From the NCBI GenBank assembly GCA_963718915.1, contig CAVRAI010000001.1:30001-62000 (forward strand): a DNA stretch of 32,000 nucleotides. Direction: 5' to 3'. The notes beneath the pieces were generated by a model. The model made no database searches. It was not told the DNA's origin and saw nothing but the letters and a program-made list of their open reading frames with translations. Below, one piece after another: positions 1 to 32,000 of this stretch. The translations under genes and the position numbers were made by a program. The stretch comes from an uncultured Chloroflexia bacterium. Its GTDB lineage: Bacteria > Chloroflexota > Ktedonobacteria > Ktedonobacterales > JADMIN01. Numbering within the stretch: position 1 is the first letter of the stretch; the number at the start of each line of letters is the position of its first letter.

Positions 1-6
1 CCTGCC

Positions 7-879
7 GTGCGCGGACGCGCCTCTCGCTCAGTTACGCCATCACGATCAACAACACCGGCAACGCACTCTGCTCCCGCGGCGCGCACCCCAGAGACGCCGT
101 GGAGCATGTCAACCGCGCAGCAACATGTACAGGAGTCCGCGAGTCCGTTTGGCTCGCCGGAGCCATCCTTCGCGCATGGCTTTGGCCCGCAGTCGTCTGG
201 TGTCGCCAGCCCGCTGCATGAGACTCTGCCGCGCATCCGCCGCGGTGAGCGCAGTGGCGACGTGCCGATGTCGGCTAACCAACTGGGAACGATCATCACC
301 AGCGCCATTATGCAACAAACCGACCGCCTGCTCAGTGAGTTGCGCCGCCAGCAGTATCCGCCGAGCATGACGGTGGCGCTGCCAGCGTTCCCTTCGACCG
401 AGCGCCTTGGCGTGTTCGTTGATGTCGCCAACCTGCTCTACTCCGCGCGCAGCCAGCGCATGAATATTGACTTTGGGCGTCTGCTCGATTTCCTGCGCGC
501 CAACCGCCGACTGATTCGCGCGCATGCCTATGCGCCTACCAATCCCGATCCGCACGCCGAGCAGACTTTCCTCTCGGCGGTAAAGGGCGTGGGCTATCGT
601 ATCACGACCAAGAATTACAAGACGTTCGCTAGCGGCGCGCGCAAGGCCGACATGGACCTCGATCTCTGTATGGATATCGTGCGCATGGTGGATGCCGACG
701 CCATTGACACCGTCATCCTGGTCAGCGGCGACAGCGATTTCCTCCCGCTGCTGGAGTATTGCTCGGATCACGGAGTGCGCGTGGAGGTGGCTGCCTTCGA
801 TGACGCCACCGCGATGATCCTGCGGCAGAGCTGCGACCTCTTCATCAACCTCTCACAGGTAGATGAGATTCGCGTTTAG
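7..879 (+). CDS. NYN/LabA-like (PIN-related) domain protein with a long Ser/Pro/Thr-rich N-terminal extension; 5' end uncertain
   Basis: The C-terminal ~150 aa carry NYN-type motifs (LGVFVDVANL, DMDLDLCMD, ILVSGDSDFLPLLE). There is no in-frame stop between nt 1 and the GTG at 7, so the ORF may start upstream of the window or at ATG 106. Confidence 0.7.
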   Translation: MRGRASRSVTPSRSTTPATHSAPAARTPETPWSMSTAQQHVQESASPFGSPEPSFAHGFGPQSSGVASPLHETLPRIRRGERSGDVPMSANQLGTIITSAIMQQTDRLLSELRRQQYPPSMTVALPAFPSTERLGVFVDVANLLYSARSQRMNIDFGRLLDFLRANRRLIRAHAYAPTNPDPHAEQTFLSAVKGVGYRITTKNYKTFASGARKADMDLDLCMDIVRMVDADAIDTVILVSGDSDFLPLLEYCSDHGVRVEVAAFDDATAMILRQSCDLFINLSQVDEIRV

Positions 880-923
880 CGTTTAGCGTCGAGCGTCTAT
901 CTGGCATTTCGTCGTATCAATCA

Positions 924-960
924 CATCCCTTCTCCTGCCACTGGAGGAGGGATGTTTGCT
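924..960 (+). terminator. Rho-independent terminator after the NYN gene
   Basis: 12-bp stem CATCCCTTCTCC (924-935) / GGAGGAGGGATG (943-954) with one G-U pair and a 7-nt loop, followed by TTTGCT. Confidence 0.6.
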
Positions 961-1005
961 ATCTCGCTCCTCAGCGATATCTGGGCCATATCTATTTAGA
1001 CCATA

Positions 1006-1035
1006 TAGACAGCATGAGAAGAAGACGGCTACAAT
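1006..1035 (+). promoter_or_regulatory. Candidate sigma70-type promoter for coaD
   Basis: TAGACA (1006-1011), 18-nt spacer, TACAAT (1030-1035), about 45 nt upstream of ATG 1082. Confidence 0.3.
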
Positions 1036-1081
1036 GCGCATATTATGATGGCAGAGTGGCCGCAGTGAAAGTGAGAGAGCG

Positions 1082-1636
1082 ATGGGACGCGACGACGCGA
1101 GTCAGGGCATGGCGGCGCAGAGCCGGGCCACGACGGGCGAGGATAAACGCCTCGTAGCGGTCTATCCCGGCAGCTTCGATCCCGTTCATCGGGGGCATCT
1201 CGACATCGCCAAGCGGGCGGCGCGCCTGGTGGACGAGCTGGTGATCGCGGTCTACGCGACCCCAAACAAGAAGCTGCTTTTCACCTCCGACGAGCGCGCG
1301 CAACTCTGGCGCGAGACAGTCGCCGAGGAAGGTTTGACGAACGTCAGGATCGAGCCATTTGAAGGCCTGGTGATTGACTACGCCCGCACCGTCGGCGCCC
1401 AAGCCATCGTGCGCGGATTGCGCGCCGTCACCGATTTCGAGCTAGAATTCCAGCAGGCGCTCATGAACCGCAAGCTCGCGCCGGAGATCGAGACGCTGAT
1501 GATTATCACTGACCTGCGCTTTCTCTTCGTCAGCGCGACGCTGCTCAAAGAGGTTGCTCGCCTCAACGGCGATCTCGATGGCATCGTCACCACCAACGTC
1601 GCCCAGGCGCTGAAGCAGAAATTCAGCGACCACTAA
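1082..1636 (+). CDS. coaD: Phosphopantetheine adenylyltransferase
   Basis: VAVYPGSFDPVHRGHLDI (the T/HxGH nucleotidyltransferase motif) and a CoaD-like remainder. The N-terminus is ~25 aa longer than usual, so ATG 1109 is an alternative start. Confidence 0.9.
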   Translation: MGRDDASQGMAAQSRATTGEDKRLVAVYPGSFDPVHRGHLDIAKRAARLVDELVIAVYATPNKKLLFTSDERAQLWRETVAEEGLTNVRIEPFEGLVIDYARTVGAQAIVRGLRAVTDFELEFQQALMNRKLAPEIETLMIITDLRFLFVSATLLKEVARLNGDLDGIVTTNVAQALKQKFSDH

Positions 1637-1703
1637 CCGTCCGTCGTAGCAAGCATCGATACCAGCCCAGCCGCTACAGTGCATTCCGCAAGGAGAACTT
1701 ACG

Positions 1704-2480
1704 ATGATGTACGACTCCATTCTCGTCGAGCGCGACGCACCTGTCGCCACCATTACTATGAACCGACCAGCGAAACGCAACGCCCTCTCCAGCGAGATGA
1801 TGCGCGAATTGAACGACGCCTTGCGCGCGCTCAGCGCCGAGCCTGACGTGCGCGCGATTGTGCTGGCGGCCAATGGGCCAGCGTTCTCCGCGGGACACGA
1901 TCTGCGCGAGCTGGTGGATGGCGACATCAACCGCTATCGCGCCGTCTTCGACCTGTGTACCGAGCTGATGAATACCATCCAGGTCATCCCACAGCCCGTG
2001 ATTGCGCGCGTCCATCGCGTCGCCACCGCCGCTGGATGTCAGCTTGTCGCCACCTGCGATCTGGCTGTCGCCGCCGAGGAGGCCACGTTCGGCACGCCGG
2101 GCGTCAAGATTGGCCTTTTCTGCACGACGCCGATGGTCGCCCTCAGCCGCGCTATCGGGCGCAAACGCGCGCTACAGATGCTGATGACGGGCAAGTCCAT
2201 CTCCGCCGCGACAGCCGCCGACTGGGGGCTGGTGAACACCGTCGTGCCCGCCGATGAACTGGAGAGCGCGACTCGCGAGCTTGCCCTCTCGATAGCCAGC
2301 GCCAGCTCGCTCACCGTGGCGCTGGGCAAACAGGCATTCTACACCCAGATCGACCTCGATCAGCCCAAAGCCTATGCCTATGCCAAAGAGGTCATGAGCA
2401 TGAACGCGATGGCCGCCGACGCGCAGGAGGGCATGTGCGCCTTCCTCGACAAGCGCCAGCCCGCCTGGGTGGGGAGATAA
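1704..2480 (+). CDS. Enoyl-CoA hydratase/isomerase (crotonase) family protein
   Basis: ITMNRPAKRNALS, FSAGHDL and a crotonase-like GCQLVATCDL segment; AAGGAG RBS upstream of ATG 1704. Confidence 0.85.
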   Translation: MMYDSILVERDAPVATITMNRPAKRNALSSEMMRELNDALRALSAEPDVRAIVLAANGPAFSAGHDLRELVDGDINRYRAVFDLCTELMNTIQVIPQPVIARVHRVATAAGCQLVATCDLAVAAEEATFGTPGVKIGLFCTTPMVALSRAIGRKRALQMLMTGKSISAATAADWGLVNTVVPADELESATRELALSIASASSLTVALGKQAFYTQIDLDQPKAYAYAKEVMSMNAMAADAQEGMCAFLDKRQPAWVGR

Positions 2481-2534
2481 AGATACGTGTGCGCCCACTA
2501 GACCGAGATTGGGTGATGAGGGGCGAAGAAGAGC

Positions 2535-2591
2535 GCTGGCGGCTGAAGCCGCGCCTAGGGGCTACGCCACAAAGCCCGCCTGCGCGGGCTC
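2535..2591 (+). repeat. GC-rich stem-loop repeat module, copy A (REP/MITE-like)
   Basis: GCTGGCGGCTGAAGCCGCGCCTA ... AAAGCCCGCCTGCGCGGGCTC. It contains two small hairpins (GCGGC-TGAA-GCCGC and GCCCGC-CTGC-GCGGGC). An inverted copy lies at 2727-2793. Confidence 0.7.
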
Positions 2592-2726
2592 ACCATAACT
2601 TGGACGCGCATCACCGATGACTAGCACAACACGTGAAACGCTGGAACGCGCGGCTAAGCGCCGTGCTCCGCTCCGCTGCGATATTTGCCTGGTCAGGCTC
2701 CAGATTCAGGCGCAATGAGATCTGAC

Positions 2727-2793
2727 GAGCCCGCGCAGGCGGGCTTTGCCGCCGAACGCAGTGAGGCGCTTAGGCGCGGCTTCAGCCGCCAGC
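2727..2793 (-). repeat. GC-rich stem-loop repeat module, copy A' (inverted)
   Basis: The reverse complement matches both arms of copy A exactly (23 nt and 21 nt); only the central 13-23 nt differ. Confidence 0.7.
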
Positions 2794-2818
2794 CTGCTCG
2801 CCAACAGGAGAGGCGTCC

Positions 2819-4114
2819 ATGGACACCAATATGACCACGGATTCCCAGCTTGCCGCCGATTTCGCGCTCACTGGCATCTCGCGGCTGGTGACGGTCGCCC
2901 CAGAGCGTTACGGGAGTGGCCCGCTCGGCGTCATCCCGAACGGCGCGCTCGCCGCACAGGACGGCAGGATCGTCTGGGTAGGGGCGGAGGCCGATCTCGC
3001 ACGGGCGGTTGCCGTCGAGGCGATCCCTCCAGCGGGGCGCCGTGATGCTGGCGGACGCGCTGTGCTGCCCGGCTTCGTCGATTCGCACACCCATTTCGTC
3101 TTCGCGGGCAATCGCGCCGAAGAGTTCCAGTTGCGCCACGCGGGCGCCTCGTACGAAGAGCTGGCGCGGCAGGGACGTGGTATCCTCAGCACCGTGCGAG
3201 CGACACGCGCCGCCCCCGAAGAGACGCTGCTCGCCCTTGGCCGCGGTCGGTTGGAGTCATTCGCCATCCACGGAACCACCACCGTCGAAGGCAAAACGGG
3301 CTATGGGCTCGATCCCGCGAGCGAGGCGCGCTGCCTGACGGTCATGCGCGCGCTGGCTGCATCGCCGCATCTGCCGACCGTCGTGCCAACGTTTCTCGGC
3401 GCGCATACCCTCCCGCCGGAGTACCGTGAGCATCCAGGCGACCGCGACGCCTATGTGGACCTCGTCTGCGAGCGGATGCTGCCCGCGTTTGCCGCCGACG
3501 CGCGCTTCTGCGATGTCTTCTGCGAGCGCACCGCCTTCACCGTCGAGGAGGCGCGGCGAATCCTCGAACAGGCAAGCGCGCTGGGCTACGCGCTCAAGCT
3601 GCACGCCAACCAGCTTGGGCCGACCGGCGGCGCGCGGCTGGCCGCCGAGCTACACGCCGTTTCCGCCGATCACCTCGACTTTGCCTCCGATGAAGAGCTT
3701 GATATGTTGAATGGGGCTGGCGTCGTCGGCACGTTGCTGCCGGGCTGCTCCTTCTCGCTGAGCATCGCCTATCCCTCGGCCCAGCGCCTGCGCGAACATG
3801 GCGTGCGCATCGCGCTGGCAACCGATTTCAACCCAGGAACCAGCTATTCCGAGAATATGCAGATGATGATCGCACTGGCGGTCAGCGCGATGGGGATGAC
3901 GCTTGACGAAGCGATTACCGCAGCCACTCGCGGCGGCGCGGCGGCGCTGGCAATGGAGGCGGAGGTGGGCAGTCTGGAGCCGGGCAAGCGCTGTGACTTG
4001 ATTGTGTTGCGGGGAGACGACGAACGCGAACTGGCCTACCATTTCGGCGTCAACCTGGTTGCGCGGACGTATCTGCGCGGCAAACTGTTTGTGGGAAGTA
4101 CCGAAAGGGCATAG
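2819..4114 (+). CDS. hutI: Imidazolonepropionase
   Basis: Amidohydrolase metal motif GFVDSHTHFVFAG plus an HutI-like GRGILSTVRATRAA segment, KLHANQL and ALATDFNPGTS; AGGAGAGG RBS. Confidence 0.85.
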   Translation: MDTNMTTDSQLAADFALTGISRLVTVAPERYGSGPLGVIPNGALAAQDGRIVWVGAEADLARAVAVEAIPPAGRRDAGGRAVLPGFVDSHTHFVFAGNRAEEFQLRHAGASYEELARQGRGILSTVRATRAAPEETLLALGRGRLESFAIHGTTTVEGKTGYGLDPASEARCLTVMRALAASPHLPTVVPTFLGAHTLPPEYREHPGDRDAYVDLVCERMLPAFAADARFCDVFCERTAFTVEEARRILEQASALGYALKLHANQLGPTGGARLAAELHAVSADHLDFASDEELDMLNGAGVVGTLLPGCSFSLSIAYPSAQRLREHGVRIALATDFNPGTSYSENMQMMIALAVSAMGMTLDEAITAATRGGAAALAMEAEVGSLEPGKRCDLIVLRGDDERELAYHFGVNLVARTYLRGKLFVGSTERA

Positions 4115-4139
4115 ACAGCGTCAAGGAGTGTGCTATACT
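4112..4139 (+). promoter_or_regulatory. Candidate promoter for the 4223 gene
   Basis: TAGACA (4112-4117), 16-nt spacer, extended -10 TGcTATACT (4131-4139). Confidence 0.4.
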
Positions 4140-4222
4140 GGAGGCCACGGGCAACAACACCGCCTGAAAGGATTTCGGGATTTGGAGTGCGGCTATCGTT
4201 GAGGGGGGGATGTAGAGGGCCA

Positions 4223-5722
4223 ATGGCTATACTGCAAGCGCCGGGAACCGGCTTCGCCGCTGATATGGGAAATACCGCCTCGCCCCTCGTCGTTCTTTTC
4301 GAGCGTAATGATACGATTGCGGTTCCGCTGCTCTCTCAATTGCGTGTGACAGGCTATGATGTCCGCGCTGCCCGCACCCCGGTCGAACTCTTTGGTATGC
4401 TTGGCAAGCAACTGGTTGCGCTGGTGCTGGTTGATCTCGGCAATGCAACGGCCGGGCGCCGCGAATTCTGGGTCGCGCTAGATGCGCAGCGGCGCGGGCG
4501 CTCGCTTCAGGTCATGACGTTCCGCTTTATCAGCCCCGCGAACGCGCTCGATCCCGATTTCGATCCGGCGGCGCGGGCACTGGCCGACGTGGAGGTACGT
4601 GGCGTCCAGGAGTTCCAGAAGGTGCTGGATGGCGTGCGCCAGCGAATACCGCTCAATGGCGCGTTTCCCGCTCTCGCCGCGCCTGGCGCTGGCGCGATTC
4701 CACCCATCGGCGCGGCGTATGGTATACCATCACCCTATGGTCAGCCGTCCTACTCCCCCCTCAGCCAGCCGTCGCCCCTGCCCAATAGCCAGCCCTCAGT
4801 TCCGCCATATGCCTCCAATCCGCATGTATCGCCATTCGCGCAACCGCTCGCCGCTTCACCGTTTGCCCAGCCCGCCCCGTCGAATCCATTTTCCGGCGGC
4901 CAGCCCGAGAACAATTCGCCGTTTGCCCAGCCCTACAATGTGAATCCGTTTGCGGCGGCCAACGCGGCGCCACAGTCTGGCGGAGGGTCGGCCTGGGGTC
5001 AGGCTCCAGGCATGGCGGCCAGCAATCCGTTCAGCCAGCCATCACAACCCGATCCAGTGCGATTCGGGCAGCCAGAGAGCGCGCGATTTGGCGGACAGCA
5101 CGTACCGCAGCAGCAGCAACCCGCGCACCAGATGGGGCGGGATGAGCAGCAGATCGTGGATGTCTGGATTCCGCCAGAAGAAGACGATCAGGTGACGAGC
5201 GTCGTCCCCGAGGCCACCTTCGAGCAGATCGAGCGGTATGGCCGCATGGAGCAGATGGGGCAGCAGAGCCAGAGGGGCCAGATGGGATCCATGGGATCGA
5301 TGGGCCAGATGGGCGCGGCGCTGCAAGAGCCAACCCAGCGCATCGCATCGATGCCTACCGCTGGCGCGTCCTACGCCGGAACCCCCACGGAGCGCGCGCT
5401 GAGCACTGTATTGGTGGAGGGCGCGATGCTGACCGACCAGAAGCTCGAGGCGCTACGCGGAATCCAGCAAATGCTTACAGGTGTCGGCATGCGGTTCAAG
5501 CTCGGCGAACTGGCGCTGCTCTTCAAGTTTCTCAGCCCGGATCAGTTGCTGGCGGCCCTGCTCGTCAGCCGGGGACTCGTCAGCCCACAACAGATATCCT
5601 CGCTCGGGCGCATCAAACAGGAACTGGCCGCCACTGGCAAAGATGAAGACCTCGCCACGCTGCTGCTCAAGTTCCAGGTGCTTCCCGCCGAGCAGTTGCG
5701 CGCCCTGCAAAACGAACTGTAA
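4223..5722 (+). CDS. Hypothetical protein with three parts: a degenerate receiver-like N-domain, a Pro/Gln-rich low-complexity region with SPFAQP/NPF repeats, and C-terminal GspE-N/MshEN-like helical repeats
   Basis: The ORF-track frame runs 4130..5722; ATG 4223 is preferred because a G-rich RBS (GAGGGGGGGA) precedes it. The receiver-like strands are VVLFERND, ALVLVDLG and LQVMTF. The C-terminus has four repeats of the LGELAxxxxxLSPDQLxxAL type. Confidence 0.55.
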   Translation: MAILQAPGTGFAADMGNTASPLVVLFERNDTIAVPLLSQLRVTGYDVRAARTPVELFGMLGKQLVALVLVDLGNATAGRREFWVALDAQRRGRSLQVMTFRFISPANALDPDFDPAARALADVEVRGVQEFQKVLDGVRQRIPLNGAFPALAAPGAGAIPPIGAAYGIPSPYGQPSYSPLSQPSPLPNSQPSVPPYASNPHVSPFAQPLAASPFAQPAPSNPFSGGQPENNSPFAQPYNVNPFAAANAAPQSGGGSAWGQAPGMAASNPFSQPSQPDPVRFGQPESARFGGQHVPQQQQPAHQMGRDEQQIVDVWIPPEEDDQVTSVVPEATFEQIERYGRMEQMGQQSQRGQMGSMGSMGQMGAALQEPTQRIASMPTAGASYAGTPTERALSTVLVEGAMLTDQKLEALRGIQQMLTGVGMRFKLGELALLFKFLSPDQLLAALLVSRGLVSPQQISSLGRIKQELAATGKDEDLATLLLKFQVLPAEQLRALQNEL

Positions 5723-5744
5723 AAGCGAACTTCGTCCTCTGTCC

Positions 5745-5770
5745 CCTCTCTCACAAGGAGAAGAGGTTTT
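5745..5770 (+). terminator. Candidate intrinsic terminator between convergent genes
   Basis: 8-bp stem with one bulged A (CCTCTCTC / GAGAAGAGG) and a 5-nt loop, followed by TTTT (5767-5770). Confidence 0.4.
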
Positions 5771-5773
5771 CCT

Positions 5774-6844
5774 CTACCACTGCTGGCCGGTGCGCACGGC
5801 GGATTGCGAGCGTGTCCCGCTATCCAGCGTGGGCGGCTTGCGCGATCCGGCGGCTGCGGAGATCACAAGAATACCGCCGACGATAAAGAGGATGAGGCTC
5901 AGGAGACCAAGCCCCGCTATCGCCAGAACGCGCGGCGTATCGTCAGACTTCCCGGTCGTACTGGTATGCTTTGCGGGCGTAGGCGATGGCGCTACCGTCG
6001 GCGTCGCCAGTGGCGGGCCAATCTGAATAACGCTCGTGGCGACGAGCGACGGCGGGAATGGCGGTTGGCCGTTTGTTACCGCATCCGTCGAGACAGCGTG
6101 AAGGAAGAGCTGTCCGGTAATCGCTGACGGGAGCACGACAATCGCCGTGAACTGCCCCTGGCTGTCCGAGAGAATCGACGAACCATCCTCAGTCGTGAGC
6201 GCATTATCCGGCTGATAATCCGACGCGGAGAAGTTGGCGCTTGGCGTCACAAAGATCGCTATCGCCGTGCCCTGCGGGAAAAAGCCACTACCCTGCACCT
6301 GCACTGGCCCGCCCGCGGCATATACCTTGCCGGGATGCGTGGATGAGGGCGCTTGTGAGAGCGTGACCTGCGGGGCATTGGAGCCGAGCGCCTGAAATTG
6401 CTGATCGGCAGTAACGACGTCGGTCGTGGGGTTCGCGGAGTCACTGGCGCAGATGAGATAGAGCGTGCCGGGAGTGCCCGCAGCGTCTGGCCAGACAAAG
6501 GTGGCGGTGAAACTGCCGCTGCTATCCGCCATCACCGTAATTGTGCCATTGGTGAAGGGGTTGAATGCGCTCGCGCAACCATCGGTGACGTTGGCCCAAC
6601 CCAGATTAAAAGTGGCGCCCGCGGTTGCCTGACTCATCGAGACCGAGACATTGGCGCCCACTGGCCCCTGTACGGTTTTGCCGTCGCTGGAGGGTACAGG
6701 GACCACCACATGCATACTGCCAGTAGAAGGGTCGGCGTGCGCGACAGGCGAAGTATGTACCGCTCCCACTACCAGCAGCGCCATCATCAGCGCCCAAAGC
6801 CCATACCAGCCCCTGCCAATGATGAGTTGCGCCCTGCGTCGCAT
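5774..6844 (-). CDS. Secreted, C-terminally membrane-anchored surface protein (unknown function)
   Basis: N-terminal signal-like segment (LWALMMALLVVGAVHTSPVAHA), a beta-rich body, a Pro/Thr linker (PTVAPSPTPAKHTSTT) and a C-terminal TM (VLAIAGLGLLSLILFIVGGILVI); GAGGGGG RBS. Confidence 0.6.
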   Translation of the reverse strand: MRRRAQLIIGRGWYGLWALMMALLVVGAVHTSPVAHADPSTGSMHVVVPVPSSDGKTVQGPVGANVSVSMSQATAGATFNLGWANVTDGCASAFNPFTNGTITVMADSSGSFTATFVWPDAAGTPGTLYLICASDSANPTTDVVTADQQFQALGSNAPQVTLSQAPSSTHPGKVYAAGGPVQVQGSGFFPQGTAIAIFVTPSANFSASDYQPDNALTTEDGSSILSDSQGQFTAIVVLPSAITGQLFLHAVSTDAVTNGQPPFPPSLVATSVIQIGPPLATPTVAPSPTPAKHTSTTGKSDDTPRVLAIAGLGLLSLILFIVGGILVISAAAGSRKPPTLDSGTRSQSAVRTGQQW

Positions 6845-7021
6845 GCCTGCCCCCTCTGTCGCTGGCCACTCTGCTAATGGATCCCGCGTGCCCGCTATCG
6901 CACCCGGCTCTCACCCGGCCCCAGTCTATCTCAGCCTCCCTGAGCGCCCATGCCGCATCAGCCGCATCAGTATAGCACGACAGCCCCCTGATGCCATCCT
7001 CATCCCCCAATTTGCGCGAAT

Positions 7022-7050
7022 TTGACCGTGTGCCGCGTGTCTGATAAAAT
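7022..7050 (+). promoter_or_regulatory. Candidate sigma70 promoter for the 7132 gene
   Basis: TTGACC (7022-7027), 17-nt spacer, extended -10 TGaTAAAAT (7042-7050). Confidence 0.45.
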
Positions 7051-7131
7051 GACCTGGATAGGCGCCCGCGCCAGAAGCGAACGGGCATACGGCAGCTTTG
7101 CGTAGCGGCAATTTGGAGGACGGCACGATCC

Positions 7132-7581
7132 ATGGATAAGGTCATCACCTGGTTATTTACTGACCCGAACAATACGGCGTCGGGTACTCCCGAGACATTT
7201 CACTTTTATCTGCCCTGGATGATCTTCTGCGGACTTGGCCTGCTCATCCCGCTCTACTATGCGTTCGAGGGACGCAAGCGCTTCTTCGGGCATCATACGC
7301 TGCACAAGTATCTCATGACCAAGTTCATGAATCAGCTCTGGCCGCTCGCGCTGGTGGGCTGGATTCTGATTGGCGCGCGCTATGCTGAGCTTTCGCTCTT
7401 CGACTGGCGCGTCTGGCGCTACGGTTGGCTGCTCTGGCTCGGCATCATCGCCGTCTATTGGGGCCTGTACTTCACCCGCCACTATTCCCACCATCTGGAG
7501 CACTATCAGCAGGAGCGCGTGAAAGCGCAATACATCCCGCCGCCCAATCCCAAGAAGCGCACCGCACGCGCTGGCCACTAG
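7132..7581 (+). CDS. Small integral membrane protein (unknown function)
   Basis: 149 aa with three or four hydrophobic helices (PWMIFCGLGLLIPLYYAF, LWPLALVGWILIGA, WLLWLGIIAVYWGLYF); GGAGGA RBS. Confidence 0.6.
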   Translation: MDKVITWLFTDPNNTASGTPETFHFYLPWMIFCGLGLLIPLYYAFEGRKRFFGHHTLHKYLMTKFMNQLWPLALVGWILIGARYAELSLFDWRVWRYGWLLWLGIIAVYWGLYFTRHYSHHLEHYQQERVKAQYIPPPNPKKRTARAGH

Positions 7582-7897
7582 ACTAGCCGCTAGAGTGTGC
7601 TATGAATTCAAGGTCAAGCGGATAAGCTGTACGGCGAGGCTTCCTCGATCACGCCACATTCGCTACGCATGTCAGTGGTCAGTTGAGGCGCGTCGAACTG
7701 GCCAGCTTCCTTGCGCACATTCGTCAGGCGTGCTGTAGTCATCTTCCACGCATGATTGGCGCGCTGATAGTCGTCTACGAGCACGGGCGACAGACCTTGT
7801 TTCTGGATAAGTTGGAGCAGGCCACGCACGGCTGCCTCTTTGTCCGCCGCCTCGGGGCAACAAGTCCAGTCTTGCGGCGACCCGCTGGCGTCTGGCG

Positions 7898-8116
7898 CTC
7901 CCCGGTGACCCCATCCCCAGCGCTGATCCGACCCGCGCCATCGGAACCTAGACCCGACAGCCCGGACCCGTACCAGAAGCTGGGCGGGGAACCCTCGTGC
8001 GCATAGTAGCGGGTCAGCGGAGTGCCCAGGGCGCTGTCGCCATCGCTGGCCGCGACGGACTTCAACAGGTATTGATAGCCGCGCCCAACCAACATGACCC
8101 GTATCGACACGACCAC
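7898..8116 (-). pseudogene. N-terminal remnant of a TrwC/MobF-type conjugative relaxase
   Basis: The minus-strand frame reads VVSIRVMLVGRGYQYLLKSVAASDGDSALGTPLTRYYAHEGSPPSFWYGSGLSGLG..ISAGDGVTGE. This follows the relaxase N-terminal pattern (GYxYL...YY...G.PPG.W.G.G...LGL.G.V). The similarity stops after ~70 aa and no downstream relaxase motifs appear in any frame. Confidence 0.4.
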
Positions 8117-8219
8117 GACCAGATCCACCCCCGAAAGTGCCCCCACAGGGCAGGTGCGCACCGCGCCCCAGGCCGCACCGACGAGACGCCAGACGTGTGG
8201 AGGTGTGGCGCATGTCCGT

Positions 8220-8270
8220 GTAATGTGACACCACCATTACCTTGACAGACATAGTAATGTGACGTATACT
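8220..8270 (+). promoter_or_regulatory. Strong candidate promoter plus direct-repeat operator for the PadR operon
   Basis: TTGACA (8242-8247), 17-nt spacer, TATACT (8265-8270). The 10-mer GTAATGTGAC occurs at 8220-8229 and again at 8254-8263, inside the spacer. ATGT/ACAT half-sites are typical of PadR operators. Confidence 0.55.
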
Positions 8271-8289
8271 ATTCGTCGGAGGTGGTGAG

Positions 8290-8619
8290 ATGGGCGCAAG
8301 CGAGATCACATCCGATTTGTTGCGTGGGAATGCCGACACGATGATCTTGCGGTTACTGTCGGAATCCGACTGCTATGGCTACGAGATCGTCAAGTTGATC
8401 GCAGAGCGTTCGCACGGCGAGTACGAGCTTAAGGAAGCCACGATGTACTCCAGCGTTCGCCGATTGGAAGCGGACGGCGACATCACGTGGTACTGGGGCG
8501 ATGAATCGCAGGGCGGCCGACGCAAGTATTTCCGGATCACGGAGAAGGGCAGGGCGACCTATGCCCGCAACAAGAGCAACTGGGAGTATGCGAAGCGCGT
8601 GCTCGACACATTGCTGTGA
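8290..8619 (+). CDS. PadR family transcriptional regulator
   Basis: PadR winged-HTH pattern (ILRLLSESDCYGYEIVKLI...ATMYSSVRRLEADGDI...RKYFRITEKG), ~109 aa; GGAGGTGG RBS. Confidence 0.9.
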   Translation: MGASEITSDLLRGNADTMILRLLSESDCYGYEIVKLIAERSHGEYELKEATMYSSVRRLEADGDITWYWGDESQGGRRKYFRITEKGRATYARNKSNWEYAKRVLDTLL

Positions 8620-8631
8620 GGAGATGAAGCG

Positions 8632-9492
8632 ATGAACGACAGGCTGAACGACTACGTGGACGGCGTCTTCGCACCCTACCAGGGCGCCAAGAGCATCAGC
8701 GAGCTGAAAGCGGACCTCCTTGCGGACCTGCATGAGCGGTTCCGTGAGCTCAAGGCCGAGGGCAAAGATGACGCGGAGGCCTTCGAGTTGACCATCGACA
8801 GTATCGGCGATATCGAGCAGACCGTGCAGGAGGTCGCCAACCTCTCCCGCTCGTTGGAGCGGAAGCTGGTCATCAACTTTCATGGGAGCAATCTGGCAAA
8901 GAGCGACTTTGCGGGCGTGATCGCGCATGAAGGACAGTTTAAGGGGAGCACGTTGCGCGGCGCTGACTTTTCGGGCGCAGACCTAACCGGAAGCTCGTTT
9001 CACGCCAGTGACATACGTGAAGCCAATTTTGAGCGCGCAAATCTGACAGACTGCACCTTTTCCGCAACTGACCTTACGGATGCGAACTTCCGTGAAACCA
9101 TCCTGGAACGCACCACCTTCAGCGCTTCCGGGCTGGACGGGGCAAAATTCATCGGCGTCAAGCTGACGGATGTCAAATTTGCGACGAACGACCTGCGAAA
9201 AGTCACCTTTGAAGGCTGTACCTTTCTCGGCGTGGACTTCCACTATGTCGACCTGAGCGGACAGCGACTTGATGGGCAGACCTTTCTCGGCGTCAAGTTT
9301 GACCTGCCGGCGCTGAAGAATGTGTCGTTTCAGGGCGCGACCCTCAGAAATGTGTCTTTCCGTCCAGTGGGTATCTGGTCTATGAAGCGTGCCATACAAT
9401 CCATTCACTTTGACGGCGCGCTGATGGATAAGCTGACGTATGCCGCACTCAAGGGCATAGGAGCCGATGTATCGCAGGTTACTGTGCTGTAA
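8632..9492 (+). CDS. Fusion of a PadR-associated helical N-domain (DUF1700 / permease-prefix / HAAS-like) with a pentapeptide-repeat domain
   Basis: The N-terminus (YVDGVF..ELKADLLADLHERFRELKAEGKDDAEAFELTIDSIGD) is of the type usually encoded after padR. It is followed by a ~170-aa run of A(D/N)LxX pentapeptides (ADFSGADLTGSSFHASDIREANFERANLTDCTFSATDLTDANF). No TM segment is present. Confidence 0.75.
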   Translation: MNDRLNDYVDGVFAPYQGAKSISELKADLLADLHERFRELKAEGKDDAEAFELTIDSIGDIEQTVQEVANLSRSLERKLVINFHGSNLAKSDFAGVIAHEGQFKGSTLRGADFSGADLTGSSFHASDIREANFERANLTDCTFSATDLTDANFRETILERTTFSASGLDGAKFIGVKLTDVKFATNDLRKVTFEGCTFLGVDFHYVDLSGQRLDGQTFLGVKFDLPALKNVSFQGATLRNVSFRPVGIWSMKRAIQSIHFDGALMDKLTYAALKGIGADVSQVTVL

Positions 9493-9504
9493 GGAGGGAA
9501 GGTT

Positions 9505-10269
9505 ATGCAAAACATTTCCATTCAGGTAAAAGACCTGCAAAAATCCTACAAGCAGCTCAACGTCTTAAAAGGCGTGAATTTCACCGTGGAGCAGGGCAGC
9601 ATTTTCGCGCTGCTCGGCTCCAACGGCGCGGGCAAGACCACGATCGTGAGAATCCTCACCACCCTGCTCAAGCCGGATGACGGCACGATGCGCGTCAACG
9701 GATTCGACGTCTTGTCGCAGCCAGCGCAGGTGCGGGAGTCGATCACCCTGACAGGTCAATTCGCGGCGGTGGACGAGATCCTCACTGGCCGAGAGAACCT
9801 GATCATGATCGCCAAACTACGGCACGTGAAGAGCGTGGGCAAGGTGGCAGACGATCTGCTCGAACGATTCGGCCTCGCCGCCGCGGCCGGGCGCCGGGTC
9901 TCGACCTACTCAGGCGGCATGCGCCGTCGCCTCGACATCGCCATGAGCCTCATCGGCAACCCGCGAATCATCTTCCTCGATGAGCCGACGACCGGCCTCG
10001 ACCCGGAGGGCCGCATTGAGGTGTGGCAGGTGATCCAGAACCTCGCTGACAGCGGCACGACTGTGTTCCTGACAACCCAGTACCTCGACGAGGCCGAGAA
10101 GCTCGCCGACCGGATCGCGATCCTGCACGAAGGCACAATCATCGTGTCTGGCACTTTGGAGGAGCTGAGGAAGCTGCTCCCGCCCGCGAAAGTCGAATAC
10201 GTGGAACGGCAGCCCACCCTGGAGGAGATCTTCCTGGCGATCGTCGGAAGCGACAAGAAGGAGCAATAA
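9505..10269 (+). CDS. ABC transporter ATP-binding protein (DrrA-like, ABC-2 exporter type)
   Basis: Walker A GSNGAGKTT, signature YSGGMRRRLD, Walker B IIFLDEPTTGLD. Confidence 0.9.
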   Translation: MQNISIQVKDLQKSYKQLNVLKGVNFTVEQGSIFALLGSNGAGKTTIVRILTTLLKPDDGTMRVNGFDVLSQPAQVRESITLTGQFAAVDEILTGRENLIMIAKLRHVKSVGKVADDLLERFGLAAAAGRRVSTYSGGMRRRLDIAMSLIGNPRIIFLDEPTTGLDPEGRIEVWQVIQNLADSGTTVFLTTQYLDEAEKLADRIAILHEGTIIVSGTLEELRKLLPPAKVEYVERQPTLEEIFLAIVGSDKKEQ

Positions 10270-11030
10270 TGAACACCCATTTCTTCAGCGACACGAGCGT
10301 GATGCTCGGACGTTCCCTGCGACACGTCACGCGCAGCGTGGACACCATCATCACAGTGATGATCATGCCAATCGCCTTCATGCTGCTGTTCGTCTACGTG
10401 TTCGGTGGCGCCATCCAAACAGGCACAGACAACTATGTGAACTACCTGCTGCCCGGCATCCTGCTCATCGCAATCGCCAGCGGCATCTCCTATACCGCCT
10501 TCCGCCTGTTCAATGACCTGCAGAGCGGCATCTTCGAGAGGTTCCACTCGATGCCGATTGCCCGCTCGTCCGTGCTGTGGGGGCACGTTCTGACCTCACT
10601 GGTGTCCAACGCGATCTCCGTGGTAGTCATCGTCCTGGTGGCGCTCCTCATGGGCTTTCGCTCGTCGGCAGGAGTGCTGGCATGGCTCGCCGTGGCCGGC
10701 ATCCTCGCGCTGTTCACACTCGCGCTGACCTGGATCGCTGTGATCGCCGGATTATCGGCGAAATCCACGGACGGGGCGGTCGCCTTCTCGTACCCGATCA
10801 TCTTCTTGCCGTTCGTCAGCTCGGCATTCGTGCCCACTGCCTCGATGCCGGGTCCCGTGCGTGCCTTCGCGGAAAACCAGCCGGTCACCGCGATCGTCAA
10901 CACGATCAGAGCCTTGTTCGAGCAGCAGCCGGTCGGAGGCGAAATCTGGATCGCCCTCGCCTGGTGCGTCGGCATCCTCCTCATCGCCTATGCGCTCGCC
11001 ATGGTGGTCTACCGGCGCAAAATAGCCTGA
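10269..11030 (+). CDS. ABC-2 type transporter permease (DrrB-like)
   Basis: Six hydrophobic helices. Its start overlaps the ATPase stop (TAATG), indicating translational coupling. Confidence 0.85.
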   Translation: MNTHFFSDTSVMLGRSLRHVTRSVDTIITVMIMPIAFMLLFVYVFGGAIQTGTDNYVNYLLPGILLIAIASGISYTAFRLFNDLQSGIFERFHSMPIARSSVLWGHVLTSLVSNAISVVVIVLVALLMGFRSSAGVLAWLAVAGILALFTLALTWIAVIAGLSAKSTDGAVAFSYPIIFLPFVSSAFVPTASMPGPVRAFAENQPVTAIVNTIRALFEQQPVGGEIWIALAWCVGILLIAYALAMVVYRRKIA

Positions 11031-11140
11031 AATGTCAGGACGCTGGCAGCCCGTGACCGCTGGAGCCACCCTGGGCTGTTGCTCGCGCTCGTGGTCACGC
11101 CCGCCAACGCAGACGAGCGCACCCAGATTCAGTCGCTGCG
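11031..11140 (+). mobile_element. Possible short remnant of an IS4/IS5-type DDE transposase
   Basis: The frame reads ..WSHPGLLLALVVTPANADERTQIQSL.., resembling the G.pLA..VT.AN..D....l segment of DDE_Tnp_1 transposases. Only ~25 aa are similar, and there are no terminal repeats or intact ORF. Confidence 0.3.
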
Positions 11141-11242
11141 GAGAGCGATTCACGCCGCCATTCCTGCATCGCATCGGGAGTCGCGGCGCACTCCTTTTCA
11201 TCAGATTTCTCTCTATACCCCAGTTGTCATCTGGCTTACAGT

Positions 11243-12049
11243 ATGTGCAGAGAACATCATTGTCTCGCTGAGTTGCAGCGGGCATTCGGTCAGCGGAAAA
11301 CACCAATTATGCCTGCCAAAGGAACACCCAGGACTTCAGATCGCGCACCAGGTCGGCAGAAACGCACCGAAGTCTCCAGATTGTGTGATGCGCTCTTCGG
11401 AACAACGCCTCTGGCGGCGCACTGCCACATATGGGCCATGGAAAGCCAGCGCTTTGCCGCCTTTCTCGATACTTACCAGGGAAAGATCGGCAAGAAATTG
11501 CGCGGTATAAGCGATGATGGCGGCTATCCTGACCTGCTGGCGGAGCTGGATGTCGCCCACAGGCTCCTGACCGACCGCGGTTTCACCCTCGTCTATGAAC
11601 CCTATCTCGCCGAACGCCAGCGCGGCCCCGACTTTGCCGTCACCTTCAAGTCGCACACAACGTTCACCGTCGAGGTGCGCCATCTCCGGCCATCCGGCGC
11701 CGACGCGAAACTCCGCCTGGAGGCGATCCTCGCCGATAAGCTGCGCCAGCTACAGCCTTCGACCCCCAATGTCCTCGCACTCGTCGGCGAACCCGATGTC
11801 GCCTCTCCCGAACAGGTGCAGGCCGCACTCGATACGCTGGCGATAGCCGGACAACGGAAAGACGACGCCGTGTGCATACGGAGGGGGTTCGCGAGCGCGC
11901 GCGACCTCTTGCGCCGGATGGAGCGGCTGAGCGCTATCGCGACCCTCGCGCCGTCCGCCGCATCGCTCTACGAGCCACCACGCGCACGTCGCCCGCTTCC
12001 GCCGGAACTACGCAAAACGCTGGCCCGCGCGTTTGGGGTATTACCCTGA
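11243..12049 (+). CDS. Hypothetical protein (possible PD-(D/E)xK-like core); start uncertain
   Basis: The long ORF has coding-like composition from about ATG 11438 (MESQRFAAFLDTYQGKIG...). The motif GPDFAV-x10-VEVRHL follows a helix (LLAELDVAHRLL). Alternative starts are 11309 and 11438. Confidence 0.5.
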   Translation: MCREHHCLAELQRAFGQRKTPIMPAKGTPRTSDRAPGRQKRTEVSRLCDALFGTTPLAAHCHIWAMESQRFAAFLDTYQGKIGKKLRGISDDGGYPDLLAELDVAHRLLTDRGFTLVYEPYLAERQRGPDFAVTFKSHTTFTVEVRHLRPSGADAKLRLEAILADKLRQLQPSTPNVLALVGEPDVASPEQVQAALDTLAIAGQRKDDAVCIRRGFASARDLLRRMERLSAIATLAPSAASLYEPPRARRPLPPELRKTLARAFGVLP

Positions 12050-12072
12050 AATGGGCGTAGCAGACTGGCGAC

Positions 12073-12852
12073 CTAGCGCCCGATGGCGCGCATCAGCAGA
12101 ATCGAAAGCTCGAAGAGCACCGTGAAGCTGACGCCGATAATCACCGGGCTAAACGGATCCGCGCCCGGCGTGATGAAGCACGAGAGGAACCAGAGTCCAA
12201 AGAGGATGACCAGCCGCTTCTGCCGCAGCACCCGGCTATTGATGATGCCCACCACCGCCATGAAGGTCAGCACCAGCGGCAACTCGAAGACAATCGCGAA
12301 GGCCAGCAGGAAGTAGGTGACAAAGGTGAAGTAGCTATCGGCGTCGGTGAGCAGAATGAATCGGTCGCTGCCGAAGGTGACCAGCCAGTCAATTGGCCAA
12401 CGCAAGACGACAAAGCCAACGGTGATGCCGACAAAGAAGAGGCCGACTCCCAGCAGCGTAAACGGCAGCGCATACTTGCGTTCGCGGCGAGTCAGCGCGG
12501 GCGAAATGAAGGCCCAGAGCTGATAGAGAATGACCGGAGAGGCCACCATGATGCCAACGGCGATGCCGACCTTCAGCGCGACCATAAATGGCTCGCCGAT
12601 ATCGTGGGCCACCAGTTGGCCTTGTTCCGCGCCGGGCAGCTTGTTGGCGGCGGCGGGGAGGGGAATCAGCAGGAAGCCAATAATGCGATCCCAGAAGACG
12701 ATGCCCACAATCGAGAAGATCGCGACCGCGATCACCATTTTGATCATGCGGCCGCGTAGCTCTTCGAGATGCTCGATGAGCGTCATCGTACCGCCTTCAG
12801 GCTCCTCCTCGTCGGCAGCCTGATTGACTTCGTGCAGATGTTCCGCTGCCAT
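12073..12852 (-). CDS. tatC: Twin-arginine translocase subunit TatC
   Basis: LIEHLEELRGRMIK plus six TM helices with TatC-like spacing; GGGAGGGA RBS. Confidence 0.9.
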   Translation of the reverse strand: MAAEHLHEVNQAADEEEPEGGTMTLIEHLEELRGRMIKMVIAVAIFSIVGIVFWDRIIGFLLIPLPAAANKLPGAEQGQLVAHDIGEPFMVALKVGIAVGIMVASPVILYQLWAFISPALTRRERKYALPFTLLGVGLFFVGITVGFVVLRWPIDWLVTFGSDRFILLTDADSYFTFVTYFLLAFAIVFELPLVLTFMAVVGIINSRVLRQKRLVILFGLWFLSCFITPGADPFSPVIIGVSFTVLFELSILLMRAIGR

Positions 12853-12921
12853 CGCATCCCTCCCACCAACCGCATACCCAATTCGCCCGCGCCAAGGCGC
12901 TCAGGGCGTTCCGCGCGACGC

Positions 12922-13176
12922 CTACTCCTTAGGAGTCTCGGTGGTCGCGCTAACCGGCGCGGCAGATGGCAGTTCCGGCGTCGCCTGTGCCGTGGCTGGC
13001 GGAATGGCGCTCGTCGGCGGCGCCTCCGGCTCCTTCACCTCGCGCATCGACTTCTGGAACTCTTTGATCGTCTTCCCAATGGACGAGCCCATTTCCGGGA
13101 GCCGCTTGGGTCCCCAAATCAGGAGCGCGATGAGGGCCAGTGGGATCAGGTCGTACCAGTGAAATCCACCTAACAT
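12922..13176 (-). CDS. tatA: Twin-arginine translocase subunit TatA/E
   Basis: LIPLALIALLIWGPKRLPEMGSSIGKTIKEFQKS is the TatA TM plus amphipathic helix. ATG 13176 is preferred (GGAG 9-12 nt upstream) over the ORF-track start at 13191. Confidence 0.85.
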   Translation of the reverse strand: MLGGFHWYDLIPLALIALLIWGPKRLPEMGSSIGKTIKEFQKSMREVKEPEAPPTSAIPPATAQATPELPSAAPVSATTETPKE

Positions 13177-13599
13177 ATGCTTTCGCTCCATTCCCTAGGA
13201 CGAGGTGTCGGCATTCCCCAAAGACATTGCCATCTGTTCACCTCTATTCAGCGATTATAGTACATCGTGAGGACATCGGGTAGCACAACTGGCTATCCTT
13301 TTCTCAAGATACGAGTGATAGCACGCCCGGTAACACGATGCCGCATACCCAGCAATACCTCGCATAGATCGTTCCAGATCCCCCTGACCTGCGCACCCCT
13401 GCCACAGATATTCCTGCGTCAGCGCGCCAAAACAGGCCGCAAAAAAACAACGGCCAGCCTAATGTTGACTATTTTGCTAGGATATATGCACAATATGGAA
13501 GGCAGCTCCATGAAAAGCCGTCTCAGATAGATCGTTAGTATCGTCAGGCGGAGGCCCTGACGGCGTTACTATCAGGCTTTGCTCTGAGGAGGGATTACC

Positions 13600-14517
<918 letters not shown>

Positions 14518-14686
14518 GACTTCGTCGCATGCCCACGCGCGATATACTGATAAGGCGGCCCATCGGGAATTCTCCGGTGCGCTGCCTTGTCCCATTCGGG
14601 CTTGTTCGCGGTTGTTTGGTCGTGAGACTACCATCTCATAACAATTTGCATAGAGAGATTGCACTGAAGAAAGGGCAATTATTCTT

Positions 14687-15091
14687 ATGAATATGGATCG
14701 TCAGGAAGCCATCGAATTTCTCGTAGATCACTACAATAATCCACGCAATCGTGGCGCGCTCGACCATGCCGATATTGATCAGGTGGGCGGCAATCCAGGC
14801 TGTTCCGACCGCGTGGAAATGTATGCCAGAGTAGACGCGGACGGACACATCGAAGAGGTCACGTTCGAGGGCGAGGGCTGCACCATCAGCATGGCCGCCG
14901 CGTCGTATGTGACCGAGATGGTGCAGGGGATGACACTCGAAGAGGTCGAGCAACTCAGCTTCGAGACACTGATCGACGACCTGGGGCGCGAGGTGGTGAT
15001 GGCTCGCCCGACCTGCGCCACCGTCGCCCTTGGCACGCTCAAGCAGGGCGCGCACGAGCTACGCATGAAGCGCATGGCAGCCGAAAAGTAG
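14687..15091 (+). CDS. sufU: SufU/IscU-type iron-sulfur cluster scaffold-like protein
   Basis: Three conserved Cys contexts (NPGCSD, GEGCTISMAAAS, RPTCATVALG). There is no LPPVK motif, which favours the SufU type. Confidence 0.75.
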   Translation: MNMDRQEAIEFLVDHYNNPRNRGALDHADIDQVGGNPGCSDRVEMYARVDADGHIEEVTFEGEGCTISMAAASYVTEMVQGMTLEEVEQLSFETLIDDLGREVVMARPTCATVALGTLKQGAHELRMKRMAAEK

Positions 15092-15414
15092 GGGTACCAT
15101 GCCTCGGCTATAAATGACCGGAGTAACGAACATTGGGTCATGAATGGCCGCCACGCCCAGTAAGCGAGCAAGGCGGATCCGCCACGCTGCCGGGCGTTTA
15201 CGCTCTCCGCTCCTACCCCGGCCTTCATGAACGTTCACTTATTACGCCGAACACCGCGCGTTGTGGCGGTTGAGGCAGGCCGTAGCGTCAACGCCACGGC
15301 GAATTTTCTGCCTCCCAGGCCCATTCGCCGGGGCCTTCGGGCTTCCGGCACGCTCGCCCAAGCACGCTGTACAGCATTAATGCTAAAACCACATTAAGGC
15401 CGGTATTTTAATGT

Positions 15415-16176
15415 CTACCCGTCGCCGCGCTTGATGTATTTGTACGCCTCGGCGTACTCTAGCTCGTGGCCGTGCTTGCGTGCGCTATTGGCCGTCTCTT
15501 TGGCCCACTCGCGCACCATCTCCGTCGGGTCCCAGTCGCCCATCTGGCTCTTGTGCGCCTTGAGCGCCGCGACCTTCTGCTCCAGATAGCCACTGATGTC
15601 CACCCAGCGATCAGGCTCGGACGTGCCAGAGATGTAGACCTCTTTCACCTCGTGTGTCTCCAGCCCCTCGGCGGCTAGCTCCGGGAAGGCCAGTCGCGTG
15701 CCAGCCACTGGGATGATCGCGCCCAGCGTCGCCTCGCCCGCGATGCGGTGATCGGGATGGTTGATGTATCCCTGACCGCTCCAGTAGCGCGTCGGATCCT
15801 GGCAGATCACCACATCCGGCTTCACTCTGCGTATCACGCGCGCAATATCCGAGCGCAGCTGCAACGTCGGCTCCAGCCGCGAATCCTGATAATGTAGGAA
15901 GATGACCGGATGCCGCACACCCAGCGCATTGGCGGCGTCCTGCGCTTCTATCTGGCGTTTCGCGGCAAGCTGCTCGCTGGTAATCTCTTTGTCGCCCTGG
16001 TCGCCCGCCTGACCATCAGTAATCAGGCAGTAATAAATATCGCGCCCCTCAGCGGCCCAGCGTGCCAGCGTTCCCCCGCTGCCAAACTCGCCGTCGTCGG
16101 GGTGCGCCATCACGATGAGCACGCGCCGGGGCGTGGTCGTCTTCTGCTCGTCCGGTGTTTCCGCCGTATCAGTCAT
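15415..16176 (-). CDS. PIG-L/LmbE family deacetylase
   Basis: VLIVMAHPDDGEFGSGG and HPDHR motifs; GAGGAG RBS. Confidence 0.85.
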   Translation of the reverse strand: MTDTAETPDEQKTTTPRRVLIVMAHPDDGEFGSGGTLARWAAEGRDIYYCLITDGQAGDQGDKEITSEQLAAKRQIEAQDAANALGVRHPVIFLHYQDSRLEPTLQLRSDIARVIRRVKPDVVICQDPTRYWSGQGYINHPDHRIAGEATLGAIIPVAGTRLAFPELAAEGLETHEVKEVYISGTSEPDRWVDISGYLEQKVAALKAHKSQMGDWDPTEMVREWAKETANSARKHGHELEYAEAYKYIKRGDG

Positions 16177-16317
16177 GTTTTCTCCTCAGCAACTGGCTGC
16201 GATGTCATCGGCGACACCGCCTCTGCTACACAAAGTATAGCGTCTATCCCCGCCCTCTGTCAGCGCGACCGGCTCACGAACCTCGCGTGTAGCTTCAGTA
16301 CAATCGCGCACTCGAAA

Positions 16318-16331
16318 TGTGAATATTCACA
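16318..16331. promoter_or_regulatory. Perfect 14-bp palindrome in a divergent promoter region (candidate operator)
   Basis: TGTGAATATTCACA lies between the PIG-L deacetylase gene (start 16176, minus) and the GerMN lipoprotein gene (start 16450, plus). Confidence 0.4.
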
Positions 16332-16449
16332 CACTCCCAGGCCTCTGAACAGAGTATGCTGGGTATAGCATCTTTCGTTATACTGGTGAACGCCGCGAGC
16401 CATCATCCTTTGTCGTTCTTCTCGTGGCGCTCTTGGAAGGAAGTACGTT

Positions 16450-17091
16450 ATGTTTCTGGGTCGTACCGTACCTCATACTGGCGATTTCAGACGCCCGCCC
16501 ATGGTTCTCCTGGCGTTGGGGTTGCTGGCGACGCTGCTGGCACTTTCCGCCTGCGCCACGAGCACGAGCGGCACGGGTGACAGCGTCCCAACGGCAACCA
16601 CCGCTCCGACCGCGACGACCGTTCCCACAGCAACCAGCAAGCCGGGCGGGCAGGCGGTGGTGGTCTATTTCTCGAAACATCCCGACTCCGATAGCAACGT
16701 AAACGCGGTCTTTGCGGTTAACCGTTTCTCGCCGGATCTTGGGGTTGCGAAATACTCGCTCCAGCAACTCATCGCCGGGCCAACAGCTGCGGAGGCTGGG
16801 GCGGGCTTCTACACCGAACTCACCGCATCACTCTCAGGCGCATCCACCTGTGGCGGGGCTGACTTCCAGCTCTACCCCAACCACAAAGGCACATCGGTCG
16901 CCGAGACAGGCACAATGACGATCCAGTTCTGCCGCGCCATCCAGCTTGCGGGCGATCTCACCGGATCGAGAATCGCCGCCGAGATTAACAAGACGATGTT
17001 CCAATTCTCCAACATCCATAAGGTCATTATCCTGACCAAAGATGGTGGCTGCTTCAACGATTTCCAGGGCGCCAACGCCTGTCTCAGTTAA
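16450..17091 (+). CDS. Lipoprotein with a GerMN-like domain
   Basis: Lipobox LLALSAC, a Thr/Pro linker, then VVVYFSKHP...SLQQLIAGPTAAE, the GerMN-type pattern; GGAAGGA RBS. Confidence 0.55.
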   Translation: MFLGRTVPHTGDFRRPPMVLLALGLLATLLALSACATSTSGTGDSVPTATTAPTATTVPTATSKPGGQAVVVYFSKHPDSDSNVNAVFAVNRFSPDLGVAKYSLQQLIAGPTAAEAGAGFYTELTASLSGASTCGGADFQLYPNHKGTSVAETGTMTIQFCRAIQLAGDLTGSRIAAEINKTMFQFSNIHKVIILTKDGGCFNDFQGANACLS

Positions 17092-17180
17092 CAGTCAGTA
17101 CGCTTGCGCGCGGCGGCGCCTGTGTCAAAGCGCGGCCTGAAAAAATGGCCTGTCTCTGTCGTCGTTCGTCTAACAACAGT

Positions 17181-17224
17181 GTCCCAGGAATGTCCCAAAT
17201 GCGTCCCAAATGCGTCCCAAATGC
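17181..17224 (+). repeat. Four tandem 11-bp direct repeats (iteron-like)
   Basis: GTCCCAGGAAT followed by three exact GTCCCAAATGC units (17192-17202, 17203-17213, 17214-17224). Next comes ATGCTCATC twice at 10-bp spacing (17221-17229, overlapping the last unit by 4 nt, and 17231-17239). Then CATTTGGG (17240-17247), the inverted complement of the repeat core. Confidence 0.8.
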
Positions 17225-17480
17225 TCATCAATGCTCATCCATTTGGGCGCACAAGAACAAGATGCCCGCTCTCTACGTCAAGTATAGTGGTGAGGCGCCT
17301 CTGAGCCATTTTGAGGAACCATACTGGCTACGAGTCGGCCCCGCCATGCTACGATCATAGTTCGGCAGAAAACAGGCGTAGTGCTACCGAAATAGACATA
17401 TCCGTCAGGCACGGTTTGTGCCAGCAGCCGTGCACAAGGCATATCTGCGACGTTTAAGGATATGGGGAGAACATAGTACC

Positions 17481-20051
17481 ATGGATGATGAGACGATGCG
17501 CTACGGTCCTCTTCGGGCAGGAGGCTCGATACCGCTTGCCATTGGCGCGCCTGATATCAGCCAGGAAGATACGATCATCTCCCGTGGTGTTACCACAGCC
17601 GACCTCTGGCGCGGGCGCGTTACGCGGCGGCTCCCACCACAGCGGTCACTCCCTCCATGGGCTGTTCCAGTTATTATCGCGGTCTTACTCGCCATCTTGC
17701 TGCCGAGCGTCCTGGCAGTCGCCTCGGTCTTCGAGGATTATTCGTCGCTCAAGAATTTGGGCGAGTCGGGCATGCGCCATCTGCTCACCGCTAAAGCCGA
17801 TCTCTCCGGCATACTGGGCGGCATCTCATCCAACAACTCCCTCTCCTCGCTGCTCAACGACAACGCGATGGGAGACGCTCCCTATACCTACTTTGTCCAG
17901 CGCCAGGGCGGAACAGCGAACCAGATTAACGTGACCATTCACCCCGCCTCGAATATGCCCAAGTCTGTCAAGACCAAGAGCTACAAGCAGACGCTTACGA
18001 CAAACACCGCGCTCACCCTCGGCGGCACGCCGCCAACAGCCGACACGGCGACACCTACGCCCACCCCGAAGCCCGGCGCCACCGCCACCGCGACCCCGTC
18101 GGGATCGGGTAACTCGGGCTTTTCCTTCGACCCAGCGGCCGTCAACCGTGCGGTTACCGAGCTGCATCTCGCGCAGAAGGACTTCCAGACACTACGCAAC
18201 AAACTGGCCAATCCCGACTGGGTGCTCTCACTCGCGCCCCGTGTGCCCGGCGTTGGCTCACAGGTCAACACCGCGACAACGCTGGCCAACATCGGCTATG
18301 ACGCGGCCTCGCTGGGGGTGGTGCTGGCCGACTCCGCGCAGCCGCTGATCGCCCGCCTGCACGCCGCGTCAGCGACTGGCACTGGCAATAGCGAGTTGAT
18401 TACCCAGAGCGATGTCGAATCACTGCAGGCTGGACTGGCGCAGGGCCAGATCTACTTCAACCGTATCGAGCAGGACCTGGCGGGTGTCCAGGTGAGCAGT
18501 CTGCCGATCAGCGCTTCGCAGAAGGCCCAGGTAAATGAAGTGATCGCGCTGATGCCGCGCTTCAAAGACCTTATTCCGCAGGCAAGCTACTACATTGGAC
18601 TGATCGGCTGGGTCTTGGGGGCAGACGCGCCGCGCCACTTCCTGGTGCAGACGCTGGATAACGGTGAGCTGCGCGGCACGGGTGGTTTCGAGGGATTCTA
18701 CAGCATCCTGACCATCGATCATGGCAAGGTGAGTCCGATTACGCTGCTGCGCGCCAACGATATTGACTATGGCAAGGCTGGCTGTGGCAAGGGCGTAAAT
18801 AATTGGTCTATCAACAATCCAGCGCCCGCGGCGTATCGCTCCTGGTGGCCATTCGCCAACTGGGGGCTGCGCGACGCCAACCTCAACTCGGATTTCCCGA
18901 CATCGGCAAAGCTCATCATGAACGCCTATAGCCATGAGGCGTGCACCAACGTGGATGGCGTTATCCAGTTCACGCCAGATGCCATCGCGAGCGTGCTGCG
19001 TGTGACCGGGCCGCTGACGGTGCCAGTTTTCAATGAGACCGTGACGGCGGACAACCTCGAGACCAAGATTCATTACTATGAGGAAAACGAAGCGGGCATT
19101 GCGAAGGCGCAGGCACTCTTCCACGACTACAATCCCGCCGACCGGAACAAGATTCGCACGAAATTCACCGAGGCTGTACAGCAGTTGCTCGAAACGCACG
19201 TCCGCCATCTGCCCAAGAGCGAGCTTATCCCGCTGGCGAAGCAGGCTCTGGCTGATCTACGCTCCAAAGACGTGCAGGTCTACGTCACCAATACCGGCGT
19301 CGAGTCTCAACTGCAAAAACTGCACGCTGATGGCGCAATCGATACAACGCCCAACGTCGACGGTCTCTTCGTCTCGCAGGTGAATGTCAGCATCTCGAAG
19401 GGATCGCCCTATGTCGCCACGACAATCAGCGACAATGTCACACTCGACACCAAGGGTGGCGCGACCCATCAACTGAACATCGCGCTCAAAAACAATGCGC
19501 AGTCTGGCGCCCAGGTGGCTGGATACACAACCTACCGTGACTACGTGCGCGTCTACGTGCCCGCGGGGGCGCGGCTGACGTATGCCGACGGGTTTGATAC
19601 TGGGAAGCTGATGTGCGTCGCCCCCACGCCGCCTCCAACCAATCCCAATCCGCCCAACCCACCGAATCCGCCCAATCCGCCCAATCCGCCCACGACCTCG
19701 GCCCCGACCTGTGGGTCGAATCCCTACCCTGACGGTGAACGTGTCTGCCCGAGCGGACAGTATCTGCCGCCGAAGGATCAGCAGGGTGGCTATATCGTGC
19801 AGCCCGGCAACAAGCCCGGCACGCTGAACAATGTCGGCTATCCACCCGCGACGAAGAGCGACGTCCCCGGCCTGACGATGTGGGGCGGCTATGTGGTGAT
19901 CCCGCAGTCCTGCACCGCCACGCTCTCGCTGAACTACTACGTGCCTAACGTGGTGAACCTCCAGGCGGTCGCCAGCGCGCAGGCGACGCCAACCACAACC
20001 ACCGCGCCGACCGGCGATATGCTCGATCCATGGCGGCGCGGGCTGGCGTAA
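17481..20051 (+). CDS. DUF4012 domain membrane-anchored protein with a C-terminal Pro-Asn repeat
   Basis: N-terminal TM (WAVPVIIAVLLAILLPSVLAV). DUF4012 signature FLVQTLDNGELRGTGGFEGFYSILTIDHGKV. ATG 17481 is preferred (GGGGAGA 10 nt upstream) over the ORF-track start at 17418. Confidence 0.7.
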   Translation: MDDETMRYGPLRAGGSIPLAIGAPDISQEDTIISRGVTTADLWRGRVTRRLPPQRSLPPWAVPVIIAVLLAILLPSVLAVASVFEDYSSLKNLGESGMRHLLTAKADLSGILGGISSNNSLSSLLNDNAMGDAPYTYFVQRQGGTANQINVTIHPASNMPKSVKTKSYKQTLTTNTALTLGGTPPTADTATPTPTPKPGATATATPSGSGNSGFSFDPAAVNRAVTELHLAQKDFQTLRNKLANPDWVLSLAPRVPGVGSQVNTATTLANIGYDAASLGVVLADSAQPLIARLHAASATGTGNSELITQSDVESLQAGLAQGQIYFNRIEQDLAGVQVSSLPISASQKAQVNEVIALMPRFKDLIPQASYYIGLIGWVLGADAPRHFLVQTLDNGELRGTGGFEGFYSILTIDHGKVSPITLLRANDIDYGKAGCGKGVNNWSINNPAPAAYRSWWPFANWGLRDANLNSDFPTSAKLIMNAYSHEACTNVDGVIQFTPDAIASVLRVTGPLTVPVFNETVTADNLETKIHYYEENEAGIAKAQALFHDYNPADRNKIRTKFTEAVQQLLETHVRHLPKSELIPLAKQALADLRSKDVQVYVTNTGVESQLQKLHADGAIDTTPNVDGLFVSQVNVSISKGSPYVATTISDNVTLDTKGGATHQLNIALKNNAQSGAQVAGYTTYRDYVRVYVPAGARLTYADGFDTGKLMCVAPTPPPTNPNPPNPPNPPNPPNPPTTSAPTCGSNPYPDGERVCPSGQYLPPKDQQGGYIVQPGNKPGTLNNVGYPPATKSDVPGLTMWGGYVVIPQSCTATLSLNYYVPNVVNLQAVASAQATPTTTTAPTGDMLDPWRRGLA
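19628..19693 (+). repeat. In-frame imperfect 9-bp tandem repeat encoding (PPN)n
   Basis: CCAATCCCAATCCGCCCAACCCACCGAATCCGCCCAATCCGCCCAATCCGCCC encodes PPPTNPNPPNPPNPPNPPNPP. Confidence 0.8.
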
Positions 20052-20143
20052 CACATAAGAGCAGAGATATCTGGAATGGCTTGACGACAGCAGGACAATG
20101 AGGTAGACGACAATTGCTGGCTTGCTCATGAGGAGTTAGACTT

Positions 20144-20733
20144 GTGGGCTTCAGCAACTCCCAACTGTCCTGCACGACCTGTACGAAGTCCGCGAGTGGC
20201 GGCATGCGACAGCAATTCTGGCGGCAGACTACCCCAATGAACTCGGCGATATCGTCGAGATACTTTCCGCGTTTCGGCTGTTGCGCAGCCACATAGAGGT
20301 TGGCGGCGGCAACAAATCGAAGGTCGCGGGTACCATCGACAAAGCGTTTCACGACCGTGGTTGGCAGGAACGAAGCTTCGATACCCGATTTGTGGTGGAC
20401 AAGGTTGAGTTGCCATCACCAACCCATAAAATCGACTGCTTCCGCAATGGCATTGGCATCGAGATAGAGTGGAATAACAAGGATCCGTTCTTTGATCGCG
20501 ATCTCAACAACTTTCGCCTGTTGTTCGAGTTGCGAGTCATAGCCGTTGGGATCATCATTACCCGATGTGACAACCTGCAAGAGATATTCGATGCATTAGG
20601 TAGAGGATGTTCGTACGGAGAATCCACGACGCATATGAGCAAACTGTTCCCGAAAGTTGAAGGCGGCGGTGCTGGTGGATGCCCATTGCTCGTCTTTGGC
20701 ATCAGCCAGAAGCTGTATGTAGATGGGGCATAG
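20144..20733 (+). CDS. BglII/BstYI/BamHI-fold type II restriction endonuclease, with an apparent frameshift at the start
   Basis: Catalytic pattern IDCFRNGIGIEIEW (D-x8-E-x-E) followed by VGIIITR, as in BstYI (D-x8-E-V-Q) and BglII. The N-terminus (LHDLYEVREW..PNELGDIVEIL) is also family-like. The conserved frame is open from 20140 but has no ATG/GTG/TTG before 20281. The SD-coupled GTG at 20144 is in another frame. Confidence 0.6.
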
Positions 20734-20735
20734 AT

Positions 20736-21425
20736 ATGGATGGCTCTAATCAAACACCAACGGCTGCGGAGGAGTTGCTGTCGCAGCAGCGAGGGTATTT
20801 TGGAACGATTCTGGCTGATCCGCCATGGCGGTTTCAGAACCGTACGGGAAAGATGGCCCCTGAGCATCACCGTCTATCACGGTATGAAACCATGACGATG
20901 GATGACATTTATGAGCTTCCTGTAGCGCAGTTGGCGTCGCCGAAGAGCCATCTGTATCTCTGGGTGCCTAACGCCCTTATTCTTGAAGGGCTGGAAACCA
21001 TGAAGCGCTGGGGATTTACCTATAAGACCCAGCTTATCTGGTATAAGGTGCGCAAAGATGGCGGGCCGGATGGCCGGGGCGTCGGTTTCTATTTTCGGAA
21101 TGTGACCGAGATCATTCTCTTTGGCGTCCGCGGCAACTTGCGAACATCGGCGCCAGGGCGGCGACAAGTCAACATCATCACGACCCGGAAGCGCGAACAC
21201 TCACGCAAGCCCGATGAGCTTTATGACGTCATCGAGCAGTGCAGCCCAGGCCCTTATCTCGAACTGTTCGCTCGCCATCCCCGACCGAACTGGTCACAGT
21301 GGGGCGATGAGATATTCGACGCTCCTCCAACCCAGCTCCGCCTCCCAGAGCTGACTCAGGAGCCAGGGAAGCCTCAGTTGCGGCTGGTCAAACCTCCGCG
21401 CGCGCCAAAGGTTGCCACATCGTAA
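20736..21425 (+). CDS. MT-A70 family N6-adenine DNA methyltransferase
   Basis: ILADPPWRF (DPPW catalytic motif), LYLWVPN, WGFTY..LIWYK, FYFRNVTEIILFGVRG, HSRKPDELY. ATG 20736 lies 3 nt after the endonuclease stop. Confidence 0.85.
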   Translation: MDGSNQTPTAAEELLSQQRGYFGTILADPPWRFQNRTGKMAPEHHRLSRYETMTMDDIYELPVAQLASPKSHLYLWVPNALILEGLETMKRWGFTYKTQLIWYKVRKDGGPDGRGVGFYFRNVTEIILFGVRGNLRTSAPGRRQVNIITTRKREHSRKPDELYDVIEQCSPGPYLELFARHPRPNWSQWGDEIFDAPPTQLRLPELTQEPGKPQLRLVKPPRAPKVATS

Positions 21426-21426
21426 C

Positions 21427-21457
21427 AAAAAGCCCCTCCCCTGGCGCCGGGGAGGGG
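21427..21457 (-). terminator. Rho-independent terminator of dps (hairpin shared with the convergent methylase gene)
   Basis: 9-bp GC stem CCCCTCCCC (21433-21441) / GGGGAGGGG (21449-21457) with a 7-nt loop. On the minus-strand transcript the hairpin is followed by CUUUUU (plus-strand AAAAAG, 21427-21432). Confidence 0.7.
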
Positions 21458-21481
21458 TGTCGGAGAGGGGGTACTTCTCCG

Positions 21482-22048
21482 TTAGTCGGTGTTGTCCATC
21501 CCCTGGCAGACCTCGAAGAGGAACCACGTGCGGCGCTCGGTCTGGTCGATGATGACTTCCAGCTCGCTGGCCGTCGCGTAGTCGCGATTCTTGTCACACA
21601 CCTCGTGGGCGGCGCGCTGCATCTTAGCTATGTGCGCGTTGTCCTCCATCAGGCGGCGCGCCATCTCGCCCGGCGCGACAAACTCATTGTTGTCATCCTC
21701 GATGGTCTGTAGCTCGCCGATGTGGCTGATGCTGCGGATCGTCGTGCCACCCACGCGCCGCACGCGCTCCGCCAGGATGTCTATTGAAGCCAATAGCGCG
21801 TCGGCATGATCGTCGAAGAGCAGGTGATACTCACGGAAATGCGAGCCGGAGAGATGCCAGTGGAAGTTCTTGGTCTTCACATATAGGGCAAATGCGTCCG
21901 CGATGAGCGGATTGAGCGCTTCGGTGATCGCCCGCGTCTCCTGAGCGGTCAGATCAGTTCTGGTGGCCAGTTGCTTCGCCGCGGGATACGCCTTCACATG
22001 GCCATTCGTGTGTGTTCGGGTCGCATGGTGCGTCGTCTGCGTCGTCAT
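21482..22048 (-). CDS. dps: Dps (DNA starvation/stationary-phase protection, ferritin-like) protein
   Basis: ALYVKTKNFHWHLSGSHFREYHLLFDDH and AERVRRVGGTTI motifs. Confidence 0.9.
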   Translation of the reverse strand: MTTQTTHHATRTHTNGHVKAYPAAKQLATRTDLTAQETRAITEALNPLIADAFALYVKTKNFHWHLSGSHFREYHLLFDDHADALLASIDILAERVRRVGGTTIRSISHIGELQTIEDDNNEFVAPGEMARRLMEDNAHIAKMQRAAHEVCDKNRDYATASELEVIIDQTERRTWFLFEVCQGMDNTD

Positions 22049-22107
22049 GACATTCCTTCTTTCTCAACAGGCTTAGTCGCGTCTGATGCCAGTCCATTTC
22101 GTTTTCG

Positions 22108-22143
22108 TGATGGCGCGTGGTGATACTATCGTGCGCGCCATCA
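22108..22143. promoter_or_regulatory. 10-bp perfect inverted repeat in the dps upstream region (candidate operator)
   Basis: TGATGGCGCG (22108-22117) and CGCGCCATCA (22134-22143) flank a 16-nt AT-richer core (TGGTGATACTATCGTG). On the dps strand that core contains a -10-like TAGTAT. Confidence 0.4.
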
Positions 22144-22236
22144 TCGCAACCACAGCACAAAACATGCCGCTGAACCAGGCAGTCGCCCCTTTCTGTGACC
22201 GAGAAGGGCAACAGTAAGCAACCTGGCGTTATTTGG

Positions 22237-22602
22237 CTACCGATTGGCGACCTTTTCGCGGCCATCGACAAAACGCGCGATGATCGTGGTGAAGATCGAA
22301 TAGAGAAACGAACCGAATACCACCGCCCAGAAGCCGTTGACCGAGAAGCCTGGCACGACCAACGACGCCAGCCAGAACAGGAAAGCATTGATGACTAGCA
22401 AGAAGAGACCAAGCGTCACGATGGTAATCGGAAAAGTCAGTATCTTGAGGATCGGCCCCACCACCGCATTGAGAACGCCAATCACCAGCGCCGCGATGAT
22501 AGCCGCCCCCCATGTGGCGTGAATTCCACTCAGCAGCCAGGCGACGACAATCAGTGCAACAGCGTTGAGACCCCATCTCACCAGAATCCACAGCAATCTC
22601 AT
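22237..22602 (-). CDS. Phage holin family 4 (DUF360/YvlD-like) membrane protein
   Basis: LNAVALIVVAWLLSGIH...LNAVVGPILKILTFPITIVTLGLFLLVINAFLFWLASLVVPGF. ATG 22602 is preferred because of a GGGGAGGG RBS. Confidence 0.8.
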   Translation of the reverse strand: MRLLWILVRWGLNAVALIVVAWLLSGIHATWGAAIIAALVIGVLNAVVGPILKILTFPITIVTLGLFLLVINAFLFWLASLVVPGFSVNGFWAVVFGSFLYSIFTTIIARFVDGREKVANR

Positions 22603-22708
22603 GGTGTATCCCTCCCCTTTGACTTTTTGACTCGCGGCCAATTCGCAATAGACGATAGCCACGCGCTATCCCATCGCCGCCTCGCCGTCCAGCATGCGAC
22701 CGGTTCGA

Positions 22709-22737
22709 TTGATCGCCCTTGCGCCGTGTGATACAGT
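22709..22737 (+). promoter_or_regulatory. Candidate promoter for the T-box/aspS transcript
   Basis: TTGATC (22709-22714), 17-nt spacer, extended -10 TGaTACAGT (22729-22737). Confidence 0.35.
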
Positions 22738-22774
22738 TCGTGCATACGGCTGTGATGGGAATCGTCCGGTTGTC

Positions 22775-23071
22775 GCCAGCGATGCAGAGAGCGGCGCGCA
22801 TGCTGCGAGCGCCGCCGCGGGCCAGCCCGACAGACCTCCTGGAGCCACACGGTGAACGCGCGTGGATTGCTCGTGATGCGCGCTATGTAGCCGTCGTCGG
22901 GATGCGCCCGTTAGCGCGCGAGCGGTCAGCGTGACGCCGTGTAACATCGCCTGTCATGTCTGGCCAACAGAGGCCTCGCTCAAACTATACGAAGCGAGGC
23001 GAATGGTGGTGGCACCACGAGTCGGCGCGTTAGCCCTCGTCCTCCAAAATACTGAGGATGAGGGCTTTTTG
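22775..23071 (+). promoter_or_regulatory. T-box riboswitch leader with intrinsic terminator (Asp-type)
   Basis: GCGAUGCAGAGAG (AGAGAG at 22786-22791), the F-box CCGUUA (22908-22913) and the T-box core GGUGGUGGCACCACG (23005-23019). The terminator stem is AGCCCTCGTCCTC (23032-23044) / GAGGATGAGGGCT (23054-23066), followed by a T run. A candidate specifier GAC-A sits at 22829-22832. Confidence 0.7.
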
Positions 23072-23128
23072 TATGCGCATTCATTCTCCCCTCCCTGTGT
23101 CGGGGAGGAGTTGGGGGAGAGGTCCGCG

Positions 23129-23179
23129 ATGGATGACGACGACGATACCGGAGACGCTAATCTGGGGGAAGACGCCTGA
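23129..23179 (+). CDS. Candidate leader peptide MDDDDDTGDANLGEDA
   Basis: ATG 23129 is preceded by GGGGGAGAGG (23113-22) at 6-nt spacing. Seven of the 16 codons are Asp, five of them consecutive. TGA at 23177-23179 lies 97 nt upstream of aspS. Confidence 0.4.
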   Translation: MDDDDDTGDANLGEDA

Positions 23180-23275
23180 GACGCATACGCCTGTGTGGCT
23201 GGCCTGCCAGGGGCGCCCTTCCCAACATGAACACGCATGGCAGGCCAACGACAACGCCAAACAGGAGTAGTTCTC

Positions 23276-24622
23276 ATGACTTCCACACGCTCATCGTCAA
23301 CCTCAGCGCCATCTAGCGGACGTATCCGCTCCGTCGAGGTTGCCGCGCACGTTGGCCAGCGCATCCAGATCGCGGGCTGGCTGCACGCGGTGCGTCGGCT
23401 CGGCGGCATTAGTTTTCTCATCCTGCGCGACGGCTGGGGTATCGTTCAGGTCGTCGCCGCCAGCGATGAAGAACTGGCCCCGCTCCGCGAAGCACAGGCT
23501 GGCCCCGAAAGTGTCTTGCTGGTCGAGGGCGCTGTAGCCACCGCCAGCCAGGCTCCCGGCGGTATCGAACTGCACGAGCCGCACATCACCGTGCTTACCG
23601 CCGTCGCCGAGACGCCACCCGTCACCCTTGGCAAGCGCGAGTTGAAGGCCAATCTGACCACGCTGCTCGACGAAGCGGTAATCGCCAACCGCCATCCCAC
23701 GCGGCGAGCTATCTTCCGGCTGGGCGCCAGCGCGATGGCCAGCTTCCGCGAGACGCTCAGCGCGCGCGGCTTCACCGAGATCCAGTCGCCTAAACTGGTC
23801 GAATCGGCCACCGAGGGCGGCGCCAACGTCTTCGCGCTGGACTACTTTGGCCGCCCCGCCTACCTGGCGCAGAGTCCGCAGTTCTACAAGCAGATCATGG
23901 TCGGCGTCTTCGAGCGCGTCTTCGAGGTCGGCCCGGTCTTCCGCGCCGAGCCACACGACACCACCCGCCACATCAACGAATACGTCAGCCTGGATATGGA
24001 GATGGGCTTCATCGAGAACCACTTCACCATCATGGCGGTTGCCCGTGAGGCGCTGGCGGCGATGATGGAGCGGTTTCGCGCGGCCAACGCCGCCGAGCTT
24101 GTGTTGCTGGGCGTCACAATGCCGGAGGTTCCCGCCGAGATACCGCATATCCATTTCGCCGAGGCGCAGGAACTGATTTTTCAGCGGCATGGGGTGGATG
24201 TACGCGGCGAGCCAGACCTCTCGCCGCAAGACGAGCGCTGGCTGGGCGAATGGGCGCGCGCCGAGCATGGCAGCGACTTCGTCTTCGTCACCGGCTACCC
24301 GATGCGCAAGCGCCCCTTCTATACTCATCCCGATTCCGCGCGTCCGGAATACTCCAACTCAGCAGACCTGCTCTTCCGCGGGACGGAGTTGATGACTGGC
24401 GGGCAGCGGCTGCATCGCTACGATGACTATCTGGCGGCGCTGGCCGAGCGACACATCTCGCCTGAGCCATTCCGCGACTACCTGGAGGCGTTCCGCTATG
24501 GCATGCCGCCCCACGGTGGTTTCGCCATCGGATTGGAGCGCCTGCTGATGCAGCTCACTGGGCTGCCCTCGGTCAAGCTGGCGACGCTCTTCCCGCGCGA
24601 CCTGACCCGGCTGAGGCCGTAG
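23276..24622 (+). CDS. aspS: Aspartyl-tRNA synthetase, short archaeal/eukaryal-type (no GAD insertion)
   Basis: OB-fold N-terminus (IQIAGWLHAVRRLGGISFLILRDGWG). Class II motif 2 FRAEPHDTTRHINEYVSLDMEM and motif 3 GGFAIGLERLLM. ~448 aa from ATG 23276 (AGGAG RBS). Confidence 0.9.
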   Translation: MTSTRSSSTSAPSSGRIRSVEVAAHVGQRIQIAGWLHAVRRLGGISFLILRDGWGIVQVVAASDEELAPLREAQAGPESVLLVEGAVATASQAPGGIELHEPHITVLTAVAETPPVTLGKRELKANLTTLLDEAVIANRHPTRRAIFRLGASAMASFRETLSARGFTEIQSPKLVESATEGGANVFALDYFGRPAYLAQSPQFYKQIMVGVFERVFEVGPVFRAEPHDTTRHINEYVSLDMEMGFIENHFTIMAVAREALAAMMERFRAANAAELVLLGVTMPEVPAEIPHIHFAEAQELIFQRHGVDVRGEPDLSPQDERWLGEWARAEHGSDFVFVTGYPMRKRPFYTHPDSARPEYSNSADLLFRGTELMTGGQRLHRYDDYLAALAERHISPEPFRDYLEAFRYGMPPHGGFAIGLERLLMQLTGLPSVKLATLFPRDLTRLRP

Positions 24623-24701
24623 GGAAATTCATACCCCCCCGATGCGGAGAAGGGCCGCAGGCGTTATGGGCAGTGATGGGAGAACCGTTCCATATCTGGC
24701 G

Positions 24702-24724
24702 CCCCTCTCTCTGTGGGAGAGGGG
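24702..24724. repeat. CCCCTC/GAGGGG hairpin element (member of a dispersed family)
   Basis: CCCCTCTC (24702-24709) / GAGAGGGG (24717-24724) with a 7-nt loop, followed by CTGGGGGTGA. Related elements are at 21433-21457 and, in degenerate form, 23085-23122. Confidence 0.6.
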
Positions 24725-24736
24725 CTGGGGGTGATG

Positions 24737-24979
24737 TCAGCGCAGCGTCGCCCAGATATGCGGCCCGGAGGACACGGCATCCTCGCCGACGACATGGAAG
24801 CCGTGGCGCTGGTAGACGCCGATGTTTGCCGCATTCTCCGTTTCCAGGTAGCAGGGTAGACCTGCGGCATCCGCCCGCGCCAGCATTGGCCGCAGCAGGC
24901 GCGTGGCGATCCCCTGACGCTGAAGCGCAGGCGAGAAGCACGGCAATGCGGCGCGCATCCGGCATCTCAGCGCGCGCAA
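24737..24979 (-). pseudogene. Truncated GNAT N-acetyltransferase (C-terminal half only)
   Basis: SPALQRQGIATRLLRPMLARADAAGLPCYLETENAANIGVYQRHGFHVVGE is the GNAT acetyl-CoA motif A plus the C-terminal strands. The N-terminal ~70-80 aa of the fold are absent, and the upstream ATG (24999) is in a different frame. Confidence 0.5.
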
Positions 24980-25115
24980 GACCTGTGAGATGATCGCTCT
25001 CCATCGCGGCCACTTCTTAATTCTCTCCGCTATTCTCTCCGCTTATCACCGCCTCATCTACTCTGCATGATACCGCCGACGCGGGATAAACCTGTCAGCG
25101 AGTGAGCCAAGAAAA

Positions 25116-25133
25116 ATCAGGTATATACCTGAT
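25116..25133. promoter_or_regulatory. Perfect 18-bp palindrome plus an extra half-site (candidate operator)
   Basis: ATCAGGTATATACCTGAT, with a further ATCAGGTA half-site at 25150-25157. Confidence 0.4.
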
Positions 25134-25351
25134 AGCCTCCCCCCGGCGAATCAGGTACACTTTTAGGTGTGCCAGTAGCAGAACAGCCATCCGATGCGCT
25201 CGCGGGCTGCCTCTTTTTGGCTCGCCGCGCCCGCGCCAGGCATTGGCTGCCGCTCCGATTTTTCTCCGCGCTGCATCCTCGTGCAGTCGCCGTTCGTCTT
25301 GAACAGCAACAGAATACGCGAATCGGCTGGTAGCGGAGAGCGAGAAGGGCG

Positions 25352-25380
25352 TTGCGCGCGCCCGGCGAAACTGGTATGAT
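25352..25380 (+). promoter_or_regulatory. Candidate promoter for the Rieske/cytochrome b operon
   Basis: TTGCGC (25352-25357), 17-nt spacer, extended -10 TGgTATGAT (25372-25380). This would leave a ~230-nt leader. Confidence 0.3.
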
Positions 25381-25611
25381 AGCCTGTGCCTTTCCAGCAT
25401 TGCTGGATATCAGCCGTTATCTGGCTGGTATCTTTGGGCGTTGGCATGGCACGCTCGTCCAAGTCGGACTAAAATAGCGCGAAGTATTGCAATCGTCACA
25501 GGTATTTCGTTATCGTCACCCGGCTGAGTGGGAAGCTCCGTCGAGCCTTTCCGGTTCGGCCCAGCTACTTCATCCTGAAGCCGCGCGCTGGCGCGACCGT
25601 GAGGAGGCAGT

Positions 25612-26439
25612 GTGAGCACAATGAATCGGGGTCTGCTGGATCGGGTCTGGAACTCCGTCACGGAAAGCCAGATCTGGCGGTCCATCTTCCGGCACGGCTA
25701 TCCAGATACCCCCCTCAATCAGTCACTGGTGATGATGGGGAATGTCTTCCTCCACCTGCACCCGGTCAAGGTCAGCCGCAAGGCGATGAAGATCACCTAC
25801 ACCTGGTGTCTGGGGGGGCTCTCCTTCTTCCTCTTTCTGGTTTTGACGATCACGGGCGTCTTTCTGATGTTCTACTTCGTGCCCGAGCAGAGCGTCGCCT
25901 ACTCCGATATCCAGCAGATCAACAGCGCTATTATGTTTGGCCAGCTGGTGCGCAACATGCATCGCTGGGCGGCCCACCTGATGGTGGTGACGGTCACATT
26001 GCACATGATTCGCGTGTTTTACCACGGCGCCTATAAGCCGCCACGCGAGTTCAACTGGGTCATCGGTGTGGTGCTCTTCCTGACAACCCTGCTGCTCAGC
26101 TTCACTGGCTATCTGCTACCCTGGGATCAGATTGGGTACTGGGCGATCACCGTCGGCTCGAACATGGCCAGCTACGCGCCACTGCTTGGCGCGCAGGTCC
26201 ACAACGTCCTCACCGGCCAGCCGGTGGGAGTTGGCCAGCCGACGCTCATTCGCTTCTATACACTGCATGTCATTGGCCTGCCACTTGTCGGCGCGGTGTT
26301 GATGGCAGTTCACTTCTGGCGCATCCGCAAGGATGGTGGAGAAGCGGGTCCGCCGCCGCCGTCGAAGCGCGAGATCGAGGCAGCGCGCGCCGAGCAGGCG
26401 AGGGCCGCGCAGCCGACACACGCAGGCTCACTCAACTAG
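25612..26439 (+). CDS. Cytochrome b, N-terminal four-helix (b6/PetB-like) subunit
   Basis: GQLVRNMHRWAAHLMVVTVTLHMIRVF (heme-ligand His pairs) and SFTGYLLPWDQIGYWA; GAGGAGG upstream. Confidence 0.9.
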   Translation: MSTMNRGLLDRVWNSVTESQIWRSIFRHGYPDTPLNQSLVMMGNVFLHLHPVKVSRKAMKITYTWCLGGLSFFLFLVLTITGVFLMFYFVPEQSVAYSDIQQINSAIMFGQLVRNMHRWAAHLMVVTVTLHMIRVFYHGAYKPPREFNWVIGVVLFLTTLLLSFTGYLLPWDQIGYWAITVGSNMASYAPLLGAQVHNVLTGQPVGVGQPTLIRFYTLHVIGLPLVGAVLMAVHFWRIRKDGGEAGPPPPSKREIEAARAEQARAAQPTHAGSLN

Positions 26440-26505
26440 TCGCGTATCAGCCCGGAGCCGTCTGCCCCACACCGGGTCAGGCGGCACATGCTGAAGGAGA
26501 AACCG

Positions 26506-27069
26506 ATGGCAACAACCGAGCCACGCCCGACTCGCACCGAGAATAGCGCAAATGGGAATGGGGCAGCCGGAGCGACCCAGAAACGGTATCGCACCCTGGC
26601 AGTGGTCAAGCAGGAGTCAGTCACCAGGATTGAGAAACAGCTCGAAGATTCGGTCTTCGTCTGGCCGCATCTACTGGTGCGCGAATTCCTCGCCGCGGTC
26701 ATCATGACGATGGTGCTGACGCTCGTCTCGATCTCCATCAACGCGCCGCTACGCGACCATGCGAACCCGAACCTGACGCCAAACCCGGCAAAGGCGCCAT
26801 GGTATTTCCTGGGTCTGCAAGAGATTCTGCACTACTTCCCGCCGACGGTGGCAGGCGTGCTGATTCCGGGCTTTGTGCTGGTGGGGCTGGCAATCCTGCC
26901 CTATGTTGACCGTAACCCCAGCCGCGCCTTCGAGGATCGCAAGCTCTCCATCGCGCTCTTTACGATTTTCGCGGTCTTCTTTGCCGTCGTGACACTCGCC
27001 GGCAGTTTCTTCCGCGGTTCTGGCTGGCAGTGGATCTGGCCCTGGCAAGGTGTCTTCTTCGACCTGTAA
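26506..27069 (+). CDS. Cytochrome b C-terminal / subunit IV (PetD-like)
   Basis: NPAKAPWYFLGLQEILHYFP (equivalent of the PEWY motif) plus three TM helices. ATG 26506 is preferred (AAGGAG RBS) over 26488. Confidence 0.85.
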   Translation: MATTEPRPTRTENSANGNGAAGATQKRYRTLAVVKQESVTRIEKQLEDSVFVWPHLLVREFLAAVIMTMVLTLVSISINAPLRDHANPNLTPNPAKAPWYFLGLQEILHYFPPTVAGVLIPGFVLVGLAILPYVDRNPSRAFEDRKLSIALFTIFAVFFAVVTLAGSFFRGSGWQWIWPWQGVFFDL

Positions 27070-27163
27070 GCCACTAGTTCACCTGACCCAGGCGCGCATG
27101 CGAGTCGAGCGGTGAGCCGACAAGTCGCATGGGTGTCGGCGCTACGAGACTGGGGATATCGCG

Positions 27164-27868
27164 ATGAGCACTAAGTACGATGATACGACACGGACACCAC
27201 AGGAATATGAGGTGCTGACCGGCGGCGGCGCGGAAGCGGCGCAGGTCGCCAAGCGCGGCATCAGTCGGCGCCAGATGCTGCGTCGCGCCACCGGCCTGAG
27301 CCTCGGCATCGTCGGCGCGGCGGCTGGTCTCGGCTCGCTGATGATGCTCTATCCCAACCTGGAAGGGCAGTTTGGCGCGCCAATCACGCTCAGGAACAAG
27401 GCGGTCTATATCCCCGCCGAGCAGAAGGACATGGCGCTCGATCAGAAGGGCATGTTCTACGAACAGAGCGGGAAGTCCTACATCATGCACCTCAAGTCTG
27501 GCGGCACCACACAGTTCCTCCAGTCTGGCGTCTCGCTGGCCAATTCAATGGAGGCGCAGGACTGGGTCAAAGATGGCGATACCTACTGGCTGGCGCTTTA
27601 TCAGGTCTGCGTGCATCTGGGCTGCAAGGTGCCATTCCGCGACGACTGCAACAGCTTCAAGTGCCCGTGCCATGGCTCCCACTACAACATCGATGGCGAG
27701 TATATCGATGGCCCGGCGCCGCGCAGTCTGGACCGCTTTACGATGACATTTGATAGCAGCGGCAACGTCGTCGTGGATACCGGCAAGCTGAATCAGCACG
27801 TCGAGCGCCCTGATGTGGGGACGCGCGTACTGCGGTTGCCTTATGTGCCGGTCTGTTCGGCGCAGTAA
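27164..27868 (+). CDS. Rieske [2Fe-2S] subunit with Tat signal
   Basis: CVHLGC ... CPCHGSHY cluster boxes. Twin-arginine signal [22 protein letters not shown]. Confidence 0.9.
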
Positions 27869-27934
27869 TTCTCTGAAGCGTCGTCAAAGAGTTGTCGAAG
27901 AGTCGTCAGACGCCTAGACATGAGGTCACTATAG

Positions 27935-28954
27935 ATGCAGAATAGTCGTAATCCGGGGCTGTTCGCCATAGCGATTGGGGTCGCGCTGGCGATACTCTTC
28001 GCGCTGCTGGGCCTTACGGGGATACTTGAGGGGCGGTTGGCCTTTGGGCTGGCGGCCATCTGTGTGATCGTGCCGATCCTGCTTTACATCTTCTATTCGC
28101 GTGGCAGCGCCATTACGCGCAGCGGCTATGCGGCACTCATCCTCACACTGGGAATCGGCCTGATCATCCCTCTGCTCATGGTGGGCCAGCAACAGGCGCG
28201 GGCCGACCGGACCGCTGCCCTTTACGATCTGTCCCTCCAACGCGGCGCGGCGCTCTTTGGCCAGTATTGCGCGACCTGCCATGGCTTCCAGGGGCAGGGT
28301 ATCGCCGGGCCAAAGCTCAATAACAATCCCGATGTGAACAAGTTTACCACCGACGACCTGACACGCATCATCTCGGCTGGCATCCCGGCCGATCCGGGAA
28401 ATCCAACAGTGCTGGCTATGCCCTCGTGGAGCAATCGCTACGGCGGCTCGCTCACCGATGATGATATCGCCTATCTGGTGGCGTTTATCCGCTCGTCGGA
28501 TCCGGCTTATCTCAAGCAGAATAATCTGCCCACGACCAATGGCTTCGGCTATGTGCTGGGCACGCTGACGAACCCGACCCAGATCGCCGATTACAATAAT
28601 CAGCTGAAAACGGGCAGCAAACCGCCAGCGAACCAGTTCACCGATATGTCCAGCCAGCAGGCGGTCACGATACCGATTGAAGATACCACGAGTAATCCAT
28701 CGGGCTTCGATTTCACGCCGCCGAACATCATCATCAAGGTGGGTACGACGGTCACGTGGGAAAACAAGACGGCACAGCCGCACAACGTCTTCCCGCGCCA
28801 GGGAAGCACTCCACCGGATGCGACCTTCAAGTCGCCACCGGTCATCAATGCGCAGACAGGTACGTATTCGTTCACGTTTACCAAGGCTGGGGAGTATCCA
28901 TACTACTGCGCCATTCACCCGGCAATGCTGGGATGGGTGTCGGTGGTGGCCTAG
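27935..28954 (+). CDS. Membrane-anchored fusion of a mono-heme cytochrome c and a type-1 copper cupredoxin
   Basis: Three N-terminal TM helices. The heme c site is CATCH, with a distal AMPSW Met. The C-terminal cupredoxin has ligands PHNVF ... YYCAIHPAM (C-x2-H-x2-M, amicyanin-like spacing). Confidence 0.8.
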   Translation: MQNSRNPGLFAIAIGVALAILFALLGLTGILEGRLAFGLAAICVIVPILLYIFYSRGSAITRSGYAALILTLGIGLIIPLLMVGQQQARADRTAALYDLSLQRGAALFGQYCATCHGFQGQGIAGPKLNNNPDVNKFTTDDLTRIISAGIPADPGNPTVLAMPSWSNRYGGSLTDDDIAYLVAFIRSSDPAYLKQNNLPTTNGFGYVLGTLTNPTQIADYNNQLKTGSKPPANQFTDMSSQQAVTIPIEDTTSNPSGFDFTPPNIIIKVGTTVTWENKTAQPHNVFPRQGSTPPDATFKSPPVINAQTGTYSFTFTKAGEYPYYCAIHPAMLGWVSVVA

Positions 28955-29151
28955 AATCACGGCGGCGAGTCGTTCAGTAGTAACATAGCGTGCAGTGCAG
29001 AGCGTATTTCGATATCGCGTGTTGGTGTTGTCTGGTGGGTATCTATCTGGATATCGCTGGGCGAGACCAACACTGCCCGCGAAGGGGATCGCGCGGCGTT
29101 GGGCGCGGACCGGGGCAATCGGGAATCATTTTCTGAAAGGGACTGTGACCC

Positions 29152-31053
29152 ATGCAATTAACGGCGGCGAACTCCGTGCGCGAACACGAAAAGCCGATGT
29201 CCTGGCCGAGGGCAATCGTCATCGCGGTCGGCTTCTTCTTCGTGACGGCTATCCTGCTTGGTCAGATTCCAAGCTTCGTCTTTGTCGTCTCGACCCTCTC
29301 GACCCTGGCACGCATGGAGCAGAGCTTCCTCGCGATGGGTCTGCTGGCGCTCGGCATCGGCCTGATGTGCTTTACGATCTCGTTCCTCTACGACACGAAA
29401 CCGGTGCTCCCGTGGCCGCTCTTCTTCGTGGGCGGCGCGGCGCTGGCGGTTGTCGGCCTCTTTTTCCTCTACCAGGTGCGCGTCGGCATTCATGCGAGCG
29501 GCTTCTTCGGCGCTGGCTGGTCAGAGTATCTCCCCGACAAATTCGTGGATGTCAAGACCGGGACGACGACATTCTGGCCGTCGGATAACCCCGGCTATCT
29601 CTTCCATCCCGCATGGTTCCAGCCACAAAGCATCGACCTCTCGGCCATCGGCATCATCGCGCTCTTGTCTGGCCTCGGCATTGCCTCGGTAGCTGCTCTC
29701 AACCCGCTGGTGCTCTCAGGCAGACTGCTCGGCCCCATGCGCGATCTGCTGGTGCGGCTGAGCATCGGGCTGGCCATCGTGATCGCGGCGCTCTGGCTGA
29801 TGATCAATACCTTCTCCAATATTGTGCCCAACGGTGGCGACCACGCGGGCATCATCAACATGATGCTGTTCGTCGGGCTGATCCTGGCGCTCTTTGGGCT
29901 GGAGGTCTGGCTATTGCCGGTCATGACAGCCAACCGCCAGCAGTTCATGCCCGCCGTCTACCTGCATGGCGTGGTTGGACTGATTGGCATGGTGGCTGTG
30001 CCGCTGCTGATCATCTGGGCGATACTGTATCCCGTCGTGAATCTGATTCATAACCTGGATAGCACCCAGTTCTTCGTGCAGTGCTCGCAGAAGACCGAGA
30101 TTCCTGCCTCCTGCACCTTCACGCCATTCAGTGGCTACATCATCTGCGCCATCGTCTTCACCAACCTGTTCGCAATCCTGGTCGCGGGCCTGTATTTCTG
30201 GAGCACCCGCCGCAACACCGTGATACTCGGCTGCACGATAGCGTTGATCTTTGTAGCCATTGCGCCGCTGGTCATCCACCTGGATCAATTTACGCAGATC
30301 CCGATTGGCATCTTGCTGGCGCTGGGCATTGTCGTGCTGGCGTTCATCTATACCTGGGCGACCCAGCGGGAATTCGCGCCGACCGCCCCGCAGCAACTCG
30401 GCTGCGCCGGGCAGTGGCTGGTGTTGGGGACGCTGTTGCTTTTCTTGATGATGGGCTTCGCGTTCTTCTCGCTGCCAACCTACTACGAGCTGGAATCCGG
30501 CCTGATGTTCTTCTATCAGCCGGGTGCTGGCGGACTGCATGACGCCTGGTGGATGCTGCTGCTGATGGGCGGCCTGGGCCTCTATCAACTGGTCGTGCTG
30601 ATGCGCCGCCGCTACCATCCGATGGGCAACTGGCGTAAGTTTGGCCTCTGGGTCAATGCGATTGCGCTGGCGCTGATGGTGACGGCGGGAATCAACGGCT
30701 TCCACGCGGATGTGCTGCAGAAGGGCATCGACGCGATGGATGGCTCGCACGCCATGTTTGTCACGGCCATCTGTTTCGCGATTGTCGGCATCGCGGCCTG
30801 CGCCATCGCGGCGGTACGCACGCGGTCTATTCCGTGGCTGGTGGCGATTCTGGTGAGCGTGCTCATCGGACTTGCGCTCGCCTTCGTCGCCTACAATCTG
30901 CCGAATCCGTATCCTGAACTGGTCATCTTTGGGTTCGCGCTGACGATGCTGGGCGCGTTCGCCTACACCGCCGCTGGCCCCGACCCGGAGGATGTCTACC
31001 TCAACGGCTACGAGACCAGCGAAGGCGCCGTCACAGCGGCCACACGCTCCTGA
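29152..31053 (+). CDS. Large polytopic integral membrane protein (unknown function)
   Basis: 633 aa, roughly 16-18 hydrophobic helices, no recognised motif. It has the same orientation as the bc-type operon and lies ~200 nt downstream. Confidence 0.6.
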   Translation: MQLTAANSVREHEKPMSWPRAIVIAVGFFFVTAILLGQIPSFVFVVSTLSTLARMEQSFLAMGLLALGIGLMCFTISFLYDTKPVLPWPLFFVGGAALAVVGLFFLYQVRVGIHASGFFGAGWSEYLPDKFVDVKTGTTTFWPSDNPGYLFHPAWFQPQSIDLSAIGIIALLSGLGIASVAALNPLVLSGRLLGPMRDLLVRLSIGLAIVIAALWLMINTFSNIVPNGGDHAGIINMMLFVGLILALFGLEVWLLPVMTANRQQFMPAVYLHGVVGLIGMVAVPLLIIWAILYPVVNLIHNLDSTQFFVQCSQKTEIPASCTFTPFSGYIICAIVFTNLFAILVAGLYFWSTRRNTVILGCTIALIFVAIAPLVIHLDQFTQIPIGILLALGIVVLAFIYTWATQREFAPTAPQQLGCAGQWLVLGTLLLFLMMGFAFFSLPTYYELESGLMFFYQPGAGGLHDAWWMLLLMGGLGLYQLVVLMRRRYHPMGNWRKFGLWVNAIALALMVTAGINGFHADVLQKGIDAMDGSHAMFVTAICFAIVGIAACAIAAVRTRSIPWLVAILVSVLIGLALAFVAYNLPNPYPELVIFGFALTMLGAFAYTAAGPDPEDVYLNGYETSEGAVTAATRS

Positions 31054-31362
31054 GACTGCCGAGTGTAGTGTGCTTCGCAATACGGCCCGTAGCCAGGAAT
31101 GGTTGCGGGCCGCGTTTCATGGAGGCGGCAATCATCTCCCAGCTATGAAATCCCTGGATCGCTTGCTGGTAGGTTGTGTTCACTCGCGCTAAGAGCACGA
31201 ACGTTCAGCTTTGCATCTTGCCGTTTGGTCCATGGCTTTGGAAGATGGCAGGATATTGGCGGCTTGATCTGCTGAGGGTTGTCGGAGCGCACCAACAGCA
31301 ATGAGTGCTATCGCCGCCTCGATAGCGACCAGACTGAGGGAGGCGTTGTGGGACGCGCCTTA

Positions 31363-32000
31363 TCAGACAGGATTACGGAGGCGATTTTCGCGTGTCCGGG
31401 CGTTCACCTTCCAACGTGGCACCCAGACTGATCGGTACCAGACGTAGCATAGGCCGCCGCCGACAAGAAGCACGATGAAGCCGCAGCCCGCCTGGTCGGA
31501 TCCCATAGCCGCAATCCCCCCGATGATGAGCCATAAAGGGAGCAACGCGGCCAGACCCACCAGTATCGCCATGACGAAGGTTGCGCCGACGCTACCATCA
31601 TATCCCTCCGTCATACTCCCCAAAGCTCTCCACGCTGAAAACGGGATATTGAAGGTATGCCCCTCCATTTTCTGGAGATACGCCTCGGATCCCCCAATAG
31701 ACTGGCGCGTTTCCTGGTCCAGATGCTTGACAGCCGATGCGCGACCCAAATACTCGCGCATGCGTTGGATTTCTGCTTCCGATGTTACTGCGTATCCGTC
31801 ATCCGACTTATCCTGTGGCACAGCCTCAGCCAATAGAATCAATATCCGCGCGTAGTAGAAACAGGCCGTCTCGTCATTAGAGTCTGCGCGATAGACGCGC
31901 TCAATGATAGGCAACGCCTGTTGCAGTTGTCCGTTTTCCGCCAAAACACCGCCAGCAGCGAGTTGATACAACGGCTCATCAGGATCCAACGTTGACGCCT
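31363..32000 (-). CDS. TPR-like N-terminal / two-TM C-terminal protein (partial, continues past the window end)
   Basis: The frame is open to nt 32000 (the TTG at 31989 is only the ORF-track start). It has helical-repeat-like LAENGQLQQALPIIERVYRADSNDETACFYYARILILLA and C-terminal TMs (ILVGLAALLPLWLIIGGIAAM, GFIVLLVGGGLCYVWY). Confidence 0.55.
   Translation of the reverse strand, partial: ASTLDPDEPLYQLAAGGVLAENGQLQQALPIIERVYRADSNDETACFYYARILILLAEAVPQDKSDDGYAVTSEAEIQRMREYLGRASAVKHLDQETRQSIGGSEAYLQKMEGHTFNIPFSAWRALGSMTEGYDGSVGATFVMAILVGLAALLPLWLIIGGIAAMGSDQAGCGFIVLLVGGGLCYVWYRSVWVPRWKVNARTRENRLRNPV

Follow-up and report, generated by a model that had tools for sequence, protein, structure and literature searches.

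T-box riboswitches can stand in tandem, an arrangement that sharpens the response, and some aminoacyl-tRNA synthetase genes are autoregulated via tRNA-like operators. Moreover, the coat and replicase genes of MS2 are an established case of coupling by long-range pairing. That synthetase genes can be placed under leader-peptide attenuation is known from leuS and trpS of Streptomyces (PMC1262725), as it is from pheST. In the LEU element of actinobacterial leuA, the codon run itself pairs with the Shine-Dalgarno (SD) sequence, and mutation of the Leu codons was cited as being without effect on regulation, the authors favouring a protein factor (Seliverstov et al., 2005, PMC1262725).

Here, we describe a leader from the window, by which we mean the whole 32-kb stretch of DNA that was analysed, where a short ORF rich in Asp codons is placed between the terminator of an Asp T-box and aspS. 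Our best reading, to which we assign a probability of roughly 0.55, is that this ORF belongs to a ribosome-mediated leader-peptide translational attenuator of the gene for a non-discriminating aspartyl-tRNA synthetase (AspRS), acting in series with the T-box; that the ORF is translated, that ribosomes stall on it and that aspS is affected are all inferred from sequence. Our literature search found no description of an Asp/Asn leader or of an aspS leader peptide, the latter in line with what the earlier note on this DNA had supposed, and the aspS entry of a Shewanella screen is an unrelated prediction. To our knowledge, there is no other leader ORF that relies on Asp and Asn codons, and we know of no other mRNA on which a T-box and a leader-peptide sensor stand in series.

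The T-box and the aspS gene

The probable Asp T-box leader (22743-23047, forward strand) matches RF00230 over model positions 1-219 of 219 with an E-value of 8.8e-10 and a score of 49.7 bits, which is below the gathering score of 93. The T-boxes of the relatives behave alike, with RF00230 scores of 48.7-64.3 bits. The specifier GAC of Stem I is at 22833-22835, a second GAC being located at 22829-22831, and the T-box sequence AAUGGUGGUGGCACCACGAG is found near 23003-23022. The intrinsic terminator (23032-23071, forward strand) consists of a 13-bp stem (23032-23044 / 23054-23066), a 9-nt loop and the tract UUUUU at 23067-23071. Its stem has an energy of -24 kcal/mol (z = -5.85), and 0 of 200 shuffles folded equally well; our general terminator scan overlooked it because the loop exceeds 8 nt. 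Between this terminator and the SD of the leader ORF, the minimum-free-energy fold contains a hairpin, P0 (CCUCCCUG / CGGGGAGG, 23090-23108, forward strand), and a hairpin recurs at this position in the closest relatives with differing sequences.

Downstream, aspS (23276-24622, forward strand) encodes 448 residues and was identified from equivalog models and homologues as the gene of an archaeal-type non-discriminating AspRS. The protein scores 534.5 bits against NF003483, aspartate--tRNA(Asn) ligase (cut-off 353), and 392.1 bits against TIGR00458 (cut-off 368.4). Judged by these matches, the enzyme is a non-discriminating AspRS, predicted to charge both tRNA-Asp and tRNA-Asn. Its start codon is the ATG at 23276, preceded by the SD AGGAG at 23263-23267. 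An in-frame ATG at 23237 was rejected as the start, being without an SD, located inside the 3′ arm of the P2 hairpin described below and unconserved in relatives.

Rfam searches of the window and seven loci returned T-boxes only, and the region 23071-23290, which holds the leader ORF and the pseudoknot described below, matched no Rfam family at E-values up to 10. That the 200-nt spacer harbours a second, degenerate T-box was ruled out, given that there is no Rfam match, no Stem I and no T-box sequence. In other Chloroflexota, a duplicated discriminator domain is found at the spacer position between T-box and aspS.

The leader ORF and its conservation

The leader ORF (sORF; 23129-23179, forward strand) is bounded by ATG 23129 and TGA 23177-23179, and its 16 codons encode the peptide MDDDDDTGDANLGEDA. 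Seven codons specify Asp, five of these in a row (23132-23146) and the other two at 23153-23155 and 23171-23173, and there is a single Asn codon (AAT, 23159-23161). The purine-rich SD GGGGGAGAGG (23113-23122, forward strand) lies 6 nt 5′ of the ATG. Our check of the sequence thus agrees with the earlier note on the ORF coordinates, the peptide, the seven Asp codons with five consecutive and the position of the SD, and adds the Asn codon, which the note had not mentioned. Within the 32-kb window, (GAY)5 occurs once, against 0.005 occurrences expected from shuffles.

An ATG ORF is found at the same place in about 43 of about 169 Chloroflexota aspS leaders, mostly from Ktedonobacteria. Here, 37 loci were located ORF-first and 6 further ones structure-first with covariance model R1, and each of these six has an ATG ORF with Asp/Asn codons that ends at or near segment A, the 5′ strand of pseudoknot stem S1. 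Among long-spacer leaders without the structure, a comparable ORF was seen in 0 of 26. All orthologues have a purine-rich SD in front of the ATG, which is itself invariant in alignment A1. The earlier note had proposed a comparison of orthologous aspS upstream regions, and this did reveal a positionally conserved short ORF with SD, ATG and Asp run, kept from 94% down to about 63% AspRS identity. In the closest relatives, the spacer behind the terminator is scrambled, with indels of 0-100 nt, while the ORF is retained and differs by synonymous swaps (GAT/GAC, AAT/AAC, GGA/GGG and GCT/GCC). Because it is conserved in relatives, the sORF is not a chance ORF. An antisense ORF (22954-23421) remained unsupported, there being large spacer indels among close relatives.

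Nearly every leader ORF has a T-box upstream, and from this we conclude that two sensors in series are a real architecture. On this point the arrangement put forward in the earlier note, with two read-outs of tRNA charging one after the other, holds as far as the architecture goes, its regulatory effect being inferred from sequence only. Two loci (L064 and L080) carry the sORF-pseudoknot module without a detectable T-box, which indicates that the module is an autonomous unit.

Asp accounts for 35.2% and Asn for 10.1% of the codons in 41 distinct orthologous sORFs, compared with 3.9% and 1.9% in the adjacent aspS genes, so that Asn is enriched five-fold; Glu is rare. An Asn codon is present in 36 of the 41 ORFs, even though Asn was not a search criterion, and in the two other reading frames Asp plus Asn amount to 0-1%. 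Ahead of the structured part, about two thirds of the codons specify Asp or Asn, the 308 codons 5′ of segment A comprising 158 for Asp, 44 for Asn and 7 for Glu. These counts imply that the signal is the identity of the codon or tRNA and not acidity. The mixture of Asp and Asn codons fits a non-discriminating AspRS that supplies both tRNA-Asp and tRNA-Asn.

A conserved pseudoknot at the end of the leader ORF

Downstream of the Asp run, the earlier note had described two pairings as competitors. The perfect 9-bp hairpin formed by GGCCTGCCA (23201-23209) and TGGCAGGCC (23238-23246) is present just as described. For the pairing of GGGAAG with CTTCCC, the position of CTTCCC (23218-23223) was right, whereas GGGAAG is in fact located at 23166-23171 and not at 23165-23170. 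The competition itself could not be upheld, as the two pairings are the stems S1 and S2 of one H-type pseudoknot, and both covary. The 5′ strand of S1 (segment A, GGGAAG.CGCC, 23166-23176) spans the last four codons of the sORF and ends at the stop codon, and its 3′ strand (segment A′, GGCG..CUUCCC, 23212-23223) lies within the loop of P2. Stem S2 is this P2 hairpin, whose 5′ arm (GGCCUGCCA, 23201-23209) and 3′ arm (UGGCAGGCC, 23238-23246) are supported by covariation. The stop codon and spacer between A and P2 (L1, 23177-23200) make up loop 1 of the pseudoknot or, alternatively, the 5′ strand of a closing helix. All of these elements are on the forward strand.

In S1, 5-7 of the 10 pairs are changed on both sides, with 89-95% of cells paired, and in S2 the same applies to 6-7 of the 9 pairs, with 91-97% of cells paired. 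For the pseudoknot as a whole, 90.4% of cells are paired in A1 and 96.1% in A2, as against 32-52% in slid controls. Changes on both sides were observed for 14 of 19 pairs (A1) and 11 of 19 pairs (A2), values that 0 of 500 shuffles reached. The A:A′ duplex has a mean energy of -17.3 kcal/mol (z = -3.1), and in three loci (L053, L080 and L133) the architecture is kept with unrelated stem sequences. Conservation is limited to the helices, with L1 and L3 free in length and sequence. Judged by loop lengths only (10-43 nt for L1, 1-2 nt for L2 and 9-29 nt for L3, with stems of 10 and 9 bp) and without 3D folding data, the coexistence of both helices is sterically compatible.

The last Asp/Asn codon before S1, which in the window is the AAT at 23159-23161, is exactly 4 nt away from this stem in 30 of 31 ORFs, and the stop codon directly follows S1 in 23 of 31. 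As exceptions, the stop codon is at the start of segment A in L133 and L067 and not after it, and the ORF of L034 has no nearby stop. The 4-nt spacing is tighter than is required for leaving A free, and part of the geometry is unexplained. The sequence ahead of S1 is GAC GCT AAT CTG in the window and varies among orthologues. A programmed -1 frameshift or readthrough signal was rejected, since no slippery heptamer X XXY YYZ is found 5-9 nt before the pseudoknot.

A predicted closing helix over the aspS initiation region

According to our folding models, the actual competitor of the pseudoknot is a closing helix that would mask the SD and AUG of aspS. In this helix, the 3′ end of the sORF and the spacer behind it are paired with the initiation region, the 3′ strand (23255-23278, forward strand) including the SD (23263-23267) and the start codon (23276-23278), and the UGA of the sORF is paired with the UCA immediately 5′ of the aspS AUG. 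The hairpin 23177-23278 has an energy of -44.4 kcal/mol in the window (z = -3.54), and with L1 as the 5′ strand the helix has -24.2 kcal/mol (z = -4.96). With -24 to -31 kcal/mol, as compared to -16 kcal/mol for S1, the closing helix is the more stable one in the window. Across loci, its mean z is -2.6, with z below -1.64 in 26 of 32, and in 28 of 32 the pairing takes up 3 nt or more of the SD window. Compared with pairs made across clades, cognate ones are better by a mean of 8.2 kcal/mol, and they rank within the best 5% in 22 of 32 loci. The helix is weak in some clades (L046, L131, L146 and the L095 group), where it abuts the SD and does not cover it. Support for the closing helix consists of these energies and the cognate-versus-non-cognate control, without column-wise covariation. 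Segment A is used by both S1 and the closing helix, and hence the closing helix and the pseudoknot are mutually exclusive; their switching in vivo is inferred.

The closing helix gives the output a plausible form, one that is translational and not terminator-based. Our terminator scan of the region between sORF and aspS (23180-23276) found none, and no U-tract follows P2, as the earlier note had remarked. Without a terminator there, the leader is not a classical transcription attenuator, and an output of that kind was rejected. In constrained partition-function folding with ribosome footprints, the median unpaired probability of the aspS SD was 0.32 for the free leader, 0.56 with A and A′ engaged, 0.31 for the stall and 0.54 for a ribosome occupying the stop codon, which is a weak and noisy trend. 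Folding with and without a ribosome footprint had been suggested in the earlier note; the direction of regulation was not settled by these noisy values.

Other pairings with the aspS initiation region were also considered. A general mechanism by which segment A′, once A is covered, would act as an anti-SD against the aspS SD was rejected, as the duplexes of A′ with the initiation region do not surpass shuffles (mean z = -0.4) and A′ of L053 and L133 has no SD complementarity. Segment A alone pairs only weakly with the initiation region (mean z = -0.9), the pairing becoming convincing only with L1 added.

Proposed mechanism and alternative explanations

Being downstream of an Asp-specific T-box, the module would come into play only after a transcript has escaped termination at the T-box. 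A shortage of Asp-tRNA(Asp) or Asn-tRNA(Asn) would make the leading ribosome pause at a codon for Asp or Asn shortly before segment A and leave A free to pair with A′ once the latter has been transcribed. The pseudoknot so formed would sequester A and L1, and the aspS ribosome-binding site would stay open. With charged tRNAs in good supply, the ribosome would traverse A, melt S1 and terminate at the stop codon, by the foot of the hairpin; once it has been released, the more stable closing helix could zip down from P2 and mask the aspS SD and AUG. The T-box would respond to uncharged tRNA-Asp at the level of transcription and the leader ORF to charged tRNA-Asp and tRNA-Asn at the level of translation, such that their effects may multiply, and the leader ORF would add a read-out of tRNA-Asn that is invisible to the T-box. 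The direction of regulation is inferred and not shown, resting on physiological logic and a co-transcriptional (kinetic) argument; at equilibrium, a stall upstream of A does not in itself tip the balance towards the pseudoknot and away from the closing helix. Moreover, the logic on the Asn side assumes organisms that lack AsnRS and depend on the transamidation route.

Several alternatives have to be weighed against this attenuator. Unlikely, but not to be dismissed, is positive translational coupling, by which the closing helix would mask the aspS ribosome-binding site by default and a ribosome at the leader stop codon would melt the helix base and admit a 30S subunit; stalling would then lower AspRS, or else the ORF would mainly unfold the leader. 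Consistent with coupling, the sORF stop codon pairs just 5′ of the aspS AUG, the closing helix exceeds S1 in stability in the window, placing a ribosome on the stop codon makes the SD more accessible (median 0.54 versus 0.32), and MS2 coat and replicase provide a precedent. However, the pseudoknot, which is the best conserved part, is left without a role, and neither the Asp/Asn specificity of the codons nor the 4-nt distance to S1 is explained. Coupling would also make the supply of synthetase fall when charging is low, contrary to the upstream T-box, and a terminating ribosome reaches about 10-12 nt past the stop codon, short of the SD-pairing segment 23191-23195. We consider it improbable that ORF and pseudoknot instead act on transcription or mRNA stability, for example by Rho-dependent termination, as in the tna and mgtA leaders, or by uncovering a site for an RNase. 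A helix of -44 kcal/mol encloses the SD and AUG in the window and its clade, which amounts to a direct translational output, and a conserved unpaired C-rich tract was not found in the alignment; still, there is no intrinsic terminator behind the structure, the closing helix stops short of the SD in several clades, and the sequence after P2 in the window (23247-23262) is C-rich and G-poor.

The remaining two explanations do without hungry codons. Runs of Asp or Glu at the N terminus make the ribosome that translates them unstable (intrinsic ribosome destabilisation), which has been proposed for mgtL, and an acidic nascent peptide might in this way serve as a sensor of Mg2+ or of the state of the ribosome. 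The sORF peptide begins MDDDDD, and an Asp run straight after the start codon is common among orthologues, yet Glu should work equally well and occurs 7 times versus 158 for Asp among the 308 codons before A, uncharged Asn is enriched five-fold, many orthologues are interspersed (MDNDGDDND, MDHDNDRDDNN) and have no long acidic run, and the element is found in front of aspS only; we think it very improbable that acidity is what counts. Equally little credence goes to an untranslated RNA that binds a protein or ligand, such as an operator for AspRS autoregulation like that of thrS, with the ORF being incidental. The compact and well-conserved pseudoknot would suit such a role, for which the tRNA-like operators of some synthetase genes are a precedent. 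Against this, L1 and L3 vary freely, leaving no conserved pocket or anticodon-like GUC loop, the ATG is invariant and the SD always there, frame and Asp/Asn codons are kept through synonymous changes, and the ORF is present in all structure-first matches.

Comparison with known systems

Should the attenuator reading be true, two tRNA sensors unrelated in mechanism would stand in a single leader, which would integrate the transamidation route to Asn-tRNA. Such a leader would show how a cell of the transamidation type ties the synthesis of a non-discriminating AspRS to both tRNA pools, which a T-box with its single specifier cannot do. We put at about even odds that this is an undescribed class, a "hungry-codon-gated pseudoknot switch" that would read charged Asp-tRNA(Asp) and Asn-tRNA(Asn) and set AspRS translation, in series with a T-box reading uncharged tRNA-Asp. 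The fixed 4 nt would set the hungry codon against the pseudoknot in a geometry like that of frameshift signals, put to a different use, and in so small and defined an element the interplay of ribosome helicase activity, decoding rate and RNA switching would be testable. The T-boxes here all stay under the Rfam gathering score, and Rfam has no family for the second module, which is why annotation pipelines miss the entire leader; our alignment and covariance model could seed a new RNA family.

With the trp, his, leu, thr and pheST attenuators of Enterobacteria and with leuS/trpS of Streptomyces (PMC1262725), the aspS leader shares a short SD-led leader ORF, cognate codons and an overlap with alternative RNA structures. 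Unlike these, it has no intrinsic terminator, and its alternative fold masks the downstream SD and AUG. Its pairing is of the order 1:3 and 2:4, as in a pseudoknot, whereas classical attenuators pair 1:2, 2:3 and 3:4, and it uses Asp plus Asn codons and follows a T-box instead of standing alone. T-box riboswitches, including tandem and translational ones (RF00230), are found with the same class of genes and respond to the same signal, tRNA charging, but the second module described here would read charged tRNA via the ribosome and not bind uncharged tRNA directly. As in translational attenuation (ermC, cat) and in the coupling of MS2 coat and replicase, the position of a ribosome on the upstream ORF would decide on the pairing of the downstream ribosome-binding site. 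In those systems, however, stalling is caused by a drug or nascent peptide, or there is none, and they have neither hungry codons for a synthetase gene nor a pseudoknot as the alternative. The LEU element of actinobacterial leuA (PMC1262725) also combines a run of cognate codons in an upstream ORF with a conserved pseudoknot, the downstream SD taking part in a base stem, and likewise has no conserved unpaired nucleotides. Its codon run takes part in pairing, in contrast to that of the aspS leader, which is located upstream of all helices and 4 nt from stem 1, and which belongs to another phylum, another gene and another sequence.

aspS and its T-box

The aspS product is a 448-aa archaeal-type enzyme that falls in Chloroflexota, near Ktedonobacterales metagenome-assembled genomes, and passes as a non-discriminating AspRS, aspartate--tRNA(Asn) ligase, by the NCBI equivalog models. 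We place its start at 23276, with the SD AGGAG at 23263-23267, because ATG 23237, the first in-frame ATG, lacks an SD and is not conserved; this rejected start lies inside the 3' arm of a hairpin termed P2. In the window's clade, AspRS begins with a Ser/Thr-rich extension of ~13-15 residues (23276-23320), missing from other orthologues, that changes faster than the leader ORF. Upstream genes (17418-22048) encode a DUF4012 protein, an MT-A70 family methyltransferase, and a ferritin-like protein, while downstream genes (25612-28951) form a cytochrome b / Rieske / cytochrome c-cupredoxin cluster; in relatives, a divergent PF04020 membrane protein gene precedes the T-box. Elsewhere, a GC-rich palindrome, GCCCGCGCAGGCGGGC, occurs twice in inverted orientation within one intergenic region, at 2574-2589 (-) and 2729-2744 (+). 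One copy matches Rfam CRISPR-DR28 (36.5 bits), but as there is no array, these are probably terminator or REP-like hairpins, not CRISPR.

The T-box and terminator that the earlier note had seen ahead of the leader ORF were recovered as a full-length match to the Rfam T-box model at 22743-23047 (E = 8.8e-10; 49.7 bits, below the gathering score of 93), with a GAC specifier and a terminator whose 13-bp stem (-24 kcal/mol) runs into UUUUU. In this group, the Asp T-boxes of the window and of Chloroflexota aspS loci L032, L079, L095, and L133 score 48.7-64.3 bits, well below gathering, and that of L053, recognisable by eye, gives no Rfam match even at E = 0.01; standard annotation would report none of them. 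Between terminator and leader ORF, at 23086-23110, is a small hairpin, CCUCCCUG / CGGGGAGG, whose anti-SD-like 5' arm could also pair with the leader ORF's SD; close relatives have a hairpin of different sequence in the same place.

A conserved Asp/Asn-rich leader ORF

On re-reading, the leader ORF MDDDDDTGDANLGEDA (ATG 23129 to TGA 23177-23179) and its SD GGGGGAGAGG (23113-23122, 6 nt 5' of the ATG) stood exactly as first described. Its run, (GAY)5, is the only one in the window, where 0.005 would be expected. Among ~169 fetched aspS loci, most have an Asp T-box motif, usually ~100 nt from the gene; a subset has it 200-370 nt away, and an Asp-rich ATG ORF recurs in the extra space, for example MADDCDCDCDGDNDPWERA, MDNDGDDNDREEGTEHL (Dictyobacter), MESDDGNDDDDNNTINILGST (Ktedonobacter robiniae), and MDHDNDRDDNNLWEGV. 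In nine close loci (AspRS 86-94% identical to the window's), the T-box terminator is kept, the following 30-130 nt are indel-scrambled, and conservation resumes with the SD, ATG, ORF, and downstream helices, the ORFs differing mainly by GAT/GAC, AAT/AAC, GGA/GGG, and GCT/GCC swaps. Thus, the positional conservation of ORF, Asp run, and SD, proposed earlier as a check, holds here and recurs within the wider subset.

Asp and Asn make up 35.2% and 10.1% of codons in 41 distinct leader ORFs, compared with 3.9% and 1.9% in the adjacent aspS genes and 0-1% in the other two reading frames. Asn, which was not used in finding the ORFs, is present in 36/41. Of the 308 codons ahead of the structured part, 158 encode Asp and 44 Asn, but only 7 Glu. 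As judged by the equivalog match, this non-discriminating AspRS charges both tRNA-Asp and tRNA-Asn; Asn-tRNA is then formed by the established transamidation pathway, assuming that these genomes lack AsnRS. The T-box, with its GAC specifier, senses tRNA-Asp only, and the presence of Asp as well as Asn codons in the leader ORF would additionally provide a read-out of tRNA-Asn.

A pseudoknot and an alternative helix

The perfect hairpin P2, GGCCTGCCA / TGGCAGGCC (23201-23209 / 23238-23246), and CTTCCC (23218-23223) lie where the earlier note had put them, though GGGAAG is at 23166-23171, one base rightward of the position given. That note took the two pairings for competitors; covariation supports both as real, but they do not compete and together are predicted to form one H-type pseudoknot. 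Here, segment A (23166-23176), the last four ORF codons, pairs with A' (23212-23223), directly 3' of the P2 5' arm, to give stem S1. In a 37-sequence alignment, 90.4% of paired cells are complementary versus 32-50% with partners slid, and 14/19 pairs have changes on both sides (0/500 shuffles equalled the observed values); a cleaner 27-sequence alignment gives 96.1%. Loops measure 10-43, 1-2, and 9-29 nt, and divergent L053, L080, and L133 share the architecture although their stems are unrelated in sequence. The ORF/pseudoknot region has no Rfam match. A covariance model of the core hits the window once and, in the fetched loci, only sites ahead of aspS, including six not previously found via the ORF; each of the six has an Asp/Asn-containing ATG ORF whose end lies at or close to segment A, compared with 0/26 long-spacer leaders without the structure. 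In L034 (~2350-2600), the ORF, beginning MRDDDKLNPRER, has no stop near segment A and runs on through the structure, which may reflect decay of this copy or an error in the assembly. At the ORF stop, ACGCCTG(A) (window 23172-23196; L161; L165 1095-1125, as GACGCCTGAAACGCCTGAAACGCCTGTG) is directly repeated 2-3x within L1, the stop plus spacer, and its CGCC could offer alternative pairing registers with GGCG of A'.

In 30/31 distinct ORFs, exactly 4 nt separate the last Asp/Asn codon from the first S1 pair, the sole exception being an Asn-to-His substitution; the stop codon is immediately 3' of S1 in 23/31 and 5' of P2 in all. When that codon occupies the A site, S1 would start ~10 nt from the first P-site base, which ribosome helicase studies place at the mRNA channel mouth. 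A ribosome waiting there would contact the pseudoknot without melting it, and the next codon forward would require unwinding.

Window 23177-23278 also folds as a hairpin of -44.4 kcal/mol (z = -3.5; 0/200 shuffles), which buries the SD and pairs the leader UGA with UCA ahead of the aspS AUG. Pairing of A plus L1 (23177-23200) with the post-P2 region plus SD/AUG, the closing helix, is better than in shuffles (mean z -2.6; z < -1.64 in 26/32 loci), with the SD window paired in 28/32. Since cognate strands outdo cross-clade partners (by a mean of 8.2 kcal/mol; 22/32 within the best 5%), the closing helix co-evolves locus by locus, and as it shares segment A with S1, the two are mutually exclusive. 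A minority of clades have only a weak version of it, or one that ends just before the SD.

Judging from L064 and L080, which carry ORF and pseudoknot without a detectable T-box, the module is autonomous and the T-box an added layer. Other Chloroflexota leaders have a full T-box followed by a second antiterminator/terminator (discriminator) domain without Stem I (L070 ~2170-2500, L139, L062; also L038, L057, L065, and L075, with two T-box motifs 94-145 nt apart). The second discriminator sits where the window has its ORF and pseudoknot; it thus seems that leaders have acquired an additional checkpoint downstream of the T-box terminator on more than one occasion, in differing forms. Some leaders that lack the ORF (L086 860-1100, L087, L011 2270-2480) carry long, near-perfect inverted-repeat insertions, resembling miniature mobile elements, between T-box terminator and gene.

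Proposed mechanism and alternatives

Sequence analysis alone thus establishes a conserved, translatable Asp/Asn-rich ORF (translation itself being inferred), a pseudoknot that takes in the ORF's 3' end, a constant distance from codon to helix, and a second, alternative helix burying the aspS initiation region. We infer that ribosome progress through the ORF selects between pseudoknot and closing helix. Because transcription reaches A' ahead of the aspS initiation region, a ribosome stalled at an Asp/Asn codon would leave A free to capture A' first, giving the pseudoknot and an open aspS ribosome-binding site. A ribosome that does not stall would pass over A and terminate at the foot of P2, and after its release the more stable closing helix could zip up. 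The resulting direction, low charging leading to more AspRS, would be homeostatic and agrees with all sensor codons lying just outside S1; it is not proven, as a stalled ribosome at equilibrium favours neither fold and footprint-constrained folding gave no decision.

The main rival is positive coupling, whereby a ribosome at the leader stop opens the aspS ribosome-binding site, though this accounts for neither the pseudoknot nor codon identity. Codon identity also disfavours an acidic-peptide effect of the ORF product, given that Asp far exceeds Glu and that Asn is enriched, while an untranslated operator RNA fits poorly with an invariant ATG, synonymous changes, and loops that lack conserved nucleotides. 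An output through Rho or through decay is still possible. Overall, we put the probability that a functional Asp/Asn leader ORF and pseudoknot regulate aspS at about 0.8; the specific wiring of the switch is held only tentatively, at a little under even odds.

Comparison with known systems

In keeping with the earlier note, which knew of no Asp leader peptide for aspS, our full-text literature search turned up neither an Asp/Asn leader nor a leader peptide for aspS, though most subscription journals were outside its scope and absence is unproven. Among described systems, the closest analogue is the LEU element of actinobacterial leuA, in which a leader ORF occurs together with a pseudoknot and an SD stem, and for which its authors doubted a role of translation (PMC1262725); it differs from the aspS module in codon placement, gene, phylum, and sequence. 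In its working, the aspS leader resembles a leader-peptide attenuator. However, because it has no terminator, the defining element of classical transcriptional attenuators, it fails the test for that type and is best filed with the translational attenuators.

Follow-up and report, generated by a model that had tools for sequence, protein, structure and literature searches.

The cytochrome b and Rieske core of quinol-oxidizing complexes is conserved, and new subunits for accepting electrons from the Rieske cluster have arisen repeatedly, namely cytochrome c1, cytochrome f, a di-haem cytochrome c and a cytochrome c fused to subunit IV. The locus described here raises the question of what takes this place in one of the Ktedonobacteria, a soil bacterium from an uncultured lineage of the Ktedonobacterales (Chloroflexota). 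We analysed a stretch of 32,000 nucleotides of its DNA (the window). An earlier reading of the sequence alone had proposed that the fourth gene of a Rieske/cytochrome b operon in the window encodes a fusion of a cytochrome c with an amicyanin-like cupredoxin, that this protein sits where other complexes have cytochrome c1, cytochrome f or a di-haem cytochrome c, and that a tethered heme-to-copper relay would build the soluble carrier into the complex.

Open reading frames, Pfam profiles and motifs confirm that the gene is the fourth, after those of a b6-like protein, a subunit IV-like protein and a Rieske protein, all on the plus strand. The b6-like subunit (25612..26439, 275 residues; Pfam Cytochrome_B, 1.9e-46; NCBIfam cytochrome b6 subfamily, 1.1e-61) represents the N-terminal half (four helices) of a split cytochrome b, contains the His pairs H117/H131 and H219/H234 and carries the haem ci cysteine in a CxGG motif, present as WCLGG. 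The subunit IV-like protein (26488..27069, 193 residues; Pfam Cytochrom_B_C, 6.9e-13) has three transmembrane (TM) helices and the Qo motif APWY, which also occurs in five related loci. The [2Fe-2S] Rieske subunit (27164..27868, 234 residues; Pfam Rieske, 2.8e-9; NCBIfam Rieske models, 1e-17) contains the motifs CVHLGC and CPCHGSHY behind a twin-arginine signal anchor, SRRQML. The Ser and Tyr residues of CPCHGSHY accompany a higher cluster potential in bc1 Rieske proteins. Taken together, the four-helix cytochrome b, the CxGG motif, the separate three-helix subunit IV and the Rieske protein with its Tat signal identify a b6-type Rieske/cytochrome b complex. The cytochrome b of K. racemifer was earlier grouped with sequences that have a split cytochrome b and the haem ci cysteine (PMC3509893).

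We also considered ExtP and ExtQ of the Geobacter Ext system of selenite and tellurite reduction as identities for the two cytochrome b subunits. The b6-like subunit scores barely above the cytb_ExtP cutoff (298.6 versus 290 bits), but the ExtQ score of 56.4 bits is far from the required 150, the ext genomic context fails, and the assignment was rejected. No ext-like multihaem genes were found near the operon.

The fusion gene itself (27935..28954 including the stop codon, plus strand) starts with an ATG about 9 nt downstream of a Shine-Dalgarno-like GAGG and encodes a membrane-anchored cytochrome c/type-1 cupredoxin of 339 residues. No terminator-like site was found between it and the neighbouring genes. 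A shadow ORF on the minus strand (27929-28960) was rejected as an artefact of the high GC content. The three N-terminal TM helices of the original description (residues 1-87, 27935..28195) are seen both in the hydropathy profile, with hydrophobic segments at residues 9-27, 39-57 and 66-84, and in the AlphaFold2 model, with helices at 7-28, 33-56 and 59-116. The N-terminus is predicted to lie inside and both C-terminal redox domains outside, which would leave R5, R56 and R62 in cytoplasmic stretches.

Residues 95-190 (28217..28504) form the cytochrome c domain. Cytochrom_C (PF00034) matches residues 102-188 with an E-value of 1.2e-12 (49.5 bits; cutoff 21.3), and PF13442 scores 42.6 bits against a cutoff of 27. 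Direct translation places the haem motif C112-A-T-C115-H116 (CATCH) at 28268-28282 and the axial Met162, within AMPSW, at 28415-28429. With its profile score above threshold, a CxxCH near the N-terminus of the domain and a distal Met, the domain is that of a class I c-type cytochrome, as had been supposed. It is followed by a mostly helical module (residues 191-240, 28505..28654) that is conserved among homologues (SSDPxY..NGFxYV..LTNPTQIA..GSKPP) and is modelled with a pLDDT mostly of 90-98 and helices at 190-195, 203-210 and 214-226. According to this confident model, the link between the two redox domains would be an ordered helical module and not a floppy tether.

The C-terminal domain (residues 241-339, 28655..28951) is an amicyanin-like type-1 copper domain. 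Copper-bind (PF00127) matches residues 255-337 with an E-value of 2e-12 (47.8 bits; cutoff 21.2), the best match in a PDB sequence search is amicyanin (1.7e-13), and Foldseek aligns the domain with amicyanin and plastocyanin with a probability of 1.00 and a TMt of 0.7-0.8. By direct translation, the putative copper ligand H283 lies within PHNVF (28778-28792), and C325, H328 and M331 lie within CAIHPAM (28907-28927), a C-x2-H-x2-M loop. The profile match, the Greek-key beta-sandwich fold and the conserved His...Cys-His-Met set are those of type-1 cupredoxins of the plastocyanin/azurin family, so that this part of the sequence-only reading also stands. The model of the whole protein has a pLDDT of 88.2 and a pTM of 0.63, a value that leaves the relative placement of the domains uncertain. 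When it was compared by Foldseek with the PDB, the cupredoxin domain was matched alone, and the two-domain arrangement was absent from all entries.

We found 285 homologues of the fusion protein, the best 120 of which all have the two-domain architecture (54-96% identity); hence the gene is not a chance ORF. CxxCH, MPxW and CxxHxxM are present in all 119 full-length close homologues, and C112, C115, H116 and M162 are invariant within this haem-containing clade. In an alignment of 95 sequences that spans two clades and 28-83% identity, H283, C325, H328 and M331 never vary, nor do C112 and C115; the copper loop is retained in 237 of the 238 full-length homologues. Poor conservation of the copper ligands in homologues, which would have spoken against a copper domain, was thus not observed.

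The surroundings of the gene are equally stable. Every informative locus, at 31-96% identity, has the order b6, IV, Rieske, fusion and an orphan membrane protein of ~490-633 residues (complete in the window, L001, L002, L004-L006, L010, L011 and L012-L015). Two shortened loci are consistent with it, as the contig of L003 begins past the N-terminus of cytochrome b and that of L017 stops past the fusion gene. The fusion gene follows the Rieske gene in every examined locus that extends upstream, and the cofactor motifs of cytochrome b, subunit IV and the Rieske protein are intact in the loci checked. Where named, the related loci all belong to Ktedonobacteria; the taxonomy of the clades is taken from the names on members other than GCA_037025425.1, GCA_037025105.1 and GCA_027459705.1. 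A contig search with the fusion protein as the single query returned six true relatives, all of them Ktedonobacteria/Chloroflexia metagenome-assembled genomes, and three matches to the cupredoxin only (L007-L009), the last of which is from Thermomicrobiales. Of 1.84 billion representatives searched, the 150 best matches include only seven full-length ones of ~340-360 residues, and weaker cytochrome c/cupredoxin fusions may exist below that rank. Among 18 sampled long multi-stretch matches none combined cytochrome c with cupredoxin, all being either poly-cytochrome c or poly-cupredoxin.

Does the protein belong to one of the known families of Rieske-accepting subunits? It matches neither cytochrome c1 (PF02167) nor cytochrome f in Pfam, and scores 24.7 against a cutoff of 200 with the model of actinobacterial QcrC (NF050122, bc1_QcrC_actin). 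QcrC, the di-haem cytochrome cc of the III2IV2 supercomplex, is nevertheless a useful comparison. Like the fusion, it is membrane-anchored and has two redox domains in series, and its C-terminal haem domain is weakly similar to the cytochrome c domain of the fusion (7e1v_O, E-value 4e-5). However, its second centre is a haem c where the fusion has a type-1 copper, the fusion is anchored by three N-terminal helices, and the partner of QcrC is a long QcrB whereas that of the fusion is a split, b6-like cytochrome b with haem ci. The fusion has the gene position of c1, f and QcrC and probably their role, without membership in any of these families.

The nearest relatives of the anchor and c module are found elsewhere, in tandem cytochromes c with three to five haems whose genes lie directly 3' of a Rieske gene. 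Residues 66-202 of the fusion, comprising the third TM helix and the c domain, are 33% identical to the first module of P0155, including MPxW..YGGxLT..FIR. P0155, a TM-anchored tri-haem cytochrome c, and P0125, a penta-haem cytochrome c, are assigned to related b6-type complexes, and in both cases the gene comes immediately behind that of a Rieske protein. As comparison systems, the heliobacterial di-haem cytochrome c and Bacillus QcrC were grouped with them. In P0155 and P0125 the C-terminal extension consists of further cytochrome c domains (three to five haems in total), whereas in Ktedonobacteria it is a cupredoxin. From these alignments, the c domain is likely to be the module that faces the Rieske protein, and the C-terminal part a variable extension for electron output. 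Because the position behind the Rieske gene is kept and the c module is homologous to multi-haem subunits encoded at that position, the reading of the protein as an equivalent of c1 or f is supported, and with it the position assigned to the gene at the outset.

The same comparison modifies another early claim, that the gene order is unusual. It is, beside petCA/petBD and qcrABC. The IV, Rieske, c part, at least, is found again in the two short relatives that were taken from outside the family, so that the order is probably a trait of the clade and not a quirk of one operon. As far as sequence comparison goes, the gene order and the Rieske-facing c module are probably common to related complexes, and the cupredoxin is the lineage-specific part.

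On the strength of domain identity, ligand conservation, gene order and the homology of the c module to Rieske-adjacent c subunits, we think it reasonably probable that the fusion serves a b6-type quinol oxidoreductase as its high-potential subunit, equivalent to c1 or f, with a tethered haem-to-copper relay to a terminal oxidase. The scheme that we infer has both metal sites occupied, a defined order of the two centres and a stable association of the protein with the complex. Three TM helices would anchor the fusion in the membrane so that both redox domains face the outer side. Quinol would be oxidized at Qo, passing one electron to the Rieske cluster, which in turn would reduce the His/Met-ligated haem c in the membrane-proximal domain. 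From there the electron may move to the C-terminal cupredoxin with its type-1 copper, and on to the terminal acceptor. The cupredoxin would thereby replace a soluble or second-domain carrier such as plastocyanin, cytochrome c or the second haem of actinobacterial QcrC. Ktedonobacteria are monoderm, and a built-in cupredoxin carrier would suit cells that lack a closed periplasm. As terminal acceptor we consider CuA of an aa3-type oxidase most likely, which is a guess; the window holds no oxidase genes, and the aa3-type oxidase genes coxBAC have been reported in Ktedonobacteria (PMC13374853).

A related arrangement exists in complex IV. Subunit II of caa3-type oxidases also combines a membrane-anchored cupredoxin fold with a class I cytochrome c and builds the carrier into a respiratory complex; it differs in its binuclear CuA, in the order of cupredoxin then cytochrome c and in belonging to complex IV and not complex III.

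The two redox domains could instead serve as a tethered mobile shuttle that is co-transcribed with the complex and diffuses laterally to several acceptors, the aa3 oxidase and possibly others, much like the anchored carriers cytochrome c550 of Bacillus and cytochrome cy of Rhodobacter. Anchored carriers are common in monoderm bacteria, amicyanin- and plastocyanin-type cupredoxins are known as mobile carriers, no further c-type subunit is present in the complex, and the domain arrangement is modelled with moderate confidence at the pTM quoted above. However, a shuttle would leave the Rieske cluster without any acceptor inside the complex, relatives have a homologous c module at the same position after the Rieske gene, and three conserved TM helices plus a conserved, structured interdomain module exceed what a simple anchor needs. 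We therefore regard the shuttle as unlikely.

The copper domain calls for a comparison of its own. It has the fold and the His-Cys-His-Met set in common with amicyanin and plastocyanin, and its short C-x2-H-x2-M loop is that of amicyanin. These two proteins are soluble carriers, whereas the cupredoxin of the fusion is not a free protein. It is not a true amicyanin (TIGR02657, 59.2 versus 110.2 bits), the window has no mau-like genes, and the resemblance is one of loop and fold only; nor is it a true plastocyanin (TIGR02656, 43.3 versus 87.85 bits). Descent from auracyanin, a known carrier of Chloroflexus, was rejected as auracyanin is absent from the PDB sequence matches.

Amicyanin, the closest solved relative of the domain, accepts electrons from methylamine dehydrogenase, which brings up the reverse direction, with the fusion receiving electrons from a dehydrogenase outside the cytoplasm, or from some other donor of high potential, for an energy-driven reduction of quinone. 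According to Kao and Hunte, no complex of the APWY clade had been characterised and the clade is associated with possible reverse operation (PMC4122944). Yet neither the window nor the related loci contain a dehydrogenase gene (mau or similar), the neighbours being housekeeping genes, and the match to the amicyanin equivalog model falls far short of the cutoff. Furthermore, Ktedonobacteria reportedly respire aerobically and have aa3 and bd oxidases (PMC13374853), and such organisms need a forward-running complex III to feed aa3. Reverse operation is accordingly very improbable in our estimate.

A sister clade bears most directly on the relay. It has an equivalent gene at an equivalent locus and includes cultured Ktedonobacteraceae (Thermosporothrix, Dictyobacter, Tengunoibacter and Ktedonosporobacter). 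None of its 119 sequences has CxxCH; 117 have Cx3C[Y/F/W] instead, and MPxW, with the axial Met, occurs in none, whereas the copper loop is kept in 118. Hence, copper is the constant redox centre. Both domains do share one polypeptide in the window, as first described, but the relay from haem to copper is not obligatory since the haem motif has disappeared from a sister clade in which the copper site persists; copper alone may suffice, and haem before copper is a proposed order.

One could go further and take copper as the working centre throughout, reduced directly by the Rieske protein, with the haem accessory or disappearing and the c domain a docking scaffold or one-electron store. Direct transfer from Rieske to copper has been proposed for the archaeal sulfocyanin and halocyanin systems. 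The sister clade agrees with this, as does one of its loci (L015), in which the b, IV and Rieske motifs are intact despite the missing haem motif, and the copper ligands are the sole cofactor ligands invariant across both clades. In the clade of the window, however, the haem ligands are kept as strictly as the copper ligands, which argues for a functional haem, and the homologous module of the outgroup carries the haem motif in a membrane-proximal position. For the window, a copper-only route is in our view quite unlikely, and we retain the two-centre relay.

Copper proteins are encoded with or within Rieske/cytochrome b modules that lead to an oxidase also in archaea, namely in the Sulfolobus SoxM supercomplex (sulfocyanin SoxE) and in the haloarchaeal halocyanin cluster (PMC3509893, PMC4122944), the latter with a split cytochrome b as in the operon of the window. 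The archaeal copper proteins are polypeptides of their own that carry no cytochrome c domain, in hosts without c-type cytochromes, whereas the bacterial fusion has its cupredoxin C-terminal to a haem c domain. It is the haem-less sister clade that most resembles the archaeal arrangement. We tentatively suggest, with somewhat less than even confidence, that Ktedonobacteria still show the two stages of a change from haem to copper in the high-potential arm of a bacterial complex III, the uncultured lineage of the window having a two-centre relay and the sister lineage having discarded the haem. Cultured strains exist for the haem-less form.

The operon continues with a fifth gene (29152..31053, plus strand), whose position is conserved in related loci. 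It encodes a protein of 633 residues with 16 predicted TM segments that matches no family in Pfam or NCBIfam and no fold in the PDB (best E-value 0.55), and is modelled with a pLDDT of 80.4 and a pTM of 0.77. All of its 218 homologues are annotated as 'hypothetical', and every organism name given for them is from Ktedonobacterales. A role in cytochrome c maturation is unlikely as the haem-less clade retains the gene. An accessory subunit or assembly factor is possible, and the protein could be a further, structurally novel subunit of the complex.

In a search of the openly accessible literature, we found no paper that describes the fusion subunit or pairs Ktedonobacteria with a cupredoxin. The fusion would be another solution to the problem of accepting electrons from a conserved core, and the first found here with blue copper and the acceptor haem in one polypeptide. 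It would offer a natural pair of haem and copper centres, fixed genetically, in which electron transfer can be studied. Complexes with the APWY Qo motif and the orphan 16-TM protein also come into view as structural targets. For the Ktedonobacteria, the proposed role suggests a way in which monoderm bacteria may do without a soluble carrier between complex III and the oxidase. If the replacement took place as suggested, the sister lineage would have a bacterial Rieske/cytochrome b complex without a c-type cytochrome, in which the Rieske cluster passes electrons directly to a tethered blue copper, a route so far associated only with archaea, and the haem-less and haem-containing clades together would provide a case in which the replacement of a respiratory metal cofactor can be tested.

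The fusion gene belongs to a run of five consecutive plus-strand ORFs that occupies 25.6-31.1 kb of the window. Together with their profile matches, these ORFs bear out the gene order that had been read from the sequence alone: a cytochrome b6-like protein (25612-26439, 275 aa; Pfam Cytochrome_B, 1.9e-46), a subunit IV-like protein (26488-27069, 193 aa; Cytochrom_B_C, 6.9e-13), a Rieske protein (27164-27868, 234 aa; 2.8e-9) and the 339-aa cytochrome c/cupredoxin fusion protein (27935-28954; Pfam Cytochrom_C and Copper-bind). The fusion gene ATG is preceded by a GAGG about 9 nt upstream, and no terminator-like site was found between this gene and its neighbours. The three core subunits carry the hallmarks of a b6-type complex. 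The cytochrome b6-like protein has the haem ci cysteine (WCLGG) and His pairs spaced by 13 and 14 residues, subunit IV has APWY (within KAPWYF) instead of PEWY or PDWY as its Qo motif, and the Rieske protein contains CVHLGC, CPCHGSHY and a twin-arginine signal. The five related loci that were checked all share APWY and retain the cofactor motifs of b, IV and Rieske intact. The APWY clade has been described as biochemically uncharacterised (Kao and Hunte 2014, PMC4122944).

The cytochrome b6-like protein barely passed the NCBIfam equivalog for ExtP (298.6 versus a cutoff of 290 bits). ExtP comes from a Geobacter selenite/tellurite reduction operon. The window subunit IV fails the model for ExtQ, the partner of ExtP (56.4 versus 150 bits), there are no ext genes nearby, and we rejected this identity. 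Automatic annotation would probably mislabel the protein as ExtP.

Both redox domains of the fusion protein exceed their Pfam cutoffs, as expected for the heme c and C-terminal blue-copper domains proposed in the sequence-only reading. Cytochrom_C covers residues 102-188 (49.5 bits, cutoff 21.3) and Copper-bind residues 255-337 (47.8 bits, cutoff 21.2). The proposed haem c motifs CATCH and AMPSW translate exactly at 28268-28282 and 28415-28429, the copper motifs PHNVF and CAIHPAM at 28778-28792 and 28907-28927, and hydropathy segments at residues 9-27, 39-57 and 66-84 agree with the three N-terminal TM helices. Arginines are found at the N-terminus and in the TM2-TM3 loop; therefore, the N-terminus is expected to be inside and both redox domains outside. 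The protein fails the curated thresholds of the c1, f, QcrC, amicyanin and plastocyanin families. Its closest solved relative by sequence is amicyanin (1.7e-13), which has the same C-x2-H-x2-M loop, and the C-terminal haem domain of actinobacterial QcrC weakly resembles its c domain (4e-5). An AlphaFold2 model built with a 95-sequence alignment (mean pLDDT 88.2, pTM 0.63) starts with three N-terminal helices, followed by a c domain that is also helical, an interdomain segment of well-ordered helices and a beta-sandwich. A Foldseek comparison of the whole model with the PDB gave matches in the cupredoxin part only (amicyanin, plastocyanin, pseudoazurin and Nitrosopumilus purple cupredoxin; TMt 0.6-0.8) and no entry sharing the two-domain arrangement.

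Of the 285 homologues retrieved from 5.8 billion proteins, the 120 best have lengths of 258-360 aa (320-360 in nearly all cases), and every one contains both PF00034 and PF00127. Named members among these 120 are Ktedonobacterales MAGs, names being attached to a minority of the sequences in this survey. Database names in both clades of the family (see below) are generic, for example 'plastocyanin/mono/diheme cytochrome c family protein', 'c-type cytochrome' or 'cupredoxin domain-containing protein'. C112, C115, H116, M162, H283, C325, H328 and M331 are invariant in a 19-member haem-clade alignment (55-83% identity), in which the interdomain segment is also strongly conserved. The gene neighbourhood is equally stable. 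The order b6, IV, Rieske, fusion and a membrane protein of about 614-633 aa recurs in the genome loci L001, L002 and L004-L006 and in a complete Ktedonobacterales chromosome of 5.07 Mb (L010; L011 comes from a second source), as well as with more distant fusion members (L013/L014, 48% identity; L012, 36-38%). Two further loci follow it as far as their contigs extend: L003 starts after the cytochrome b N-terminus, and L017 (36-38%) ends just after the fusion gene.

When 1.84 billion cluster representatives were searched exhaustively with HMMER, only seven of the best 150 matches were full-length single-stretch relatives. In three of these (P0149, P0153 and P0191; 31-34% identity) Cx3C[Y/F] replaces CxxCH and the axial Met is absent, with all four copper ligands retained. 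The same holds for the orthologous fourth gene of cultured Ktedonobacteraceae (L015, 5602-6627; P0149, P0350, P0363, P0365, P0394 and P0404), whose product has two TM helices versus three in the window and an extra conserved Cys pair at the cupredoxin start. P0149 as a query gave 652 matches at E <= 1e-10, the best 120 of which include the cultured Ktedonobacteraceae Tengunoibacter tsumagoiensis, Dictyobacter aurantiacus, D. arantiisoli, Ktedonosporobacter rubrisoli and Thermosporothrix hazakensis; the proteins of these strains bear no annotation beyond cupredoxin or blue copper protein. In a motif census of the best full-length members, CxxCH, MPxW and the C-terminal copper loop CxxHxxM are present in 119/119 haem-clade proteins and Cx3C[YFW] in none, whereas the corresponding counts in the haem-less clade are 0/119, 0/119, 118/119 and 117/119. 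The one haem-less member without the copper loop, P0410 (on a 1.45-Mb contig), has a divergent C-terminus suggestive of a frameshift, whether through a sequencing error or because the gene is a pseudogene. A neighbour-joining tree with midpoint root separates the two clades. The haem-less protein also occupies the fourth position: in L015, genes for b6, IV and Rieske are followed by the haem-less gene, a 490-aa homologue of the membrane protein and the same glycosyltransferase that lies downstream in L010 and L012.

Six cofactor residues are invariant across 95 sequences from both clades: both cysteines of the former haem motif plus the four copper ligands. Hence, copper is the constant redox centre of the subunit. 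The sequence-only reading was to be refuted by non-conserved copper ligands in homologues, and it clearly survives this test. In the haem-less clade, the c domain looks degenerate and seems to serve as a scaffold. The haem-less clade motivates another explanation, in which copper is the real acceptor and the haem is accessory; we consider this improbable.

The best non-family matches to TM3 and the c domain (among 150) are TM-anchored proteins made of tandem class I cytochromes c, three to five haems in each. The genes of tri-haem P0155 (372 aa; L018, 892-2010) and penta-haem P0125 (609 aa; L019, 1005-2834) lie directly downstream of a Rieske gene, in the latter case with a subunit IV-like gene further upstream; the Rieske protein beside P0155 is 45% identical to that of the window in the cluster-binding region. 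In both, the first module is a homologue of the anchor and c domain in the window (P0155 versus residues 66-202: 33% identity, including the signature MPxW..YGGxLT..FIR), and the two proteins look like multi-haem 'wire' versions of the fusion subunit. Judging from these two short contigs, related complexes probably share the gene order IV, Rieske, c and an anchored c module that faces the Rieske protein and carries a variable output extension at its C-terminus; this extension is more cytochrome c in the multi-haem relatives but a cupredoxin in the Ktedonobacteria. This outgroup comparison indicates that the subunit originally bound haem and that the Ktedonobacteraceae-type clade lost this ability.

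With its domains, ligands, conservation, synteny and module homology established, the fusion protein is probably, though far from certainly, the equivalent of cytochrome c1 or f. Quinol would be oxidised at Qo with transfer of an electron to the Rieske cluster, which would reduce the haem c; the haem would pass the electron to the type-1 Cu of the cupredoxin and the copper to a terminal acceptor, most likely CuA of an aa3 oxidase. We infer the metal loading, the order of the centres, a stable association with the complex and the identity of the acceptor. Ktedonobacteria have been reported to encode an aa3 oxidase (PMC13374853). Functional parallels are the di-haem QcrC of actinobacteria, in which soluble cytochrome c is absent (PMC4505504), and archaeal Rieske/b systems with sulfocyanin or halocyanin (PMC4122944; PMC3509893). 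That the protein instead acts as a laterally mobile tethered shuttle is unlikely, albeit slightly less so than a purely accessory haem. Work in the reverse or input direction has been suggested for APWY complexes in general, but the context of the window operon lends it no support, and we regard it as very improbable.

The fifth gene (29152-31053, plus strand) encodes a 633-aa polytopic membrane protein with 16 predicted TM segments and no Pfam or NCBIfam family match. All organisms named among its 218 homologues are Ktedonobacterales. It is found at the same position in both clades (490-633 aa), has invariant Cys, His and Trp residues, and its confident AlphaFold2 model (pLDDT 80.4, pTM 0.77) has no fold match in the PDB (best E 0.55). 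A role as a new accessory subunit or as an assembly factor is possible. Upstream of the cytochrome b gene, about 1 kb (24623-25611) separates the operon from an aspartyl/asparaginyl-type tRNA synthetase gene (23237-24622) and contains no convincing long ORF; an 80-aa minus-strand ORF (24737-24979) resembles the C-terminal portion of a GNAT acetyltransferase (..YLETENAANIGVYQRHGFHVVGE..) and is perhaps the remnant of a gene or a gene called from the wrong start. Other window genes encode a DUF4012 protein (17418-20051, plus; 877 aa), an MT-A70 family methyltransferase (20679-21425, plus) and a Dps/ferritin-like protein (21482-22048, minus); no respiratory or copper-handling genes besides the operon were seen within the window. 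TatC (12073-12852, minus; Pfam 4.8e-55), a component of the Tat export pathway that the Rieske subunit would need, is encoded about 13 kb upstream, probably by coincidence.

Rieske/b complexes whose high-potential subunits are specific to a lineage are well known, and so are archaeal versions with blue copper carriers. Ktedonobacter cytochrome b has been placed among split-b, ci-Cys sequences as 'group A2' (PMC3509893), in 'subfamily G' (PMC5600118) and in the 'APWY clade' (PMC4122944), with no mention of the fourth gene in these three papers. The literature searched yielded no account of a cytochrome c/cupredoxin subunit and no paper joining Ktedonobacteria with a cupredoxin. Neither a subunit that covalently joins haem c to type-1 Cu nor its haem-less derivative is among the well-known forms.
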